64,000 bases of DNA from Alphaproteobacteria bacterium (GTDB lineage: Bacteria; Pseudomonadota; Alphaproteobacteria; RF32; CAG-239), in the NCBI GenBank assembly GCA_045632645.1, contig JAZQXC010000014.1, forward strand, positions 18,166 to 82,165, in the 5' to 3' direction. Made by a program: the position numbers and the translations under genes. Positions 1 through 64,000 of the stretch are shown piece by piece (positions within the stretch are counted from its first letter, which is position 1; every line of letters begins with the position of its first letter). The notes below the pieces were generated by a model. The model saw only the letters and a list, made by a program, of their open reading frames with translations. It was not told the origin of the DNA and did no database searches.

Positions 1-86
1 TTTACTTCATTACCCGTCGCTTCAGCATCCATAGAAGATGCAGCTAAAACAGCAGCCAACGCAAGAGATTCCCATTCTTTAACCAT
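1..86 (-). CDS. Hypothetical protein, N-terminal fragment (gene continues beyond window start)
   Basis: Reverse-strand ATG at 84-86 preceded by AGGGAA RBS; reads MVKEWESLALAAVLAASSMDAEATGNEV...; no family recognised. Confidence 0.35.
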   Translation of the reverse strand, partial: MVKEWESLALAAVLAASSMDAEATGNEV

Positions 87-241
87 TTTATATTCCCTAA
101 CAACTCAAACTATATCTATTGTAACACAAAAAAAACTAAAAATCAATTAAATAGCTCTTTTAAAGAGCCAAATTTCACTTGCCTTTGCAAGCAAATTAAT
201 CTAACATTTTTCTTATCAAACAATCAAATAAGAGGTGTTTT

Positions 242-715
242 ATGAAAAAAACTCCAACAATATACCTAATATGTGGTTTTCTAGGAGCTGGAAAAACAAC
301 ATATTCAAAAAAATTAGCAAAAGAAAAAAATGCAATTCATCTAAATCCAGATGAAGTTGTTATGAAAAGATATTCAAAAGAAGAATACGAAAACAATTGG
401 GAAGCTTGTTTTGCTGAAACTATGGATTTTTTATGGCAAGAAACAGCCTCTTATATCAAACAAAATAAAGATATTATTTTTGATGTTGGCTTTTGGGATA
501 AAGCATCAAGAATTAGCGCCAAAGAAAAAGCCACAAAATACGGCGCAACCCCTATAATATACTATATTTATGCTCCAGACGAGATATTAAAGCAACGAAT
601 TTCATCAAGAAAAGGAAAAATCGCTGAACACAATTTATTGCATTTTGATGATATAAAAAAATATTTTGAACCCCCATCAAGTGATGAAAATGCTATAATT
701 ATAGAAAACTACTAA
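242..715 (+). CDS. Small P-loop NTPase / predicted kinase (AAA_33 / zeta-toxin-like fold)
   Basis: Walker A GFLGAGKTT near N-terminus, 157 aa, GAGGTG RBS 6 nt upstream of ATG. Confidence 0.6.
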   Translation: MKKTPTIYLICGFLGAGKTTYSKKLAKEKNAIHLNPDEVVMKRYSKEEYENNWEACFAETMDFLWQETASYIKQNKDIIFDVGFWDKASRISAKEKATKYGATPIIYYIYAPDEILKQRISSRKGKIAEHNLLHFDDIKKYFEPPSSDENAIIIENY

Positions 716-761
716 ACACCCCATATAACAAAAAAACACCCTCTCGGGTGTCTTAAAGAAA

Positions 762-848
762 TGGTGCGCTAGGCCGGAATCGAACCGGCACGGGATTGCT
801 CCCAACAGATTTTAAGTCTGCAGCGTCTACCTGTTCCGCCACAAGCGC
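762..848 (-). tRNA. tRNA-Leu (anticodon UAA), type II with long variable arm, encoded CCA
   Basis: Reverse complement GCGCTTGTGGCGGAACAGGTAGACGC...CAGACTTAAAATCTG...TGCCGGTTCGATTCCGGCCTAGCGCACCA; D-arm like E. coli tRNA-Leu, anticodon loop CUUAAAA, T-loop TTCGATT, 87 nt. Confidence 0.9.
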
Positions 849-937
849 AAATCCATAACAAAAACTCTTATACATACAAAAAATTATAATTGCAACATAT
901 TTCTTGTATTTTTTTTATTTTTAATTAAAATTTTTTT

Positions 938-1008
938 CCGAAACAAGGTGTAGCGCATACACCAGCGTCTAATTTTTTACTATATATACGGCAGAAACAG
1001 CGTTTCGG
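938..1008. promoter_or_regulatory. Inverted-repeat-bounded intergenic element (CCGAAAC...GTTTCGG, inner palindrome GGTGTAgcgcaTACACC) between tRNA-Leu and pssA
   Basis: Perfect 6-bp palindrome at 947-963 and outer 7-bp inverted repeat at 938-944 / 1002-1008, seen directly. Confidence 0.25.
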
Positions 1009-1037
1009 TATATATATTTTGAAAGGTAGTATATAAA

Positions 1038-1829
1038 ATGAAACCTCTAAACAAGAAGCTCGTGCTTCCTAAAAACAAGTTAACCGAAATCCCATTTCGC
1101 AAACTTGTTCCAAACATCGTAACAATGCTAGCTCTTTGCTCTGGTTTAACATCAATTCGCTATTCTGTACAAGAAGACTGGGGTAAAGCTGTTGTTTTCA
1201 TCATACTCGCAGGCTTTTTAGATGGTCTAGATGGAAGACTTGCCAGATATCTAAAAGCATCAACCAAATTTGGCGCAGAGCTCGATTCTCTCTGTGATTT
1301 TGTTAGTTTTGGTATCGCACCTGCAATATTAATGTTCCAATGGTGCTTATTTGATTTACCAAAATTTGGTTGGTATTTTTGTTTATTATATTCAATGGGT
1401 ATGGCAATGCGCCTAGCTCGTTTCAACACAATGTTAGAAGACGACACGATTCCCCCATACTGGTCAAATTATTTCACAGGCGTTCCAGCCCCTGCAGCAG
1501 CCGCAATGGCAGCTATGCCAATCATAATGTCTTTTGACTTTAAAGAACTAGAGCCATTACTTCGCACTCATTTATTTTGTGGTGTTTGGATGCTTTTTGT
1601 TGCTTATTTAGAAACAAGTAGAATCCCAACCATATCTCTCAAAAAGAGCAAAATAAAAACAACATATATGATGCCATTAACCTTTGTTATTGCTCTTGTT
1701 GCAACATTTTTATTTACACAAACATGGTTAACACTTGGCATTCTAATTGTTTTATACACTCTATCAATTCCATATAGTGTATATAGGTTCAAACAAGACA
1801 AAAAAGCTTATGAATTAAGCACCAAATAA
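1038..1829 (+). CDS. pssA: CDP-diacylglycerol--serine O-phosphatidyltransferase (CDP-alcohol phosphatidyltransferase family)
   Basis: Motif DGLDGRLAR...G...D...D in multi-TM protein; 263 aa. Confidence 0.85.
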   Translation: MKPLNKKLVLPKNKLTEIPFRKLVPNIVTMLALCSGLTSIRYSVQEDWGKAVVFIILAGFLDGLDGRLARYLKASTKFGAELDSLCDFVSFGIAPAILMFQWCLFDLPKFGWYFCLLYSMGMAMRLARFNTMLEDDTIPPYWSNYFTGVPAPAAAAMAAMPIIMSFDFKELEPLLRTHLFCGVWMLFVAYLETSRIPTISLKKSKIKTTYMMPLTFVIALVATFLFTQTWLTLGILIVLYTLSIPYSVYRFKQDKKAYELSTK

Positions 1830-1832
1830 CAA

Positions 1833-1858
1833 AAAGAGAGGTTCGCCTCTCTTTTTTT
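1833..1858 (+). terminator. Rho-independent terminator after pssA
   Basis: GAGAGGttcgCCTCTC followed by T7. Confidence 0.8.
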
Positions 1859-2109
1859 AATATTTTTTTAAATCCTTTCATTATAGCCTAAATGTGGAAT
1901 GCCAAGTTGGGTTCTGAGGTTTGAAACCCTCTCGATAATGTTTATATGATATGAGCAAGAACTTTTACTGGCCTTTAGTCATACGTGACTGGAAGGCAGT
2001 AAAATACGCTATATGCAAATATACTGCACTGTTTATCGACAGGTTTCAACTTCCAGTCACCTTTTATTTTAGGTGACTTTTCTTTTTATATCTAAAAGAA
2101 AGGTTTGAA

Positions 2110-2913
2110 ATGAGAAAATATATCTATATATGCAGTTTATTTTTCACACTAGCGCTCCAACCTGCGTATGCCCAAAAATATGAGTATACGGGACATACCC
2201 CTCCTACTTATATCACTATAAAAGGCGAACAATATGTCCGCATTCCTCACTCTCATGAAACAAAATTCAGAGGTTACCCCTCAAAATTAGACCGACTTAT
2301 CTCAAAAATCTCCCAAGTCAAACCATACATCGGCACCGATATAGGATACAATAAATTAAACAGAATAATTATCCCAAATAATTTCACAGTTGGAGGTATT
2401 ACAAACATAAGCTTCTCAACTCAATTACCTAAAAATATTTTTAATCTATCTGCAAATATGGGATTAAAAATGTCTAAAAATATTAGTCTTGAAGCTTTTT
2501 ATCAGGATACATTTAATCGTAAAGAAAAAGGCGATTTTATAATCTCTACCCCCATTACTGACACAACATCTAAATCTATATCATCATCACAATTATCATT
2601 TAGTTCATATGGATTAGATTTTATATACAGCGCCCCACTATATAACCAAAGTTTAGAAATACTTATAGCTCTTGGTATTGGTTTTTATGATATAGATGCA
2701 AAACTAAAATTACATAAAATGAGACCTGAAGGAGAAGATACAGAGTATTTTGCTTCAAATAAAAGCATCGGACATCGCATAGGTTTTGGTGGACAATATA
2801 ACTTCAACGAACATCTAAGCCTACGAGGAATGGTGCGCTACATAAAATTCACAGATGATAAAATAATAAAAGATATACTAGAATTTTCAACAGGTTTAAG
2901 ATATTATTTTTAA
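2110..2913 (+). CDS. Outer-membrane beta-barrel protein (signal peptide, C-terminal aromatic F)
   Basis: Signal peptide MRKYIYICSLFFTLALQPAYA/Q, alternating amphipathic strands, ends ...GLRYYF. Confidence 0.65.
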   Translation: MRKYIYICSLFFTLALQPAYAQKYEYTGHTPPTYITIKGEQYVRIPHSHETKFRGYPSKLDRLISKISQVKPYIGTDIGYNKLNRIIIPNNFTVGGITNISFSTQLPKNIFNLSANMGLKMSKNISLEAFYQDTFNRKEKGDFIISTPITDTTSKSISSSQLSFSSYGLDFIYSAPLYNQSLEILIALGIGFYDIDAKLKLHKMRPEGEDTEYFASNKSIGHRIGFGGQYNFNEHLSLRGMVRYIKFTDDKIIKDILEFSTGLRYYF

Positions 2914-2920
2914 ACAAAAT

Positions 2921-3125
2921 TCCATCTAGAGTATAGTTCATAAAATACGTAAATGACCCGACCGCAGACAGGCTTCCATCTAGAGTATAGTTCACAAAAT
3001 AAGATATAAAGGAGTAAAATTTTGCGAAATATCACTAGATGTCCTGCAAGGGAGGGGAGTTTACAAAATACGTAAATGACCCGACTGCAGACAGGCTTCC
3101 ATCTAGTGAATAGTTCACAAAATTT
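2921..3125. repeat. GC-rich tandem direct repeat (A-B-A-[69 bp insert]-B-A; A=TTCCATCTAGAGTATAGTTCAYAAAATA, B=CGTAAATGACCCGACYGCAGACAGGC)
   Basis: Three copies of A and two of B with 1-3 mismatches, located between convergent 3' ends of OMP gene and tsaC. Confidence 0.8.
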
Positions 3126-3131
3126 TACCCT

Positions 3132-4076
3132 TTATCTTGAGGCGCGTTTAATCCTATCATTAATAGCCAACCCCACCCCCTCATTGGGAATAGGCGCCAT
3201 AGCGATTCTATCATAATTAGAGTTCTTATCAGCCATTCTCATAAAAGAAAACAAATTAGATGCAGCTTCTCTTAAATCTCCTGATTTGCTTAAGTTTAAT
3301 TCACCAAAATCAAACTCACTACCAAAACCAATATAAAGCTCATTTTCCATTGGTTCTATTGCGTTTATTCTAAACTTTTTAGATGGCGCATAGTGTTTTA
3401 ACATCTGCCCTGGAGATGTTGGTTTATCCGGATTCCCATCAGATAATAAAACCTCTTCACCTAAAACTTCTTCTAATTGCTCTTTAGTAACCCCTCCTGC
3501 TCTAAGCAACACAGCTTTTGGAGTCGTTAAATCTAAAATAGTCGATTCGACACCAACTTCACATTGTCCACCATCTAAAATCATATCAACACTATCGCCC
3601 AAGCTTTCATATACAGCCTCTGCTGTTGTTGGCGAAATGGTTTGTGAACGATTAGCCGAAGGCGCCGCAATCGGAACACCTGCTTTTTCAATCAATTTTA
3701 GCGCAACACTATGATTAGGACATCTAACAGTCATCGTCTTAAGCCCTGCGCAAACCAAGTCCAAACTTGGATTATCATCAATTCTCGGCAAAACAAATGT
3801 TAAAGGTCCCGGCCAAAAAACCTTAGCAAGCTCTAACGCTCTTTCATCAACCTTAACAAACTCTCTCATATCATCTGCTTTTGCAATATGAGATATAAGC
3901 GGATTAAAACTAGGTCTGCCTTTTACTTCAAAAATACCAGCAACAGCCTTGGGGTTAAAAATACTAGCCCCCAATCCATAAACTGTCTCTGTTGGAAAAG
4001 AAACAAGCCCCCCTTTCTTGATAACAAGCGCTCCTTTTATTATATTATCTTCCGAAGCTTTATAAATACCGCTCAT
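3132..4076 (-). CDS. tsaC: L-threonylcarbamoyladenylate synthase (YrdC/Sua5 family, with Sua5-type C-terminal domain)
   Basis: N-terminal YrdC motifs ...FPTETVYGLGA...KGRP...PL..H...; 314 aa. Confidence 0.85.
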   Translation of the reverse strand: MSGIYKASEDNIIKGALVIKKGGLVSFPTETVYGLGASIFNPKAVAGIFEVKGRPSFNPLISHIAKADDMREFVKVDERALELAKVFWPGPLTFVLPRIDDNPSLDLVCAGLKTMTVRCPNHSVALKLIEKAGVPIAAPSANRSQTISPTTAEAVYESLGDSVDMILDGGQCEVGVESTILDLTTPKAVLLRAGGVTKEQLEEVLGEEVLLSDGNPDKPTSPGQMLKHYAPSKKFRINAIEPMENELYIGFGSEFDFGELNLSKSGDLREAASNLFSFMRMADKNSNYDRIAMAPIPNEGVGLAINDRIKRASR

Positions 4077-4209
4077 ACTAAACCTTTCAATTTAAACATT
4101 TATCCTACAATACCACGATAAAAACCAAAATCAACCCCATAAATTTAACCTTTTTTTCACTATAATACCCTCAAAATAATCTCATTATTACAAAAAATAG
4201 GAGAGACAA

Positions 4210-5682
4210 ATGACAGAAATCGTATTTAATCAAGACCCCAAAAATTCTACCGTTAAAGTTCTTATCGCAACTTTTGAAGAACAATTAAATTATGGTATAA
4301 CAGGTTCAATCATTGATAGAAGCACTTTTAATAAATTAAAAGCCCTAACAGAAAGAGAAACAGAGAAAAAATCTCCAATCATTACTCTTGATTTAGTAAA
4401 AGAAGTTGTTGTTTTATTAAGATTAGAAAACACATGCTCAAATGTTGATATACAAAACATTGGAGCCAAAGCATATCAAAGAATAAAAGACTTTTCATCT
4501 ATCACAGTATATGCACGACACCTACCAAAAACAGACTACAAATCAACCGATATAGTAAACAATTTAGGTCTTGGTATGGATTTAGCTTCATATTCATTTG
4601 ATAAATATTTCACAACCAAAAAAGATTCTGATTTTCCAAAATTAGAAACAATCAATTTTGTAGCCAAAGAAAAATTAAATAAAAAAGACTACGAACAAAC
4701 AAAAGTTCTAACAAATGCTGTTCGTTATGCTCGTGATTTAACCAACGAACCAGCAAACGAATTAACTCCAGAAATTTATGCTGGCGACATTAAAAGATTA
4801 GAAACACTTGGCTTAAAAGTAACAATATTAAACAAAGAAACCTTAAAGAAAAAAGGTTTTAATATGTTGCTTTCAGTATCTCAAGGCTCATCAAACGACC
4901 CATATGTTTGCATTTTAGAGCACAAAGGTAACCCTAAGAAAAAAGGCTATGACGTTGCCCTAGTTGGTAAAGGTGTAACATTTGACTCAGGTGGCATTTC
5001 AATAAAACCATCTCAAGGAATGGGCGATATGAAACAAGACATGGCAGGCTCTGCTGTTGTTGTATCTTCACTAAAAGCCCTTGCCGGACAAAAAGCTAAA
5101 TTAAATGTTGTCGGTATCGTGGGTTTGGTTGAAAATATGCCATCAGGAACAGCAACTCGCCCAGGCGATATAGTAAAATCACTCTCTGGTCAAACTGTTG
5201 AAATATTAAATACCGATGCAGAAGGTCGTTTAGTTTTAGGAGACTGCCTAACTTATGTTGAAAGAGAATACAAACCAGAGCGCATCATTGATATTGCAAC
5301 CCTAACTGGTGCTATCATCGTAGCACTAGGCGATGAAATGGCTGGTTTATTCTCTAATGATGATTGCCTATCAGAGCTATTAAGCATTGCTGGCGAACAA
5401 ACAGGTGAAGAACTATGGCGCTTTCCACTAACCGACAACTATCGCAAAAAAATCAAATCAGACATAGCAGATATTAAAAACATCTCTGCCGGACGCTCAG
5501 CAGGTTCTATCACTGCAGCATGCTTCTTAGAAAAATTCTTACCAAATAAAACACCGTGGGCACACTTAGATATCGCAGGTGTTGATAAGGTAGAAAAATC
5601 AAAACCAATGTACCCATGTGGTGCTAGTGGATTCGGAGTTATGTTATTAAACAAATTCCTAAAAAATCTAGAAGCAAAATAA
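4210..5682 (+). CDS. pepA: Leucyl (cytosol) aminopeptidase, M17 family
   Basis: NTDAEGRLVLGDCLTY signature, GGAGAG RBS; 490 aa. Confidence 0.9.
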   Translation: MTEIVFNQDPKNSTVKVLIATFEEQLNYGITGSIIDRSTFNKLKALTERETEKKSPIITLDLVKEVVVLLRLENTCSNVDIQNIGAKAYQRIKDFSSITVYARHLPKTDYKSTDIVNNLGLGMDLASYSFDKYFTTKKDSDFPKLETINFVAKEKLNKKDYEQTKVLTNAVRYARDLTNEPANELTPEIYAGDIKRLETLGLKVTILNKETLKKKGFNMLLSVSQGSSNDPYVCILEHKGNPKKKGYDVALVGKGVTFDSGGISIKPSQGMGDMKQDMAGSAVVVSSLKALAGQKAKLNVVGIVGLVENMPSGTATRPGDIVKSLSGQTVEILNTDAEGRLVLGDCLTYVEREYKPERIIDIATLTGAIIVALGDEMAGLFSNDDCLSELLSIAGEQTGEELWRFPLTDNYRKKIKSDIADIKNISAGRSAGSITAACFLEKFLPNKTPWAHLDIAGVDKVEKSKPMYPCGASGFGVMLLNKFLKNLEAK

Positions 5683-5690
5683 TTCCAAGA

Positions 5691-5718
5691 AAGCCCCGTA
5701 AAAACGGGGCTTTTTTTA
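5691..5718 (+). terminator. Rho-independent terminator after pepA
   Basis: AGCCCCGtaaaaaCGGGGCT + T7. Confidence 0.85.
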
Positions 5719-5814
5719 ATAAAAAAATATCCATCAAAGCACTAAAAAATAGTTGAGAAATTATAAAGCTGTGCTAAACTCCTTTTATCAAAAATATAAG
5801 GAACAAAAAACAAA

Positions 5815-8800
5815 ATGAAAGACCCCAAATTTGTGCATTTAAGAGTCCACACAGCATACTCACTTGCTGAAGGTGCTATTATGCTCCCAAAACTCATGCA
5901 TAAATTACATGACATGGGGGTTCCAGCTATTGCTGTAACAGATAGCGCCAACATGTTTGGTGGTAAAGCTTTTTCCAAATATGCATCAGATGAAGGTATA
6001 AAACCTATAATGGGTTGCCAATTTTTATTAAGAAATGAAGATTCAGACAACCTCCTCATCTCAAAGGGTAAAGAGCTAGAACCTGATAAAATTGTTTTAC
6101 TCGTAATGAATAAAACAGGTTACGAAAACATTATGAAGCTAATGAAACATTTTTATCTAGACAACACTGCTCATGGTTGGTCACCTCAATTAACAATAGA
6201 TAATTTAAGAAATTATAACGAAGGATTAATAGCTCTTACTGGTGGAACAAGTGGTCCAATAGGTCGCCTGCTGCTTGAAAACAGAAAAAAAGAAGCCATT
6301 GATACTTTAATAAACCTAAAAGATATTTTCAACGATCGCTTATATATGGAAATATCAAGAATAGGTACTCAAGAAGAACAAAAAACAGAAGAAGACTTTA
6401 TAAATTTTGCTTATGAATATAATATTCCACTTGTTGCAACCAACGAAGTATTTTTCTTAAACGAAGAAATGTTTGAAGCGCACGATGCTCTCGTTTGTAT
6501 TTCTGCCGGAGAATATGTCTCAAACGAAAATAGGCGTCGCTTTTCTATCAATAACCGACTTCGAACAGAAGAAGAAATGGTAGAACTTTTTAAAGACCTA
6601 CCAGAAGCTCTAAATAACACTGTTCGCATAGCAAAACTTTGCAACTACTTATCTAAAAAAGTAGATCCTCTTTTGCCAATATTTGAATGTCCCAATGGTA
6701 AAACACAAGATGAGTTCATTACAGAAGAGGCCTTTAGTGGCCTGAATGATAGAATGCAAAAAGCAGTATATCACGATGGCTTAACTCAAGAAGAACGTTT
6801 AGCAATTGATGAAAAGTATTATAAACGTTTAGAATACGAGCTTAGCGTTATCAAAAAAATGGGATTCCCTGGCTATTTTCTAATAGTATCAGACTTTATT
6901 AAATGGTCAAAAGCTCATGGTGTATCTGTTGGACCAGGACGCGGTTCTGGTGCAGGCTCAATTGTTGCATGGGCGCTAAAAATTACAGAATTAGATCCTA
7001 TCAAGTTAGACTTACTTTTTGAGCGTTTCTTAAATCCAGAACGTGTAAACATGCCTGACTTTGACGTGGATTTCTGCCAAGAAAATCGCTATAAAACTAT
7101 AGAATATGTACAAGAAAAATATGGTTTTGACCATGTTGCCCAAATCATAACTTATGGTAAATTACAATCAAAGGCCGTAATCAGAGACGTAGCTCGTGTT
7201 CTCCAAATGCCCTATTCTCAAGCAGATAAAATATCAAAGATGATACCTGCCGGCGTTCAAGGTAAAAACCCAACACTACCTGAAGCACTAGAGCAAGTTC
7301 CTGAGCTTGAAGAGATGCGCCAAAACGACCCACAAGTAAACAAGCTTTTTGAAATAGCAATCAAACTTGAGGGCTTATATCGTAACTCAGGTATGCATGC
7401 TGCTGGTGTTGTTATTGGTGATAGACCTCTAGAACAATTAGTGCCTTTGTATAAAGACCCTCGCGCTGATATGCCTGTAACAATGTATGATATGAAATTT
7501 GTTGAAGAAACAGGTTTAATCAAGTTTGACTTTTTAGGCTTAAAAACCCTAACCGTAATTCAGCGCGCTATTGACTGGATAAAAATATCTCAAGGCATAG
7601 ACCTCGATATGGAAACAATTCCACTTAACGATGAAGCCACCTACAAAATGCTCCAAGATGGAAAAACAACAGCTGTATTCCAATTCGAGTCTGCCGGCAT
7701 GAAAGACGTACACAAACAAATAAAACCAGACCGTTTTGAAGATTTAATCGCTATTGTTTCACTCTATCGTCCAGGACCAATGGATAATATTCCAACCTTT
7801 ATTAAAAGAAAACACGGCGAAGAAGAAATTCAATATCTACACCCAGCACTAGAACCAATACTAAAAGAAACATACGGCATCATGGTATATCAAGAGCAAG
7901 TTATGATGATTGCTCGAGAGCTAGGCGGCTACACAATGGGTGGTGCAGATAAATTGCGTAAAGTAATGGGTAAAAAAATGCGTGATGAAATTCCAAAGCA
8001 ACGCATAATGTTTACCGAAGGTGCAATCAAAAATGGTATTGATGAAGATGTTGCAAAAAGCATATTTGACCAAATGGAAAAATTTGCATCCTATGGTTTT
8101 AACAAATCACACGCCGCCGCATATTCACTAGTATCATACCAAACAGCATACCTAAAAGCACATTATCCTGTTGAATTTATGTGCGCCGTTATGGATTTAG
8201 ATATAACCAACACTGATAAACTCGCAACATTTAAAGCAGAATGCAAAGCTTTAGGTATTGATGTGTTAAAACCAGATATAAACGAATCACTTGCAAAATT
8301 CAGTGTTCAAAATGGCAAATTAAGATATGCTCTTGGAGCTATAAAAGGCGTAGGTGAAGCCAATATGAATGCCATTATTGAAGCGCGCAATAAAGGTGGA
8401 AAATTTAAAGACCTTTCAGACTTTATAAATAGAGTAGATGCAAAACAGCTAAATCGCAAACAACTAGAACAATTAATAAAAGCTGGTGCACTTGATTGCT
8501 TAGAGCCTAAAAGAGGTAAACTCTTTGCTAACATAGATACAATCTTAAAAAATATCTCATCAGCAACAGAGTTAAAGACAAGTGCTCAATCATCGCTCTT
8601 TGGAGCAGAAGAATATTCATCAAAGGTAAAACTATTTGATGCACCAGATTGGCCAGATTTAGAAAAACTACGCATAGAAGCAGGTGCTATAGGCTTTTAT
8701 TTATCAGCCCATCCTCTTGATGTATACCACGACAGTATGAAAAGATTAGGTGTAAAAACATGCTTTGAAGTTATGTCAAATATCAAAGTTGGCGATAGTA

Positions 8801-9288
8801 TTAAAGCAAATATTGCTGGCTGTGTTGAAACGTTCCAAAAAAGAATAAGCAAAAACGGAAATAAATATGCATTTCTAGGCCTATCTGACACAACAGACAA
8901 CTTTGAAGGAATGCTCTTTTCTGATGCTCTTGCAAAATACGAAGATATCATTAATTCAGGATGTCCTTTGCTTGTAAAAGTAACAATTAATAAACAAAGC
9001 GAAGAAGAAAATCCAAGAGTTATGATAAACAGTGTAAAAACAATAGATGAAGCTATTGCCGAACAAGCTAAAGGACTTATAATTTCCGTATCAAACATTT
9101 CTGCTATAAAAGAATTAAAGAAAATATTATATACAGATATGCGTGGAACAAACAAAGTTTATATTGAGCCAGAATTAGACGATTGGGAAGTCAGAATAGA
9201 AATTGAAGGTGGTTTTGCATTCGCCGATAGCATGATGCTATCAAAACTCAAAAGCATCCCCGGAATATCATCAGTAAAAGAGTTTTAA
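5815..9288 (+). CDS. dnaE: DNA polymerase III alpha subunit
   Basis: PHP-domain start LRVHTAYSLAEGA, polymerase core motifs; 1157 aa. Confidence 0.95.
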   Translation: MKDPKFVHLRVHTAYSLAEGAIMLPKLMHKLHDMGVPAIAVTDSANMFGGKAFSKYASDEGIKPIMGCQFLLRNEDSDNLLISKGKELEPDKIVLLVMNKTGYENIMKLMKHFYLDNTAHGWSPQLTIDNLRNYNEGLIALTGGTSGPIGRLLLENRKKEAIDTLINLKDIFNDRLYMEISRIGTQEEQKTEEDFINFAYEYNIPLVATNEVFFLNEEMFEAHDALVCISAGEYVSNENRRRFSINNRLRTEEEMVELFKDLPEALNNTVRIAKLCNYLSKKVDPLLPIFECPNGKTQDEFITEEAFSGLNDRMQKAVYHDGLTQEERLAIDEKYYKRLEYELSVIKKMGFPGYFLIVSDFIKWSKAHGVSVGPGRGSGAGSIVAWALKITELDPIKLDLLFERFLNPERVNMPDFDVDFCQENRYKTIEYVQEKYGFDHVAQIITYGKLQSKAVIRDVARVLQMPYSQADKISKMIPAGVQGKNPTLPEALEQVPELEEMRQNDPQVNKLFEIAIKLEGLYRNSGMHAAGVVIGDRPLEQLVPLYKDPRADMPVTMYDMKFVEETGLIKFDFLGLKTLTVIQRAIDWIKISQGIDLDMETIPLNDEATYKMLQDGKTTAVFQFESAGMKDVHKQIKPDRFEDLIAIVSLYRPGPMDNIPTFIKRKHGEEEIQYLHPALEPILKETYGIMVYQEQVMMIARELGGYTMGGADKLRKVMGKKMRDEIPKQRIMFTEGAIKNGIDEDVAKSIFDQMEKFASYGFNKSHAAAYSLVSYQTAYLKAHYPVEFMCAVMDLDITNTDKLATFKAECKALGIDVLKPDINESLAKFSVQNGKLRYALGAIKGVGEANMNAIIEARNKGGKFKDLSDFINRVDAKQLNRKQLEQLIKAGALDCLEPKRGKLFANIDTILKNISSATELKTSAQSSLFGAEEYSSKVKLFDAPDWPDLEKLRIEAGAIGFYLSAHPLDVYHDSMKRLGVKTCFEVMSNIKVGDSIKANIAGCVETFQKRISKNGNKYAFLGLSDTTDNFEGMLFSDALAKYEDIINSGCPLLVKVTINKQSEEENPRVMINSVKTIDEAIAEQAKGLIISVSNISAIKELKKILYTDMRGTNKVYIEPELDDWEVRIEIEGGFAFADSMMLSKLKSIPGISSVKEF

Positions 9289-9299
9289 AGGAGTATATT

Positions 9300-10097
9300 A
9301 TGGAAAAAGATACCGACAACACAATAAAAATACCGTTTTGGAAAGGCTTTTTATATCCATTTATTGTTATAAAAAACAATTTAAATAATTTCCTAACCTT
9401 AACAGGTGTGTTTGCATTTATAACAGCACTGCTATCTCTTGCTATGGGCAGTAGTTCAGGCTGTAAATTTGGCGATAAATCACAGATATTCTGCTCAAAT
9501 TCAATATACACCGTAATTGCTTTTGGAGTTATTCTTTTACTGGGTATCAGTTTATACTCAAACCGTATATTAATGATTACTCAAAACACAAAAGACCTAA
9601 AAGAAGTAATAAAAAAATATTACCACCCTGAAGATACAAAAACAATCATAACAATAACATTAAATTTCCTAACATGGATATTAATCGTTTATTGTGCGCA
9701 TATACTAAGCACTCGAGTCCCAACACCAAACTTTTATGCAGAATTAATATATTTTTTATTTTTTTCAGGAATTATTGTATTGTGCTTCATATATCTAATT
9801 AATAATGTAATTATGTTACGATACATAACCGGAAAAAAATGGCTTGTACTCAATCAAACATTTTGGCCTATTTTTGATAATCTTGTTAAATTCATGTTAT
9901 GGCCAACATGTTATGCACTATTTTTCGGTTGGCTAGCAAAAGCTCAATTTTCTTATGTTTTATCCTTAACCCCTGATGCTGGCATAATCTTTTTTGCCTT
10001 CAGTGATTTTATGCTATATTTCATAACATATTCAATCTTTGCATTTTGGATTTTACACCTTTGCTATATTGAAAAAGAAATATTCAAAGAGGATTAA
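9300..10097 (+). CDS. Hypothetical polytopic membrane protein
   Basis: AAGGAG RBS, about 6 predicted TM segments, no recognised family. Confidence 0.5.
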   Translation: MEKDTDNTIKIPFWKGFLYPFIVIKNNLNNFLTLTGVFAFITALLSLAMGSSSGCKFGDKSQIFCSNSIYTVIAFGVILLLGISLYSNRILMITQNTKDLKEVIKKYYHPEDTKTIITITLNFLTWILIVYCAHILSTRVPTPNFYAELIYFLFFSGIIVLCFIYLINNVIMLRYITGKKWLVLNQTFWPIFDNLVKFMLWPTCYALFFGWLAKAQFSYVLSLTPDAGIIFFAFSDFMLYFITYSIFAFWILHLCYIEKEIFKED

Positions 10098-11335
10098 AAC
10101 GTAAACAATTCTCTTATTTTATCATTATCAATATAAGATAAAATTTCTTCCAAATGCGCATCTATTAATATTTTAGTTGCGCATTCTTTTTCTATTCCTC
10201 TAGACATCAAATAAAATAATTGCTCTTTATCAATCTCACCAGAACTAGCCCCATGAGAGCACTTAACATCATCGGCATAAATTTCAAGCTCTGGCTTACA
10301 ATTTAACTCTGCATTATCCCCTAAATAAAGGGCCTTGTGTAATTGATTACCGACAACTTTAATAGCATCTCTTTCGATTCTAACCTTACCTTGAAAAGTT
10401 GCTTTAGATTCATCTTCCAAAACAGCTTTCACATATTGATTAGAAAAAGTTTCTAAAACCTTATGATTAACATTGGTTGTAATATCTGTTAAACAGTCTT
10501 TTCGAGCAATATAAGCAGAATATACATCGATTTTAGCACCAGAATTTTCCAAATTAGCCAAGGTTTCATTACGGCTAATTTTTGCACCATTAGATAAATA
10601 AAATTGCACATAATTTGCATCTTTATGAGCTTTAACAGCATTAAGTGATATATTATAAGCTTTTAAGCTTTCTTTTTGCACCTTATAGTGCTTTAAGATA
10701 CTGCTTTCTTTTAAATATATTTCATTAACTATATTAACAAAATATCTATTATCATTAGAAGATAAACATTCTTCAACAATTTCTAATTTAGCATTTTTAC
10801 CAAGCATGATAAGATTATGAATATTACACATCATATTTTGAGAGTGGCAATTTCTATAAGAAATTTTTATAGCTTTTTCACTATTTACATTATCATCAAC
10901 TTCAATACAAATACCTTGTTCTAAATATATCCCATTAAGCGCTGCAAACGGATATTTTTCAATATCAAACGAATTAAATATATATTTTTTGTATTCATCT
11001 TCATACAAAGCAACAGGCAAAGGAACAATTCTCACACCTTTAGGTAGATTATACTCCTCAACATGCAAATTACCTCTACAAAAATCTACCTCAATAAAAA
11101 AGTCATCACTTTTTTTACCACAACAACAATTACCATCGCAAACATCTTTTGCCAAAGAAATTTCAAAATCACCATTCACAATTTCTTTAACATCACTATA
11201 TTTAAATTCTTCAGTTTTTTTGTTTGGAAATCCTCTTTGTAAAAGAGCCTTTTTTGCCTTGTCTCTTAAAGCAAAAACACTTGGTTTATCGTCTAAAAAA
11301 AGTTCAACATTTTTTATCAAAGAAAAGTAACTCAT
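10094..11335 (-). CDS. sufD: Fe-S cluster assembly protein SufD (SufB/SufD family)
   Basis: C-terminal KPELEIYADDVKCSHGASSGEIDKEQLFYLMSRGI signature, 413 aa, immediately downstream of sufC. Confidence 0.8.
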   Translation of the reverse strand: MSYFSLIKNVELFLDDKPSVFALRDKAKKALLQRGFPNKKTEEFKYSDVKEIVNGDFEISLAKDVCDGNCCCGKKSDDFFIEVDFCRGNLHVEEYNLPKGVRIVPLPVALYEDEYKKYIFNSFDIEKYPFAALNGIYLEQGICIEVDDNVNSEKAIKISYRNCHSQNMMCNIHNLIMLGKNAKLEIVEECLSSNDNRYFVNIVNEIYLKESSILKHYKVQKESLKAYNISLNAVKAHKDANYVQFYLSNGAKISRNETLANLENSGAKIDVYSAYIARKDCLTDITTNVNHKVLETFSNQYVKAVLEDESKATFQGKVRIERDAIKVVGNQLHKALYLGDNAELNCKPELEIYADDVKCSHGASSGEIDKEQLFYLMSRGIEKECATKILIDAHLEEILSYIDNDKIRELFTF

Positions 11336-11338
11336 CTT

Positions 11339-12094
11339 TTATTCTTTCAAAAAAGAGGCATAACCATTTTTCTCTAATTCTAAAGCAAGAGTCTTATCAC
11401 CTGATTTAATAATTTTACCATCTGCAAAAATATGAATAATATCAGGAACAATATAAGACAACAAACGTTGATAGTGTGTTATAACTAAAAATGCATTTTC
11501 ATCACCTCTAAGTGTATTAACACCTTCGGATACAACTTTTAGCGCATCAATATCTAAACCAGAATCTATCTCATCTAAAATTGCAAAATGAGGTTTTAAT
11601 AGCGCCATTTGAAGCGTCTCAAAACGCTTTTTCTCGCCACCCGAAAAACCAACATTAACAAACCTTTTTAGCATATCTTGACTAACACCAAGAGCATCAG
11701 CCTCTTTTCTCAATAATTTCATAAACGAAATAGTATCGAGCTCATCTTCCCCTTTATATTTTCTAATAGCATTAAGAGAATGTTTCAAAAAATTAGAAAC
11801 GCCTACGCCAGGAATTTCTGTTGGATATTGCATAGATAAAAACAAACCTTCCCGAGCTCTTTCTTCTATACTCAACTCCAAAAGATTCTTTCCTTTAAAT
11901 ATAATTTCTCCATCAGTAACTTCATATCCATCTTTACCACTAAGCACATAAGATAAAGAAGATTTACCAGCACCATTTGGCCCCATAATGGCATGAACTT
12001 CACCCTCATTAATAACCAAATCAAGTCCTTTTATTATTTCCTTATCACCAACACATGCGTGCAGATTTTTTATTTCTAATAAAGCTTTTGCCAT
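11339..12094 (-). CDS. sufC: Fe-S cluster assembly ATPase SufC
   Basis: ABC ATPase Walker A GPNGAGKSS, LSGGEKKR signature; 251 aa. Confidence 0.9.
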   Translation of the reverse strand: MAKALLEIKNLHACVGDKEIIKGLDLVINEGEVHAIMGPNGAGKSSLSYVLSGKDGYEVTDGEIIFKGKNLLELSIEERAREGLFLSMQYPTEIPGVGVSNFLKHSLNAIRKYKGEDELDTISFMKLLRKEADALGVSQDMLKRFVNVGFSGGEKKRFETLQMALLKPHFAILDEIDSGLDIDALKVVSEGVNTLRGDENAFLVITHYQRLLSYIVPDIIHIFADGKIIKSGDKTLALELEKNGYASFLKE

Positions 12095-12103
12095 TTTTTA
12101 TCC

Positions 12104-14800
12104 TTATGCAACTTTTCCATGACAATGTTTAAACTTTTTACCGCTACCACATGGGCAAGGGCTATTTCTTGAAATATTTTTCCATTCAGGTTTTACCACA
12201 TTGTCTTCATTATTTATTGTTTTATTTTCAGGCGCAACAGAACCATCCAAAGACTCATGAACCGCATTCATTTTTTGGTTTTGCCTTTGTTGTTCTTGTT
12301 CTTTTATATCCTTTTCACTACTTTGCTGAATAACAGCTCTACAAATAACTGTCGTAATTTTTTCTTTCAACAAATCAAGCATATCAGAAAACATATTAAA
12401 TGCTTCCTTCTTATATTCATTTAGAGGATCTTTCTGCCCGTATGCTCTAAGCACAATAGTGTGTCTCATCATATCAAGTGTAGCAATATGTTCTTTCCAT
12501 AATTGGTCAAGAGTTTGTAAAACAATACTCTTTTCAACCATACAAATAATATCACTAGGCACACCCTCATTTTTTTGCTTAATATTATTATCAACCTCAT
12601 TAATAACAAGCTCAAGCATATCTTCACTATCAATAGCAGGTCTTTTTGCCCACTCATCAACAGGAAGACTCATACCAGTTATAGCAAAAACATCTTGCTT
12701 AAGCCCATTTAGATTCCACTCTTCAGGTGCACTACCCATAACAATATTATTATTAACAATAGCACGTAAATAATCATGACGCATATCAACAACAGTATCA
12801 GAAACATCACTAATAGACATAAGCTCTTTACGTTGTTCATAAATAACCTTACGTTGATCATTCATCACATTATCATACTTTAATAAGCTTTTTCTTATAT
12901 CAAAGTTTCTCTCTTCAACTTTTTGCTGAGCTTTTTCTAAAGCTTTACTAATAAATGGATGCACCAAAGCCTCACCTTCTGGTAAACCTAAACGTTTTAA
13001 CATCTCAGACATACGTTCAGAACCAAAGATTCTCATCAAATCATCTTCCAAAGACAAGAAGAATTTAGAACAACCAGGGTCACCTTGACGACCAGAACGA
13101 CCTCTAAGCTGATTATCGATTCGTCTGCTTTCGTGGCGCTCTGTTCCTAAGATATATAAACCACCAGCTTCTAAAACTTTTTTCTTGTTTTCTAAAACTT
13201 CGGCTTCAACTTCATCTTTTATTTTCTTAATTTCTTCTTCTGTTTCATTTCCAGTAAGACGTTTTCTCAATCTCAAAGCAGGGTTACCACCAAGTTGAAT
13301 ATCCGTACCACGACCAGCCATATTAGTTGCAATAGTAACAGCACCATATCTACCAGCTTCTGCAACAATAACAGCTTCTCTTTCGTGGTGTTTTGCATTC
13401 AAAACTTCAAACTTAATGTCTGTTTGAGTGCTAAGTAAATGTGCAATAATTTCTGACTTTTCAACAGATGTTGTACCAACCAAAACTGGCTGACCTTTTG
13501 CATAACACTCCTTAATAGTATCCAAAATTGCTTTATACTTCTCTTTTTCAGTTCTATAAATACAATCATGTTCATCAACACGCAATACAGGTCGATTCGT
13601 TGGAATTTCCACACTAGATAAATTATAAATATCAGAAAACTCTGCTTCCTCTGTCATAGCAGTACCTGTCATACCAGCAAGCTTTGGATATAAGCGGAAA
13701 TAATTTTGGAAAGTAATAGAAGCAAGTGTTTGGTTTTCTGATTGAATTTCAACCCCCTCTTTAGCCTCTAAAGCTTGATGCAAACCATCACTATATCTTC
13801 TCCCCTCCATAATACGGCCAGTAAACTCATCAATAATCAGAACCTTACCATCGCGAACCAAATAGTCAACATCTCTATCGAACATAATATTAGCACGCAA
13901 AGCTTGATTAACATGGTTTACTAAAGATACATTCTTAATATCATATAAACCACCCTCAACAATCAAACCTGCATCTTTTAATAATTTCTCCACATGCTCC
14001 ATTCCGGATTCTGTAAGAGTAACATTTTTGCTTTTTTCATCTTTTTCAAAATCAGATGTAACAATATCTTTAATAATTCTATTAACAAGCACATATTTCT
14101 CAGAAGAATCTTCTGCTGCACCAGATATAATAAGTGGGGTTCTGGCCTCATCAATTAAAATAGAGTCAACCTCATCAACGATAGCAAAATTAAAATCTCT
14201 TTGAACGCGCTCTTCTAAAGAAAATTTCATATTATCACGCAAATAGTCAAAACCAAGCTCATTATTTGTTCCATAAGTAATATCAGCGCCATAAGCAACC
14301 TTACGCGCTTCATCATCTTTTTCATGAACAACATAATCAACCGTTAAACCTAAAAAGCGATATACTTGCCCCATCCATTCAGCATCACGCTTTGCAAGAT
14401 AATCGTTTACAGTAACAATATGCACACCCTTTTGCTCAATAGCATTTAAATATGCAGGAAGGGTTGCAACCAAAGTTTTACCTTCACCTGTTTTCATTTC
14501 CGAAATCATACCATTGTGCAAAACAATACCACCAATAAGTTGAACATCATAATGTCTTTGGCCTAATGTTCTTTTTGCCGCCTCTCTAACTGTTGCAAAA
14601 GCTTCCGGCAAAATATCATCTAATGTTTCCCCCTCTTTTAATCTAGAACGAAACTCCAGTGTTTTATTTTTTAATTCTTCATCAGACAGCTTAGCAAAAA
14701 CCTCTTCAAGAGCATTAATTTTTTCAACTATTTTATGTTGTTTTTTTACAAAACGATCATTTGCTGACCCAAAAATTTTACGTGCAATACTTGTTAACAT
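12104..14800 (-). CDS. secA: Preprotein translocase ATPase SecA
   Basis: 898 aa, DEAD-like motor motifs, C-terminal zinc finger [14 protein letters not shown]. Confidence 0.95.
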
Positions 14801-14969
14801 CTCTTTACCTTAAATATTTATCATTATAGCTACATTTAGTGTTTATATGAAATAAAGTCAATACTATCAACAAAAGTTATAAACTCAATAAAAAAATACT
14901 TGGAATATTTTATAAATAAGTATATATGACTATATGAGAAAGCTAAAATTTTTTATTTTGGAGGTATTT

Positions 14970-15821
14970 ATGAAAAAAAGACTAGTTGGTTTTGTAATCA
15001 CAGCTGTTGCTGTTGTGGTTGTTGCTGTAGCCTCTTTTGTATCTTTTAAAGTATACAATGCAAATGCAGGCGCCAACAAAGGTATTGCAGCAAAAATTAA
15101 CGGTGAAACTATTTACATTAACGACTTAAAACAAAGTTATGCAGATCACCCACAAATTAAAGACAAAGTTCCTTTTGAAGAGTTTTATGCAAAAACTTTA
15201 GATGTTTTTGTTAATTCTAAATTAGTTTACCAAGCTGCTAAAGAAGCAAAAATTGAACAAACACCAGAATTTGAGCGTCAATTAATCACAGCAAAAGAAG
15301 ACCTTGCTCGCAAACTATATCTTGAAAAACAAGTTGCTGAAAAAGTAACAGATGCTGAAATCAAAAAATTATATGACGAATATACATCTAAATTTGAAAG
15401 CCAAAAAGAAGTTAAAGCAAAACATATTTTAGTAGATTCTGAAGCAACAGCTAAAGAAGTTATCAACAAGCTCCAAAAGGGGGAAGATTTCTTAAAATTA
15501 GCTAAAGAATACTCAAAAGACCAAGTTGCAGACTTAGGCTACTTCACAGCAGAAATGATGGTTCCAGAATTTTCTAAAGCAGCATTCGCAATGAATAAAG
15601 GTGAGTATTCAAAAACACCTGTAAAAACAGAGTTTGGTTACCACGTTATCTTAGTTGACGACGCAAGAGCTTCTAAACCATTAGAACTTAAAGACATCGA
15701 ACCACAATTAAAAAACATGGTAACACAAAAAGTTGTTGCTGAAATCTTTGACAATTTACGCAATTCTGCAAAAATTGAAAGATACACATTAGAAGGTGAA
15801 GTTATTCCAGAAACAAAATAG
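14970..15821 (+). CDS. Parvulin-type peptidyl-prolyl cis-trans isomerase (PpiC/SurA-like, N-terminal membrane anchor)
   Basis: GGAGG RBS 7 nt before ATG at 14970; parvulin domain HILV...GYFT...GYHVILV. Confidence 0.8.
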   Translation: MKKRLVGFVITAVAVVVVAVASFVSFKVYNANAGANKGIAAKINGETIYINDLKQSYADHPQIKDKVPFEEFYAKTLDVFVNSKLVYQAAKEAKIEQTPEFERQLITAKEDLARKLYLEKQVAEKVTDAEIKKLYDEYTSKFESQKEVKAKHILVDSEATAKEVINKLQKGEDFLKLAKEYSKDQVADLGYFTAEMMVPEFSKAAFAMNKGEYSKTPVKTEFGYHVILVDDARASKPLELKDIEPQLKNMVTQKVVAEIFDNLRNSAKIERYTLEGEVIPETK

Positions 15822-15830
15822 CTCTTTACC

Positions 15831-15875
15831 TTGTACAAAAAGCCTCGTTCTAGCGGGGCTTTTTTGTACAAAAAA
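15831..15875 (+). terminator. Long palindromic rho-independent terminator after PPIase gene
   Basis: TTGTACAAAAAGCCTCGttctagCGGGGCTTTTTTGTACAA. Confidence 0.85.
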
Positions 15876-15975
15876 ACTCTTGATTTTAAAAACAAATTAA
15901 TGTATAAACACTAAAGACCAAACAACACCCCTGGAGGTTGTTGGTTTTTTTTAACATATAAATAAGGATAAAAAA

Positions 15976-16266
15976 ATGTCAGATATTACATTTAATGCAA
16001 ATTTACGTGAAAAAGCAGGTAAGGGGGCAGCTCGTGCATGTCGTAGAGAAGGTCGCGTTCCTGCTGTTGTTTATGGTAACAAACAAGAAGCTGTTAACAT
16101 CAGCTTACACCCAGTTGAGCTTGAAAAAGCACTCAACTTAAGAGACTTCTACAAATCTGTAATAGCTATTAACGTTAACGGCAAAACAGAAAAGGTTATC
16201 TGTAAAGATGTTCAATTCCATCCAGTATCAGATATGCCTATTCATGTTGACTTCTTACGTAAATAG
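15976..16266 (+). CDS. rplY: 50S ribosomal protein L25 (short form)
   Basis: 96 aa, RREGRVPAVVYG motif; followed by pth as in alphaproteobacteria. Confidence 0.85.
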   Translation: MSDITFNANLREKAGKGAARACRREGRVPAVVYGNKQEAVNISLHPVELEKALNLRDFYKSVIAINVNGKTEKVICKDVQFHPVSDMPIHVDFLRK

Positions 16267-16275
16267 GAAAAAGAT

Positions 16276-16848
16276 ATGTTTTTAGTGGTTGGTCTTGGAA
16301 ATCCTGGAGAAGAATATTCTAAAACACGCCACAATATTGGGTTTATGGCGGCTGATGAGATTCACAGCCGCTATAACTTTACCCCTTTTAAATCTAAATT
16401 TGAAGGGCTTGTTTCTGAAGGATTAATTAACAACAATAAAACAATCCTCCTTAAACCACAAACATATATGAATTTATCAGGTAATTCCGTTCATAAAGTT
16501 GCCAATTTTTATAAAATTCCAGCAGAAAATATTGTTGTAATACACGATGATAAAGACTTAGCCCTCGGTAAACTAAAAGCAAAAAGAGGTGGTAGCGCTG
16601 GTGGTCATAACGGATTAAAAAATATCGATTCGCAAATCGGAGCAGAATATAACAGAATACGCATAGGCGTTGGCTCCCCAAAAGAGCACAACACAGACAC
16701 AATAAACTTTGTGTTATCCCGTTTTAACAAATCAGAAATAGAGGTTTTAACCCCTCAAATAGATTTTATAGCCTCAACAATTAACGAACTAATAAGCAAA
16801 GGCATAGACTACTATTCAAACATTATAGGGATGCACAACACTAAATAG
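16276..16848 (+). CDS. pth: Peptidyl-tRNA hydrolase
   Basis: VGLGNPG...HNIGF N-terminal signature; 190 aa. Confidence 0.9.
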   Translation: MFLVVGLGNPGEEYSKTRHNIGFMAADEIHSRYNFTPFKSKFEGLVSEGLINNNKTILLKPQTYMNLSGNSVHKVANFYKIPAENIVVIHDDKDLALGKLKAKRGGSAGGHNGLKNIDSQIGAEYNRIRIGVGSPKEHNTDTINFVLSRFNKSEIEVLTPQIDFIASTINELISKGIDYYSNIIGMHNTK

Positions 16849-16881
16849 ACGATTAAAAAAAATTATTATAAACCTTTAACA

Positions 16882-17409
16882 TTGTATGCTATGAAATTAT
16901 TATCAAAACTCAAAGAATGGTTTTGTGGTTCCAAAACACAAGTAACCACAAATGAGCAACCTATCGTTGAGACACCTCAACCCCAAGAGATTACCTCTCA
17001 AGTTGCTCAACCAAAAGAAATCACACCTCAAGTTGTTCACAAAACTGCAACAACTCCATCGATTTCAAACGAGGAAAAACAGGTTAGAATTGCTCTAGAA
17101 GACATCGACCTTCAGCGTCCTGAAAAAAGTGAAAAGTTCTTGGAGATTATTCCGGTTATTCACAAGTACTCTGTTGCACTTGGTTTTATCAGTAGATACA
17201 ACAAAGTTGCAGCCTTCTATGCCCAAACACTCGTCAGACAAAATGGAGGAAATCTCCCTTTTGAGATAGAGAAGGCGCTTATAGAAAACAAATATTGCAA
17301 TCTCTTGTTTGAGTTTTCAATTCAGGGACACACTTGGAGCAATCCTGCAAAGGAACTCATGAAGAAACACCATATGGTTGTTTACTGTCATTTGTTTGGT
17401 TTTGTATAA
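16882..17409 (+). CDS. Hypothetical protein with short tandem PQ(E/K)IT(S/P)QV repeat
   Basis: ETPQPQEITSQVAQPKEITPQVVHK internal repeat; no recognised domain. Confidence 0.45.
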   Translation: MYAMKLLSKLKEWFCGSKTQVTTNEQPIVETPQPQEITSQVAQPKEITPQVVHKTATTPSISNEEKQVRIALEDIDLQRPEKSEKFLEIIPVIHKYSVALGFISRYNKVAAFYAQTLVRQNGGNLPFEIEKALIENKYCNLLFEFSIQGHTWSNPAKELMKKHHMVVYCHLFGFV

Positions 17410-17430
17410 CCACAATCAAGCACACAAAAA

Positions 17431-17459
17431 AGAGCCTAAAACTTAAGGCTCTTTTTTTG
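17431..17459 (+). terminator. Rho-independent terminator
   Basis: AGAGCCtaaaacttaaGGCTCT + T7. Confidence 0.8.
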
Positions 17460-17574
17460 TGTTTTTACTACAAACTATTTAATTTAAAAACATTATATAA
17501 ATATTAAATAAACTTTGACTTCTCCTATAAAACACTATACAATATTAGCATATAATGAATAAGGAATTTTTTAA

Positions 17575-20139
17575 ATGATACTAAATAATAAAATCCGTAT
17601 GCTTGCTTCAATATACGGTGTCGATTGTGATGCCAAATTGAAAAATATAGTAAGCATTCTTCAAGCTATGGATGTTTTACCTAAAGAGTTTGATATAGAC
17701 GATGCAGATAGTGTCTTTAGCAACACTAAACTACTTAATAGCATTATAATCAAACACAAAGATGCTGAGTTCTCAAGAATTGTTCACCAAGTATCTGTTA
17801 TTCGAGAAAATAAAACCAAAGAACTTATAATTTCTTTACCAGAACACATAACAGAACTACGCTGGACTTTAAACACAGAAAACAAAAGTCATTATATGGG
17901 AAGAACAAACATCAAAGATTTACCTTTGGTTTATAAAGACAACGGGGAACCCGACGAACACACAATTGGAGATATAAATTATAGAAAATACAAATTTTCA
18001 TTTCCTTTTGAATTAAACATGGGCTACCACCAAGTTTTATTTTCATATAAAGACCCTATAAACAACCAAACAATAGAGCAAGAATCTCGCATAATATCTG
18101 CCCCTGAAAAATGTTATGATGGAATTGGTATATATCAAGGAAACAAGACTTGGGGTGTTCCCGTACAACTTTATGAACAAGTTTCAGAAAACAATCTTGG
18201 CATCGGAAATTTTAGTGATTTAGCTCAATTGGGAAACATATTGGGTCGTAATGGTGCTGGCATAATTGGTGTTAACCCTCTTCACGCAATGTGTGACGAT
18301 TACCCAGAAAATGCAAGTCCATATAGTCCAGATTGCAGAACATTTTACAACTACATCTATCTTGATGTAACAGCTTTAAAAGAGTTTAAAGAATCCCCAG
18401 AAATTAGAGATTATTATTACAGCCAAGAATTTCAAAAAAGAATCAATAAAAATAAACGCAAAGGCTACGTTGATTACGCTGTAACACAAGAACTTGTCGA
18501 TGACATCTTAAAAAAATGCTACAACAAATTTAGCACAAGCTGTTCTTATCAAGACAGGCTTGATTTTGACAGATTCTGTCGCATACATGGTGAAGACCTT
18601 ACCATGTATGCAACTTTTCGTGCAATTTGCAAACATTTATCACAACAAAAACCAGCTCCAACAAGATGGGAGCAATGGCCTGAAGAATATCGCCACCCAG
18701 AAAGCCCTGCTGTAAAAAAATTCCAAGAAGAACACAAAGATTTAATCGGTTACTATAAATACAATCAATGGCAATGCACACTACAATTGGAGCAAGTAAA
18801 AAGAGCATGCTTAAGCTCTGGTATGAAAATTGGACTATATACCGACATGGCTGTAGGGTGTACTAATAGTGGATTCGAATCTTGGTGTTATAAAGATTTA
18901 TATATTAATGCAACAGCAGGAGCTCCTGTTGATGTATTAAGCCAGAATGGACAGAACTGGCAACTACTAGGATTCAATCCTCTAAAACTGAGAGAAAAAG
19001 GATATGAACCATATCGTAAAATAATAAGTGCCAGCATGAAATATGCGGGGTGCACCAGAATAGACCATGTTTTGCAATTACAAAGACTATTTATGATACC
19101 CAAAAACTGTACACCTGCTGATGGAGCATTTGTATCATATAATCCAGATGAACTAATGGCGATAGTTGCTCTTGAAAGCCATAAAAACAAAACAATGGTT
19201 ATTGGCGAAGACTTAGGTGTTCTACCTAACGGTTTTCGTGAAAAACTCGAAGATTTCGGAATACTTTCATATCGAGTATTACCATTTGAAAGAGAATGGG
19301 GCTACCAATCCGGTCACGGAAGTAATGCTATGAAGCACCCCGAAGAATATCCTTGTCTTTCTGTTTGTGCAACATCAACACATGATACACCTCCTCTTGC
19401 TTGCCAATGGAATGTTCAAGATGTTTACCAAAAACATAAATTAGGTGTAATAACCAACGACCAAGCTGATAAAAAATTTGAACAATACGCAACTCAGCGC
19501 GAAGCTCTTAACTATGCATTAGAAGAAAAAGGATGTTGGAGGCGCGTTGGAGGAAGTGCATGCATGCACCCAAGACAAGACGCTGCTAAAATTCCTGAAA
19601 AATATACTGAAGCAGTAATGGATTATTTAGGACAAAGTAATTCTGTTATCATGCTTGTTCCCTTTTCCGATATTTTTGAAACAAAAGAAATGGGAAACAT
19701 CCCTGGAGTTGCTGAACTAGCCATTTCAGAAAAAGAAACACTAAACGAAATTAATATGGATCTAGCATATCCAAACTGGCGTAAAAAAATGCACATACCT
19801 ATTGAGCATATAGAAAATGTTCCAAGATTTAAAGAGGTGGTTAAAATACTAAATAGATACAGAGACAAAGGGATTGATGAACGAGGAAAATATTACCAAT
19901 TCCAACGCCTAGGCGACAACAATCCAAGTTCCATAGATTTTGACCACTACTATGAAATCTATAAAAGGATTAAAGAGAATAAAGCCTTCACTCAAGAAGA
20001 AATAATCAAACACAGATACTCTAAAGAAAGGTGTGACCACCTTAGAGAATTAACCGCAGAGCAAAATGATTATTTTGAAAAGCAAAAAAAGGAATTTGAT
20101 GCTTTTATGATGGCTAAAATGGCAAATGACAGAAAGTAA
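17575..20139 (+). CDS. malQ: 4-alpha-glucanotransferase (amylomaltase, GH77) with N- and C-terminal extensions
   Basis: GIGNFSDL...GVNPLHA, catalytic RIDHV, GEDLGV, THDTPP signatures; 854 aa versus about 500-700 typical. Confidence 0.8.
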   Translation: MILNNKIRMLASIYGVDCDAKLKNIVSILQAMDVLPKEFDIDDADSVFSNTKLLNSIIIKHKDAEFSRIVHQVSVIRENKTKELIISLPEHITELRWTLNTENKSHYMGRTNIKDLPLVYKDNGEPDEHTIGDINYRKYKFSFPFELNMGYHQVLFSYKDPINNQTIEQESRIISAPEKCYDGIGIYQGNKTWGVPVQLYEQVSENNLGIGNFSDLAQLGNILGRNGAGIIGVNPLHAMCDDYPENASPYSPDCRTFYNYIYLDVTALKEFKESPEIRDYYYSQEFQKRINKNKRKGYVDYAVTQELVDDILKKCYNKFSTSCSYQDRLDFDRFCRIHGEDLTMYATFRAICKHLSQQKPAPTRWEQWPEEYRHPESPAVKKFQEEHKDLIGYYKYNQWQCTLQLEQVKRACLSSGMKIGLYTDMAVGCTNSGFESWCYKDLYINATAGAPVDVLSQNGQNWQLLGFNPLKLREKGYEPYRKIISASMKYAGCTRIDHVLQLQRLFMIPKNCTPADGAFVSYNPDELMAIVALESHKNKTMVIGEDLGVLPNGFREKLEDFGILSYRVLPFEREWGYQSGHGSNAMKHPEEYPCLSVCATSTHDTPPLACQWNVQDVYQKHKLGVITNDQADKKFEQYATQREALNYALEEKGCWRRVGGSACMHPRQDAAKIPEKYTEAVMDYLGQSNSVIMLVPFSDIFETKEMGNIPGVAELAISEKETLNEINMDLAYPNWRKKMHIPIEHIENVPRFKEVVKILNRYRDKGIDERGKYYQFQRLGDNNPSSIDFDHYYEIYKRIKENKAFTQEEIIKHRYSKERCDHLRELTAEQNDYFEKQKKEFDAFMMAKMANDRK

Positions 20140-20143
20140 CAAA

Positions 20144-20172
20144 AAAACTCTCCGAACTGGGGAGTTTTTCTT
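20144..20172 (+). terminator. Rho-independent terminator after malQ-like gene
   Basis: ACTCTCCgaactGGGGAGTTTTTC. Confidence 0.75.
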
Positions 20173-20262
20173 TATCTAAAAAAATATTTTTTGTTGCAAA
20201 AGTAATACTATTCAGCTATAACCAACACTAAACATTAATAAAAAATTATCTAGGAGCTAAAA

Positions 20263-21375
20263 ATGGGTTTTAATTGTGGTATTGTTGGTCTTCCAAACGT
20301 TGGTAAGTCAACATTATTTAATGCTTTAACACAAACAATCGCAGCACAGGCAGCAAACTTTCCTTTTTGTACAATTGAGCCAAACACAGGACGCGTTGCT
20401 GTGCCTGATAGTCGCTTACAAGAATTAGCTAAAATAGTTAATCCCAAAAACATTATACCAACCCAATTAGAATTTGTAGATATCGCAGGCCTTGTAAAAG
20501 GGGCATCAAAAGGCGAAGGACTTGGAAACCAATTTTTAGCAAACATCCGTGAAACAGATGCTATTATTCATGTTTTGCGTTGTTTTGAAGATGGCAACAT
20601 CACACACGTAGAAGGTTCTGTCGACCCAATTCGCGATGCAGAAATTGTAGAAACAGAGCTAATGATTGCAGATTTAGAATCATTAGAAAAACGCTTTGAA
20701 CAAACCAAAAAGAAAGCTCAAACAGGTGGTGATAAAGAAGCAGGAGTTAGAGCAAGAGTTATGGAACCAATCATTAACGCTTTAAGAGAAGGCAAACCCG
20801 CAAGAACTGCTGCTCCAGATCAAGCTGATAAAGACGCTTATAAACAATATCAAATGCTCCAATTATTAACATCAAAACCTGTATTATATGTTTGTAATGT
20901 TGATGAAAATAGTGCCTCAACAGGTAATGAGTTTTCTCAAAAAGTTTTTGAAAAAGCCTCTAAAGAAAATGCAAAAGCAGTTATCATTTCCGCTGCCATT
21001 GAATCAGAAGTTGCACAATTAGATAGTGATGATGAAAAGCAAGAATTTTTATCTGCATTAGGATTAGAGGAAACAGGATTAACCAAAATCATAAAAGCTG
21101 GATACTCTCTTCTTGGTCTTGAAACATATTTCACAGCGGGACCAAAAGAAGTTCGCGCATGGACATTTATAAAAGGATCTAAAGCACCACAGTGCGCCGG
21201 GATTATTCACTCAGATTTTGAAAGAGGATTCATCAGAGCTGAAACCATCGCTTATGATGATTATATTAAATTTGGCGGAGAGCAAGGGTGCAAAGAAGCC
21301 GGAAAAATGCGCTCAGAAGGTAAAGAATATATTGTAAAAGACGGAGATTTACTTAACTTCTTATTCAACGTATAA
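20263..21375 (+). CDS. ychF: Ribosome-binding ATPase YchF
   Basis: GIVGLPNVGKSTLFNALT G1 motif, TGS-like C-terminus; 370 aa. Confidence 0.9.
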   Translation: MGFNCGIVGLPNVGKSTLFNALTQTIAAQAANFPFCTIEPNTGRVAVPDSRLQELAKIVNPKNIIPTQLEFVDIAGLVKGASKGEGLGNQFLANIRETDAIIHVLRCFEDGNITHVEGSVDPIRDAEIVETELMIADLESLEKRFEQTKKKAQTGGDKEAGVRARVMEPIINALREGKPARTAAPDQADKDAYKQYQMLQLLTSKPVLYVCNVDENSASTGNEFSQKVFEKASKENAKAVIISAAIESEVAQLDSDDEKQEFLSALGLEETGLTKIIKAGYSLLGLETYFTAGPKEVRAWTFIKGSKAPQCAGIIHSDFERGFIRAETIAYDDYIKFGGEQGCKEAGKMRSEGKEYIVKDGDLLNFLFNV

Positions 21376-21378
21376 CAA

Positions 21379-22746
21379 ATGAAATACATATTAAAAAATC
21401 ATTTATATATTATCGGACTTGCTCTTACTATATCTTTTGCAGTAGCATTAAATTGGCAGATTCCTCCAAACTTAGATGAAGCAAGAGCTTACATGATTGC
21501 TCGTTATTTATCACCAATAGAAATATTCTCTATTAGCAAAACTGAGGGACATCCATTTTTGTGGTTTTTTATATTAATGCCCATAACCAAACTACACACA
21601 TTTTATCCCATCCCTCTTTATGCTATAAACTTAATTTTTATTATCATAGCTCTTTACATTTTATACAGTAACAAATCAATTCCAACATATATAAAATATT
21701 TTATAACACTATCTACTCCCTTCCTTAAATTTTACAACAGCTTTGCTCGTTGTTATTCCCTTACCATTATGCTCTCATTTATTATCTTAAAAATACGGGA
21801 ACAAAGATTCTCTAAGCCTTTCACATATCTATTTTTAATAATTCTATTAGCCAACTCAAGTGCAATGGGCTTCTTTATAGCCTCGTCATTGTGGGCACTA
21901 TTTTTATACGAAAATTTTGTAAAAATAAAAAGCACACAAAACACAACAACCACATATTTAATAATTTTTTGTGGTGTTGTTGAGTTGTTTCTCCTCTTCT
22001 TACAATTCTATGGATATAATACTCAAATTCCTATAGTAACTCCAAAATTTAAAACCCTAAAAGATGGTTTAAATATCGCCTATAGTCCTATAAATGTTTA
22101 CATGCTAATTATTTTATATATTGCAAGTTTCTGTATTTTTATAAAACAAAAGAAATATCAATCTTTCTTTTTTCTACTTTTTACCTCTACTCAGCTAACT
22201 ATATTAATAAATTTTATTCACCGTGGAGGAAGTCAGCATTACTACTTTTATTACATAAATTTAATTTATGCATATTTAATAGCGCAAAAGCTAAAGCATT
22301 TACATTTCATACCTTTAGCAATTTTAAGCTTTGCTCTTATCTTTAATACAAATATGCACTATAAAAAACACGACATATCATATTTAACAGACTTAAAAAT
22401 AAGCGCCTTAGAAATAAACAAACTATATCCAACGCAACCACAAGAAATTTTTGCTTTTGAAGATATACAAAGCAACATTTTCGAACCATATCTAAAATCA
22501 AATATAACACTATTAAACCAAACAGGAAAATCTCTAAAAACCTTAAAGGGGTTAGAAGAGTTTTTATACTATTTATATATCCCAATAAAAGCAAAAGACA
22601 TTGAACGCATTGCACAAAAAAATCCGCACACCTTACTTTATAAAGCATGCGGAGAAGATGTATATTATAACAGCAATCTTAAATTCAATCTAAAACATCG
22701 TCTAAATCAACAATATTGCCTATATAGTATTAGCATAAACAACTAA
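21379..22746 (+). CDS. GT-C fold glycosyltransferase (ArnT/PMT-like, family 39/83-like) polytopic membrane protein
   Basis: About 11 TM helices; first extracytoplasmic loop carries DE motif ...PPNLDEARAYMIARY... Confidence 0.5.
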   Translation: MKYILKNHLYIIGLALTISFAVALNWQIPPNLDEARAYMIARYLSPIEIFSISKTEGHPFLWFFILMPITKLHTFYPIPLYAINLIFIIIALYILYSNKSIPTYIKYFITLSTPFLKFYNSFARCYSLTIMLSFIILKIREQRFSKPFTYLFLIILLANSSAMGFFIASSLWALFLYENFVKIKSTQNTTTTYLIIFCGVVELFLLFLQFYGYNTQIPIVTPKFKTLKDGLNIAYSPINVYMLIILYIASFCIFIKQKKYQSFFFLLFTSTQLTILINFIHRGGSQHYYFYYINLIYAYLIAQKLKHLHFIPLAILSFALIFNTNMHYKKHDISYLTDLKISALEINKLYPTQPQEIFAFEDIQSNIFEPYLKSNITLLNQTGKSLKTLKGLEEFLYYLYIPIKAKDIERIAQKNPHTLLYKACGEDVYYNSNLKFNLKHRLNQQYCLYSISINN

Positions 22747-23678
22747 TCTCTATCCAAAAACTCAATAGCGTCCATAGCTGCCATTGCCCCACTACCGGCA
22801 GAAATAACAGCTTGTTTATATTTAGGATCTTTCACATCGCCTGCAGCAAAAACACCTTCAATATCTGTTTCTGAGCTTCCACTTCGTGTTACAATATATC
22901 CCTTACTATCTAAAATAAGATTACCCTTAAATACATCAGTATTAGGGGTATGACCTATTGCAACAAAAACACCATCAAGAGTATATTCTTTTATTTCATC
23001 TGTTTCAACATTTTTAATCTTAAGGCCTGTAACCTTTTTAGGATCATCTTGCCCCAAAATTTCTTCAACAACACTATTCCACTCAACAACAATCTTTTTA
23101 TTATTGAGAACTCTGTCTTGTAAAATTTTATCAGCACGAAGTTGATTTCTTCTGTGTACCATAATAACCTTATCTGCAAGAGTAGATAAATACAAAGCTT
23201 CAGCCACTGCAGAATTACCACCGCCAATCACAGCAACCGTTCTTCCTCTATAAAAGAAACCATCACAAGTTGCACAAGCTGACACACCATAACCTAAATA
23301 TTTCTTCTCAGATTCAATATTTAACCATCTAGCAGAAGAGCCTGTTGCAACAATTATAGCTCTTGCTTTATAAGAGTGACCATTCTCTGAACTACACACA
23401 AAAGGACGATTAGAAAAATCAACCTCAACAATATAGTCATTAACAAACTCAACACCAAGTTTTATAGCTTGTTGTTTCATTTTATCCATTAATTCATAAC
23501 CGCTAATATCTTCAAAACCAGGAAAATTTTCAATACTTGCAGTCATTGTTAACTGTCCCCCCTCTTGGTTTCCAGATACAATCGTTACTTTAATACCAGC
23601 TCTTGCCGCATATATACCAGCAGTATATCCAGCTGGTCCAGAACCCAAAATCAATAAATCTGTAGTATAAAGTGCCAT
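22743..23678 (-). CDS. trxB: Thioredoxin-disulfide reductase
   Basis: FAD motif GSGPAGYTA, redox-active CATCDG, NADPH GGGNSA; 311 aa. Confidence 0.9.
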   Translation of the reverse strand: MALYTTDLLILGSGPAGYTAGIYAARAGIKVTIVSGNQEGGQLTMTASIENFPGFEDISGYELMDKMKQQAIKLGVEFVNDYIVEVDFSNRPFVCSSENGHSYKARAIIVATGSSARWLNIESEKKYLGYGVSACATCDGFFYRGRTVAVIGGGNSAVAEALYLSTLADKVIMVHRRNQLRADKILQDRVLNNKKIVVEWNSVVEEILGQDDPKKVTGLKIKNVETDEIKEYTLDGVFVAIGHTPNTDVFKGNLILDSKGYIVTRSGSSETDIEGVFAAGDVKDPKYKQAVISAGSGAMAAMDAIEFLDRD

Positions 23679-23687
23679 TTAAGTCTC

Positions 23688-24347
23688 CTAGTTTAATAGT
23701 TTCAACGTTTTATCTCGCAATCCCTTTATGCGTTTTGCCTGCTCTTTATCACCAAGCAAATCATACAACACCATTAATTGACTACAAATATTAAGCGTGT
23801 CTTGATATTTAGTATAAAAGCTCTCATCTTGACTTGTAACCTCTATCAAGGCTTTTTCTAAAAACAAAATCTTTACGCGAGGCGTTTCAGCACTTTTAGC
23901 CAAAAGCATATAAGCCGAATATTTGTCTTCTTTTTTATGATTTTCAGCCCATGTTTCTTCTATCTTAACTAGAGCCTCTTCATCACCCAAATAATAATAT
24001 ATTTCTTTAAGCATAAATAATATGCGATTTTTTTCTTCAATATTATGAGCATACACCAAAGATTGGTTATAATATTCTATTGCAAGAAAGTATTTACTAT
24101 TATCTTGATTTTGTAAAGCCTCTTCATAATAAATATCGCCAAGTTTTGCATACACCCAAAACAAAACAATCCTAACATTTTGAGAATACTCTTCTCTTCC
24201 TTGCAAAAACTTCACAAAATAACGAATAATCGCCCCATATTGAATAATTTTTGCACCATTATTCATAAACCGTTCACGCTCTTGAATTGTTTTATATAAT
24301 CTTAAAAACTGAGTTTCTTTATTAAGATGTGTCAAATCATTACGCAT
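23688..24347 (-). CDS. Hypothetical alpha-helical (TPR-like) protein
   Basis: 219 aa, Y/E/L-rich helical repeats, no recognised family. Confidence 0.4.
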   Translation of the reverse strand: MRNDLTHLNKETQFLRLYKTIQERERFMNNGAKIIQYGAIIRYFVKFLQGREEYSQNVRIVLFWVYAKLGDIYYEEALQNQDNSKYFLAIEYYNQSLVYAHNIEEKNRILFMLKEIYYYLGDEEALVKIEETWAENHKKEDKYSAYMLLAKSAETPRVKILFLEKALIEVTSQDESFYTKYQDTLNICSQLMVLYDLLGDKEQAKRIKGLRDKTLKLLN

Positions 24348-24363
24348 ATTTCACCTCGCGAAA

Positions 24364-24630
24364 TTATAAAACACCACCAGTATTTAAACAATAATCCTCA
24401 TTATTTAATTGATACTTCTTATGAACAGCACATTTAGAACAAATACACCCTCGATTCTCATGAATACAATTACTTTTTTCAAACGCGCAAAACATCATTT
24501 CAAAATGACTTAAATCAGCAATATTATCATCATATAAAAAATTGTTTTTATTTCTACACGCTAATGTATATGACGGACATTTATCACAAATGCATTGCTT
24601 TGCATTTTCAATTGTTTTATTTACACGCAT
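24364..24630 (-). CDS. Small cysteine-rich protein (two CxCxxC motifs)
   Basis: 88 aa with CICDKC and CICSKC plus 6 further Cys. Confidence 0.45.
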   Translation of the reverse strand: MRVNKTIENAKQCICDKCPSYTLACRNKNNFLYDDNIADLSHFEMMFCAFEKSNCIHENRGCICSKCAVHKKYQLNNEDYCLNTGGVL

Positions 24631-24722
24631 ATCTTATCTCCTTTTTATTTCAACAAAAATAAAATATGCAATAATCTTTCTAAAACAATTATCCCAACCC
24701 TATATTTATGTTTTATAAAACA

Positions 24723-25010
24723 TCAAATTATTATAAATTTACCATCGATAATCGAGGGCAAAAAACTATCTTTCGCTTTAGATAAAAACAATATCCTATC
24801 AACCCTTGCAAAGAGAGGGCCATCATAACAAGCTTGTATCATCATATTAACGCTATCATTATCGCCATTCATTAATATCTCAACACTTCCATCAAATTCA
24901 TTACGAACCCAACCAAAAACATTACCTATCTCTAGCGCTTTTGACATAGCCCAACGACGATAGCCAACGCTTTGAACTCGACCCTCTATTTTTATATAAG
25001 CCTCTTTCAT
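24723..25010 (-). CDS. acyP: Acylphosphatase
   Basis: VQSVGYRRW...GWVRNEFDGSVE signature. Confidence 0.75.
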   Translation of the reverse strand: MKEAYIKIEGRVQSVGYRRWAMSKALEIGNVFGWVRNEFDGSVEILMNGDNDSVNMMIQACYDGPLFARVDRILFLSKAKDSFLPSIIDGKFIII

Positions 25011-25023
25011 GCTAAAAACTTAC

Positions 25024-27114
25024 TTATTTATCACCAACATTACCTGACAAAAGATTGATTAAACTCTTTGTTGTGTCTTTAACACTTCCCATACTGTCAT
25101 TTAATATTTTGCCAACATCTTCTGATGTGGTAGAAACAACATTTTTAGGTTCAGGAAATTTATTTTCATATCCTGTTCCTTTCAATGCCGTATAGCAAGG
25201 AGAACCATCGTTTTCTAAAAGCATCTGCGCACCCAAATATACAGGACCAGCAGTTGTAACACCAACAATTGTTTTTATTGCATTTGCACCATCTATTCCA
25301 ATTTTTGGATTACTAATTGTACCTGTCAGCCTAACAAGTGATGATAGTGCTTTTGCAATATTTGTATCTGTAATTCTTCCTGCAAATGGCTTTACACTAA
25401 TATTCAATTTGTCATTTTCCAAATTAATATCTCCATCTGCAACAATAGTAAACTTATCAGCATTAAAAACTATACCATTTGGAAAAACTGCTTTTCCATT
25501 TTTAAAGTTGGCACGAACCACAGCACAACTCATATCCAAATCATCATTACCTTTTGTTACTTTAATGGTGTTTAATAATTGAGATATAATATTGCCTTTC
25601 AAAACACCAATATTACCCAAATGTAGTTGTGTTTTATCAACTATAAACGCCATATCACCATTTAAACTCTCAACAAGACCAGCATATGTATCGCCATTTC
25701 CTGTTACATTAAGATAAAAATCAGCGCCAGAGTTATTAATCACATTAAAAGCTTCTGATTGAACACCTAAAGCCTTAAATAAATCAACTAATTTAATACC
25801 TACAATAGATGCATTGGCTTTCAAGCCTTTTGTTGCTGCACTTAAGTTAAAATCAGCTTTTACATCACCTTCGCCAACAACACCTTTTGTTATCTTAAAT
25901 TGAGCCACACCATTTTTCGCACCAACATTAAATGCCAAATCTTTTCCAATAATCGCATTTTTGTTTACTAATTTTGCAATCACAAAATCAATATTCGCAT
26001 CAACCCTGCTCAAATAATCATAAGGAATAGGCAAATTGGGCACCAATTCTGTTGCCTTTGCTTCCTTAACAAAAATACTGCTTATTGCAACTTTTGGTGC
26101 TTTTGAAAAAGATGCAACATCAATCTTATCAGATACAAAACCTCCAACAATAACAGGAATTTTTCCACCCAAATCACAAGATAAATCACCTTTTATAACA
26201 TTTTTAGCAACATTTAATTCCTTGACTTTTGCCTTAATATTTTTCAAATTACCATCAAGGTCAATATCTATAAATTCATTATATCCGCTATTTTTCCCAA
26301 AAAAGTTAGAAACATTCACATTTCCTTTAAATGAAATATCTTTCAAAACATTATATAACATTACCTTTGTTGCAATTCCAATTCCTTGCACATTAAGTTT
26401 TGCATCAACTGGATATCCACTATTTAATGCTAATAAAGAAAGCGCACCAACAACACCATCACCTTTATATTCACCATTATTAACATCAAAAGCAAAATCT
26501 ATATTGCCATCACTGTTTTCTTTCAAATCTAGCTTATTAACAAGATAACTTTGCTTCTTTGAGCTTTTATCAATATAATTAATTTTCACATCATCTAGCA
26601 AAACTTCTTTAATCGTAATAGAAGAAAGTACATCTAAACTATCATTCTCACTAGCATTTGCACTTTTAATCAACTCAAAACGATATGATGTTTTAACATT
26701 TTTAACCACATCTTCGCTCACACTAAATGTCCAGTTATTTTTTCCATCATTTGTTTCTTCCAAATTAATAACTGCATCATTTACTCTAAAGAAGTTTATA
26801 ACAAAGTTTTTACTAATTAAAGGCAATAAAGCAACTCCAACATCTATGGATTTCGCGCTTATCATATCGCTATCTTTCGCCCATGTTGCATTAGATAAAG
26901 TAACATCTCTAATCTCAACCATTGGGCTAAATGATGCCTTAACTTTAATATCGCCAAGAGTTAACTTTCTACCTGTAGATTTATCAACCATTTTAACAAT
27001 AGTTTCTTTGTATTGATTAAAATCAACTTGAGAAATTAATACATACCCCGCAACTACTAATATTAAAAACAAAGACAAAATAGATATAAGTGCAATCTTT
27101 AAAAACTTCATCAT
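25024..27114 (-). CDS. asmA: AsmA-family outer-membrane assembly protein
   Basis: N-terminal signal anchor, 696 aa repetitive beta-rich AsmA-like architecture. Confidence 0.7.
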   Translation of the reverse strand: MMKFLKIALISILSLFLILVVAGYVLISQVDFNQYKETIVKMVDKSTGRKLTLGDIKVKASFSPMVEIRDVTLSNATWAKDSDMISAKSIDVGVALLPLISKNFVINFFRVNDAVINLEETNDGKNNWTFSVSEDVVKNVKTSYRFELIKSANASENDSLDVLSSITIKEVLLDDVKINYIDKSSKKQSYLVNKLDLKENSDGNIDFAFDVNNGEYKGDGVVGALSLLALNSGYPVDAKLNVQGIGIATKVMLYNVLKDISFKGNVNVSNFFGKNSGYNEFIDIDLDGNLKNIKAKVKELNVAKNVIKGDLSCDLGGKIPVIVGGFVSDKIDVASFSKAPKVAISSIFVKEAKATELVPNLPIPYDYLSRVDANIDFVIAKLVNKNAIIGKDLAFNVGAKNGVAQFKITKGVVGEGDVKADFNLSAATKGLKANASIVGIKLVDLFKALGVQSEAFNVINNSGADFYLNVTGNGDTYAGLVESLNGDMAFIVDKTQLHLGNIGVLKGNIISQLLNTIKVTKGNDDLDMSCAVVRANFKNGKAVFPNGIVFNADKFTIVADGDINLENDKLNISVKPFAGRITDTNIAKALSSLVRLTGTISNPKIGIDGANAIKTIVGVTTAGPVYLGAQMLLENDGSPCYTALKGTGYENKFPEPKNVVSTTSEDVGKILNDSMGSVKDTTKSLINLLSGNVGDK

Positions 27115-27117
27115 AAC

Positions 27118-28047
27118 CTACTCCTTAAAATTCAATCCCAATGTTTTAATTGTCTCACAAAAATGCTGAGGCAATTTTGCTTTAATTATAACTTTTTTAC
27201 CATACACAAAAGACAGATCGATTTGATAAGCATGCAAATGCAATTTTTTTGCAAACAAACTATTTTTATCTCTTGTTTCACCAAAATACTTTTCATCACC
27301 CAAAATTGGCATATTTATATATTCCAAATGCGCCCTAATCTGATGTGTTCTTCCTGTTAAAGGACTAGCTTTAACTAACGAAAATTTGTCTCCAACATTA
27401 TCCAAAATTTCATATTCAGTAATTGCCGTTTTTCCTCCATCAACAACCTGAACCCTTCCATCTATTTTATCAAGTGGAGCTTTTATTTCCCCCACCATCT
27501 TAGAAACACACCCTCTAGTCACTGCTAAATATGTTTTCTTTAAAGTATGTTCTCTAAAAGCCTTTGTCAACGTATCAGCCATTTTTCTATCTCTTGCTAA
27601 TACCAAAACACCACTTGTATCTTTATCGATTCTATGAACCAATTTTGGCTTTTCTTCATTTCCAAATTTTAGCGCTTCTAACATTCCATCAATATGGCGC
27701 TCTGTGTTTGTTCCTCCTTGTACAGCAAGCCCAGAAGGTTTATTTATAACAATAATTTTTTCATCTTTATAAATAACCAAACTTTCAATAAACTTAGCAT
27801 CGCTTTTAGAAACAACACTTCCATTGCTTTCTGCTTTTTCATTATCAAGAGGAGGCACTCTAACCTCAAAACCAGCCTCAAGTTTTGTATTAGCTTCAGC
27901 CTTAGCGCCATTAACTTTTATTTGTTTTGTTCTAACTAGTTTTTGAAATCTACCCAAACTAAGCCCTGGGTAATACTTCAAAAACCACCTATTCAAGCGC
28001 ATACCGTCATCAGCTTCTTTTACTTTTATAATCTGAACACCAGACAT
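27118..28047 (-). CDS. rluC: RluA-family ribosomal large subunit pseudouridine synthase (RluC/D-like, S4 domain)
   Basis: HRIDKDTSGVLVLARD catalytic motif; 309 aa. Confidence 0.85.
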   Translation of the reverse strand: MSGVQIIKVKEADDGMRLNRWFLKYYPGLSLGRFQKLVRTKQIKVNGAKAEANTKLEAGFEVRVPPLDNEKAESNGSVVSKSDAKFIESLVIYKDEKIIVINKPSGLAVQGGTNTERHIDGMLEALKFGNEEKPKLVHRIDKDTSGVLVLARDRKMADTLTKAFREHTLKKTYLAVTRGCVSKMVGEIKAPLDKIDGRVQVVDGGKTAITEYEILDNVGDKFSLVKASPLTGRTHQIRAHLEYINMPILGDEKYFGETRDKNSLFAKKLHLHAYQIDLSFVYGKKVIIKAKLPQHFCETIKTLGLNFKE

Positions 28048-28126
28048 TTATATCCTCACATCAATTAATCTTTCAAAACAATAACCAACAAATCATTATT
28101 TTACAAGTTTTAATTCATAAAAAAAT

Positions 28127-28158
28127 AAAACCGATTCCATTTTTATGGATTCGGTTTT
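28127..28158. terminator. Bidirectional hairpin terminator
   Basis: AAAACCGATTCCATttttATGGATTCGGTTTT perfect 14-bp stem flanked by A/T runs. Confidence 0.75.
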
Positions 28159-28191
28159 ACTACAAGACAAAACGTCTCTTTGTTTCCATCA

Positions 28192-28389
28192 TTAAGAATT
28201 TTGCTCTGTTTTTTGTTTTTGCTTCATAATAAACTCTTTCAAACCTTCTTCAGAAACAGTGCTAAGTTTATAAATTACAATCCCGTACTTATTTTTCAAA
28301 ACACTCAAAAGTTCCGACAGATTTGTCTTTTCGTCATATCCCAAAAAATCAGCTAACAACACCCTTAATTCTTCATTGTTTTCAATCAT
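28192..28389 (-). CDS. Small acidic hypothetical protein (65 aa)
   Basis: ORF with its own downstream terminator; no recognised domain. Confidence 0.3.
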   Translation of the reverse strand: MIENNEELRVLLADFLGYDEKTNLSELLSVLKNKYGIVIYKLSTVSEEGLKEFIMKQKQKTEQNS

Positions 28390-28458
28390 ACATACTAATA
28401 TTTAAATTATACAAAAACGTTCCAACGCTATTATAAAACAACAACAAAGTCAAACAGA

Positions 28459-29760
28459 TTATTTTTTATTTTTCTCTTTACGTAATTTATCAAAATAGTC
28501 GATTCGTTTTCTAATTTCTCTTTCAAAACCTCTATCAACAGGATTATAAAATCTTCTTCTACCCATCTCTTCAGGAAAGTAATTTTGCCCAGAAAAACCA
28601 TCTTCTAAATCTTGATCATAAATATATCCTTCTTTATATCCTAGATCCTTCATCAACTTTGTTGGCGCATTTATAATATGTTTAGGAGGCATCAAAGACC
28701 CTGTTTTTCTTGCCACATCAAATACACTATGCATAGCTTTATATACTGCAGCAGATTTAGGCGCCGTTGCCAAATACGCAGTTAATTGCATAATAGCCAA
28801 ATCCCCTTCGGGGCTACCAAGTCTCTCATAAGTTTCAGAGCAAGCAATAGCTTGCACAACGGCATTAGGATCTGCAAGAGAAACATCTTCCACTGCAAAC
28901 CGAACTAATCTTCTTAAAATATACCTAGGGTCTTCACCAGAAACAATCATTCTTCCAACCCAATAAAGAGCAGCGTCAACATCAGACCCTCTTAAAGATT
29001 TATGCACTGCAGATATAAGGTTATAATGTCCATCACGCCCTTTATCATAAACAGGCATGCGAGAGCGAATAATTTTCATCAACTTATCTTTACCAAAAAT
29101 CTCACCATCTTTAGCATAAGCCCAAACACTCTCCGCAAGGTTTAAGATATACCTACCATCTCCATCTGCAACCGTTTTTAACAACTCTCTTGCTTCTTCG
29201 TCAATAGGAAGCTTAAGCCCCTCTTCTCTTTCTGCTCTTTGCAAAAGCTCTTCAAAATTTTCTTCTGAAAGTCTGTTTAAAACAAAAACCTGACACCTAG
29301 ACAACAGCGCAGCATTCAGCTCAAATGATGGATTTTCAGTTGTAGCCCCAACAAGTATCACTGTACCATCTTCAACATACGGCAAAAAACCATCTTGTTG
29401 TGATTTATTAAATCTATGAATCTCATCAACAAATAGAAGCGTCCCTTTTCCTTGAGTAACCTTTCTATCATGGGCATACTGAAAAACTCTTTTTAAATCT
29501 GCAACACCCGAAAAAACAGCAGAAATTTGCTCAAAATATAAATTTGTATGTTCTGCAATAAGTCTTGCTATTGTTGTTTTTCCACACCCCGGAGGTCCCC
29601 ACAAAATAAAAGAAGACACCTTCCCTGTAACAACCATTCTCCCCAAAGGAGAATCTTCTCCTAAAACCTGCTCTTGTCCAACAACATCTTGGAGTTTCGT
29701 GGGGCGAAGCCTGTCTGCTAATGGGCGCTTAACTCTATTTGAAAACAATGTTTCTACCAT
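28459..29760 (-). CDS. rarA: Replication-associated recombination protein A (AAA+ ATPase)
   Basis: FILWGPPGCGKTTIARLIA Walker A, MgsA C-terminal domains; 433 aa. Confidence 0.9.
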   Translation of the reverse strand: MVETLFSNRVKRPLADRLRPTKLQDVVGQEQVLGEDSPLGRMVVTGKVSSFILWGPPGCGKTTIARLIAEHTNLYFEQISAVFSGVADLKRVFQYAHDRKVTQGKGTLLFVDEIHRFNKSQQDGFLPYVEDGTVILVGATTENPSFELNAALLSRCQVFVLNRLSEENFEELLQRAEREEGLKLPIDEEARELLKTVADGDGRYILNLAESVWAYAKDGEIFGKDKLMKIIRSRMPVYDKGRDGHYNLISAVHKSLRGSDVDAALYWVGRMIVSGEDPRYILRRLVRFAVEDVSLADPNAVVQAIACSETYERLGSPEGDLAIMQLTAYLATAPKSAAVYKAMHSVFDVARKTGSLMPPKHIINAPTKLMKDLGYKEGYIYDQDLEDGFSGQNYFPEEMGRRRFYNPVDRGFEREIRKRIDYFDKLRKEKNKK

Positions 29761-29917
29761 CTTTTATTACTTTATAAATTAAAACTTTACCCACTCATAA
29801 CACAAATATTTGAAAGCTACAACTATAATTTTTATCATTTTTCATATATCACTTGACACTTCGTCATAAAGTTATACTATTCATATACATTTAATAACAA
29901 CAATTTAAGGAAAAAAC

Positions 29918-30703
29918 ATGAGTTTTAAAGATTTAGGGTTAAGCAACAACACAATTCGTGCAATAGAAGACTTAGGCTACAAAGAGCCAACAACTGTCCA
30001 AAAAGATGTTATCCCATCGGTTTTAGCCGGCAAAGACATCTTCATTATCGCACCAGCTGCTTGTGGCAAAACATGCTCATACATTTTTCCATTAATAGAT
30101 ATTATTTCTCAACACGATGGGCAAAATATTTTAATAATCACATCTGATGATAAAGAAGCTGTAAATGTATCAGACAAACTCTCTATTTTTAACAAATACC
30201 ACGAAATGAACAACAAGCGTAAAGACAACCCAGAAACAGATGCAAACGTTATCATCGGCGCCCCAAGTTTATTGTTAGAAAATATCACAGAAGAAAAAAT
30301 AGACATTAATAATATAAATATTTTGGTAGTTGATGACATTAATTTAATCAAAAAGAAACGCCAACTTAAAAACTTAGATAAAATTTTAGAAATACTACCA
30401 TCAAACAAACAAAACATTGTATTTACAACACGTAGATCAAAAGAAACACAAGACACATTAAACAAAATTCTAAAAGCTCCTGCAGAAATCAAAATAGATA
30501 AAAACAAAGAAAGCGAAGTAAAAGACGTTCAAAACGAACCAACACTTCCTAAAGATGAAAATAAAAAAGCTAAAAGAATAAAAGATAAAACACCACTCGA
30601 TAAAAAAGCTATCGAGCTCGCAAAGAAAAATAAAGCCTTTGGCTTTAATCCACCTCATTTCTTATTAACAGAGTGCAAACTCGTTGAAGGGGATGATTTA
30701 TAA
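29918..30703 (+). CDS. Degenerate DEAD-box helicase domain-1-only protein with Lys-rich tail (predicted catalytically inactive)
   Basis: Q-motif TTVQ retained; motif I AxTGxGKT replaced by APAACGKT, DEAD by DDIN, SAT by FTT; no helicase C domain. Confidence 0.6.
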   Translation: MSFKDLGLSNNTIRAIEDLGYKEPTTVQKDVIPSVLAGKDIFIIAPAACGKTCSYIFPLIDIISQHDGQNILIITSDDKEAVNVSDKLSIFNKYHEMNNKRKDNPETDANVIIGAPSLLLENITEEKIDINNINILVVDDINLIKKKRQLKNLDKILEILPSNKQNIVFTTRRSKETQDTLNKILKAPAEIKIDKNKESEVKDVQNEPTLPKDENKKAKRIKDKTPLDKKAIELAKKNKAFGFNPPHFLLTECKLVEGDDL

Positions 30704-30777
30704 AAAAAATACTTGCGCTATTTTATTGATAGCTCTATAAACAAGAAAAATATTAACCTATAAACTTGGAGATACAA

Positions 30778-31533
30778 ATGGCTGGACACTCCCAATTTAA
30801 GAACATTATGTACCGCAAAGGTGCACAAGATGCAAAAAAAGCTAGAGTTTTTGCAAAACTAGCTCGTGAAATTACTGTTGCTGCAAAAACAGGTCTTCCT
30901 GAACCAGATAAAAACCCTCGTTTAAGACTTGCAATCCAAGCAGCACGTGCAGAAAGTATGCCAAAAGATAATATTGAACGCGCTATTGCTAAGGCAACAC
31001 AAGTTGCAGGTGGAGCAGACTTTATCACAATGCGCTACGAAGGTTTTTCAGCAAACAAAGTAGCTGTAATTGTTGAAGCATTAACAGATAACAAAAACAG
31101 AACAGCAAGTAACGTTCGTTCAATTTTCGGCAAACGTGGTGGTGCAATGGGCGAAACAGGCTCTGTTGCATTTAACTTTGAGCGTATCGGATACATTGAA
31201 TATCCTTTAGCTGTTGCAGATGCTGACACAATGTTTGAAGAAGCATTAAACGCAGGTGCAAACGAAGTTATTTCAGAAGATGAGATTCATGCAATAGAAA
31301 CTCTTCCTGATGATTTATCATCTGTAACAGAAGCCTTAGAACAAAAATTCGGAACACCATCTGCTTCTCGTCTAGACTGGAAACCAACTGTTAAAACAGA
31401 CATTACAGACTTAGAAACAGCTAAAAAGTTCCTAGAATTTATTGATGCATTAGAAGAAGATGAAGATGTTCAACATGTTTATCACAATGCAGAAATATCC
31501 GAAGATGTTATGTCACAGCTAGAGGCTGAATAA
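30778..31533 (+). CDS. yebC: YebC/PmpR-family transcriptional regulator
   Basis: MAGHSQFKNIMYRKG start, GGAG RBS; 251 aa. Confidence 0.9.
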   Translation: MAGHSQFKNIMYRKGAQDAKKARVFAKLAREITVAAKTGLPEPDKNPRLRLAIQAARAESMPKDNIERAIAKATQVAGGADFITMRYEGFSANKVAVIVEALTDNKNRTASNVRSIFGKRGGAMGETGSVAFNFERIGYIEYPLAVADADTMFEEALNAGANEVISEDEIHAIETLPDDLSSVTEALEQKFGTPSASRLDWKPTVKTDITDLETAKKFLEFIDALEEDEDVQHVYHNAEISEDVMSQLEAE

Positions 31534-31535
31534 TA

Positions 31536-32024
31536 ATGCGCATATTAGGCCTAGACCCAAGCATATCATCAACCGGTTGGGGCGTAATAGATGTCGAGGG
31601 GAGCCGTTTGTCTTATAAGGCAGACGGCTTTATTCCAACATCAAACAAATTACCATTATCAGAGCGCTTGCATATTATACATAACGAACTAAAAAAAATA
31701 ATAGAAATATACAAACCAGACGAAGCCTCTATCGAGGTCACATTCTTAAACTCAAATCCCGAAACATCATTAAAGCTAAGTATGGCAAGAGGCGTTGTTT
31801 TTCTAATGCCAGCTCTTTACAATATTCCACTTTATGAATACGAGCCAAACAAAGTAAAAAAAGCTCTAACCGGCGTAGGCAGAGCAGACAAAACCCAAGT
31901 AGAAACAATGGTAAAAATATTGCTTCCTGGAGCAAAACCTCAAAACAATGACTCATCAGACGCTCTAGCTATAGCTATAACTCATGCAAATTTAAGAAAT
32001 TCTTTTAGCTTACAAAAAGTTTAA
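31536..32024 (+). CDS. ruvC: Crossover junction endodeoxyribonuclease RuvC
   Basis: ILGLDPSISSTGWGV start; 162 aa. Confidence 0.9.
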   Translation: MRILGLDPSISSTGWGVIDVEGSRLSYKADGFIPTSNKLPLSERLHIIHNELKKIIEIYKPDEASIEVTFLNSNPETSLKLSMARGVVFLMPALYNIPLYEYEPNKVKKALTGVGRADKTQVETMVKILLPGAKPQNNDSSDALAIAITHANLRNSFSLQKV

Positions 32025-32026
32025 AT

Positions 32027-32056
32027 AAAAGGGGAGACCAAAGTCTCCCTTTTTTA
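32027..32056 (+). terminator. Rho-independent terminator after ruvC
   Basis: AAGGGGAGACcaaaGTCTCCCTT + T6. Confidence 0.85.
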
Positions 32057-32071
32057 TATTTTAACAAAGAT

Positions 32072-32902
32072 CTATCCTCTTTCACCTTGTAGTACAAAAG
32101 GATATATTTTCATATCACTAGTACGAACTTCTTTTGGTTTGTTATGGTATGCATCTAAACTTTGTTTCATTGTTGAATCTTTTTCAGCATCTACAACTTC
32201 GGCAAATCTATCAACCAAACCGTTACAAAATTTAGTAAGCTCAGGATGATTATCTACAATCCTAGAGCAAACATTAACAACCCCCGCATTTGCAGAGCTC
32301 AACTGTATTCCTTTTGATTTTGCAACATTAACAACCTTTTCCATGTGAGAAATAAATTTCTCAGAAAGTCCTCTGTCTTCTATACATAATGTTTCTGCAA
32401 GACCTTCCTTAAATAAATTATCTACACCTTCATCCCTCAAACCGCTTACTGTTAATCTGCCAGCTAGTTCTTCAAAAACGGTTTTTCTATAACTATAGCA
32501 ATAAACACTAGCATCCTTTTCGCAATTTCTATCCCTCTTCATTGCATTATAAAACTCAAGAGCTTTATTATTTAAAGCAAACCCATCCTCTGGTTTTACC
32601 ATTTCAACAACACCCTCAACAACATCTTTGCAGGTCCAAGCAAGCCCAGGATATTGTTTTACTATTTCAGTACATATATCTATCAATTGTGTGTTATTTT
32701 CACTGATTTTGCCTTTATAGTACTTCACGTTTACAAGCTTTTGCCTTATATGCTCAGCAACTCTTTTAGCATCGTCTCCACTCAACAAACCAACATCAGC
32801 TACTTCAAACCCTGTATCATCTTGTGATTTTTGATTTTTATCAAACCCAAAAAATATATTACGCTCTGTTAAACGCTCTATAAAATTATCTGCAAGCTTC
32901 AT
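32072..32902 (-). CDS. Hypothetical repeat protein A (two copies of C-x2-IV-x2-(Y/H)P(G/E)L-x3-C motif), paralog of 32996..33742
   Basis: AAGGAGAGG RBS before ATG of MKLADNF; motifs ICTEIVKQYPGLAWTCKDVV and VCSRIVDNHPELTKFCNGLV. Confidence 0.55.
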   Translation of the reverse strand: MKLADNFIERLTERNIFFGFDKNQKSQDDTGFEVADVGLLSGDDAKRVAEHIRQKLVNVKYYKGKISENNTQLIDICTEIVKQYPGLAWTCKDVVEGVVEMVKPEDGFALNNKALEFYNAMKRDRNCEKDASVYCYSYRKTVFEELAGRLTVSGLRDEGVDNLFKEGLAETLCIEDRGLSEKFISHMEKVVNVAKSKGIQLSSANAGVVNVCSRIVDNHPELTKFCNGLVDRFAEVVDAEKDSTMKQSLDAYHNKPKEVRTSDMKIYPFVLQGERG

Positions 32903-32967
32903 GATCCTCTCCTTTTTTATATAACATAGATAAATAATACCACAAATACACTCCCATGTCAACATAC

Positions 32968-32998
32968 ATAAGAAAGAGGGCTCACGCCCTCTTTCTTA
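32968..32998 (-). terminator. Perfect 12-bp hairpin terminator after repeat protein B
   Basis: AAGAAAGAGGGCtcacGCCCTCTTTCTT. Confidence 0.75.
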
Positions 32999-33742
32999 CA
33001 TTCCCATTCCTATTCCATATCCCATTTCATATTGATAACCATCATCCATTTTATCGCACTTTTCTTTCATTTTTTTTGCTTCTTCCTTAGCCACAAGATT
33101 ATTACTTCTCCTTATTACTATATTACAATATTCTTGAGCTGTTCCAATTATATTATCATCATCAGAATTTAAATCAACAACCTTGCCCACTAATTGATTA
33201 CATTTTTCAGCCAACTCAGGGTGTCTAGATACAATTTTTTTACAATTTTCCACTATTGCATTTCCATAATAACCATTCTGACCTATTCCTTCATATAACT
33301 TATCTGTATATGCAACATATCGCTCTGCAACATCTTTATCTTCCAAACCAACCACACCATATGCATACGCCTTATCTCTTTCAGAAGAAAGCATGCCACA
33401 TAATTTTTTACGACTTATAAGCATCTTTTTTGCTTCAGATACATTAAAACCACCACTATTACCAATCTCAGCATATACAGCTAACATACTTCTTGCAAAG
33501 AAATTTTCCTCTTCTTCTGTTCCTCCAGCATTCATTTCTCCATATCTTACTAGCTTCTCTGCTACATTATAAATATCTTTAGGATTACAACTTTTATCCT
33601 TACTTACATTATATAAATCACAAGCCACTCCCCAAAGTTCACCATAAGAAAATTCTTCTCCTTTAATTTCTTTTGCATGAAAAAGTGTTACTTTTCTCTC
33701 TACATCTTCTAAACTAGTCATAGATCTATCTCCAAAACTCAA
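32996..33742 (-). CDS. Hypothetical repeat protein B (paralog of A; motif ENCKKIVSRHPELAEKCNQLV)
   Basis: Shares HPEL / Cys-pair motif with neighbour; 248 aa; ends in G/M/Y-rich tail. Confidence 0.55.
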   Translation of the reverse strand: MSFGDRSMTSLEDVERKVTLFHAKEIKGEEFSYGELWGVACDLYNVSKDKSCNPKDIYNVAEKLVRYGEMNAGGTEEEENFFARSMLAVYAEIGNSGGFNVSEAKKMLISRKKLCGMLSSERDKAYAYGVVGLEDKDVAERYVAYTDKLYEGIGQNGYYGNAIVENCKKIVSRHPELAEKCNQLVGKVVDLNSDDDNIIGTAQEYCNIVIRRSNNLVAKEEAKKMKEKCDKMDDGYQYEMGYGIGMGM

Positions 33743-33784
33743 AATTCATAGATTATAATACACTTTCCGCCCAACATTGTCAAA

Positions 33785-33813
33785 TATAAAAAAAGAGGGC
33801 TCATCGCCCCCTT
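33785..33813 (-). terminator. Rho-independent terminator after cyclophilin gene
   Basis: Minus-strand AGGGGGCgaugaGCCCUCU + U7; core resembles terminator at 32968. Confidence 0.8.
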
Positions 33814-33817
33814 ATTT

Positions 33818-34489
33818 TTACATATCAGCAACAACTTCCATGCTAACTATAATATCTGGATCATGAACCATACCATTATAGCCACCGCCTTTTTTGATAT
33901 TATCAACATATTCCATACCGCTTACAACCCTACCCCAAACAGTATATTGTCCATCTAAGTGTGGAGCATCATCAAAACAAATAAAGAATTGGCTATCAGC
34001 AGAATCAGGATGCATAGCTCTTGCCATAGAAACTGTACCACGAGTATGAGGAACTCTATTAAATTCTGCTTTTAATTTTTTACCACTTCCACCAGTACCT
34101 GTTCCTAAAGGACAACCTGTCTGCGCCATAAAACCATCAATAACTCTATGGAACTTCAAACCATTATAAAAACCTTCTCTAACTAATTCCTTGATTCTAG
34201 CCACATGATTTGGCGCAACATCTGGCAACATTTCAATCACAACTTCACCATCTTTTAATTTTAAAACCAATGCATTTTCTTGGTCTTTCACATCATAAGA
34301 ATGTTTCATTTTCTTTCCCCTTGTTTCACTTATTTCTAATTTTTTAGTTTCTTCTGCTGTAATACTTTTTGTATCACTTTTTTCCAAAACTTTTGTTTCA
34401 CTCTTAGCTAAAACATTTCCCATCATAAAACCCTTTGCAACAAAAATTAAAACTAAAGCTAAAATTATATTTAGGAATTTATTTCTCAT
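33818..34489 (-). CDS. ppiB: Periplasmic cyclophilin-type peptidyl-prolyl cis-trans isomerase
   Basis: Signal peptide; cyclophilin motifs FHRVIDGFMAQTG...GTVSMA...SQFFI. Confidence 0.85.
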   Translation of the reverse strand: MRNKFLNIILALVLIFVAKGFMMGNVLAKSETKVLEKSDTKSITAEETKKLEISETRGKKMKHSYDVKDQENALVLKLKDGEVVIEMLPDVAPNHVARIKELVREGFYNGLKFHRVIDGFMAQTGCPLGTGTGGSGKKLKAEFNRVPHTRGTVSMARAMHPDSADSQFFICFDDAPHLDGQYTVWGRVVSGMEYVDNIKKGGGYNGMVHDPDIIVSMEVVADM

Positions 34490-35423
34490 TATTCAACACC
34501 CAATCAATACGTTCATTTGCTGTTAAACCTTGAGGATAAGAATCTATTTCTTTCAACCTATCCCTTAAACCCACTCCGTTAGCAATTTGTATTGCAAGCC
34601 CTGGTCTTGCATTTATTTCCAACATCATAGGACCTCTTTCCTTATCAAGCACAATATCCGCGCCCAAATAACCAAGACCGGTCATATCATACGCCATTGC
34701 CCCAATAAGAAGATGTTCTCTCCAAAAAGGAACCTTTAAATCCATAAGATTTGCCCCAGTATCAGGATGATGTGTAACCTGTTTATTATGCATAACCGCA
34801 TTAAGCGTTTTACCTGTTTTTACATCTAATCCAACACCAACCGCACCTTGATGAAGATTTGCTCTACCACCAGACTCTTTTGTAGCCAACCTCATCATAA
34901 CCATCGCCGGATATCCTTTATAAACAATCACTCTAACATCAGGCACACCGCGATAACTAAAATCCTTAAATACCTTACTAAAATTAACCGTCTCTTCAAT
35001 CAAAGCAACATCATATTTACCGCCAAGACTAAACAAACCACTCAAGGTATTTGATATATGTTGATAAACATCTTCAAAACTTAACACATCACCAGATGCA
35101 TTTATAAACTCATTTCCATTATACTCTTTTATAACCAAAACACCCTTACCACCACTGCCATGCGCCGGTTTAATAACAAATGTTTTATGCCCTTTTATAA
35201 TATCTAATAGGTTTTTCACCTGATATTGATGCTCAATAATACCAATCATTTTTGGTGTATTAATATTTACACTATTAGCCAAGCGTTTTGTTTTTACTTT
35301 ATCATCAACAAGGGTATATAAAGAGCGCTTATTTTGTTTTGCAATCACATCATAATTGCGCCGGTTCATACCTAGAACACCATTTTTGCTTAACTCTTTT
35401 GCTATTTTAAACCATTTAAACAT
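34479..35423 (-). CDS. ATP-grasp enzyme, RimK-related alpha-L-glutamate ligase-like family
   Basis: GAGGA RBS before MFKWF; N-terminal GVLGMNRRN, ATP-grasp KPAHGSGGKGVLVI; start overlaps upstream gene by 8 nt. Confidence 0.7.
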   Translation of the reverse strand: MFKWFKIAKELSKNGVLGMNRRNYDVIAKQNKRSLYTLVDDKVKTKRLANSVNINTPKMIGIIEHQYQVKNLLDIIKGHKTFVIKPAHGSGGKGVLVIKEYNGNEFINASGDVLSFEDVYQHISNTLSGLFSLGGKYDVALIEETVNFSKVFKDFSYRGVPDVRVIVYKGYPAMVMMRLATKESGGRANLHQGAVGVGLDVKTGKTLNAVMHNKQVTHHPDTGANLMDLKVPFWREHLLIGAMAYDMTGLGYLGADIVLDKERGPMMLEINARPGLAIQIANGVGLRDRLKEIDSYPQGLTANERIDWVLNNEK

Positions 35424-36972
35424 TTGTATTTTCCTCATTTTTAACAAGAGGAGCAAAACGCATAAGTTCTGTTAATCTATATCCAGTATATGTACCCAAA
35501 AGCATAACAACAAACATTATAACGATATTAAATTCATTAAATGCAAACATAACATGGCGCACATATTCATTACTAACCACCACATAAGTAATAAGAGCCG
35601 TCAATACAGTATTAAATATCTCTTTAATAGTATTTTTAGCTCCTTCTTCTTCCCATGTAATTGATGCGCGCTCAATAATCCACGCTGTAATAATTATAGG
35701 AAAGAAAATAGCCGAGCTAATAATGTGATAATCAGCTCTATACCCAATAACTGTAAGCACTTGTATTAGTAAAATAACAAAAATCACCACAAACGAAATT
35801 CTAGGAACTAAAAGCAAATTAAGTCTAGCAACAACAGCTCTCATCAAAAGCCCTAAAAATATCATTATAGAAAAACAAACCACACCTGAAACAAGCCCTG
35901 TTTTAACAAGCGACATAGCAAGCAACATTGGTGTAAATGTTCCCATCGTAGAAACACCAATAACATTTCTCATCAAAACAACCATCAAAATAGCTAAAGG
36001 GAAAATCATTAACCACTTTAATGTATTTTGCTCTAATATAGGCAAAGAATATACGCTATATTCATAAGGAATAAGTAGTTTATGATCTCTAGCCTTATGC
36101 TCAGCCATTTTTTCAGGAGTTGTTACAGATTTTAACACAGAGAACATAACTTTAGAATCTTCGCCACCACGAACATCTAACAAAGAAACACCACCACGCT
36201 GGAAAACAACCAAGTTTTTGGCAAGACCAATATTGGCAGTATTCAAATCATATATTTTCCACTCATCATCTAAAAACGCCTCAAGCATAATATCTGGCTT
36301 TTCGGTTTTCTTACCTTCTTCAAGTTTAATAACTCTAACAATTCTAGCAGGAATTCTTTTATACGATAAAACATTGATAATCTTCTCTGCAAATTCTTTA
36401 GGGGTATAATTTAAAGGAATAATCAAGCTCATAGAAGGATTAATTACCTCCTTATTTAAAGCATTAATAATCTTTTGAACCTTATTTCCTTCATACAAAT
36501 GAGCCAACTCCCAAAGTTTACTCATTTGCCCTTTCTCTTCTTCGTTAAGTATTGGTCTTTCAATTTCTATAGGCTTCATTTCATCGCCTTTAACTTCATC
36601 AACATCATCATAAATGCTAAAGCGATAATAAAGATTTTGTTTTCCCTTCTTGTTTTTACCCTTAAAAACTATTCTGTTATTTATTTTATCGTGCTCAACA
36701 GCATAGTTTTTAGCAACAAATTCTTCGCTTAAGATTTTAAAGCTATAATTTGTTGTGGGAACACTAAGTCCAACCTCAACATCTCCACCCAACGCTCTAA
36801 AAGACACTTTCGCATCAATAGTCCAAACATCTGTAACTGCTTTGGGAGAAAACGTAAAACCCCAATATTTTATCTTATAATAACAGCAAGCAGAAGCATA
36901 CCACAAAGATAAAACAAGCAATAAAAACAATACTTTTCTAACACTAAAAAATTCAAAACCACTTTTTATCAT
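35416..36972 (-). CDS. Inactive-transglutaminase-like soluble domain fused to 7 TM helices
   Basis: 518 aa: N-terminal signal/anchor, about 300 aa soluble domain, then 7 hydrophobic helices. Confidence 0.65.
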   Translation of the reverse strand: MIKSGFEFFSVRKVLFLLLVLSLWYASACCYYKIKYWGFTFSPKAVTDVWTIDAKVSFRALGGDVEVGLSVPTTNYSFKILSEEFVAKNYAVEHDKINNRIVFKGKNKKGKQNLYYRFSIYDDVDEVKGDEMKPIEIERPILNEEEKGQMSKLWELAHLYEGNKVQKIINALNKEVINPSMSLIIPLNYTPKEFAEKIINVLSYKRIPARIVRVIKLEEGKKTEKPDIMLEAFLDDEWKIYDLNTANIGLAKNLVVFQRGGVSLLDVRGGEDSKVMFSVLKSVTTPEKMAEHKARDHKLLIPYEYSVYSLPILEQNTLKWLMIFPLAILMVVLMRNVIGVSTMGTFTPMLLAMSLVKTGLVSGVVCFSIMIFLGLLMRAVVARLNLLLVPRISFVVIFVILLIQVLTVIGYRADYHIISSAIFFPIIITAWIIERASITWEEEGAKNTIKEIFNTVLTALITYVVVSNEYVRHVMFAFNEFNIVIMFVVMLLGTYTGYRLTELMRFAPLVKNEENTNV

Positions 36973-36981
36973 ATTAAGTCC

Positions 36982-37527
36982 CTAATTTAAGGTATAAGAA
37001 GTTGATGTATCAACAATATATCTACCTGTTAAAATATTACGCCCAATCAACCCTTGATAATCAAATTGTCTTCTATCTGCAATAGAAAATACCGCACTAA
37101 AAACTTCTTTACCAAGTTTTACATCCATCTTAACAGCTCTTCTTCTTTCATCTTCACCCATTCTTTTAACCTTAAAAGAACGCTCAACTTTTTTTTCAAA
37201 AACATGCTCTTCGCCTGTTTTACGATTTTTTAATTTAAAAGAAACCCACTTTTCACCATCGCGTTCAAAATATTCAACATCATCACAATCAATAGATGAT
37301 GTTGTAGCACCCGTATCAATTCTAGCTAAAAACGGAGTTTTCATGGGCAAAAAATAAATAGGCTCAACCTCTCCAATAATAGGAAGATGAGCCTTTTCAA
37401 TAACAACCTCTTTCTTTGTTGTGTTAACATTATGCACAACAGCAGGAACAATTACTTGCTTTGTATGACAAGCAGAAACCAAAACCACAACCACTAATAC
37501 AACCACTAATATAAAAAACTTATGCAT
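36982..37527 (-). CDS. Lipoprotein retropepsin-like (clan AA, DTGA) aspartic protease ('putative ATP-dependent zinc protease' family)
   Basis: Lipobox VSAC; ARIDTGATTSSID aspartic protease signature. Confidence 0.7.
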   Translation of the reverse strand: MHKFFILVVVLVVVVLVSACHTKQVIVPAVVHNVNTTKKEVVIEKAHLPIIGEVEPIYFLPMKTPFLARIDTGATTSSIDCDDVEYFERDGEKWVSFKLKNRKTGEEHVFEKKVERSFKVKRMGEDERRRAVKMDVKLGKEVFSAVFSIADRRQFDYQGLIGRNILTGRYIVDTSTSYTLN

Positions 37528-37679
37528 TTACTTTTAAAACCTTTTAATATTTCACAGATATTTCTGCATAAATATATCTCTAAAATATATAACAAACATC
37601 AAGAAAATAACACTAATGCACAATGTTTTTACATAATGATAGAATGTATATTGTATAACGATGTATTTAAACGTTGTAT

Positions 37680-38825
37680 TTAAAACATTACCGTCGCTCT
37701 CAAACTTGTAGCAAAACCATAATTAGATTTTTGATTTAGCGCAGGATTGATATAGAGTTGAACATCAGGAGTTACAACAACCATATCTCCAATACCAAAA
37801 GACCAAAAAGCTTCAACTACCTGTTCTGCCTTATGATTTACTTTTTCACCAACAGCTTTTTCATCAATTTTATTATAAGCATACGCCAAACCAATCTGAT
37901 CTAAAGGGTTCCTGTCAAACGGATTGTTATAAACACCCCCCAGCACCCAAGATTGCCTGATTTCCTCAACATCACCACTAGTTTCATTTACTCTTGCAAA
38001 AACACTAAGTTTTTCACCAATATTTTGTGATAAATTCAAAGACCAACCATTTGTTGTTTGGGGTTGTTCTTTAACCCAAGGTTGATTATACACTAACAAA
38101 GAAACCTCCGCATCTCCCAAACCTTTAATTGTTGGCGTATAAGCCACATACCCAAATGTTGTATAATGCTCATCACTCAGATCATTAAATCTAATACTAG
38201 GCGCATCAACATTTGTTCCATCTTGCCCACCAAAAGCTATTGTCCAATTATCATTAGGATTTATCTGAGCATACACACCAACCCCTGCTTGCGTATATGA
38301 TGCAGATGCATTTTGTGATAACGACTCATTTAAGAAATTAATTTGTTGGTTAGCATCATAATCTGTTCCATCAAAATTATAAATAGGAAATTGCCCCACC
38401 CCAAAAGTTAGCCAATTATATTTCCCACCAAATTGATATGTATAATAAAGCTCATTAAACTCATTTTCTCCACTTGCATAATCATTTATCGGTGTAACAA
38501 AACCAGAGTTATTTGCTAAATCATTAGCATTATGATTACCATATCTAATAACCGTATACGCAAAATTTAGCGTACCAACCCCATTTTTGTTATTAAACAT
38601 TTCCCATGTAAATGATGGATATAAATATCCCTGAACAGCGTTATGTTTTCCACTTGGCGCACTTCTTTGCTCCAAAATAGAAACATCAACACTATAATCA
38701 AAGCCATATTTTTTATTTAATCTATTTTTAAAATCTTGATAATTATCAAAAACACCTTGAGCTTTAGCCAAATTACCACTCAAAGATGCTATTAAGAAAA
38801 ACAAAAAAACAATATTTTTTTTCAT
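37680..38825 (-). CDS. Outer-membrane beta-barrel porin (OprB-like carbohydrate porin suggested)
   Basis: Signal peptide MKKNIVFLFFLIASLSGNLAKA/Q, 381 aa, C-terminal ...LRATVMF. Confidence 0.55.
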   Translation of the reverse strand: MKKNIVFLFFLIASLSGNLAKAQGVFDNYQDFKNRLNKKYGFDYSVDVSILEQRSAPSGKHNAVQGYLYPSFTWEMFNNKNGVGTLNFAYTVIRYGNHNANDLANNSGFVTPINDYASGENEFNELYYTYQFGGKYNWLTFGVGQFPIYNFDGTDYDANQQINFLNESLSQNASASYTQAGVGVYAQINPNDNWTIAFGGQDGTNVDAPSIRFNDLSDEHYTTFGYVAYTPTIKGLGDAEVSLLVYNQPWVKEQPQTTNGWSLNLSQNIGEKLSVFARVNETSGDVEEIRQSWVLGGVYNNPFDRNPLDQIGLAYAYNKIDEKAVGEKVNHKAEQVVEAFWSFGIGDMVVVTPDVQLYINPALNQKSNYGFATSLRATVMF

Positions 38826-38960
38826 ATCTACACCTTTAGAATATTAAACCTTACCAAAACATAATATCTAAAATCACGAAAAAAAGGGGGTATACAAAAA
38901 AAGCTCTTGAATAGTAAAGTTAATTTTTATAAAATCCAAATATCAACAAAGGATTTATAG

Positions 38961-39617
38961 ATGATAGCGAAATTAAAAGGCATTATAGATAACATCGGCG
39001 AAGACTGTTGCATCATAGATGTAAACGGCGTCGGATACCTCGTTAATATGTCTTCAAAAACTCTCTCAAAACTCTCTCAAGGAGAATATACAACACTTCT
39101 TATAGAAACAGTTATAAAAGAAGACAGCATAACACTCTTTGGCTTTCAATCCCCTTGGGAAAAAGAGTGGTTTAACACGCTTACAAAAATTCAAGGCGTT
39201 GGTGGAAAGGTTTGCTTAGCAATTTTAAGTGCCTTGAGTCCAGCAGAATTATCGCAAGCCATTTCTGCTCAAGATAAAACACCATTCCAAAGAGCATCTG
39301 GTGTTGGACCAAAGCTTGCAACAAGATTGGTTACCGAATTAAAAGATAAAATAGTAACAATTCCTGTTGAATATCTATCATCAACTAATTTAAACACTGT
39401 ATTTAAAGGCGAAAAAGAACAAACAGAACAACCAATAGCTTTAGAGCCACAAACAGATGAAACATACTCCAAAACAGAAGATTTAACATCTGCTCTAACA
39501 AACTTAGGATATCAAAAAATTGATGCTTATCGAGTAGCTTCATCTATTTGTCTACAAAATAAAGATGCAGATATAGGAACTCTAATTCGTTTAGCACTAA
39601 AAGAATTTAACAAATAG
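38961..39617 (+). CDS. ruvA: Holliday junction DNA helicase RuvA
   Basis: MIAKLKGII start, HhH motifs; 218 aa. Confidence 0.9.
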
Positions 39618-39625
39618 GAGAAAAA

Positions 39626-40681
39626 ATGCAAAACAATCAAGAAAGACTCTTAAGCGCACAAAAACTTTCAATAGATGAAGCAAATTCTCCTATTGCAATA
39701 AATCTAAGACCTTCAAGCTTAGATGAATTTGTCGGACAAGACAAGGTATGTCAAAACCTAAAAGTGTTTATCCAATCAGCAAAACAAAGGGGTGAGGTTT
39801 TAGACCATGTTCTATTATATGGCCCCCCAGGACTTGGTAAAACAACCTTATCGAATATAATATCAAAAGAGCTTGGTGTTGGTTTTAAGGCAACATCTGC
39901 TCCAATGATTACCAAATCAGGCGACCTTGCTGCAATTTTAACAAATCTAGAAGCAAAAGACGTCTTATTTATTGATGAAATACATCGCCTAAATCCTGCA
40001 ATAGAAGAGGTTTTGTATTCCGCAATGGAAGATTTTCAACTAGATATAATCATTGGTGAAGGTCCATCAGCACGCTCAGTAAAAATCGATCTACAACCAT
40101 TCACGCTGGTTGGCGCAACCACCCGTTCTGGCTTAGTATCCACCCCTCTTCGTGAAAGATTTGGTATTCCATTAAGAATGGATTTTTATAATCATGAAGA
40201 CCTAAAAAAGATTGTAAAACGTGGCGCTAAATTATTAAATATGCCCATTTCTGATGACGGAGCAATGGAGGTTGCAAAACGCTCAAGAGGAACCCCTCGA
40301 ATTGCTGGAAGACTATTAAAAAGAGTAAGAGATTTTGGTGCTGTTGCTGGCAATATTGAAATAGATTCAAACATAGCCGACAAAGCTTTAAGCCTCTTAG
40401 ATGTTGACCCATATGGTTTGGATGAATTTGATAGAAGATATCTAAATTGTATAGCAAAAAACTATGGTGGCGGTCCTGTTGGCGCAGACACTCTTGCAGC
40501 GGCCCTATCCGAAGAAAGAGACACCATAGAAGAAGTAATAGAACCATATTTACTAAAACTTGGCTTTTTACAAAGAACACCAAGAGGAAGAGTTCTCTCC
40601 GAACAAGGTTGTAAATATTTAGGAGTAAAAACCTCCAAAACAAGCAATCAAATTAGTTTTATAGATGATTTAGGATTTTAA
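39626..40681 (+). CDS. ruvB: Holliday junction DNA helicase RuvB
   Basis: [13 protein letters not shown] Walker A, AAA+; 351 aa. Confidence 0.95.
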
Positions 40682-40683
40682 AC

Positions 40684-41118
40684 ATGACATACGAAACACC
40701 AACCATTAAAGGGCAATTATTCGAAGATAAAACATTCTCATTTCCTGTTCGTGTATATTATGAAGATACCGATGCTGGTGGCATAGTATATTACGCAAAT
40801 TACCTAAAATTTGCAGAAAGAGCCAGAACAGAATTTTTACGTCATATCGGAAAAAATCAAGATGAAATGTTAAAACAACAGGGGCTAGGTTTTGTGGTAA
40901 GAGAGTGCCATATAAACTATAAAACTCCAGCCAAATTAGATGATGCTTTAAATGTTACATGTAGGGTCACAGAATTAAGAGGTGCCTCACTAAAAATGGA
41001 ACAAAAAATATACAGACAAGACACTGTTCTTTGCGAGGTAGAAATAGGTTTAGTTTTCTTAAATATTGCAACAATGCGCCCAACAAAAATACCGCCAGAA
41101 ATAGCTCAAACATTTTAA
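40684..41118 (+). CDS. ybgC: Acyl-CoA thioesterase YbgC (4HBT family)
   Basis: VYYEDTDAGGIVYYANYLKF hotdog motif; 144 aa. Confidence 0.85.
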   Translation: MTYETPTIKGQLFEDKTFSFPVRVYYEDTDAGGIVYYANYLKFAERARTEFLRHIGKNQDEMLKQQGLGFVVRECHINYKTPAKLDDALNVTCRVTELRGASLKMEQKIYRQDTVLCEVEIGLVFLNIATMRPTKIPPEIAQTF

Positions 41119-41126
41119 TATACAAA

Positions 41127-41155
41127 AAGCCCAATCAAATATGGGCTTTTATTTT
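41127..41155. terminator. Bidirectional terminator between convergent ybgC and lptF/G
   Basis: AGCCCAatcaaataTGGGCT flanked by A/T runs. Confidence 0.75.
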
Positions 41156-41165
41156 TAGCAAAATT

Positions 41166-42272
41166 TTATTCTTCTTTATGCAGATAAACAGAAACACTAA
41201 CCGATGCCACAATCATAGCCGGCGCCCAAACCGCAAACCAAACAGGAATATACGCATTAACCCCAAAAGAAGATATAACTTGCGAAATAAAATACACTGT
41301 AAAACCTGTTGCAAGACCACAAACAATCATCCAGAAAACCCCACCTTGACGTTGGCTGGCTTTTAGTGAAAAAATTCCAGCAACCAACACCATAGCCATT
41401 AACAAAAACGGTAAAGAAAGTAGCGTCAAATGTCTCATCTTATACCTCAAAACAGAAAAACCAGATGCCTCATAAAAATTTATTGTATCAGGTAAATTCC
41501 AAAAAGAAATGGCCTCAGGATCAATAAAATTATCCTTTATTCTCTGTATATTCATCTCTGTCGGATACGCTAAATTATTTATAACTTCAACCTTTTGCCC
41601 CGCTTTATAAATTCTAACATCTCTTAGGTTAAGATTACCCTCTTCAAGTGTTGCAACAAACCCTTCTATCCTTCTTTTAACCTGTGTCTTTTCATCAACC
41701 TCAATTATACTAACATCATGAAGCCACAAAACATCATCTTTCAAACTAAGGTTGTTTGCATTTATAATTGCAACACTATTATCAACACCACCTTCTCTAA
41801 TCCAAAGCCCTTTATTAGAAAACAAGAACGCATTAGGATTATTTGTAGAAAGCCTATACGACAAAGTTTCTTTTAATTCATACATTTTTGAAGAAAAAGG
41901 ATTAACAACCATAACCCAAAACACACCTATACCAAACACAGCAAGCAAAACAGGTGTTAAAACACCCCAAATAGAAACTCCGGCAGCTCTTATTATAACA
42001 AACTCATTAGTTTTGCTTATTCTCCAAAACGTTATCATCGTTGCAATCATTACAATAAAAGGAATAACCTTGTCCACAGTTTCGGGCAACTTTGCAATAA
42101 CATATTTTATTAAAAACAAAACTGAAACCTCGCTTCTTCCAGATGTTCTGCGCAAAATTTCTATCATATCAAACATCATAATAATCGCACAAATAACACC
42201 CAAAACAAACAAAAAACTAAGTATCGTTTGCTTAATCAAATATGTGCCTAAAATAGAGTTCGGTTTCATCAT
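41166..42272 (-). CDS. LPS export ABC permease LptF/LptG family (YjgP/YjgQ)
   Basis: 368 aa, 6 TM with large periplasmic loop. Confidence 0.75.
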   Translation of the reverse strand: MMKPNSILGTYLIKQTILSFLFVLGVICAIIMMFDMIEILRRTSGRSEVSVLFLIKYVIAKLPETVDKVIPFIVMIATMITFWRISKTNEFVIIRAAGVSIWGVLTPVLLAVFGIGVFWVMVVNPFSSKMYELKETLSYRLSTNNPNAFLFSNKGLWIREGGVDNSVAIINANNLSLKDDVLWLHDVSIIEVDEKTQVKRRIEGFVATLEEGNLNLRDVRIYKAGQKVEVINNLAYPTEMNIQRIKDNFIDPEAISFWNLPDTINFYEASGFSVLRYKMRHLTLLSLPFLLMAMVLVAGIFSLKASQRQGGVFWMIVCGLATGFTVYFISQVISSFGVNAYIPVWFAVWAPAMIVASVSVSVYLHKEE

Positions 42273-42283
42273 ATTAAAAATCC

Positions 42284-43219
42284 TTAAACATAATCAACAG
42301 AAAGATATCTTTCTATACTATCTGGCAAAATAACAATAATTCTTTTATTTGTAAAATCTTTTCTTTTAGCAATTTCTGTTGCAGCAAAAACAGCGCCTCC
42401 AGCAGATACACCAACAGGTAGCCCCTCTGTTTGCGCCACAAGTTTAGTCATCTCTAATGCGTCTTCATCAGAAACAGAAACAATCTCATCAACCAAATTT
42501 TGCTCAAAAAGAGGAGGAACAAAACCTGCTCCTATTCCTTGTAGTTTATGTTCCCCCTTGCCTTCTCCCTTTAAAACAGAACTACCTTTAGGTTCAACAG
42601 CCACCACATATAAATCTTTATTATAGGTCTTCAAAACAGAAGCAATGCCTGTAATAGTGCCCGAAGTTCCAACGCCTGCCACCAAAACATCAAAATCCCC
42701 ACCTGTATCCTCTAAAATTTCCATAGCCGTTCCCATACGATGAGCATTAGGGTTTGCCTCGTTTTCAAATTGTTTCAAAAGAACAACATTCTCATTTCTT
42801 TCTTTTAAAATATTTGCCTTATTAATAGCTCCAAGCATACCCTCTTCAGCCGGCGTCAAAATGACCTCAGCCCCAAGGTGTCTCATTAATTTTATTCTTT
42901 CTCTAGACATATTTTCAGGCATAACAATAATTAATTTATACCCCTTAGAGGCACAAACCCCTGCTAAACCAATTCCCGTATTACCAGATGTTGCTTCCAC
43001 AAATATTGTATCTTTATTTATTCCTTTTTTCTCAGCCTCTTCAATCATAGATAAAGCGGCTCTATCTTTAACAGAAAACAAAGGATTATACATCTCACAC
43101 TTTACTAATATCTCAGTATTTAACCTCATCTTTGTAGTCAAATTACCAAGCCTCAAAAGAGGTGTTTTACCAATTAACTCAATTATAGAATTATATATCT
43201 TGACCATACTATTTATCAC
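42284..43219 (-). CDS. cysK: Cysteine synthase (PLP-dependent, CysK/CysM family)
   Basis: NPLFSVKDRAAL PLP-lysine region, TSGNTG. Confidence 0.85.
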   Translation of the reverse strand: MINSMVKIYNSIIELIGKTPLLRLGNLTTKMRLNTEILVKCEMYNPLFSVKDRAALSMIEEAEKKGINKDTIFVEATSGNTGIGLAGVCASKGYKLIIVMPENMSRERIKLMRHLGAEVILTPAEEGMLGAINKANILKERNENVVLLKQFENEANPNAHRMGTAMEILEDTGGDFDVLVAGVGTSGTITGIASVLKTYNKDLYVVAVEPKGSSVLKGEGKGEHKLQGIGAGFVPPLFEQNLVDEIVSVSDEDALEMTKLVAQTEGLPVGVSAGGAVFAATEIAKRKDFTNKRIIVILPDSIERYLSVDYV

Positions 43220-43850
43220 CTAAAACATCTTCAACAAAATCACCAAGTCCAACCAAATTTTGCTTTTCAAGTCTTGTTGCACAAATAATCGCCTTTGCTT
43301 CCTCAACAGCCTCATCAAGATTATCATTAATTATAACATAATCATAAAACTCACACTCTTTAATACGCTTCTCAGCCATACTCATTCTTTTTTCAATAAC
43401 TTCTTTAGAATCAGTTCCACGATTTTCTAGTCTTTCTCTTAAAACTCTAACAGAAGGAGGTATAAAAGAAATAGCTTTTACACGATTCCCTGCCAATTTC
43501 CTTAATTGTACAACACCTGGATAATCTAAATCCAAAATAACATCTTTTCCTAAAGAAAGTAAGTTGTCTATTTTTTCTTTAGGAGTACCATATTTAGGAC
43601 CAAAATCAGAATCAACACACTCATATAAAGCATTATTTTTCACAAGGTTCTTAAACTCATCTTCTGTTATAAAAAAATAATCAACACCATCAACCTCGCC
43701 ATCTCTTTTCGCTCTTGTTGTAACAGAAACAGAAAGCTCAATATCATCAAGTTCTTTTAACAATCTTTTTATAACCGAACTCTTTCCTCCACCGCTAGGA
43801 GCAGAAAAAATAAACATACTACCACTTCTTTGTATTTCTTTGTTTTTCAT
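43209..43850 (-). CDS. gmk: Guanylate kinase
   Basis: SAPSGGGKSS P-loop, TTRAKRDGEVDGVDY; 213 aa. Confidence 0.9.
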   Translation of the reverse strand: MKNKEIQRSGSMFIFSAPSGGGKSSVIKRLLKELDDIELSVSVTTRAKRDGEVDGVDYFFITEDEFKNLVKNNALYECVDSDFGPKYGTPKEKIDNLLSLGKDVILDLDYPGVVQLRKLAGNRVKAISFIPPSVRVLRERLENRGTDSKEVIEKRMSMAEKRIKECEFYDYVIINDNLDEAVEEAKAIICATRLEKQNLVGLGDFVEDVLGDK

Positions 43851-43950
43851 TTAAGTTATTCCCCTATAAAAAGTATAATTCTTTACAAAAGTTATAATCT
43901 AATATATAGCATAAAACATATAAATAAAGATTTATTTCAAGGATTACACC

Positions 43951-44712
43951 ATGATTATTAAAAATATCTTACTTACAGGCGCATCATCAGGAATTGGTGA
44001 AGCTCTCGCTCTATATTACGCAAAACAACCATCAACAGAAAACCTATACCTATGTGGGCGCAACAAAGAAAGACTAGATAAAGTAAAAGAAGTTTGTCAA
44101 TCTCTTGGCTCAGCTACAATTTTCACCAAAGTTTTAGATGTATCACAAAAAGAAGAAACAGAACACTGGATTAACGAAGCAGAAAGCAACTCACCACTAA
44201 ATTTAGTTTTCGCTAATGCCGGTGTTGCCACCTTAGAAGAAATTCCAGAAAACATATACAAAACATTTAACACAAACGTGATGGGCGTCTTAAACACCAT
44301 AACCCCAGCAATAGAACACTACAAAAAACGTAAGGATAGTAATAAAATTATCGCCATCACAGCATCAATTGCTGGCTATCACGGACTACCTTCTTGTCCA
44401 TCATATAGTGCAACAAAAGCTTGTGTTAAAGCCTATGGTGAAGCTTTGCGCCTAAATTTACTAGAATATAACATACAAGTAAACACAATCTGCCCTGGTT
44501 TTGTTCGCTCACGCATTACAGATAAAAACACCTGTCCAATGCCATTTTTTATGGAGGCAGAACCAACAGCAGAGCTTATCGCAAAAAGAATAGAAAAAAA
44601 CATTGGGTTAATAGCCTTCCCTTGGCCAATGCGACTAGCCACCTGGTTTTTAAGCATTTTACCCAATCGTTTTAGCGATTATATATATAAACGCCTCCCT
44701 CACAAGGTGTGA
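43951..44712 (+). CDS. Short-chain dehydrogenase/reductase family oxidoreductase
   Basis: TGASSGIG Rossmann motif, catalytic YSATK. Confidence 0.8.
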   Translation: MIIKNILLTGASSGIGEALALYYAKQPSTENLYLCGRNKERLDKVKEVCQSLGSATIFTKVLDVSQKEETEHWINEAESNSPLNLVFANAGVATLEEIPENIYKTFNTNVMGVLNTITPAIEHYKKRKDSNKIIAITASIAGYHGLPSCPSYSATKACVKAYGEALRLNLLEYNIQVNTICPGFVRSRITDKNTCPMPFFMEAEPTAELIAKRIEKNIGLIAFPWPMRLATWFLSILPNRFSDYIYKRLPHKV

Positions 44713-44909
44713 TATAGCTTAAATATTGTTTTTACCTATATTTTTCTTGACTTTTTAGGTTTTTGATATTAAAAACCAATCAATTCTTTATGTGGTGCAG
44801 CATAAAGAAGATTTTTTAACATGCACAAGTCCGCTTCAAACTTAGAAGGTCTGGCATTTTTTTGAAAATTAAAATAATGGCAAATACTGCAGAAATTATG
44901 ATTCCTGAA

Positions 44910-46559
44910 ATGACAGAAAACTTCGCTGACTTGTTAAATGAACAATTCGGTGAAAAAGGCATTGTTGGTTCTGTTATGAAAGGAACTGTTATTCGTGTAA
45001 CTGATGACTTTGCAATCGTTGATGTTGGTTTAAAGTCAGAAGGTCGCATTCCTTTACGTGAATTTGGTAGAAATGATGACATCAACGTTGGTGACGTTGT
45101 AGAAGTTCTCGTTGACAGATACGAAGATAAAGATGGCAACATCGTATTATCTCGCGAAAAAGCTCGCCGTGAAGAAGTATGGCAAGATCTTGAAAAATTG
45201 ATGAACAACAACGAAAGAGTTAACGGTGTTATCTTCGGTCGTGTTAAAGGTGGTTTCACTGTTGATCTTAATGGTGCAATTGCATTCTTACCTGGTTCAC
45301 AAATCGATATTCGCCCAATTAAAGATATCACTCCATTAATGGGTATATCTCAACCATTCCAAATATTAAAAATGGATAAGGTTCGTGGCAACATCGTTGT
45401 TTCTCGCCGTGTAGTATTAGAAGAAACACGCGCATCTGCTAGAGCAGAACTCATTGATACAATCAAAGAAGGCGCTGTTCTTGAAGGTATCGTTAAGAAC
45501 CTTACAGAATACGGTGCATTCATTGACTTAGGTGGTGTTGATGGTTTGTTACACGTAACAGATATTTCTTGGAAGAGAATTAATCACCCAGCAGAACTCT
45601 TGTCTTTAGGTCAAACAATTAAAGTACAAGTTATCAAATTCAATGAAGATACACAACGTATCAGCCTTGGCATGAAACAATTAGAAAACGATCCATGGCA
45701 AGCAGTTGCTGACAAATTCCAAGTTGGTGAAATTTATAACGGTAAAGTTACAAACATCACTGACTATGGTGCATTCATCGAATTAGAAGATGGTATCGAA
45801 GGTTTAGTACACGTATCTGAAATGAGCTGGACACGTAAAAATGTTCACCCAGGAAAGATTGTTTCAACATCTCAAGAAGTTGAAGTAAAAGTATTAGAAG
45901 TAGATATCGACAAACGTCGTATCAGCCTTGGTATCAAACAATGCACACCAAACCCATGGGCAGCATACCTTGAAGAACACCCACTTGGTTCTGTAATTGA
46001 AGGTAAAATCAAAAACATTACAGAATTTGGTTTATTCATTGGTTTGTCTGATGAAATTGATGGTATGATTCACTTATCTGATATTTCTTGGGAAAAATCT
46101 GGTGAAGAAGCTGTAAAAGATTACACCAAAGGTCAAACAATCGAAGCTAAAATTATCGATGTTGACATTGAAAAAGAACGCATCAGCCTTGGCATTAAAC
46201 AAATGTCTGAAAACAACATCGCATTAACATTAGAAACTTTGAAAAAAGGTGATATTGTTAAAGCTGTTGTAACAGGCGCTGATGAAAAAGGTGTACAAGT
46301 AACAGTTCAAGGCATTTCTGCTACAATTAAAAAAGCAGATTTATCTAAAGAAAACAATGACCCATTAAGCTATAACGAAGGCGATGTATTAGAAGCTAAA
46401 TTAACTTCTGTTGATCGCAAAAACGCAAAATTAGGCGTTTCTGTTAAAGCTTTTGAAGTAGAAGAAGAAAAGAAAGCAATTGAAGAATATTCAAATGCTC
46501 AATCATCTGGTTCTGCTCTTGGCGATGCTTTAGGTGAAGCTTTGAAAAATAAAGAATAA
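44910..46559 (+). CDS. rpsA: 30S ribosomal protein S1
   Basis: Start chosen at MTENFADLL by similarity to the canonical S1 N-terminus; alternatives are ATG at 44862 and 44877; six S1 domains. Confidence 0.85.
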   Translation: MTENFADLLNEQFGEKGIVGSVMKGTVIRVTDDFAIVDVGLKSEGRIPLREFGRNDDINVGDVVEVLVDRYEDKDGNIVLSREKARREEVWQDLEKLMNNNERVNGVIFGRVKGGFTVDLNGAIAFLPGSQIDIRPIKDITPLMGISQPFQILKMDKVRGNIVVSRRVVLEETRASARAELIDTIKEGAVLEGIVKNLTEYGAFIDLGGVDGLLHVTDISWKRINHPAELLSLGQTIKVQVIKFNEDTQRISLGMKQLENDPWQAVADKFQVGEIYNGKVTNITDYGAFIELEDGIEGLVHVSEMSWTRKNVHPGKIVSTSQEVEVKVLEVDIDKRRISLGIKQCTPNPWAAYLEEHPLGSVIEGKIKNITEFGLFIGLSDEIDGMIHLSDISWEKSGEEAVKDYTKGQTIEAKIIDVDIEKERISLGIKQMSENNIALTLETLKKGDIVKAVVTGADEKGVQVTVQGISATIKKADLSKENNDPLSYNEGDVLEAKLTSVDRKNAKLGVSVKAFEVEEEKKAIEEYSNAQSSGSALGDALGEALKNKE

Positions 46560-46578
46560 TATTCTTTAAAACCTACAA

Positions 46579-46618
46579 GAAACCCTCAAGTTATTGCTTG
46601 AGGGTTTTCTTTTTCTTA
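46579..46618. terminator. Bidirectional terminator after rpsA and after small secreted protein gene
   Basis: AACCCTCAAGttattgCTTGAGGGTT + T-run. Confidence 0.85.
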
Positions 46619-46622
46619 AAAA

Positions 46623-46883
46623 CTAATCTTCAGTTTCTGTAACCTCTACATCTTCTTCCAAAACAGGCACCATAGAGCTAGAAGATTGAACAGGTGCCAC
46701 CATTACCCCTTCATCACCAGGTAATGGCTCCATGTTGGGGTAATTTTCTGACGACGTCGCTGTAACTGTTTCTGTAATAGCAACACCACTATTATATACT
46801 GGCATTTCATTTCCCGCAATAGCTTGGCTAACAAACAGCGCTATAGCCATAACAGATAAGCATCCTAAAAAAAATTTAAACAT
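46623..46883 (-). CDS. Small secreted acidic protein
   Basis: GGAGG RBS 9 nt before MFKFF; signal peptide; C-terminal EEDVEVTETED. Confidence 0.5.
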   Translation of the reverse strand: MFKFFLGCLSVMAIALFVSQAIAGNEMPVYNSGVAITETVTATSSENYPNMEPLPGDEGVMVAPVQSSSSMVPVLEEDVEVTETED

Positions 46884-46973
46884 TATAAAATCCTCCATAT
46901 TAAAAAACAAAACAGATATAATGTCAGTTTTGCTTTTTTCAACAAAAAAACGGTGGAAAAATCCACCGTAATT

Positions 46974-47564
46974 TTAGAAATAAAACCTCACACCTCCGTT
47001 TATCAGCCATCCCCAGCGATTTTTGCCTCTACCACCAAAAGGCATTGTTTGGTAGCGCGCATCCACATACAAACCAAAACGACTTGTAATATCAACCGCT
47101 CCAGATAGACCAAAACCAAAATAAGGTTTCTCGTGATGTCTATAAAAACGTCCGTCGCAACCATAATTATAACAATAATAATCATAGAAGCAACAATCGT
47201 ATCCCCTGTGCCAATCCTCCTGTAAAGAATAACCTGTGCTAACAATAGCTGCAAGATATCCCCTATCACCCTGAATAAACTTCATACCAAGATTAACACC
47301 AACAGTCATGGTTGATAAATCCTTATGGTCTAAGCCATTACTCTGTTTCACAGATAAATATGAAACTTCAGCTTCACCAAGGATAAAACTATACTCTGCA
47401 CCAACCCTCAGACTAGCAATCGGAGATGTTTGTCCTTTAACAATCGATACACCTGAGCCAAAAGACAAATAAACACCATCATAGCGATCTTGAGCAACCG
47501 CTCTTTCTGAACAAACGACACCAGCAACAAACATTGCTAATATCGCAAAAACATAACTTCTCAT
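46974..47564 (-). CDS. Small outer-membrane beta-barrel protein with Cys/Tyr-rich loop
   Basis: Signal peptide ...SERAVA/Q, ends GGVRFYF, loop CCFYDYYCYNYGCDGRFY. Confidence 0.6.
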   Translation of the reverse strand: MRSYVFAILAMFVAGVVCSERAVAQDRYDGVYLSFGSGVSIVKGQTSPIASLRVGAEYSFILGEAEVSYLSVKQSNGLDHKDLSTMTVGVNLGMKFIQGDRGYLAAIVSTGYSLQEDWHRGYDCCFYDYYCYNYGCDGRFYRHHEKPYFGFGLSGAVDITSRFGLYVDARYQTMPFGGRGKNRWGWLINGGVRFYF

Positions 47565-47620
47565 ATATAAATAATTTTTAATTTCAAAAGTATTATAGCA
47601 CTATTTTTTATCTTTTTCAA

Positions 47621-47658
47621 CAAAAAAGCAGAGAAATGGAAAAAACCATTTTCTCTGC
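47621..47658. terminator. Hairpin terminator between OMP genes
   Basis: GCAGAGAAATGGaaaaaaCCATTTTCTCTGC. Confidence 0.75.
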
Positions 47659-47667
47659 TAATTAATA

Positions 47668-48687
47668 CTAAAAAGCCTTCAAGGCTCTCAGCTCCTTGTT
47701 CGAGATGTTCTTAACCCTGTTCTTATAAAGACCAAAGTTAAATGACGTTCTCACATAGAGCGAACTGCTCGTGATCGGGCTCTCGTTAAGCACGATACCA
47801 CTATGGTATCTCCAGCCAACATCAACAGCAAGGCTATTACCTGTTGCAAAGAAGCGATATTCATAGCGAAGACCAGCTGTTGGATAAAGATAGTTACCCC
47901 ATGACGTAATATACGTCTGATAATTACCATCAATTACTGGAGCGCTATCTGTGCCATAATACTCAAAACCAACGCCAGCAAAAGGCATTAACCTATGCTG
48001 ATCAAACTGATCGAGTTTAAAAGGACGACAACCTAAAACAAGCTCTGTTCGACAAGTGTTGTATCGCTTACCAGCATTAACAGCATGCTCTGTAAACTTT
48101 GACCAACCATACTCAACATTAACTCCTACAGTCCAATAGGGCTGCGAAAATCTAACACCGATACCTGCGATTGGAGAAACGAGCTCAGATGAAACTTGAC
48201 AGCCAATATAACCACTCAAATCCCAACCATACGGATCTGCAGCCTTTTGGACAATCTTACCAGCATCCTTATCGTCATCTGAAACACCTTTAAGCCCATC
48301 AACATAAGCGTAATAAGTATCTCTAAATCTATCATTATACAAACTCTCTACAACACGTGTATCAAGCTGCTTCTGATAAAGACCCTCTTCATCAAGATAA
48401 ACCTCACGCACCACAAAAGTATCGTTAGCCATCTTAAATCGCCCATCGCTGCCAACGAAATACTTTGAAACATAGTACGTTGTAGAAGAATCAAAAACCT
48501 CAATTCTGTTTACAACACGCAAGGTGTCTTTAGAATGTTCTGTCAGATACCCCTTAATCGAAGCCTCCGACCACTCATCAGTACGAATATTCATACCGTT
48601 AACGCAAATAATCTCTTGAGCATTTGCGCTTCCTGCAACAAATGCAAGGACTACGATCAATGTAGCCTTAACAAAAAATCTTTTCAT
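47668..48687 (-). CDS. Outer-membrane beta-barrel protein paralog (339 aa)
   Basis: Signal peptide MKRFFVKATLIVVLAFVAGSANA/QE, identical to that of 48957..49691. Confidence 0.6.
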   Translation of the reverse strand: MKRFFVKATLIVVLAFVAGSANAQEIICVNGMNIRTDEWSEASIKGYLTEHSKDTLRVVNRIEVFDSSTTYYVSKYFVGSDGRFKMANDTFVVREVYLDEEGLYQKQLDTRVVESLYNDRFRDTYYAYVDGLKGVSDDDKDAGKIVQKAADPYGWDLSGYIGCQVSSELVSPIAGIGVRFSQPYWTVGVNVEYGWSKFTEHAVNAGKRYNTCRTELVLGCRPFKLDQFDQHRLMPFAGVGFEYYGTDSAPVIDGNYQTYITSWGNYLYPTAGLRYEYRFFATGNSLAVDVGWRYHSGIVLNESPITSSSLYVRTSFNFGLYKNRVKNISNKELRALKAF

Positions 48688-48925
48688 ATATATTTTTTTT
48701 AAATTTTACTAAAAAACACACATCGATTTAATCTAAAGGCCATATGATTGCATTCCCATAGGTAAGACAATTCATCATAATAAACCAAAATAATCAACAT
48801 GTTGTACTTTAACACCACAATTCTAGCATGTTTTTTTTATTTTTTCAACATTTTTTTGACAAATTTGGCAAATTTTATTATAAAAACATAGTATTTAAAC
48901 AAAACACATCGTATTTAAAATAAAA
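48613..48925. repeat. About 313-bp direct repeat copy 1 (first 25 codons + leader + promoter of OMP gene)
   Basis: About 93-95% identical by eye to 49617..49928. Confidence 0.85.
48820..48848 (-). promoter_or_regulatory. Candidate sigma70 promoter (minus strand TTGAAA-17-TAGAAT) for OMP gene 47668..48687; copy at 49827..49855
   Basis: Hexamers and spacing seen directly; AT-rich context lowers specificity. Confidence 0.4.
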
Positions 48926-48926
48926 A

Positions 48927-48950
48927 AGGGTGAGATAACTCACCCTAAAC
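48927..48950 (-). terminator. Rho-independent terminator after OMP gene 48957..49691
   Basis: GGGTGAGataacTCACCC + T-run on minus strand. Confidence 0.8.
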
Positions 48951-48956
48951 ACGCTA

Positions 48957-49691
48957 CTACTTAGGTCTAAACATAAACGCAACACCCGCGTTTATATATG
49001 GACCCGAGTGCTTAAAGTCTTGCTTACCATGAGAATGAATAACTCTCGGATAGATATTATATCCACCCTCGCAAACAAACTTTACTCTAGGAGCCAAACT
49101 TGCAGATACTCTAAGACCAGCGCCACCAGTAAAACCAAAATTTTTTGAATAGAACTGAGCCTCTCTTTTATCTGTCTGTTGCAAACCATAGCCAGCACCA
49201 ACAACTATCGCTAAATAATTGCGACAAAGTCTGTCCTGCCATACCTTGTAACCAAAGTTTGCTCTAAACTGCCAAGTTAAATAGCTAGAGCCGTACCCTA
49301 GAGATTCAATTGTATGTTTCTGACGAGATATAGTAGCTTCGACCTCAACAATCTGATGACATGTCTCGAACATACCTCTGAGCGTAAAGCTAGGATTAAG
49401 CTGGCGATCAACATAGTTGCAACCTACAAGAGGCACAATACCAAAGTTGTGTCGTTGCCCTCCAAGCATATTACGGTGCTCAGGATCAAAGACTCTAGTA
49501 TCCCCTCTAAGAATACTCTCCTGCTCAGTCATGGTCAGCGAATCTGTTCTTGTCTCCCTGAAACTCTCAGCAATTCTCATCTCTAGCTGTTTTCTTCTAG
49601 AAATTTTTTTCTCAACCTCTTGAGCATTTGCACTTCCTGCAACAAATGCAAGGACTACAATCAATGTAGCCCAACCAAAAAATCTTTTCAT
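48957..49691 (-). CDS. Outer-membrane beta-barrel protein paralog (244 aa)
   Basis: Signal peptide MKRFFGWATLIVVLAFVAGSANA/QE; ends ...GVAFMFRPK. Confidence 0.6.
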   Translation of the reverse strand: MKRFFGWATLIVVLAFVAGSANAQEVEKKISRRKQLEMRIAESFRETRTDSLTMTEQESILRGDTRVFDPEHRNMLGGQRHNFGIVPLVGCNYVDRQLNPSFTLRGMFETCHQIVEVEATISRQKHTIESLGYGSSYLTWQFRANFGYKVWQDRLCRNYLAIVVGAGYGLQQTDKREAQFYSKNFGFTGGAGLRVSASLAPRVKFVCEGGYNIYPRVIHSHGKQDFKHSGPYINAGVAFMFRPK

Positions 49692-49928
49692 ATGAATATA
49701 TTTTTTTAAATTTTACTTAAAAAAACACATCGATTTAATCTAAAGGCCATATGATTGCATTCCCATAGGTAAGACAATTCATCATAATAAACCAAAATAA
49801 TCAACATGTTGTACTTTAACACCACAATTCTAGCATGTTTTTTTTATTTTTTCAATACTTTTTTGACAAATTTGGCAAGATTTATTATAAAATACACAGT
49901 ATTTAAACAAAATACTATGTATTTAAAA
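49617..49928. repeat. About 313-bp direct repeat copy 2
   Basis: See copy 1. Confidence 0.85.
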
Positions 49929-49930
49929 CT

Positions 49931-50443
49931 CTATTTTATCTTTTTTCGTAGTAATATATACAAAGCACCCGCACCACCCAAAGCTTCAGAAGGGTTTTTA
50001 TAAGCCAAAATCAAAGAACCAATATCATCAGAAGAAAGCCACATAGGAACAGATTTTCTTAAAACGCCTTTTTCACTAAAAGGCTCATCATTTATGCCTT
50101 TACCTGTAATAATTAAAACACATCTAAAACCATTATTATAGCAAGAAAGAACAAAGTCTACAACCCTTCTGTGTGCATCTTTTTCTGTTATACCATGTAA
50201 ATCAAGCGTAGCCTCAACCCTAAATTCCTCGCGCTTAAATCTTTTTGCAAGAGAGCCATCCATTTGTGTAAAATCATCTTTTTTAACAGGCTTGCCTCTG
50301 GATAAACAACTAAAAGCAACACTCTTATCTTTTTTATTATTTAAACTTATTTCTTTTTGTGTTATCTCGTCAGTAAATTTATTATGCCTAATAGGCACCA
50401 CATCTTTGATAACCTCATTCCAACTATCATCTACCATAAACAC
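49931..50443 (-). CDS. smrA: Smr-domain protein
   Basis: LDLHG...VLIITGKG Smr signature; conserved Tim44-like-mltA-smr synteny. Confidence 0.8.
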   Translation of the reverse strand: MFMVDDSWNEVIKDVVPIRHNKFTDEITQKEISLNNKKDKSVAFSCLSRGKPVKKDDFTQMDGSLAKRFKREEFRVEATLDLHGITEKDAHRRVVDFVLSCYNNGFRCVLIITGKGINDEPFSEKGVLRKSVPMWLSSDDIGSLILAYKNPSEALGGAGALYILLRKKIK

Positions 50444-51578
50444 TCACCCTAGAGTCTTTTGGCAACACAACAAAATACCTACCACTATTGTTCATCTTGC
50501 CCGCATATTCTAAAGCATCTTCGCCATGCCCCCAAAAATAATCCCCGCGAATAGGTCCCTTAATTGCGCCACCAACATCTTCAGCCACAATTAATTTATT
50601 TAATTTGCCAACAGGGCTATCCGTTTCTAACCACAAAATAGTGCCCAGAGGAATAAAAGATTTATCAACTGCCATTGCTCTTCCTGCAAACAAAGGAACA
50701 CCAAGCGCCCCTATAGGTCCTTCTGCATCAACTATTTTATGAAAAATATATCTATTATTTACCCTCATATTTTCAACAGCTTTGGCGCCATTTTTATTTA
50801 GCCATTTTCGAATTTTCATCATAGATGCATCTTGAGGTTTAATAAGCCCCCTTTCTAACAAAATAGAACCAATTCCTCTAAAACTATGTCCATTATTTTC
50901 TTGGTAACCAATTCTAACATTTTCACCATCAGGAAGACTTGCCACCGCAGACCCTTGAATTTGCATTATATATATATCAACCAAATTATCTCCCCATAAA
51001 ACAACAGGAGCATCGATTCCATTTATCTCAATATCTTTTCTTGTATAATATTTAACAAGCCTTCCATTCTCAACCCTACCAATTAGTCTCTCATTTGGAA
51101 GTTTTAAATTAAAATCCCTAAGATTTACCTCAATCAAATCATTCGGTTTACCATAAATAGGGTATTTATATTTATCATCTTTTTTATAACTAGCCCTAAT
51201 CTCTGCCTCATAATAAGACGTAAATTTTCCCTTATCACTGCCATTAAAAACAACTAAATATGGTTCAAAATTTCTTTCTATATATTTTTTTATTTCGCTT
51301 ATATCACTTAGTTTATTTATTCTTTTACAATGCTTTTTATACTCATCTACTGAATATTCAAAAACATCGCTTTTTAAGGTATCATTTTTATTTTGTTCAA
51401 TTTTTTCACATACAGATTTAATTGTTTTATCAAACAAAAAAAGATTATCTTTATTCCACCCATCTAAACTCGAAAACTTTGTTTTCTTTAAGACAAAACC
51501 AACCTCTCGCCCGCCTTTATCAACCGAGCAAGAAAACACCATTAAGCTTAATAAAACAACAAGTACACGTCTTAGCAT
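50427..51578 (-). CDS. mltA: Membrane-bound lytic murein transglycosylase A (lipoprotein)
   Basis: Lipobox VFSC; MltA and 3D-domain motifs LIVAEDVGGAIKG...DYFWG. Confidence 0.85.
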   Translation of the reverse strand: MLRRVLVVLLSLMVFSCSVDKGGREVGFVLKKTKFSSLDGWNKDNLFLFDKTIKSVCEKIEQNKNDTLKSDVFEYSVDEYKKHCKRINKLSDISEIKKYIERNFEPYLVVFNGSDKGKFTSYYEAEIRASYKKDDKYKYPIYGKPNDLIEVNLRDFNLKLPNERLIGRVENGRLVKYYTRKDIEINGIDAPVVLWGDNLVDIYIMQIQGSAVASLPDGENVRIGYQENNGHSFRGIGSILLERGLIKPQDASMMKIRKWLNKNGAKAVENMRVNNRYIFHKIVDAEGPIGALGVPLFAGRAMAVDKSFIPLGTILWLETDSPVGKLNKLIVAEDVGGAIKGPIRGDYFWGHGEDALEYAGKMNNSGRYFVVLPKDSRVSVYGR

Positions 51579-52210
51579 TTTTTAGTAGAACACAACAACC
51601 AGTTATTAACCCTAGAATTTAATCCTTTTTCAAAAGTCCAAACATCAGAGATTGTTTGAACATAATTTTCATCTCCCTCTATAACCTCGCCTTCAGCATT
51701 TTTCAAAAGATTAACTTGTTCGCTAACAAACTTAACCACAATATTAACCTTATCATCAACAAAATTAACTGCTTCTATCTCTGTTTCAACAAATCCAATT
51801 AAATCTGTTTCAGATGTAATTCCATTTTCTTTACGAAAATCAACCACGCTTTCAAACTTTTTCAACAAATCTTTATTAACCAACATAGAAAGTGTTTTAT
51901 TATCTCCTTTACTAAAAGACTGCAAAATCATTTCAAAAGCTTTTTGCGCCCCTTTAATAAAAACACCTTTATCAAAATTAGGAATTTTAAACAACTCTCT
52001 ATCAAGTGGAGTCATATTTGCCAAATCCACCCCTTTATTTGCAATAATATCTGCATTTTTTTTCATTTCTTTATAAACACGCTCTAGCTGTTCTTTTTGC
52101 ACAACAATAATTTTAGTATCCTCAACATCACTACCAAGAACACTCTTGAGTTTACCAAAGATTACAACCACTAAAACTAATAAAAATATAATATCTAAGT
52201 ATCCTGACAT
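51572..52210 (-). CDS. Tim44-like domain protein
   Basis: N-terminal TM helix, 212 aa; conserved neighbourhood with mltA and secB. Confidence 0.7.
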   Translation of the reverse strand: MSGYLDIIFLLVLVVVIFGKLKSVLGSDVEDTKIIVVQKEQLERVYKEMKKNADIIANKGVDLANMTPLDRELFKIPNFDKGVFIKGAQKAFEMILQSFSKGDNKTLSMLVNKDLLKKFESVVDFRKENGITSETDLIGFVETEIEAVNFVDDKVNIVVKFVSEQVNLLKNAEGEVIEGDENYVQTISDVWTFEKGLNSRVNNWLLCSTKKC

Positions 52211-52334
52211 TTATCACCTCTGTTTAATTTAATATAAATATAGGTCTAAATATCTTTATTATCAACTATTATATTTGACGTATAAAAATAAAAGTTTATA
52301 TTATAACCAAAATAAACCATATAGAGAGGAAAAT

Positions 52335-52778
52335 ATGACAAACAATAACGAGCAACATTTAGTATCTATCGTATCACAATATATAAAAGATATGTCACTT
52401 GAAGTTCCTGGTGCTCCAGAAATTTACACAAAAATTTCTACCCAACCACAAATAGGTGTAGAATTAAATATTGATGTGAAGAAAAAAGAAAACGATATGT
52501 TTGAAGTAGTTTTAAACATTCGCATCAACGCAGATATCGAAAAAGAAAAACTATTCATCTTCGAGTTATCTTATGGCTCACTAAATATTATAAAACTACC
52601 AGAAGAACAAATAGAGCCTGTATTATTCATTGAAATACCTAAAATGTTATTCCCATTTGCTCGTCAAATTATTGCATCTAACTTAGCAGAAGCTAATATG
52701 CCTCCATTATTATTAGCGCCTGTTGATTTCTCTGCAATTTACAGAACAAAAAAAGATAATTTAGTAAAGCCAAATTAA
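52335..52778 (+). CDS. secB: Protein-export chaperone SecB
   Basis: AGAGAGG RBS before MTNNNEQ; SecB core ...LFPFARQIIA... Confidence 0.8.
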   Translation: MTNNNEQHLVSIVSQYIKDMSLEVPGAPEIYTKISTQPQIGVELNIDVKKKENDMFEVVLNIRINADIEKEKLFIFELSYGSLNIIKLPEEQIEPVLFIEIPKMLFPFARQIIASNLAEANMPPLLLAPVDFSAIYRTKKDNLVKPN

Positions 52779-52779
52779 G

Positions 52780-53247
52780 ATGAGATTAGCTCTTTTTCAA
52801 CCAGACATCCCTCAAAACACCGGAACCTTATTAAGACTTGGTGCTTGTTTGGATTTACCAATAGACATCATAGAACCTTGTGGTTTTATATTTAACGAAA
52901 AAGCCATGAAACGTGCCGGTATGGATTATTTACACTTAGCTTCATACCAAAGACACAATTCATGGCAAGATTTTCTAGAATATAGAGAAGCACACAAAGA
53001 AGAATATGGTCGTATTATTTTAATGACAACAAAGTCAACAACGCGCTATACAGATTTTAAGTTTAAACCAAATGACATAATACTAATGGGAAGAGAAAGC
53101 GCCGGAGTCCCAGAAGCCGTGCACCAACTAGCCGATGCAAGATTAACGATTCCAATGAACGAAAACGCTCGCTCAATAAATGTTGCAGTTTCAGCGGTAA
53201 TGGTTATAGGAGAGGCTCTAAAACAAACAAACTCCTTTCCTAAGTAA
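52780..53247 (+). CDS. trmL: tRNA (cytidine/uridine-2'-O)-methyltransferase TrmL (SpoU family)
   Basis: FQPDIPQNTGTLLRLGA; 155 aa. Confidence 0.85.
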   Translation: MRLALFQPDIPQNTGTLLRLGACLDLPIDIIEPCGFIFNEKAMKRAGMDYLHLASYQRHNSWQDFLEYREAHKEEYGRIILMTTKSTTRYTDFKFKPNDIILMGRESAGVPEAVHQLADARLTIPMNENARSINVAVSAVMVIGEALKQTNSFPK

Positions 53248-53328
53248 TTGTTTTTAATGTTAATATTAAAATTTTCGAAAAAAAATTAATTTTTTTTAAA
53301 ATTAGGTCTAGATTTGTTACAAAAAATG

Positions 53329-53337
53329 TGATATAGT
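53329..53337 (+). promoter_or_regulatory. Extended -10 promoter element (TGaTATAGT) upstream of carD
   Basis: Seen directly about 55 nt upstream of ATG; GGAG RBS follows. Confidence 0.35.
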
Positions 53338-53390
53338 CACGTTGTTTTCTAAGATATAGTACACACTTAATCCAAGGAGATTATTTAAAG

Positions 53391-53900
53391 ATGAAGAAAG
53401 GCACAGTTGTCAACTTTAACTCTGGCGAATATGTTGTTTACCCGACCCATGGTGTTGGTAAAGTAACAAATATTGCCAAACAAACCATTGCTGGTAGCGA
53501 GTTAGAGCTATTAGTTGTTAATTTCGATAAAGATAAAATGACTTTGCGTGTACCTATGGCAAAATTAGGTCAAGTTGGTTTACGTAAAATATCTGACGAT
53601 TTAACAATGAAAGAAGCTCTCGCTACATTAAAAGGAAAACCAAGAATTAAAAAGATTATGTGGTCAAGAAGAGCACAAGAATACGAAAATAAAATAAATT
53701 CAGGCAACCCAATTGCCGTTGCTGAGGTAATTCGTGACTTACATCGCAATGAAAACCTTGCAGAGCAATCATATAGCGAACGCCAAATTTATGAACAAGC
53801 TGTTGAGCGTTTAGCTAGCGAAGTTGCAGTATATGATAATATAAGTTTAGAAGAAGCTAGCAAAAAATTATTAGATACTGTTTCTACTCGCAACCTATAA
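53391..53900 (+). CDS. carD: CarD/CdnL-family RNA polymerase-binding transcription factor
   Basis: GEYVVYPTHGVGKV RNAP-interaction domain; 169 aa. Confidence 0.85.
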   Translation: MKKGTVVNFNSGEYVVYPTHGVGKVTNIAKQTIAGSELELLVVNFDKDKMTLRVPMAKLGQVGLRKISDDLTMKEALATLKGKPRIKKIMWSRRAQEYENKINSGNPIAVAEVIRDLHRNENLAEQSYSERQIYEQAVERLASEVAVYDNISLEEASKKLLDTVSTRNL

Positions 53901-53919
53901 AAAATATATACAAATTAAA

Positions 53920-53946
53920 AACACCCCAAAACGGGGTGTTTTTTTG
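53920..53946. terminator. Bidirectional terminator between carD and eno
   Basis: CACCCCaaaaCGGGGTG + T7. Confidence 0.85.
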
Positions 53947-53955
53947 TAATAAATC

Positions 53956-55251
<1,296 letters not shown>

Positions 55252-55359
55252 TTATTTATATAATATCCCAAAAAAACAAAAACAATCCACCAAAAAAACT
55301 TGTAAAATAATAAAACCAATAATAAAATATCAATACATTAAACAAAAAGGGGAAACATC

Positions 55360-55824
55360 ATGTTTACAATGAAATGGCACTATCGTTTTATGGAACTAGC
55401 AAAATTAATATCAACTTGGTCAAAAGATACATCAACCAAAACAGGTGCTGTCGTTGTTGGTCCTGATAAAGAAATAAGAGCAACAGGCTATAATGGTTTT
55501 GTTAGGGGTGTTGACGACGAAGTTTTTGAACGCTTTGAGCGCCCTACAAAATATGACTTCTTTGAACACGCAGAACGCAATGCTATTTATAACGCTTGCT
55601 TATGTGGAACTCAAGTTAAAGGATGTATTTTATATGCTACACACTACCCTTGTACAGATTGCACAAGAGCTATAATTCAATCAGGTATAAAACTTGTTGT
55701 TACAAACCCATTGGTTATAGATAAAAACACCCCTCAAAACACTTGGAGAGATAAAATTACATACTCAGAACAAATGTTAAAAGAAGCTGGTGTAGAACTT
55801 TTAATACTTCCAGAACAAAAATAA
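55360..55824 (+). CDS. Deoxycytidylate (dCMP) deaminase, cytidine deaminase-like zinc family
   Basis: HAERNA...PCTDC zinc-binding motifs; 154 aa. Confidence 0.8.
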   Translation: MFTMKWHYRFMELAKLISTWSKDTSTKTGAVVVGPDKEIRATGYNGFVRGVDDEVFERFERPTKYDFFEHAERNAIYNACLCGTQVKGCILYATHYPCTDCTRAIIQSGIKLVVTNPLVIDKNTPQNTWRDKITYSEQMLKEAGVELLILPEQK

Positions 55825-55908
55825 ACTCTCTAATACCTTTAAAACTTAATAATCCGTACTTATATTGCAACTACGTTTTACAAACACCTTATTTTTGAGG
55901 AGATGAAA

Positions 55909-56538
55909 ATGAAGGTTTTAATAACGGACGAACAATCATTATTTAGAGATGGATTATCTTTAAGACTAAAAGAAATAAAAGAAGATTTAATAATACTACA
56001 AGCTTCATCTATAATAGAAATGCAAAAAATCTTATCAAGAGAACCTCTTATAGATGTTCTAATATTAGATATAGATTTATTAGAGCTCAACTCAACAGAA
56101 ATTATAAATAAAATAAAAAACACACACCCAAATATAAAAATTATAGCTATATCTTCATCAGAAGACGTAAGAAACATCAAGAAAATTTTATCAAATGGTG
56201 TTAAGGGATATATAACCAAACGCTCAGATAGTAATATCCTAAGTGGCGCACTAAAACTAATTTTAGATGGAGGAACATATATTCCACCAGTTATGCTAAA
56301 TAATGGTGTCGATTATAATTCACCTTTGCACCAATCTTGCATAAAAAAGAATTTAACAAACAGACAATCACAAGTATTAGATTTAATAGCACAAGGCAAA
56401 TCAAACAAGCAAATTGCTTATGATATGGGAGTATCAGAGGCAACTGTTAAACTACATATAAACGCACTTTTACGCTCACTAAAAGTAAACAATAGAACTC
56501 AAGCTGTCATTACAGCTCAAAAAATGGGGTTGATTTAA
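55909..56538 (+). CDS. Orphan response regulator, REC + LuxR/NarL-type HTH
   Basis: GAGGAG RBS 7 nt before second ATG; receiver Asp in LILDIDL; C-terminal ...KQIAYDMGVSEATVKLH... Confidence 0.8.
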   Translation: MKVLITDEQSLFRDGLSLRLKEIKEDLIILQASSIIEMQKILSREPLIDVLILDIDLLELNSTEIINKIKNTHPNIKIIAISSSEDVRNIKKILSNGVKGYITKRSDSNILSGALKLILDGGTYIPPVMLNNGVDYNSPLHQSCIKKNLTNRQSQVLDLIAQGKSNKQIAYDMGVSEATVKLHINALLRSLKVNNRTQAVITAQKMGLI

Positions 56539-56600
56539 AACTTAAAGATTATTTTACCTTTTTAACCTAAAATAGCTTAAACAAAAAACAGGAGTTTAAA

Positions 56601-57302
56601 ATGTTATATGCTTTTTTAGGTTTTATTTTGGGTTTTTATATACCATACACAGCAAGGCGTTTTGCAAAATTTATGCCAGCAACATTAGCTTATGCTCTTT
56701 ATCGTATCTTTACACCAAACAAACAAGTTTCTAAAGAAAAAAGAAACAAAAACCCTATCTATAAAAAATTACTCCATAAATATTTTATGCGCTCACTCGG
56801 ATGGGGTATTATTTGTTCTGCTATTTTTTATCTAAACAACCTAACATCTCCATCAAACGAAACCCCTTGGTTATCATACTTTATAATAATACTTTTATTA
56901 TTAATGGAGATAGATAATAGAATTATGTATCTACCAGACATATTAACCTCGCCACTTCTTTTAGGTGGATTTGCTTATGCTGTATTCTCAGGATATTTAT
57001 TAGGAGAAAATATAGCTTCATCAACAGCAAACAGCGCCCTTGGTGCAATTTTTGGTTATATAGTACCTGTTATTGCCTCCCTATTACTTATAAAAAAACA
57101 CCCAGATAATCTTGGAGGTGGAGACATAAAAGTTTTATCCGCTATTGGTGCATGGCTTGGTTTGGTTAATATCCCTTATGTAATTCTTTTATCATGCCCC
57201 ATATTTGCATTAACTTGCTACATAAAAAAACAAAAACAAGGTGCATTTGGACCATCAATCGTAATATCTGCACTTATTATACTGTTCTTGTTAAAATACT
57301 AA
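56601..57302 (+). CDS. Type IV prepilin peptidase (A24 family, CpaA/TadV-like; no N-terminal zinc domain)
   Basis: Catalytic motifs EIDNRIMYLPD and GGGDIKVLSAIGAWLG; 233 aa polytopic. Confidence 0.7.
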   Translation: MLYAFLGFILGFYIPYTARRFAKFMPATLAYALYRIFTPNKQVSKEKRNKNPIYKKLLHKYFMRSLGWGIICSAIFYLNNLTSPSNETPWLSYFIIILLLLMEIDNRIMYLPDILTSPLLLGGFAYAVFSGYLLGENIASSTANSALGAIFGYIVPVIASLLLIKKHPDNLGGGDIKVLSAIGAWLGLVNIPYVILLSCPIFALTCYIKKQKQGAFGPSIVISALIILFLLKY

Positions 57303-57304
57303 AT

Positions 57305-57333
57305 AAAAAGACCGGTTTTCCGGTCTTTTTTTA
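57305..57333. terminator. Bidirectional terminator
   Basis: GACCGGttttCCGGTC + T8. Confidence 0.85.
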
Positions 57334-57792
57334 TTTACCAAAATTGTTTTCTTTTTTATCACCAGGTAGTGTAAACAAAAACACTAAAGCTAAACCACCA
57401 ACATATGGAATTAAGCTTATAGCAAACCACCAACCTGAAAAATTAATATCATGTAAGCGACGAACGCCTAAACCAACACTTGGCACTAAAAGAATTAAAA
57501 AATACGCCATTGATAAAATTTCTAAAAATGGAAAAACAGCCACTAACAAAGAAATAGCCACACCCATCAAAACAGAATAAAGAGCAAACATCCAATATCT
57601 ACAACGTGAAACTCTACCATCAAATTTCACATATTCGTTTTTAAGATAATCAACAAAGCAATTATTAAATCCTTTTAAAAATTTTTCTTTGTTAACATCT
57701 TTTACTTTATCCATTTCGTTTTTTACATCTTTTGCAATACCTAAAATAAGTTCTTTTACCTTATTTACATCTTTAAAATCATTAATCTCCAT
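57331..57792 (-). CDS. DUF805 (YhaH-like) inner-membrane protein
   Basis: AAGGAG RBS before MEINDF; GRVSRCRYWMF...RRLHDINFSGWW signature. Confidence 0.75.
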   Translation of the reverse strand: MEINDFKDVNKVKELILGIAKDVKNEMDKVKDVNKEKFLKGFNNCFVDYLKNEYVKFDGRVSRCRYWMFALYSVLMGVAISLLVAVFPFLEILSMAYFLILLVPSVGLGVRRLHDINFSGWWFAISLIPYVGGLALVFLFTLPGDKKENNFGK

Positions 57793-57875
57793 AAGTATTC
57801 TCCTTAAATTATTATATATAAATATCATTAGATAATTATTTAATCAATTCAAACAAAAATAAAAGATATATACAA

Positions 57876-57906
57876 AAATCCCCGCCAAATTAGCGGGGAT
57901 TTTCTT
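57876..57906 (-). terminator. Rho-independent terminator after ppdK
   Basis: ATCCCCGCcaaattaGCGGGGAT flanked by A/T runs. Confidence 0.85.
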
Positions 57907-57924
57907 TAATTCAGTGTTTGCAAA

Positions 57925-60630
57925 TTAGCAAGCTTCTTTGCAACAACAACCACCTTTAACTGCATCAACAGCTTTTGGTTGACCTTTTTGCTTAACAGCA
58001 GCTTGTGCAGCAGCTAAACGAGCAACAGGTACACGGAATGGAGAACAAGATACATAATCTAAACCGCAAGAATTGAAGAATTCAATAGATGCAGGATCAC
58101 CACCATGCTCACCACAAACACCCAAGTGAATATCTGGGTTAGTCATACGACCATGAACACATGCGCGTTTAACAAGTTTACCAACACCTTCAACATCGAT
58201 AGATGCAAATGGGTCAGCAACATAAACACCTTTAGCTCTATATTCATCAAGAATAGCACCAGTATCGTCGCGGCTCATACCCAATGTTGTTTGAGTTAAG
58301 TCGTTTGTACCAAAACCAAAGAAACCAGCTGTTTCTGCAATATGTTCAGCTTGTAAAGCAGCTCTTGGTAACTCAATCATGGTACCAACAAGGTATTCAA
58401 TCCTTTGACCTTTTTCAGCAAATACTTTTTCTGCTGTTGTATCAATAACGTTCTTAACAATATCCAATTCCTTCTTAGAACCAATTAATGGAACTTCTAT
58501 TTCAGGAATAACCTTGATACCTTTAGAAGCACATTCTAAAGCAGCTTCCAAGATAGCTCTTGTTTGCATTTCTGCAATTTCAGGATATGTAACAGCTAAA
58601 CGACAACCACGGTGACCAAGCATTGGGTTTAATTCGTGTAATTGTTCTGCACGAGTTTTAACTTGAGCTAAAGTCATACCCATTTTATCAGCCAATTCTT
58701 GCATTTCTACATCTGTATGAGGTAAGAATTCATGCAAAGGTGGGTCTAACAAACGAACAGTAACTGGAAGACCATCCATAATTGTAAACAAGTCAACAAA
58801 GTCTTGTTTTTGGTATGGTAACAAGTTAGCTAAAGCTTTGCGACGACCTTCTTCAGTAGAAGATAAAATCATAGCGCGCATATCAGCAATTCTGTTTGCA
58901 TCAAAGAACATATGTTCTGTACGAGCCAAACCAATACCTTCAGCACCAAAGTTACGAGCTGTTTGAGCATCTTTTGGAGTTTCAGCGTTAGCACGAACTT
59001 TCATAGTTTTGATTTCATCAACCCAAGTCATCAATTTACCGAAGTTACCTGTCATTTCAACTTGAACAGTTGGAATTTCACCTTCAATAATTTGACCCTT
59101 AGCACCATCTAAAGATACCCAATCGCCTTCTTTAATAACAGCACCAGATTTTGTTGTCATTGTTTTTGCTTTGTAATCAATTGTAATATCTGTAGAACCA
59201 GAAACACAAGGAGTACCCATACCACGAGCAACCACAGCAGCGTGAGATGTCATACCACCACGAGCAGTAATCACACCTTGAGAAGCATGCATACCACCAA
59301 TATCTTCAGGACTTGTTTCGTTACGGATAAGGATAACTTTTTCGCCTTTATTAGCCCATTCTTCAGCATCTTCTGCATTAAATACAGCGCGACCAACAGC
59401 AGCACCTGGAGAAGCAGGAAGACCAACAGCAATAACTTTCTTTTCAGCCTTAGGGTCTAACATTGGGTGTAATAATTGGTCTAATTGATCAGCACCAACT
59501 CTCATGATAGCTTCTTCTTTAGTAAGCATACCTTCTTCATACATTTCAACAGCCATTCTTACAGCTGCTGCAGCTGTTCTTTTACCATTACGGCATTGTA
59601 ACATCCAAAGTTTACCATGCTCAATTGTAAATTCCATGTCTTGCATGTCTTTGTAATGTTTTTCAAGGTTATTACGAACATCAACTAATTCTTGATATAA
59701 GTGTGGCCATTTTTCTTCTAAAGAATTACCATCACCGATAGAAGCCATTGGTTGTGGAGTACGAATACCAGCAACAACGTCTTCACCTTGTGCATTAATT
59801 AAATATTCACCGTAGTAAACATTTTCACCTGTTGCAGGGTCACGAGAGAAACAAACACCTGTTGCACAATCATCACCAGCATTACCGAATACCATTGTTT
59901 GAACGTTAACAGCTGTACCCCAGTCACCAGGAATATTGTTTAATTTACGGTATGTAATAGCACGATCAACCATCCAAGAACCGAACACAGCACCAATACC
60001 AGCCCATAATTGATCCCAAGGATCTTGTGGAACTTCTTTACCTAATTTTTTACCGATTTCTTTATATTCGTTTACTAATTCTTTTAAATCTTCAGCTGTC
60101 ATATCTGTATCAGAAGCATATCCTTTAGATTTTTTCATATTTTCTAAAGCTTCTTCATACAAATCAATATCAGCACCCAAAACCACGTCAGAGAACATTT
60201 GGATAAAACGACGATAAGAGTCATAAGCAAATCTTTCGCTACCAGAAGCTTTTGCTAAAGCCTTAACTGTTTCATCATTCAAACCTAAGTTTAATACTGT
60301 ATCCATCATACCAGGCATAGAAACTCTAGCACCAGAACGAACAGAGAATAACAAAGGATTTTCGCTATCAGCAAATTTCTTGCCCATAATACCTTCAACA
60401 TATGCTACTGCTTGACGAACTTGGTCCTTCAAATCAGCTGGATATGTTTTGTTATTGTTGTAATAATATGTACAAACTTCTGTTGTAACTGTAAATCCTG
60501 GAGGAACAGGCATACCAACTTTGTTCATTTCTGCCAAGTTAGCACCTTTACCGCCGAGGAGATTTTTCATAGAGGCATCGCCTTCTGCGTTGCCATTACC
60601 AAATGTATATACCCATTTACTCATGGTCAA
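57925..60630 (-). CDS. ppdK: Pyruvate, phosphate dikinase
   Basis: 901 aa, PEP-utilising motifs, phospho-His region GGMTSHAAVVARG; unusual C-terminal tail KGGCCCKEAC. Confidence 0.95.
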   Translation of the reverse strand: MTMSKWVYTFGNGNAEGDASMKNLLGGKGANLAEMNKVGMPVPPGFTVTTEVCTYYYNNNKTYPADLKDQVRQAVAYVEGIMGKKFADSENPLLFSVRSGARVSMPGMMDTVLNLGLNDETVKALAKASGSERFAYDSYRRFIQMFSDVVLGADIDLYEEALENMKKSKGYASDTDMTAEDLKELVNEYKEIGKKLGKEVPQDPWDQLWAGIGAVFGSWMVDRAITYRKLNNIPGDWGTAVNVQTMVFGNAGDDCATGVCFSRDPATGENVYYGEYLINAQGEDVVAGIRTPQPMASIGDGNSLEEKWPHLYQELVDVRNNLEKHYKDMQDMEFTIEHGKLWMLQCRNGKRTAAAAVRMAVEMYEEGMLTKEEAIMRVGADQLDQLLHPMLDPKAEKKVIAVGLPASPGAAVGRAVFNAEDAEEWANKGEKVILIRNETSPEDIGGMHASQGVITARGGMTSHAAVVARGMGTPCVSGSTDITIDYKAKTMTTKSGAVIKEGDWVSLDGAKGQIIEGEIPTVQVEMTGNFGKLMTWVDEIKTMKVRANAETPKDAQTARNFGAEGIGLARTEHMFFDANRIADMRAMILSSTEEGRRKALANLLPYQKQDFVDLFTIMDGLPVTVRLLDPPLHEFLPHTDVEMQELADKMGMTLAQVKTRAEQLHELNPMLGHRGCRLAVTYPEIAEMQTRAILEAALECASKGIKVIPEIEVPLIGSKKELDIVKNVIDTTAEKVFAEKGQRIEYLVGTMIELPRAALQAEHIAETAGFFGFGTNDLTQTTLGMSRDDTGAILDEYRAKGVYVADPFASIDVEGVGKLVKRACVHGRMTNPDIHLGVCGEHGGDPASIEFFNSCGLDYVSCSPFRVPVARLAAAQAAVKQKGQPKAVDAVKGGCCCKEAC

Positions 60631-60667
60631 TCAGCTCCTATCAGCTTATGTTAAGTTAAAAACAGCC

Positions 60668-60688
60668 ACATATAAACCATTTATATGT
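60668..60688. promoter_or_regulatory. Perfect 9-3-9 inverted repeat (ACATATAAAccaTTTATATGT) in the ppdK / GT-C divergent promoter region
   Basis: Seen directly, 38-58 nt upstream of ppdK start codon. Confidence 0.35.
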
Positions 60689-60834
60689 AGCAGAACAATA
60701 AATTCTGGCACAAATCTATAACATTTATTTAGAATATTCAAGTAAAAATTTGCCATTATCTGAGATTTTTGAAACAAATTTTAACTATTATCATTTTAAA
60801 ATCAGATACATATTAAAATAAATAGGTTTTCAAT

Positions 60835-62385
60835 ATGTTTTTTTACTTAATTATATTTATAGCAATATTTTCAAGATTATTTTTATTTTCATCAATACCT
60901 AATGGAATAAATTGTGATGAAGCTTTTGCTGGATACGAAGCATATTCAATACTAACATCTTCTTTTGATAGTTGGGGTAAAAAATTTCCTATTTATTTCA
61001 TAACAGGTGGTGGTGGTACTAATGCTTTATATATTTATATAACAACAATATTTTTAGCTTTTTTAGGTGTAGATGTTTGGGTTATAAGGTTACCTCAAGT
61101 AACAATGTATCTTATATCAATTTATTGTTTTTATAAATTACTAGAGCATATATATGATAAAAAAATAGCAAAAATAGGTCTGTTTATAATATCAATTATG
61201 CCATGGCATATTATTTCATCACGTTGGGGTTTTCATGGAAACCTATCACCTGTAATAACCATAATTGCTTTTTTATTTTATTGTAAAAGCATACAAAACA
61301 TCAAATATATATGGTTATCAATATTATTTTGGGCTTTAGGTTGTTATACTTATGATCCTCTAATTGGTTTTATATTAGGATGTGTGCCTATTTTATTTAT
61401 ATACTTAATTATTTACACCCCTATCAAAAATAAATCATTCTGGCTAAATATAATTGGTTGTTCCTTTTTATTTATCACACTAATTACTCCTATTGTTTTG
61501 TTATATTTTATTAACAACCACAATTTCAATGAAATAAATACAAATTATTTTTCAATTCCCAAACTACCAGGATGGAGAGGAAAGGAAATAAACATATCAG
61601 AAATTTTAAATAACTCTATCATTCTCCTAAAATTACTATCAACACAAACAGATAACATGATTTGGAATACCATTAATTCTTTTGGTTTATTTTATCATAT
61701 ATCAGCAATTTTTATAATATTAGGAATCATAAGTAATTATAAAGAGGGAGTTAAAGAGCTACAAAATAAGCAATTTTCATATAAAATATGTATTTTACTA
61801 GTTTTCCTTTGGGGAATTTTTTATTCAACATTATTCCCTGCTCACTCTTCAAACCGAGTAAATTACTTATTTTTCTTTATAACAATTTTTATAACATCAG
61901 GTATATCAATATTTATACCTAAAAATAAAATAATAACTTTTATCATTATAATGTATTCTATACTATTTATTAGTTTTGAATTTGTTTATTTTACAAAATA
62001 CAATGAATTATCTAGCAAAAATTTTTCCCAAGGATTAAAAGAAGCGCTTAACGAGGCTAATAAATATCATAAAATAACAGGATATAATATATTTATATTA
62101 CAAGAAAACTCTGAACCATCTAAAGTTATGTTTTATGATAAAATAAATAATTTAGAATATAAAAAATCTGTTGTTTGGAAAAATTATCCAAGCTCATACT
62201 TATTACAAAAATCCTTTTTACAATATAACTTCTTATCACCTTATGATAACATAGATATAAATGATAAAAATATTTATATAGCTCCATTATATACAAGAAA
62301 TCATTTTATAAACGTTCTTCAAAAGAAAAATATAAACATTAAAACATTTGGAGAATATATAACAATAACCCCTATTACACTTTAA
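60835..62385 (+). CDS. GT-C fold glycosyltransferase, ArnT/PMT-like (family 39/83-like)
   Basis: 516 aa, about 12 TM; first loop DE motif ...NGINCDEAFAGYEAYS... Confidence 0.6.
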   Translation: MFFYLIIFIAIFSRLFLFSSIPNGINCDEAFAGYEAYSILTSSFDSWGKKFPIYFITGGGGTNALYIYITTIFLAFLGVDVWVIRLPQVTMYLISIYCFYKLLEHIYDKKIAKIGLFIISIMPWHIISSRWGFHGNLSPVITIIAFLFYCKSIQNIKYIWLSILFWALGCYTYDPLIGFILGCVPILFIYLIIYTPIKNKSFWLNIIGCSFLFITLITPIVLLYFINNHNFNEINTNYFSIPKLPGWRGKEINISEILNNSIILLKLLSTQTDNMIWNTINSFGLFYHISAIFIILGIISNYKEGVKELQNKQFSYKICILLVFLWGIFYSTLFPAHSSNRVNYLFFFITIFITSGISIFIPKNKIITFIIIMYSILFISFEFVYFTKYNELSSKNFSQGLKEALNEANKYHKITGYNIFILQENSEPSKVMFYDKINNLEYKKSVVWKNYPSSYLLQKSFLQYNFLSPYDNIDINDKNIYIAPLYTRNHFINVLQKKNINIKTFGEYITITPITL

Positions 62386-63079
62386 CAACGGCACTATGCC
62401 TATGTCCTATTTGTTTTTCATATCTATATGAATAAAATAGCTTTTCCCCACAATTTGTACAATAAGGACAAACATCTATTTTATTAACATTACATTCCAA
62501 CAGTTGTTGTTTATTTATACCTTTAAGATCAACAAAATATTTATTACCTTTTTCTAAAAAAAGACCATTTTTATTATCAACAGTCTCTAAAAGAACATCA
62601 TAAACCTCTTTTCCAACTTCATAACAATCAAAACAAATAGCAGGTCCAATAACAACTTTAATATCTTCTTTTTTACACCCATAATTTTTCACAAGTTTAT
62701 TTACAGAAACTTTTGCTATTTGCTTTGCTGTTCCTCTCCACCCAGCATGAGAAATCATCGCAACACCATTACAATAAAAAATCAAAGGAACACAATCTGC
62801 AAAATATAAATGCCCTGCTATGCCTTTTTTTAAGATTAAACCATCAACGTTTTCATATAAAAATTTATTTTCAACAACCTCAGCAATATCAACACCGTGT
62901 ATAGGTTTATTAACAGCAAGTTTTTGACCTAAATATTCTTCTACAATTTTTTTATTATAAGAAACATCTTCATTTTTTGAGTGAATACAAATATCTCTGG
63001 TGGTAAAAAAATTCACAACCTCATTAATTAAATCAGATTTAACAATTCTTTTTCCATCAATATAATCAATAAAAAACAT
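62375..63079 (-). CDS. pgeF: Peptidoglycan editing factor PgeF / YfiH (DUF152 laccase-domain protein)
   Basis: H...C...H triad region HLYFADCVPL...SHAGWRG; 234 aa. Confidence 0.8.
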   Translation of the reverse strand: MFFIDYIDGKRIVKSDLINEVVNFFTTRDICIHSKNEDVSYNKKIVEEYLGQKLAVNKPIHGVDIAEVVENKFLYENVDGLILKKGIAGHLYFADCVPLIFYCNGVAMISHAGWRGTAKQIAKVSVNKLVKNYGCKKEDIKVVIGPAICFDCYEVGKEVYDVLLETVDNKNGLFLEKGNKYFVDLKGINKQQLLECNVNKIDVCPYCTNCGEKLFYSYRYEKQIGHRHSAVVKV

Positions 63080-63805
63080 TTATTTATTCTCTTCTACAAC
63101 CACTTCATCAGAAAGCCAAATAGGATTTTTTATATTTTTTTTCAAAAATTCTCTATGAGCTATATTATCTTCATCACTAAATAAAAATTCTCTAGGTTCT
63201 CTATAAACCTTATTTACAACAATCTCTTCAGTTTGAGTATTTGTTTTTGTTTTATTAGATGAGCTTAAGTCCATTGTAGGCTCAGCACCACCTAATAGTT
63301 CCAAATAAACTTCAGCTAATAACTGAGCATCTAAAAGCGCCCCATGAAAAGTTCTTTGTGAGTTATCAACTCCAAATCTTTTACATAAAGCATCAAGGTT
63401 ATTTCTTTGCCCTGGGAATTTATTTTTAGCAATTTCTAAAGTATCAACAACTCTATCCCATTGATATTCTTCATACCCTAGTCTTTTAAGCTCATAATTT
63501 ATAAACTTCATATCAAAAGTTGCATTGTGAGCCACTAAAATTCCATCATCACCAATAAAGTCAACCCAATCTTGCGCAACTTTTTCAAAAAAAGGATAAT
63601 CTTTTAAAAACTCATTAGTCAAACCATGCACTTTAACAACTTCTTCAGGAACATCTCTATTAGGATTTATATATTGATGATATGTTCTACCTGTTGGCAC
63701 ATGATTAATAAGCTCAACAGCACCAATTTCCACCAATCTATCACCTGTTAGAGGATCAAAACCTGTTGTTTCAGTATCAAAAACAATTTCTCTTATTGAT
63801 TGCAT
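63080..63805 (-). CDS. dnaQ: DNA polymerase III epsilon subunit (3'-5' exonuclease)
   Basis: Exo I motif VFDTETTGFDP; 241 aa. Confidence 0.9.
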   Translation of the reverse strand: MQSIREIVFDTETTGFDPLTGDRLVEIGAVELINHVPTGRTYHQYINPNRDVPEEVVKVHGLTNEFLKDYPFFEKVAQDWVDFIGDDGILVAHNATFDMKFINYELKRLGYEEYQWDRVVDTLEIAKNKFPGQRNNLDALCKRFGVDNSQRTFHGALLDAQLLAEVYLELLGGAEPTMDLSSSNKTKTNTQTEEIVVNKVYREPREFLFSDEDNIAHREFLKKNIKNPIWLSDEVVVEENK

Positions 63806-64000
63806 TTTTTTATATCCTTAATAAGTTTTTTTATTCTATTAATTAATTCCTCTTCACCACATCCTGTATCAACAATAAAATCAACCTTTTTAATTTTATC
63901 TTCTCTTTTCATTTGGATATTATTAATTTTTTCAAAATCTTCAGCAGAAATATTATCCCTTTTCATCACTCTATTTTTTTGTGTTTCATAATCAACATCA
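63793..64000 (-). CDS. coaE: Dephospho-CoA kinase, C-terminal fragment (gene continues beyond window end)
   Basis: Frame ...DVDYETQKNRVMKRDNISAEDFEKINNIQ... ending 13 nt inside dnaQ; typical coaE-dnaQ synteny. Confidence 0.5.
   Translation of the reverse strand, partial: DVDYETQKNRVMKRDNISAEDFEKINNIQMKREDKIKKVDFIVDTGCGEEELINRIKKLIKDIKKCNQ

What the first reader, a model, noticed from the sequence alone, without database searches (positions are those of the whole stretch)
48613..49928. Duplicated 313-bp promoter-leader-signal-peptide module fused to two unrelated OMP mature domains
Segments 48613-48925 and 49617-49928 are about 93-95% identical by eye. Each covers about 75 nt of coding sequence, giving the identical signal peptide MKRFF(V/G)(K/W)ATLIVVLAFVAGSANAQE, plus about 240 nt upstream. 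That upstream part includes a minus-strand TTGAAA-17-TAGAAT promoter candidate and a conserved 5' UTR of about 135 nt.

Identity stops abruptly after the signal peptide. The mature parts (IICVNGMNIRT... versus VEKKISRRKQLE...) are unrelated in sequence. This looks like recombination or gene conversion keeping a common expression and export cassette on divergent surface-protein bodies. It is reminiscent of variable surface-antigen families. The long conserved leader may itself be regulatory.
Basis: seen in the sequence. Interest (0 to 1): 0.6.

Follow-up and report, generated by a model that had tools for sequence, protein, structure and literature searches.

The report
Shared 5' cassette on paralogous porin-like genes
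Two neighbouring outer-membrane barrel genes of an uncultured alphaproteobacterium share a nearly identical promoter, leader and signal peptide because that 5' part keeps being copied between them, a known kind of gene conversion rather than a new system.

Summary
The repeat is real. Window 48610-48920 and 49614-49928 are 93.3% identical over 315 columns (E 5e-131), with only two copies in the window. Each copy holds a conserved extended -10 promoter, a leader of about 126 nt and 26 codons (signal peptide plus two residues). Identity stops abruptly after that.

The mature parts are not unrelated. Both are predicted 8-stranded OmpA/OmpX-type barrels. Their profiles align over 208 columns (hhalign E 1.5e-6), and a relative, P0017, bridges the two architectures.

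In relatives the same Smr / OMP-B / OMP-A / OMP-C order recurs. The module differs between genomes (74-82% identity) but is alike within each genome (87-95%). Of 40 informative sites, 36 group the copies by genome and 3 by position. Orthologous bodies are 89-91% identical.

This is segmental concerted evolution (gene conversion) of the 5' end of old tandem paralogs. One assembly lacks OMP-B with a single module left, which hints at deletion between the repeats. No RNA family or conserved structure was found in the leader. The reference genome holds only two copies and the bodies are stable, so this is not an antigen-variation family. It is an ordinary, well-documented example of a known process.

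The parts
49614..49928 (-). Module copy B: the whole Smr/OMP-B intergenic region plus the first 26 codons of OMP-B
   Evidence: blastn 93.3% over 315 columns against 48610-48920; alignment
48610..48920 (-). Module copy A: starts right after the OMP-B terminator and runs through the first 26 codons of OMP-A
49827..49855 (-). Promoter-like site of module B: TTGAAA, 17 nt, TAGAAT, with TG before the -10 hexamer
   Evidence: the -35 TTGAAA and TGnTAnnnT are conserved in L001 and L016
48820..48848 (-). Promoter-like site of module A: TTGAAA, 17 nt, TAGAAT, with TG before the -10 hexamer. The spacer holds an A8 run.
   Evidence: the run is A9 in the close strains L019 and L021
48856..48871 (.). Imperfect palindrome TTGNCAA-NN-TTGNCAA just upstream of the -35 hexamer (module A); candidate operator
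   Evidence: Found only in the two modules within the window; conserved in L001, L003 and L016
49863..49878 (.). The same palindrome in module B
48891..48919 (-). Two TTTAAATAC boxes 20 nt apart (start to start) at the distal end of module A. The module B equivalent is at 49899-49927.
   Evidence: Read from the sequence; the first box is conserved in L001 and L016
48688..48813 (-). Predicted 5' leader of OMP-A, about 126 nt, A/T-rich and without a Shine-Dalgarno motif. The TSS is inferred from the -10 position, not measured.
   Evidence: no Rfam match or structure
49692..49820 (-). Predicted 5' leader of OMP-B (TSS inferred)
48619..48687 (-). Signal peptide of OMP-A (23 aa, with an ANA|QE signal-peptidase-I-type site)
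   Evidence: Translation; the cleavage site is inferred from the AXA rule
49623..49691 (-). Signal peptide of OMP-B (23 aa; 21 of 23 residues identical to that of OMP-A)
47668..48687 (-). OMP-A gene (339 aa): signal peptide, small N-terminal alpha/beta domain, low-confidence linker, 8-stranded barrel and a short C-terminal helix
48957..49691 (-). OMP-B gene (244 aa): signal peptide, helical segment and 8-stranded barrel
48927..48946 (-). Intrinsic-terminator-like hairpin of OMP-B followed by a T-run; it separates the two transcription units
   Evidence: conserved in L001, L004 and L016
47621..47659 (-). Hairpin plus T-run after OMP-A, running directly into the -35 hexamer of the OMP-C promoter
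   Evidence: Read from the sequence; promoter at 47620-47592
46974..47564 (-). OMP-C (196 aa): third tandem barrel paralog, with its own short promoter and leader and a different signal peptide. It is not part of the module.
   Evidence: hhalign B versus C E 3e-8

Best explanation
OMP-B, OMP-A and OMP-C form an old tandem array of diverged paralogs that encode small 8-stranded outer-membrane barrels. The host is an uncultured, low-GC alphaproteobacterium.

Each gene is its own transcription unit, with a promoter in front and a terminator behind. In OMP-B and OMP-A the 5' end is kept nearly identical within each genome. That shared part covers about 235 nt of upstream DNA with the promoter and leader, plus the signal peptide and two residues of the mature protein. 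It is maintained by repeated homologous recombination (non-reciprocal gene conversion) between the two direct copies, which lie about 1 kb apart.

Conversion tracts end where body homology ends, which explains the abrupt drop in identity after the signal-peptidase site. The likely result is that both barrels are transcribed from the same promoter and operator, carry the same leader, and are exported with the same signal peptide.

The same direct repeats can also recombine reciprocally and delete the OMP-B unit.

What is shown: the repeat, the barrel folds, body homology at profile level, conserved synteny, and the by-genome grouping of module copies. What is inferred: the molecular mechanism (RecA-type conversion), promoter activity and the TSS, co-regulation, and the reality of the deletion allele.
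For: Repeat: 93.3% over 315 columns, E 5e-131, two copies in the window.

Synteny: the order Smr, OMP-B, OMP-A, OMP-C, small ORF, rpsA is conserved in L001, L004, L016 and L019. The duplication is therefore older than these lineages.

Module identities: within a genome 87-93% (window), 85-87% (L001) and 95% (L017 versus L010, separate contigs from one sample). Between genomes, at the same position, 74-82% for window versus L001 and about 65% for window versus L016.

Site patterns for window A/B plus L001 A/B: 36 group by genome, 3 by position (all at the distal end), 1 other. The flanking bodies behave as orthologs, at 88.7% (A) and 91.4% (B) DNA identity.

Signal peptides co-vary by genome in four lineages:
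- MKRFF..AGSANAQE in window A and B.
- MRNLFVKATMMVVLAFVAVSASAQ in P0002/P0003 and P0011.
- MRKSIFKAAMVVVFAFVAMSAGAQEVKE in P0006 and P0012.
- MLR(K/N)(I/V)SVKTIAMMVFALVAVSASAQEVK in P0007 and P0014.

Close strains show patchy sharing of single variants between A and B.

Bodies are homologous: hhalign A versus B has probability 90%, E 1.5e-6, over 208 columns, and B versus C has E 3e-8. P0017 has a B-type barrel and a C-terminal tail that aligns with OMP-A's, plus an N-terminal domain that looks A-like by eye. Both AlphaFold models have 8 strands, and their best PDB matches are OmpA-TM, Ail, NspA and OmpX at E about 1e-5.

Repeat signature in independent assemblies: many contigs end inside the module (L002, L010-L015, L018), and OMP-B often sits on contigs of about 1 kb.

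Deletion: L003 and L004 have flanks that are 100% and 99.9% identical, but L003 goes from Smr through one module straight to OMP-A.
Against: No experiment or read-level data were available, so the conversion is inferred from sequence patterns only.

Most related loci come from short-read metagenome assemblies, which can collapse or chimerise near-identical repeats. That may explain the 100% A/B identity in L016, some of the mosaic variants in L019-L022, and the L003 'deletion'.

Body homology rests on shallow profiles (9 and 7 sequences) and 17% identity. hhalign probability is 90%, not 99%. An early transplant of the module onto a paralog therefore cannot be excluded.

Selection for co-regulation is not demonstrated. 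Homogenisation could be a neutral by-product of proximity.
Confidence: 0.8

Rival explanations
1. Cassette shuffling. In this view a promoter, leader and signal-peptide module was recently fused by recombination onto two unrelated OMP genes. It would belong to a larger reassorting family of surface antigens.
For: Pairwise BLASTP finds only the signal peptide as a strong match (E 2e-10), while the bodies reach only E 0.057. blastn finds nothing between the bodies. Identity breaks abruptly after codon 26.
Against: Profile comparison aligns nearly the whole B body to A with E 1.5e-6, while the A-versus-C control is not significant. Both bodies are 8-stranded barrels. The same two bodies sit at the same positions in at least four lineages, each with its own module version. 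The scanned reference genome has only two copies of the signal-peptide sequence. The bodies are 89-91% conserved between strains.
Confidence: 0.08
2. Programmed copy-number or phase variation. In this view the direct repeats exist to allow reversible deletion and re-duplication of the OMP-B cassette. Slippage in the A-run of the promoter spacer could add to this, switching surface composition within gut populations.
For: L003 lacks OMP-B, yet its flanks are 100% identical to those of L004, which has it. The A8 versus A9 run changes the -35/-10 spacer from 17 to 18 nt between close strains.
Against: There is one deletion observation from a short-read metagenome assembly and no read-level support. 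An A8/A9 run is short for efficient slippage. OMP-B is present in most loci recovered. Deletion between any two direct repeats is expected anyway as a by-product.
Confidence: 0.1
3. Purifying selection alone. In this view a strongly constrained regulatory leader and promoter is conserved in both copies since the duplication, without any exchange between them.
For: Sequence blocks of the module are conserved even between species with 56% OMP-A identity.
Against: The module differs by 18-35% between genomes but only 5-13% within a genome. 36 sites are shared by the two copies of one genome and differ in the other genome. Constraint alone cannot produce parallel identical changes in both copies.
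Confidence: 0.01
4. Assembly artefact. In this view a single module was written twice by the assembler.
For: The L016 copies are 100% identical and L004 has an N-gap in module B.
Against: The window copies differ at about 21 positions including indels. The L001 copies differ by 13-15%. Both copies have distinct flanks. The same arrangement appears in many independent assemblies.
Confidence: 0.01

Closest known systems
Segmental concerted evolution of Helicobacter pylori OMP paralogs (babA/babB, homA/homB, sabA/sabB), as reviewed in PMC3960876
   Same: The genes are paralogous outer-membrane protein genes. One segment shows intra-strain similarity higher than inter-strain similarity while the rest diverges. 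That pattern is attributed to RecA-dependent intragenomic gene conversion.
   Different: In H. pylori the homogenised segment is the 3' end and the loci are dispersed. Conversion there creates chimeras that change adhesin expression. Here the homogenised segment is the promoter, leader and signal peptide, the genes are adjacent, and the barrels are small 8-stranded ones. No chimeric bodies were seen.
Borrelia burgdorferi 'upstream homology box' (UHB) / Erp (OspE/F-related) gene family (PMC7002432, citing Marconi 1996 and Akins 1999)
   Same: Genes with divergent mature parts share a similar promoter region. From my own recollection of Akins 1999, not read here, they also share similar leader peptides.
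   Different: The Borrelia genes encode lipoproteins and occur in many copies on cp32 prophage plasmids. Here there are two chromosomal tandem genes with a signal-peptidase-I type signal (ANA|QE, no lipobox cysteine). There is no prophage context.
Concerted evolution of prokaryotic paralogs in general (definition in PMC6053082; tufA/tufB and rRNA operons from general knowledge)
   Same: The defining pattern holds: paralogs within a genome are more alike than orthologs between genomes.
   Different: Here only a tract of about 315 nt, mostly non-coding, is homogenised. The coding bodies have diverged to about 17% identity.
E. coli ompA long 5' UTR (133 nt; stabilises the mRNA and is an sRNA target; general knowledge, not tested here)
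   Same: An OMP gene carries a leader of more than 120 nt between promoter and start codon.
   Different: No sequence or structural similarity exists. No stable or conserved hairpins are predicted here, and there is no Shine-Dalgarno motif.

Membership tests
Concerted evolution / gene conversion between paralogs | Paralogous copies within a genome are more similar to each other than to their orthologs in other genomes | tested here: met
   Within-genome identity is 85-95% and between-genome identity is 65-82%. 36 informative sites group by genome against 3 by position.
Concerted evolution / gene conversion between paralogs | The duplication predates the lineages compared: orthologous flanks and bodies, same synteny | tested here: met
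   The gene order is the same in L001, L004, L016 and L019. Orthologous bodies are 88.7% and 91.4% identical.
Concerted evolution / gene conversion between paralogs | Mosaic tracts with variable end points | tested here: inconclusive
   In L001 the distal 40 nt and the -10 region keep the positional signal, while the leader and signal peptide are homogenised. Close strains share patchy SNPs, but chimerism in metagenome assemblies cannot be excluded.
Small 8-stranded outer-membrane beta-barrels (OmpA-TM / OmpX / Ail / NspA class; Pfam OMP_b-brl PF13505) | N-terminal Sec signal peptide | tested here: met
   The sequence has an n-region, an h-region and an ANA|QE site. Judged by eye; no dedicated predictor was available.
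Small 8-stranded outer-membrane beta-barrels (OmpA-TM / OmpX / Ail / NspA class; Pfam OMP_b-brl PF13505) | Eight antiparallel transmembrane strands with fold similarity to solved members | tested here: met
   The AlphaFold models have 8 long strands, with barrel pLDDT mostly 75-92. Foldseek matches OmpA-TM, Ail, NspA and OmpX at E about 1e-5 with probability 1.00. The alignments behind the models are shallow.
Small 8-stranded outer-membrane beta-barrels (OmpA-TM / OmpX / Ail / NspA class; Pfam OMP_b-brl PF13505) | Pfam model match above the gathering score | tested here: not met
   OMP-B scores 18.6 bits against a cut-off of 28.7 (E 0.002). OMP-A and OMP-C have no hit. These are fold-level members and are not captured by the curated sequence family.
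Variable surface-antigen or phase-variable families (Opa, Msp2/P44, Mycoplasma Vlp/Vsp type) | Many expressed or silent copies per genome | tested here: not met
   The signal-peptide coding pattern matched only twice in the one related representative genome and twice in the window. The rest of the source genome could not be scanned.
Variable surface-antigen or phase-variable families (Opa, Msp2/P44, Mycoplasma Vlp/Vsp type) | Mature parts are hypervariable between strains or reassorted | tested here: not met
   Bodies are 88.7-91.4% identical between strains whose modules are only 74-82% identical. No body swaps were seen.
Variable surface-antigen or phase-variable families (Opa, Msp2/P44, Mycoplasma Vlp/Vsp type) | Simple-sequence tract that switches expression | tested here: inconclusive
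   An A8 run lies in the promoter spacer and is A9 in L019 and L021. It is short and there is no expression data.
Borrelia UHB / Erp family | Lipoprotein signal with a lipobox cysteine | tested here: not met
   The signal ends AGSANA|QE and has no cysteine.
Borrelia UHB / Erp family | Multi-copy, on prophage plasmids | tested here: not met
   There are two tandem copies among housekeeping genes (rpsA, Smr, MltA, SecB, enolase).
Known cis-regulatory RNA (riboswitch, leader or sRNA family in Rfam) | Match to a covariance model, or a conserved structure with covariation | tested here: not met
   No Rfam match comes near the gathering score in either module. The MFE z-score is -0.91. RNAalifold predicts 0 pairs on 9 leaders.

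The most novel reading that the evidence does not exclude
The module would be a selected 'co-expression cassette'. Its direct-repeat geometry would be used by the bacterium to switch OMP-B on and off in gut populations, by reversible deletion or duplication of the 1-kb unit and by length changes of the A-run in the promoter spacer. An unknown regulator would bind the conserved TTGNCAA-NN-TTGNCAA palindrome and the TTTAAATAC boxes.
Probability: 0.1. Interest if true: 0.5.

Novelty: new member of a known kind. Interest (0 to 1): 0.3.

Why it matters
This is a clean natural example of gene conversion homogenising only the regulatory and export part of duplicated genes. The protein bodies, meanwhile, diverge to the edge of recognisability. 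It shows that a sharp boundary between identical and apparently unrelated sequence need not mean a fusion of foreign parts.

For annotating these uncultured alphaproteobacteria it has three practical uses. It explains recurrent contig breaks at this locus. It assigns three unnamed proteins ('hypothetical protein' where a source names them at all) to the small OmpA/OmpX-type barrel class. It also flags a possible presence/absence polymorphism of one surface protein.

It does not open a new mechanism.

Tried and rejected
- Rfam at permissive E-value over 46500-50500 gave only chance-level hits and nothing credible in the modules.
- Single-sequence folding of the leader gave z -0.91. A consensus fold of nine leaders gave no pairs. 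A structured riboswitch or leader is therefore not supported.
- An upstream ORF lies in the leader (window 48800-48699, 33 codons; 36 codons in L016). I rejected it because L001 and L014 have stops after 8-14 codons and the peptides are not conserved.
- Two metagenome-contig scans, one with the signal-peptide pattern and one with the promoter pattern, returned nothing. That collection evidently lacks these samples, since L012 contains the first pattern.
- The genome-contig scan found only the L001 genome, so copy number in the window's own genome beyond the 64 kb could not be checked.
- Pfam gave no confident family for any of the three OMPs.
- The look-up of encoding contigs for the window's own OMP-B (P0010) found nothing on record. 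The listing of cluster members gave no accession or name.
- My search for the TTTAAATAC direct repeat used the wrong spacer (N12 instead of N11), so it is uninformative.
Full report
**1. The observation**

The window is 33.5% G+C. On the minus strand it carries three consecutive genes for secreted proteins:
- OMP-B, 48957-49691, 244 aa.
- OMP-A, 47668-48687, 339 aa.
- OMP-C, 46974-47564, 196 aa.

They lie between an Smr-domain gene with MltA upstream and a small ORF with rpsA downstream.

Window 48610-48920 and 49614-49928 are 93.3% identical over 315 aligned columns, with blastn E 5e-131. The repeat finder and MAFFT agree. A central stretch of about 130 nt is 100% identical. No third copy exists in the 64 kb; the next best hits score 37 bits or less.

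Each copy holds 233 or 237 nt of upstream DNA and the first 26 codons. Identity collapses right after codon 26.

**2. Anatomy of a copy, read on the minus strand**

- Module B starts 2-3 nt after the Smr stop codon.
- Module A starts at the T-run of an intrinsic-terminator-like hairpin that follows OMP-B (48946-48927).
- Next come two TTTAAATAC boxes 20 nt apart.
- Then comes an imperfect palindrome, TTGNCAA-NN-TTGNCAA, which occurs only in the two modules within the window.
- Then comes a TTGAAA, 17 nt, TG-n-TAGAAT promoter-like site.
- A leader of about 126 nt follows. The TSS is inferred, not measured.
- The stretch in front of the ATG is pure A/T with no Shine-Dalgarno motif. About half of the other genes in the window have such a motif (23 of 47).
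- Last is a 23-residue signal peptide ending ANA|QE.

OMP-A is followed by its own hairpin and T-run, which run into the separate, short promoter of OMP-C (47620-47592). The three genes are therefore separate transcription units, and only B and A share the module.

**3. What the proteins are**

Pfam gives only a sub-threshold OMP_b-brl hit for OMP-B and nothing for OMP-A or OMP-C. The families are narrow: 9 proteins for A and 8 for B in 5.8 billion clusters.

AlphaFold models were built from these shallow alignments.
- OMP-A (mean pLDDT 67): a small N-terminal alpha/beta domain, a low-confidence linker and eight long strands.
- OMP-B (mean pLDDT 72): N-terminal helices and eight long strands.

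Foldseek against the PDB puts both models next to OmpA-TM, Ail, NspA, OmpX and OmpW, at E about 1e-5 with probability 1.00.

**4. Are the bodies unrelated?**

Pairwise BLASTP finds only a weak co-linear match (22% over 153 residues, E 0.057). Profiles of the mature parts, with signal peptides removed, tell a different story. They align over 208 columns, covering nearly all of B against residues 81-308 of A, with hhalign probability 90% and E 1.5e-6.

OMP-B also aligns to OMP-C (95%, E 3e-8). The A-versus-C comparison is not significant (0.6%). That serves as a control, showing the method does not score any two barrels highly.

One relative, P0017, has a B-type barrel. Its tail (GRNKVNNKISNHRL) aligns with OMP-A's (YKNRVKNISNKEL) in BLASTP. 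Its N-terminal domain also looks A-like by eye.

I conclude that the three genes are old, strongly diverged tandem paralogs. 'Unrelated' is true only at the pairwise level.

**5. Relatives**

Exact-protein look-ups recovered the locus in other assemblies.
- L001/L005 is a MAG titled 'Alphaproteobacteria bacterium ... SGB_4990'.
- L003 and L004 represent one strain in two samples.
- L016, L017, L006-L010, L013-L015 and L018 come from more distant species, with 56-57% OMP-A identity.
- L019-L022 are close strains of the window's organism.

The order Smr, OMP-B, OMP-A, OMP-C, small ORF, rpsA is conserved. The B/A duplication therefore predates these lineages.

Many contigs end inside the module (L002, L010-L015, L018). 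OMP-B often sits alone on contigs of about 1 kb. Both are what assemblers produce at a repeat.

**6. Concerted evolution**

Module copies within a genome are much more alike than copies at the same position in different genomes.

| Comparison | Identity |
|---|---|
| Window A versus B | 87-93% |
| L001 A versus B | 85-87% |
| L017 (B) versus L010 (A), separate contigs of one sample | 95% |
| Window versus L001, same position | 74-82% |
| Window versus L016 | about 65% |

Among the four sequences window A/B and L001 A/B, 36 informative sites group the copies by genome and 1 fits neither grouping. Only 3 group them by position, and all three lie at the distal upstream end. The adjoining bodies are plainly orthologous by position: 88.7% (A) and 91.4% (B) DNA identity, with no detectable A-to-B nucleotide similarity.

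The signal peptide differs between four lineages but is the same in A and B of each. Constraint alone cannot produce that pattern, and neither can a single old duplication. The module has been exchanged between the two genes repeatedly.

The tract ends vary. In L001 the -10 region and the distal boxes keep a positional signal. In the window the whole 315 nt is homogenised. In the more distant species identity runs four to five codons further.

Close strains also share single variants patchily between A and B: a Trp or Lys codon, a synonymous GGAAGT/C change, and two promoter sites. I treat that last point cautiously, because metagenome assemblers can chimerise near-identical repeats.

**7. Deletion variant**

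L003 and L004 have flanks that are 100% (2305 of 2305) and 99.9% identical. L003 runs from Smr through one module directly into OMP-A, whereas L004 has the OMP-B unit, with an N-gap in its module.

This is what unequal or intramolecular recombination between the direct repeats would leave. It is also the kind of path an assembler could take if OMP-B had low coverage. Read-level data are needed to decide.

**8. The leader**

- There is no Rfam match of note.
- The leader does not fold better than shuffled sequence (z -0.91).
- Nine leaders from four or five lineages have no consensus pairs.
- A 33-codon upstream ORF in the window is not conserved.

Some sequence blocks are conserved even at 56% protein identity. 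They are the -35 hexamer, the TG-extended -10, the palindrome, the first TTTAAATAC box and an ATGTTGAWTTATTTTRG block early in the leader. Binding sites for a regulator or an sRNA therefore remain possible but untested.

**9. Comparison with known systems**

The pattern fits the definition of concerted evolution (PMC6053082).

The closest documented case among OMP genes is the segmental concerted evolution of H. pylori babA/babB and homA/homB. There one end of the paralogs shows intra-strain similarity through RecA-dependent gene conversion (PMC3960876). In that case the homogenised part is the 3' segment and the loci are dispersed.

The Borrelia 'upstream homology box' family shares the idea of a common promoter region on divergent mature parts (PMC7002432). 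But it consists of multi-copy prophage-plasmid lipoproteins.

Neither family's defining features are met here, so these are analogies of mechanism or layout, not memberships. The variable-antigen reading fails on copy number (two) and on body stability.

**10. Verdict**

The finding is real, and its core idea (recombination keeps a common 5' cassette) is supported. The 'unrelated bodies', 'antigen family' and 'regulatory RNA leader' parts are not.

It is a new, tidy member of a known kind of process, found in a poorly known group of bacteria. Interest is modest. The most novel reading still open is programmed on/off switching of OMP-B through the repeats and the A-run in the promoter spacer. 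I give that reading about 10%.

Noticed in passing
window 2920-3125: An intergenic repeat: 2935-3000 and 3058-3123 are 92% identical over 66 nt. A shorter box, TTCCATCTAGAGTATAGTTCA, occurs three times. It lies between the convergent or divergent genes 2110-2913 (+) and 3132-4076 (-).
   Followed up: no
window 46928-46958 and 47606-47636: The terminator T-run runs directly into a TTGAAA -35 hexamer (TTTTTTGTTGAAAAAG) in two places. One is before OMP-C and the other is before the 95-aa secreted ORF 46623-46910 (family D9). This is a second, shorter reused terminator-promoter junction in the same gene array.
   Followed up: partly
window 48688-48712, 49692-49716, 47565-47590: All three OMP genes lack any Shine-Dalgarno-like motif and have pure A/T in front of the ATG. 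By contrast, 23 of 47 long ORFs in the window have AGGA/GGAG/GAGG-type motifs.
   Followed up: partly
window 48856-48871 / 49863-49878, compared with L001 and L016: The two half-sites of the palindrome are swapped between species. On the gene strand the window reads TTGCCAAATTTGTCAA, while L001 and L016 read TTGACAATTTTGGCAA. The cause is either two compensating substitutions or a small inversion of the palindrome.
   Followed up: no
window 48826-48842 (promoter spacer) compared with L019 and L021: The A8 run between the -35 and -10 hexamers is A9 in the A-module of close strains. That changes the spacer from 17 to 18 nt.
   Followed up: no
window 48699-48800 (-): A 33-codon ORF lies inside the leader (MLIILVYYDELSYLWECNHMAFRLNRCVFFSKI). 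A 36-codon ORF sits at the same place in L016, but it is cut to 8-14 codons in L001 and L014. It is probably not a gene.
   Followed up: yes
P0017 (JGI, 372 aa; not in the window): This relative has an OMP-B-type barrel and a C-terminal tail that aligns with OMP-A's. Its N-terminal domain also looks A-like by eye. It links the two body types.
   Followed up: partly
L003 compared with L004: These are the same strain, with flanks 100% and 99.9% identical, found with and without the OMP-B unit in two metagenome assemblies.
   Followed up: partly
L011 (GCA_052845035.1): A distant OMP-A homolog (34% identity) sits in a different neighbourhood (DsbA-like, PMT_2, UvrB). Its contig also starts only 77 nt before the gene. 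That may mean its 5' region is repeated there too.
   Followed up: no
window 45475-46202: The internal direct repeats found by the repeat finder (families D2, D3, D5) are the S1-domain repeats of rpsA. They are ordinary.
   Followed up: yes
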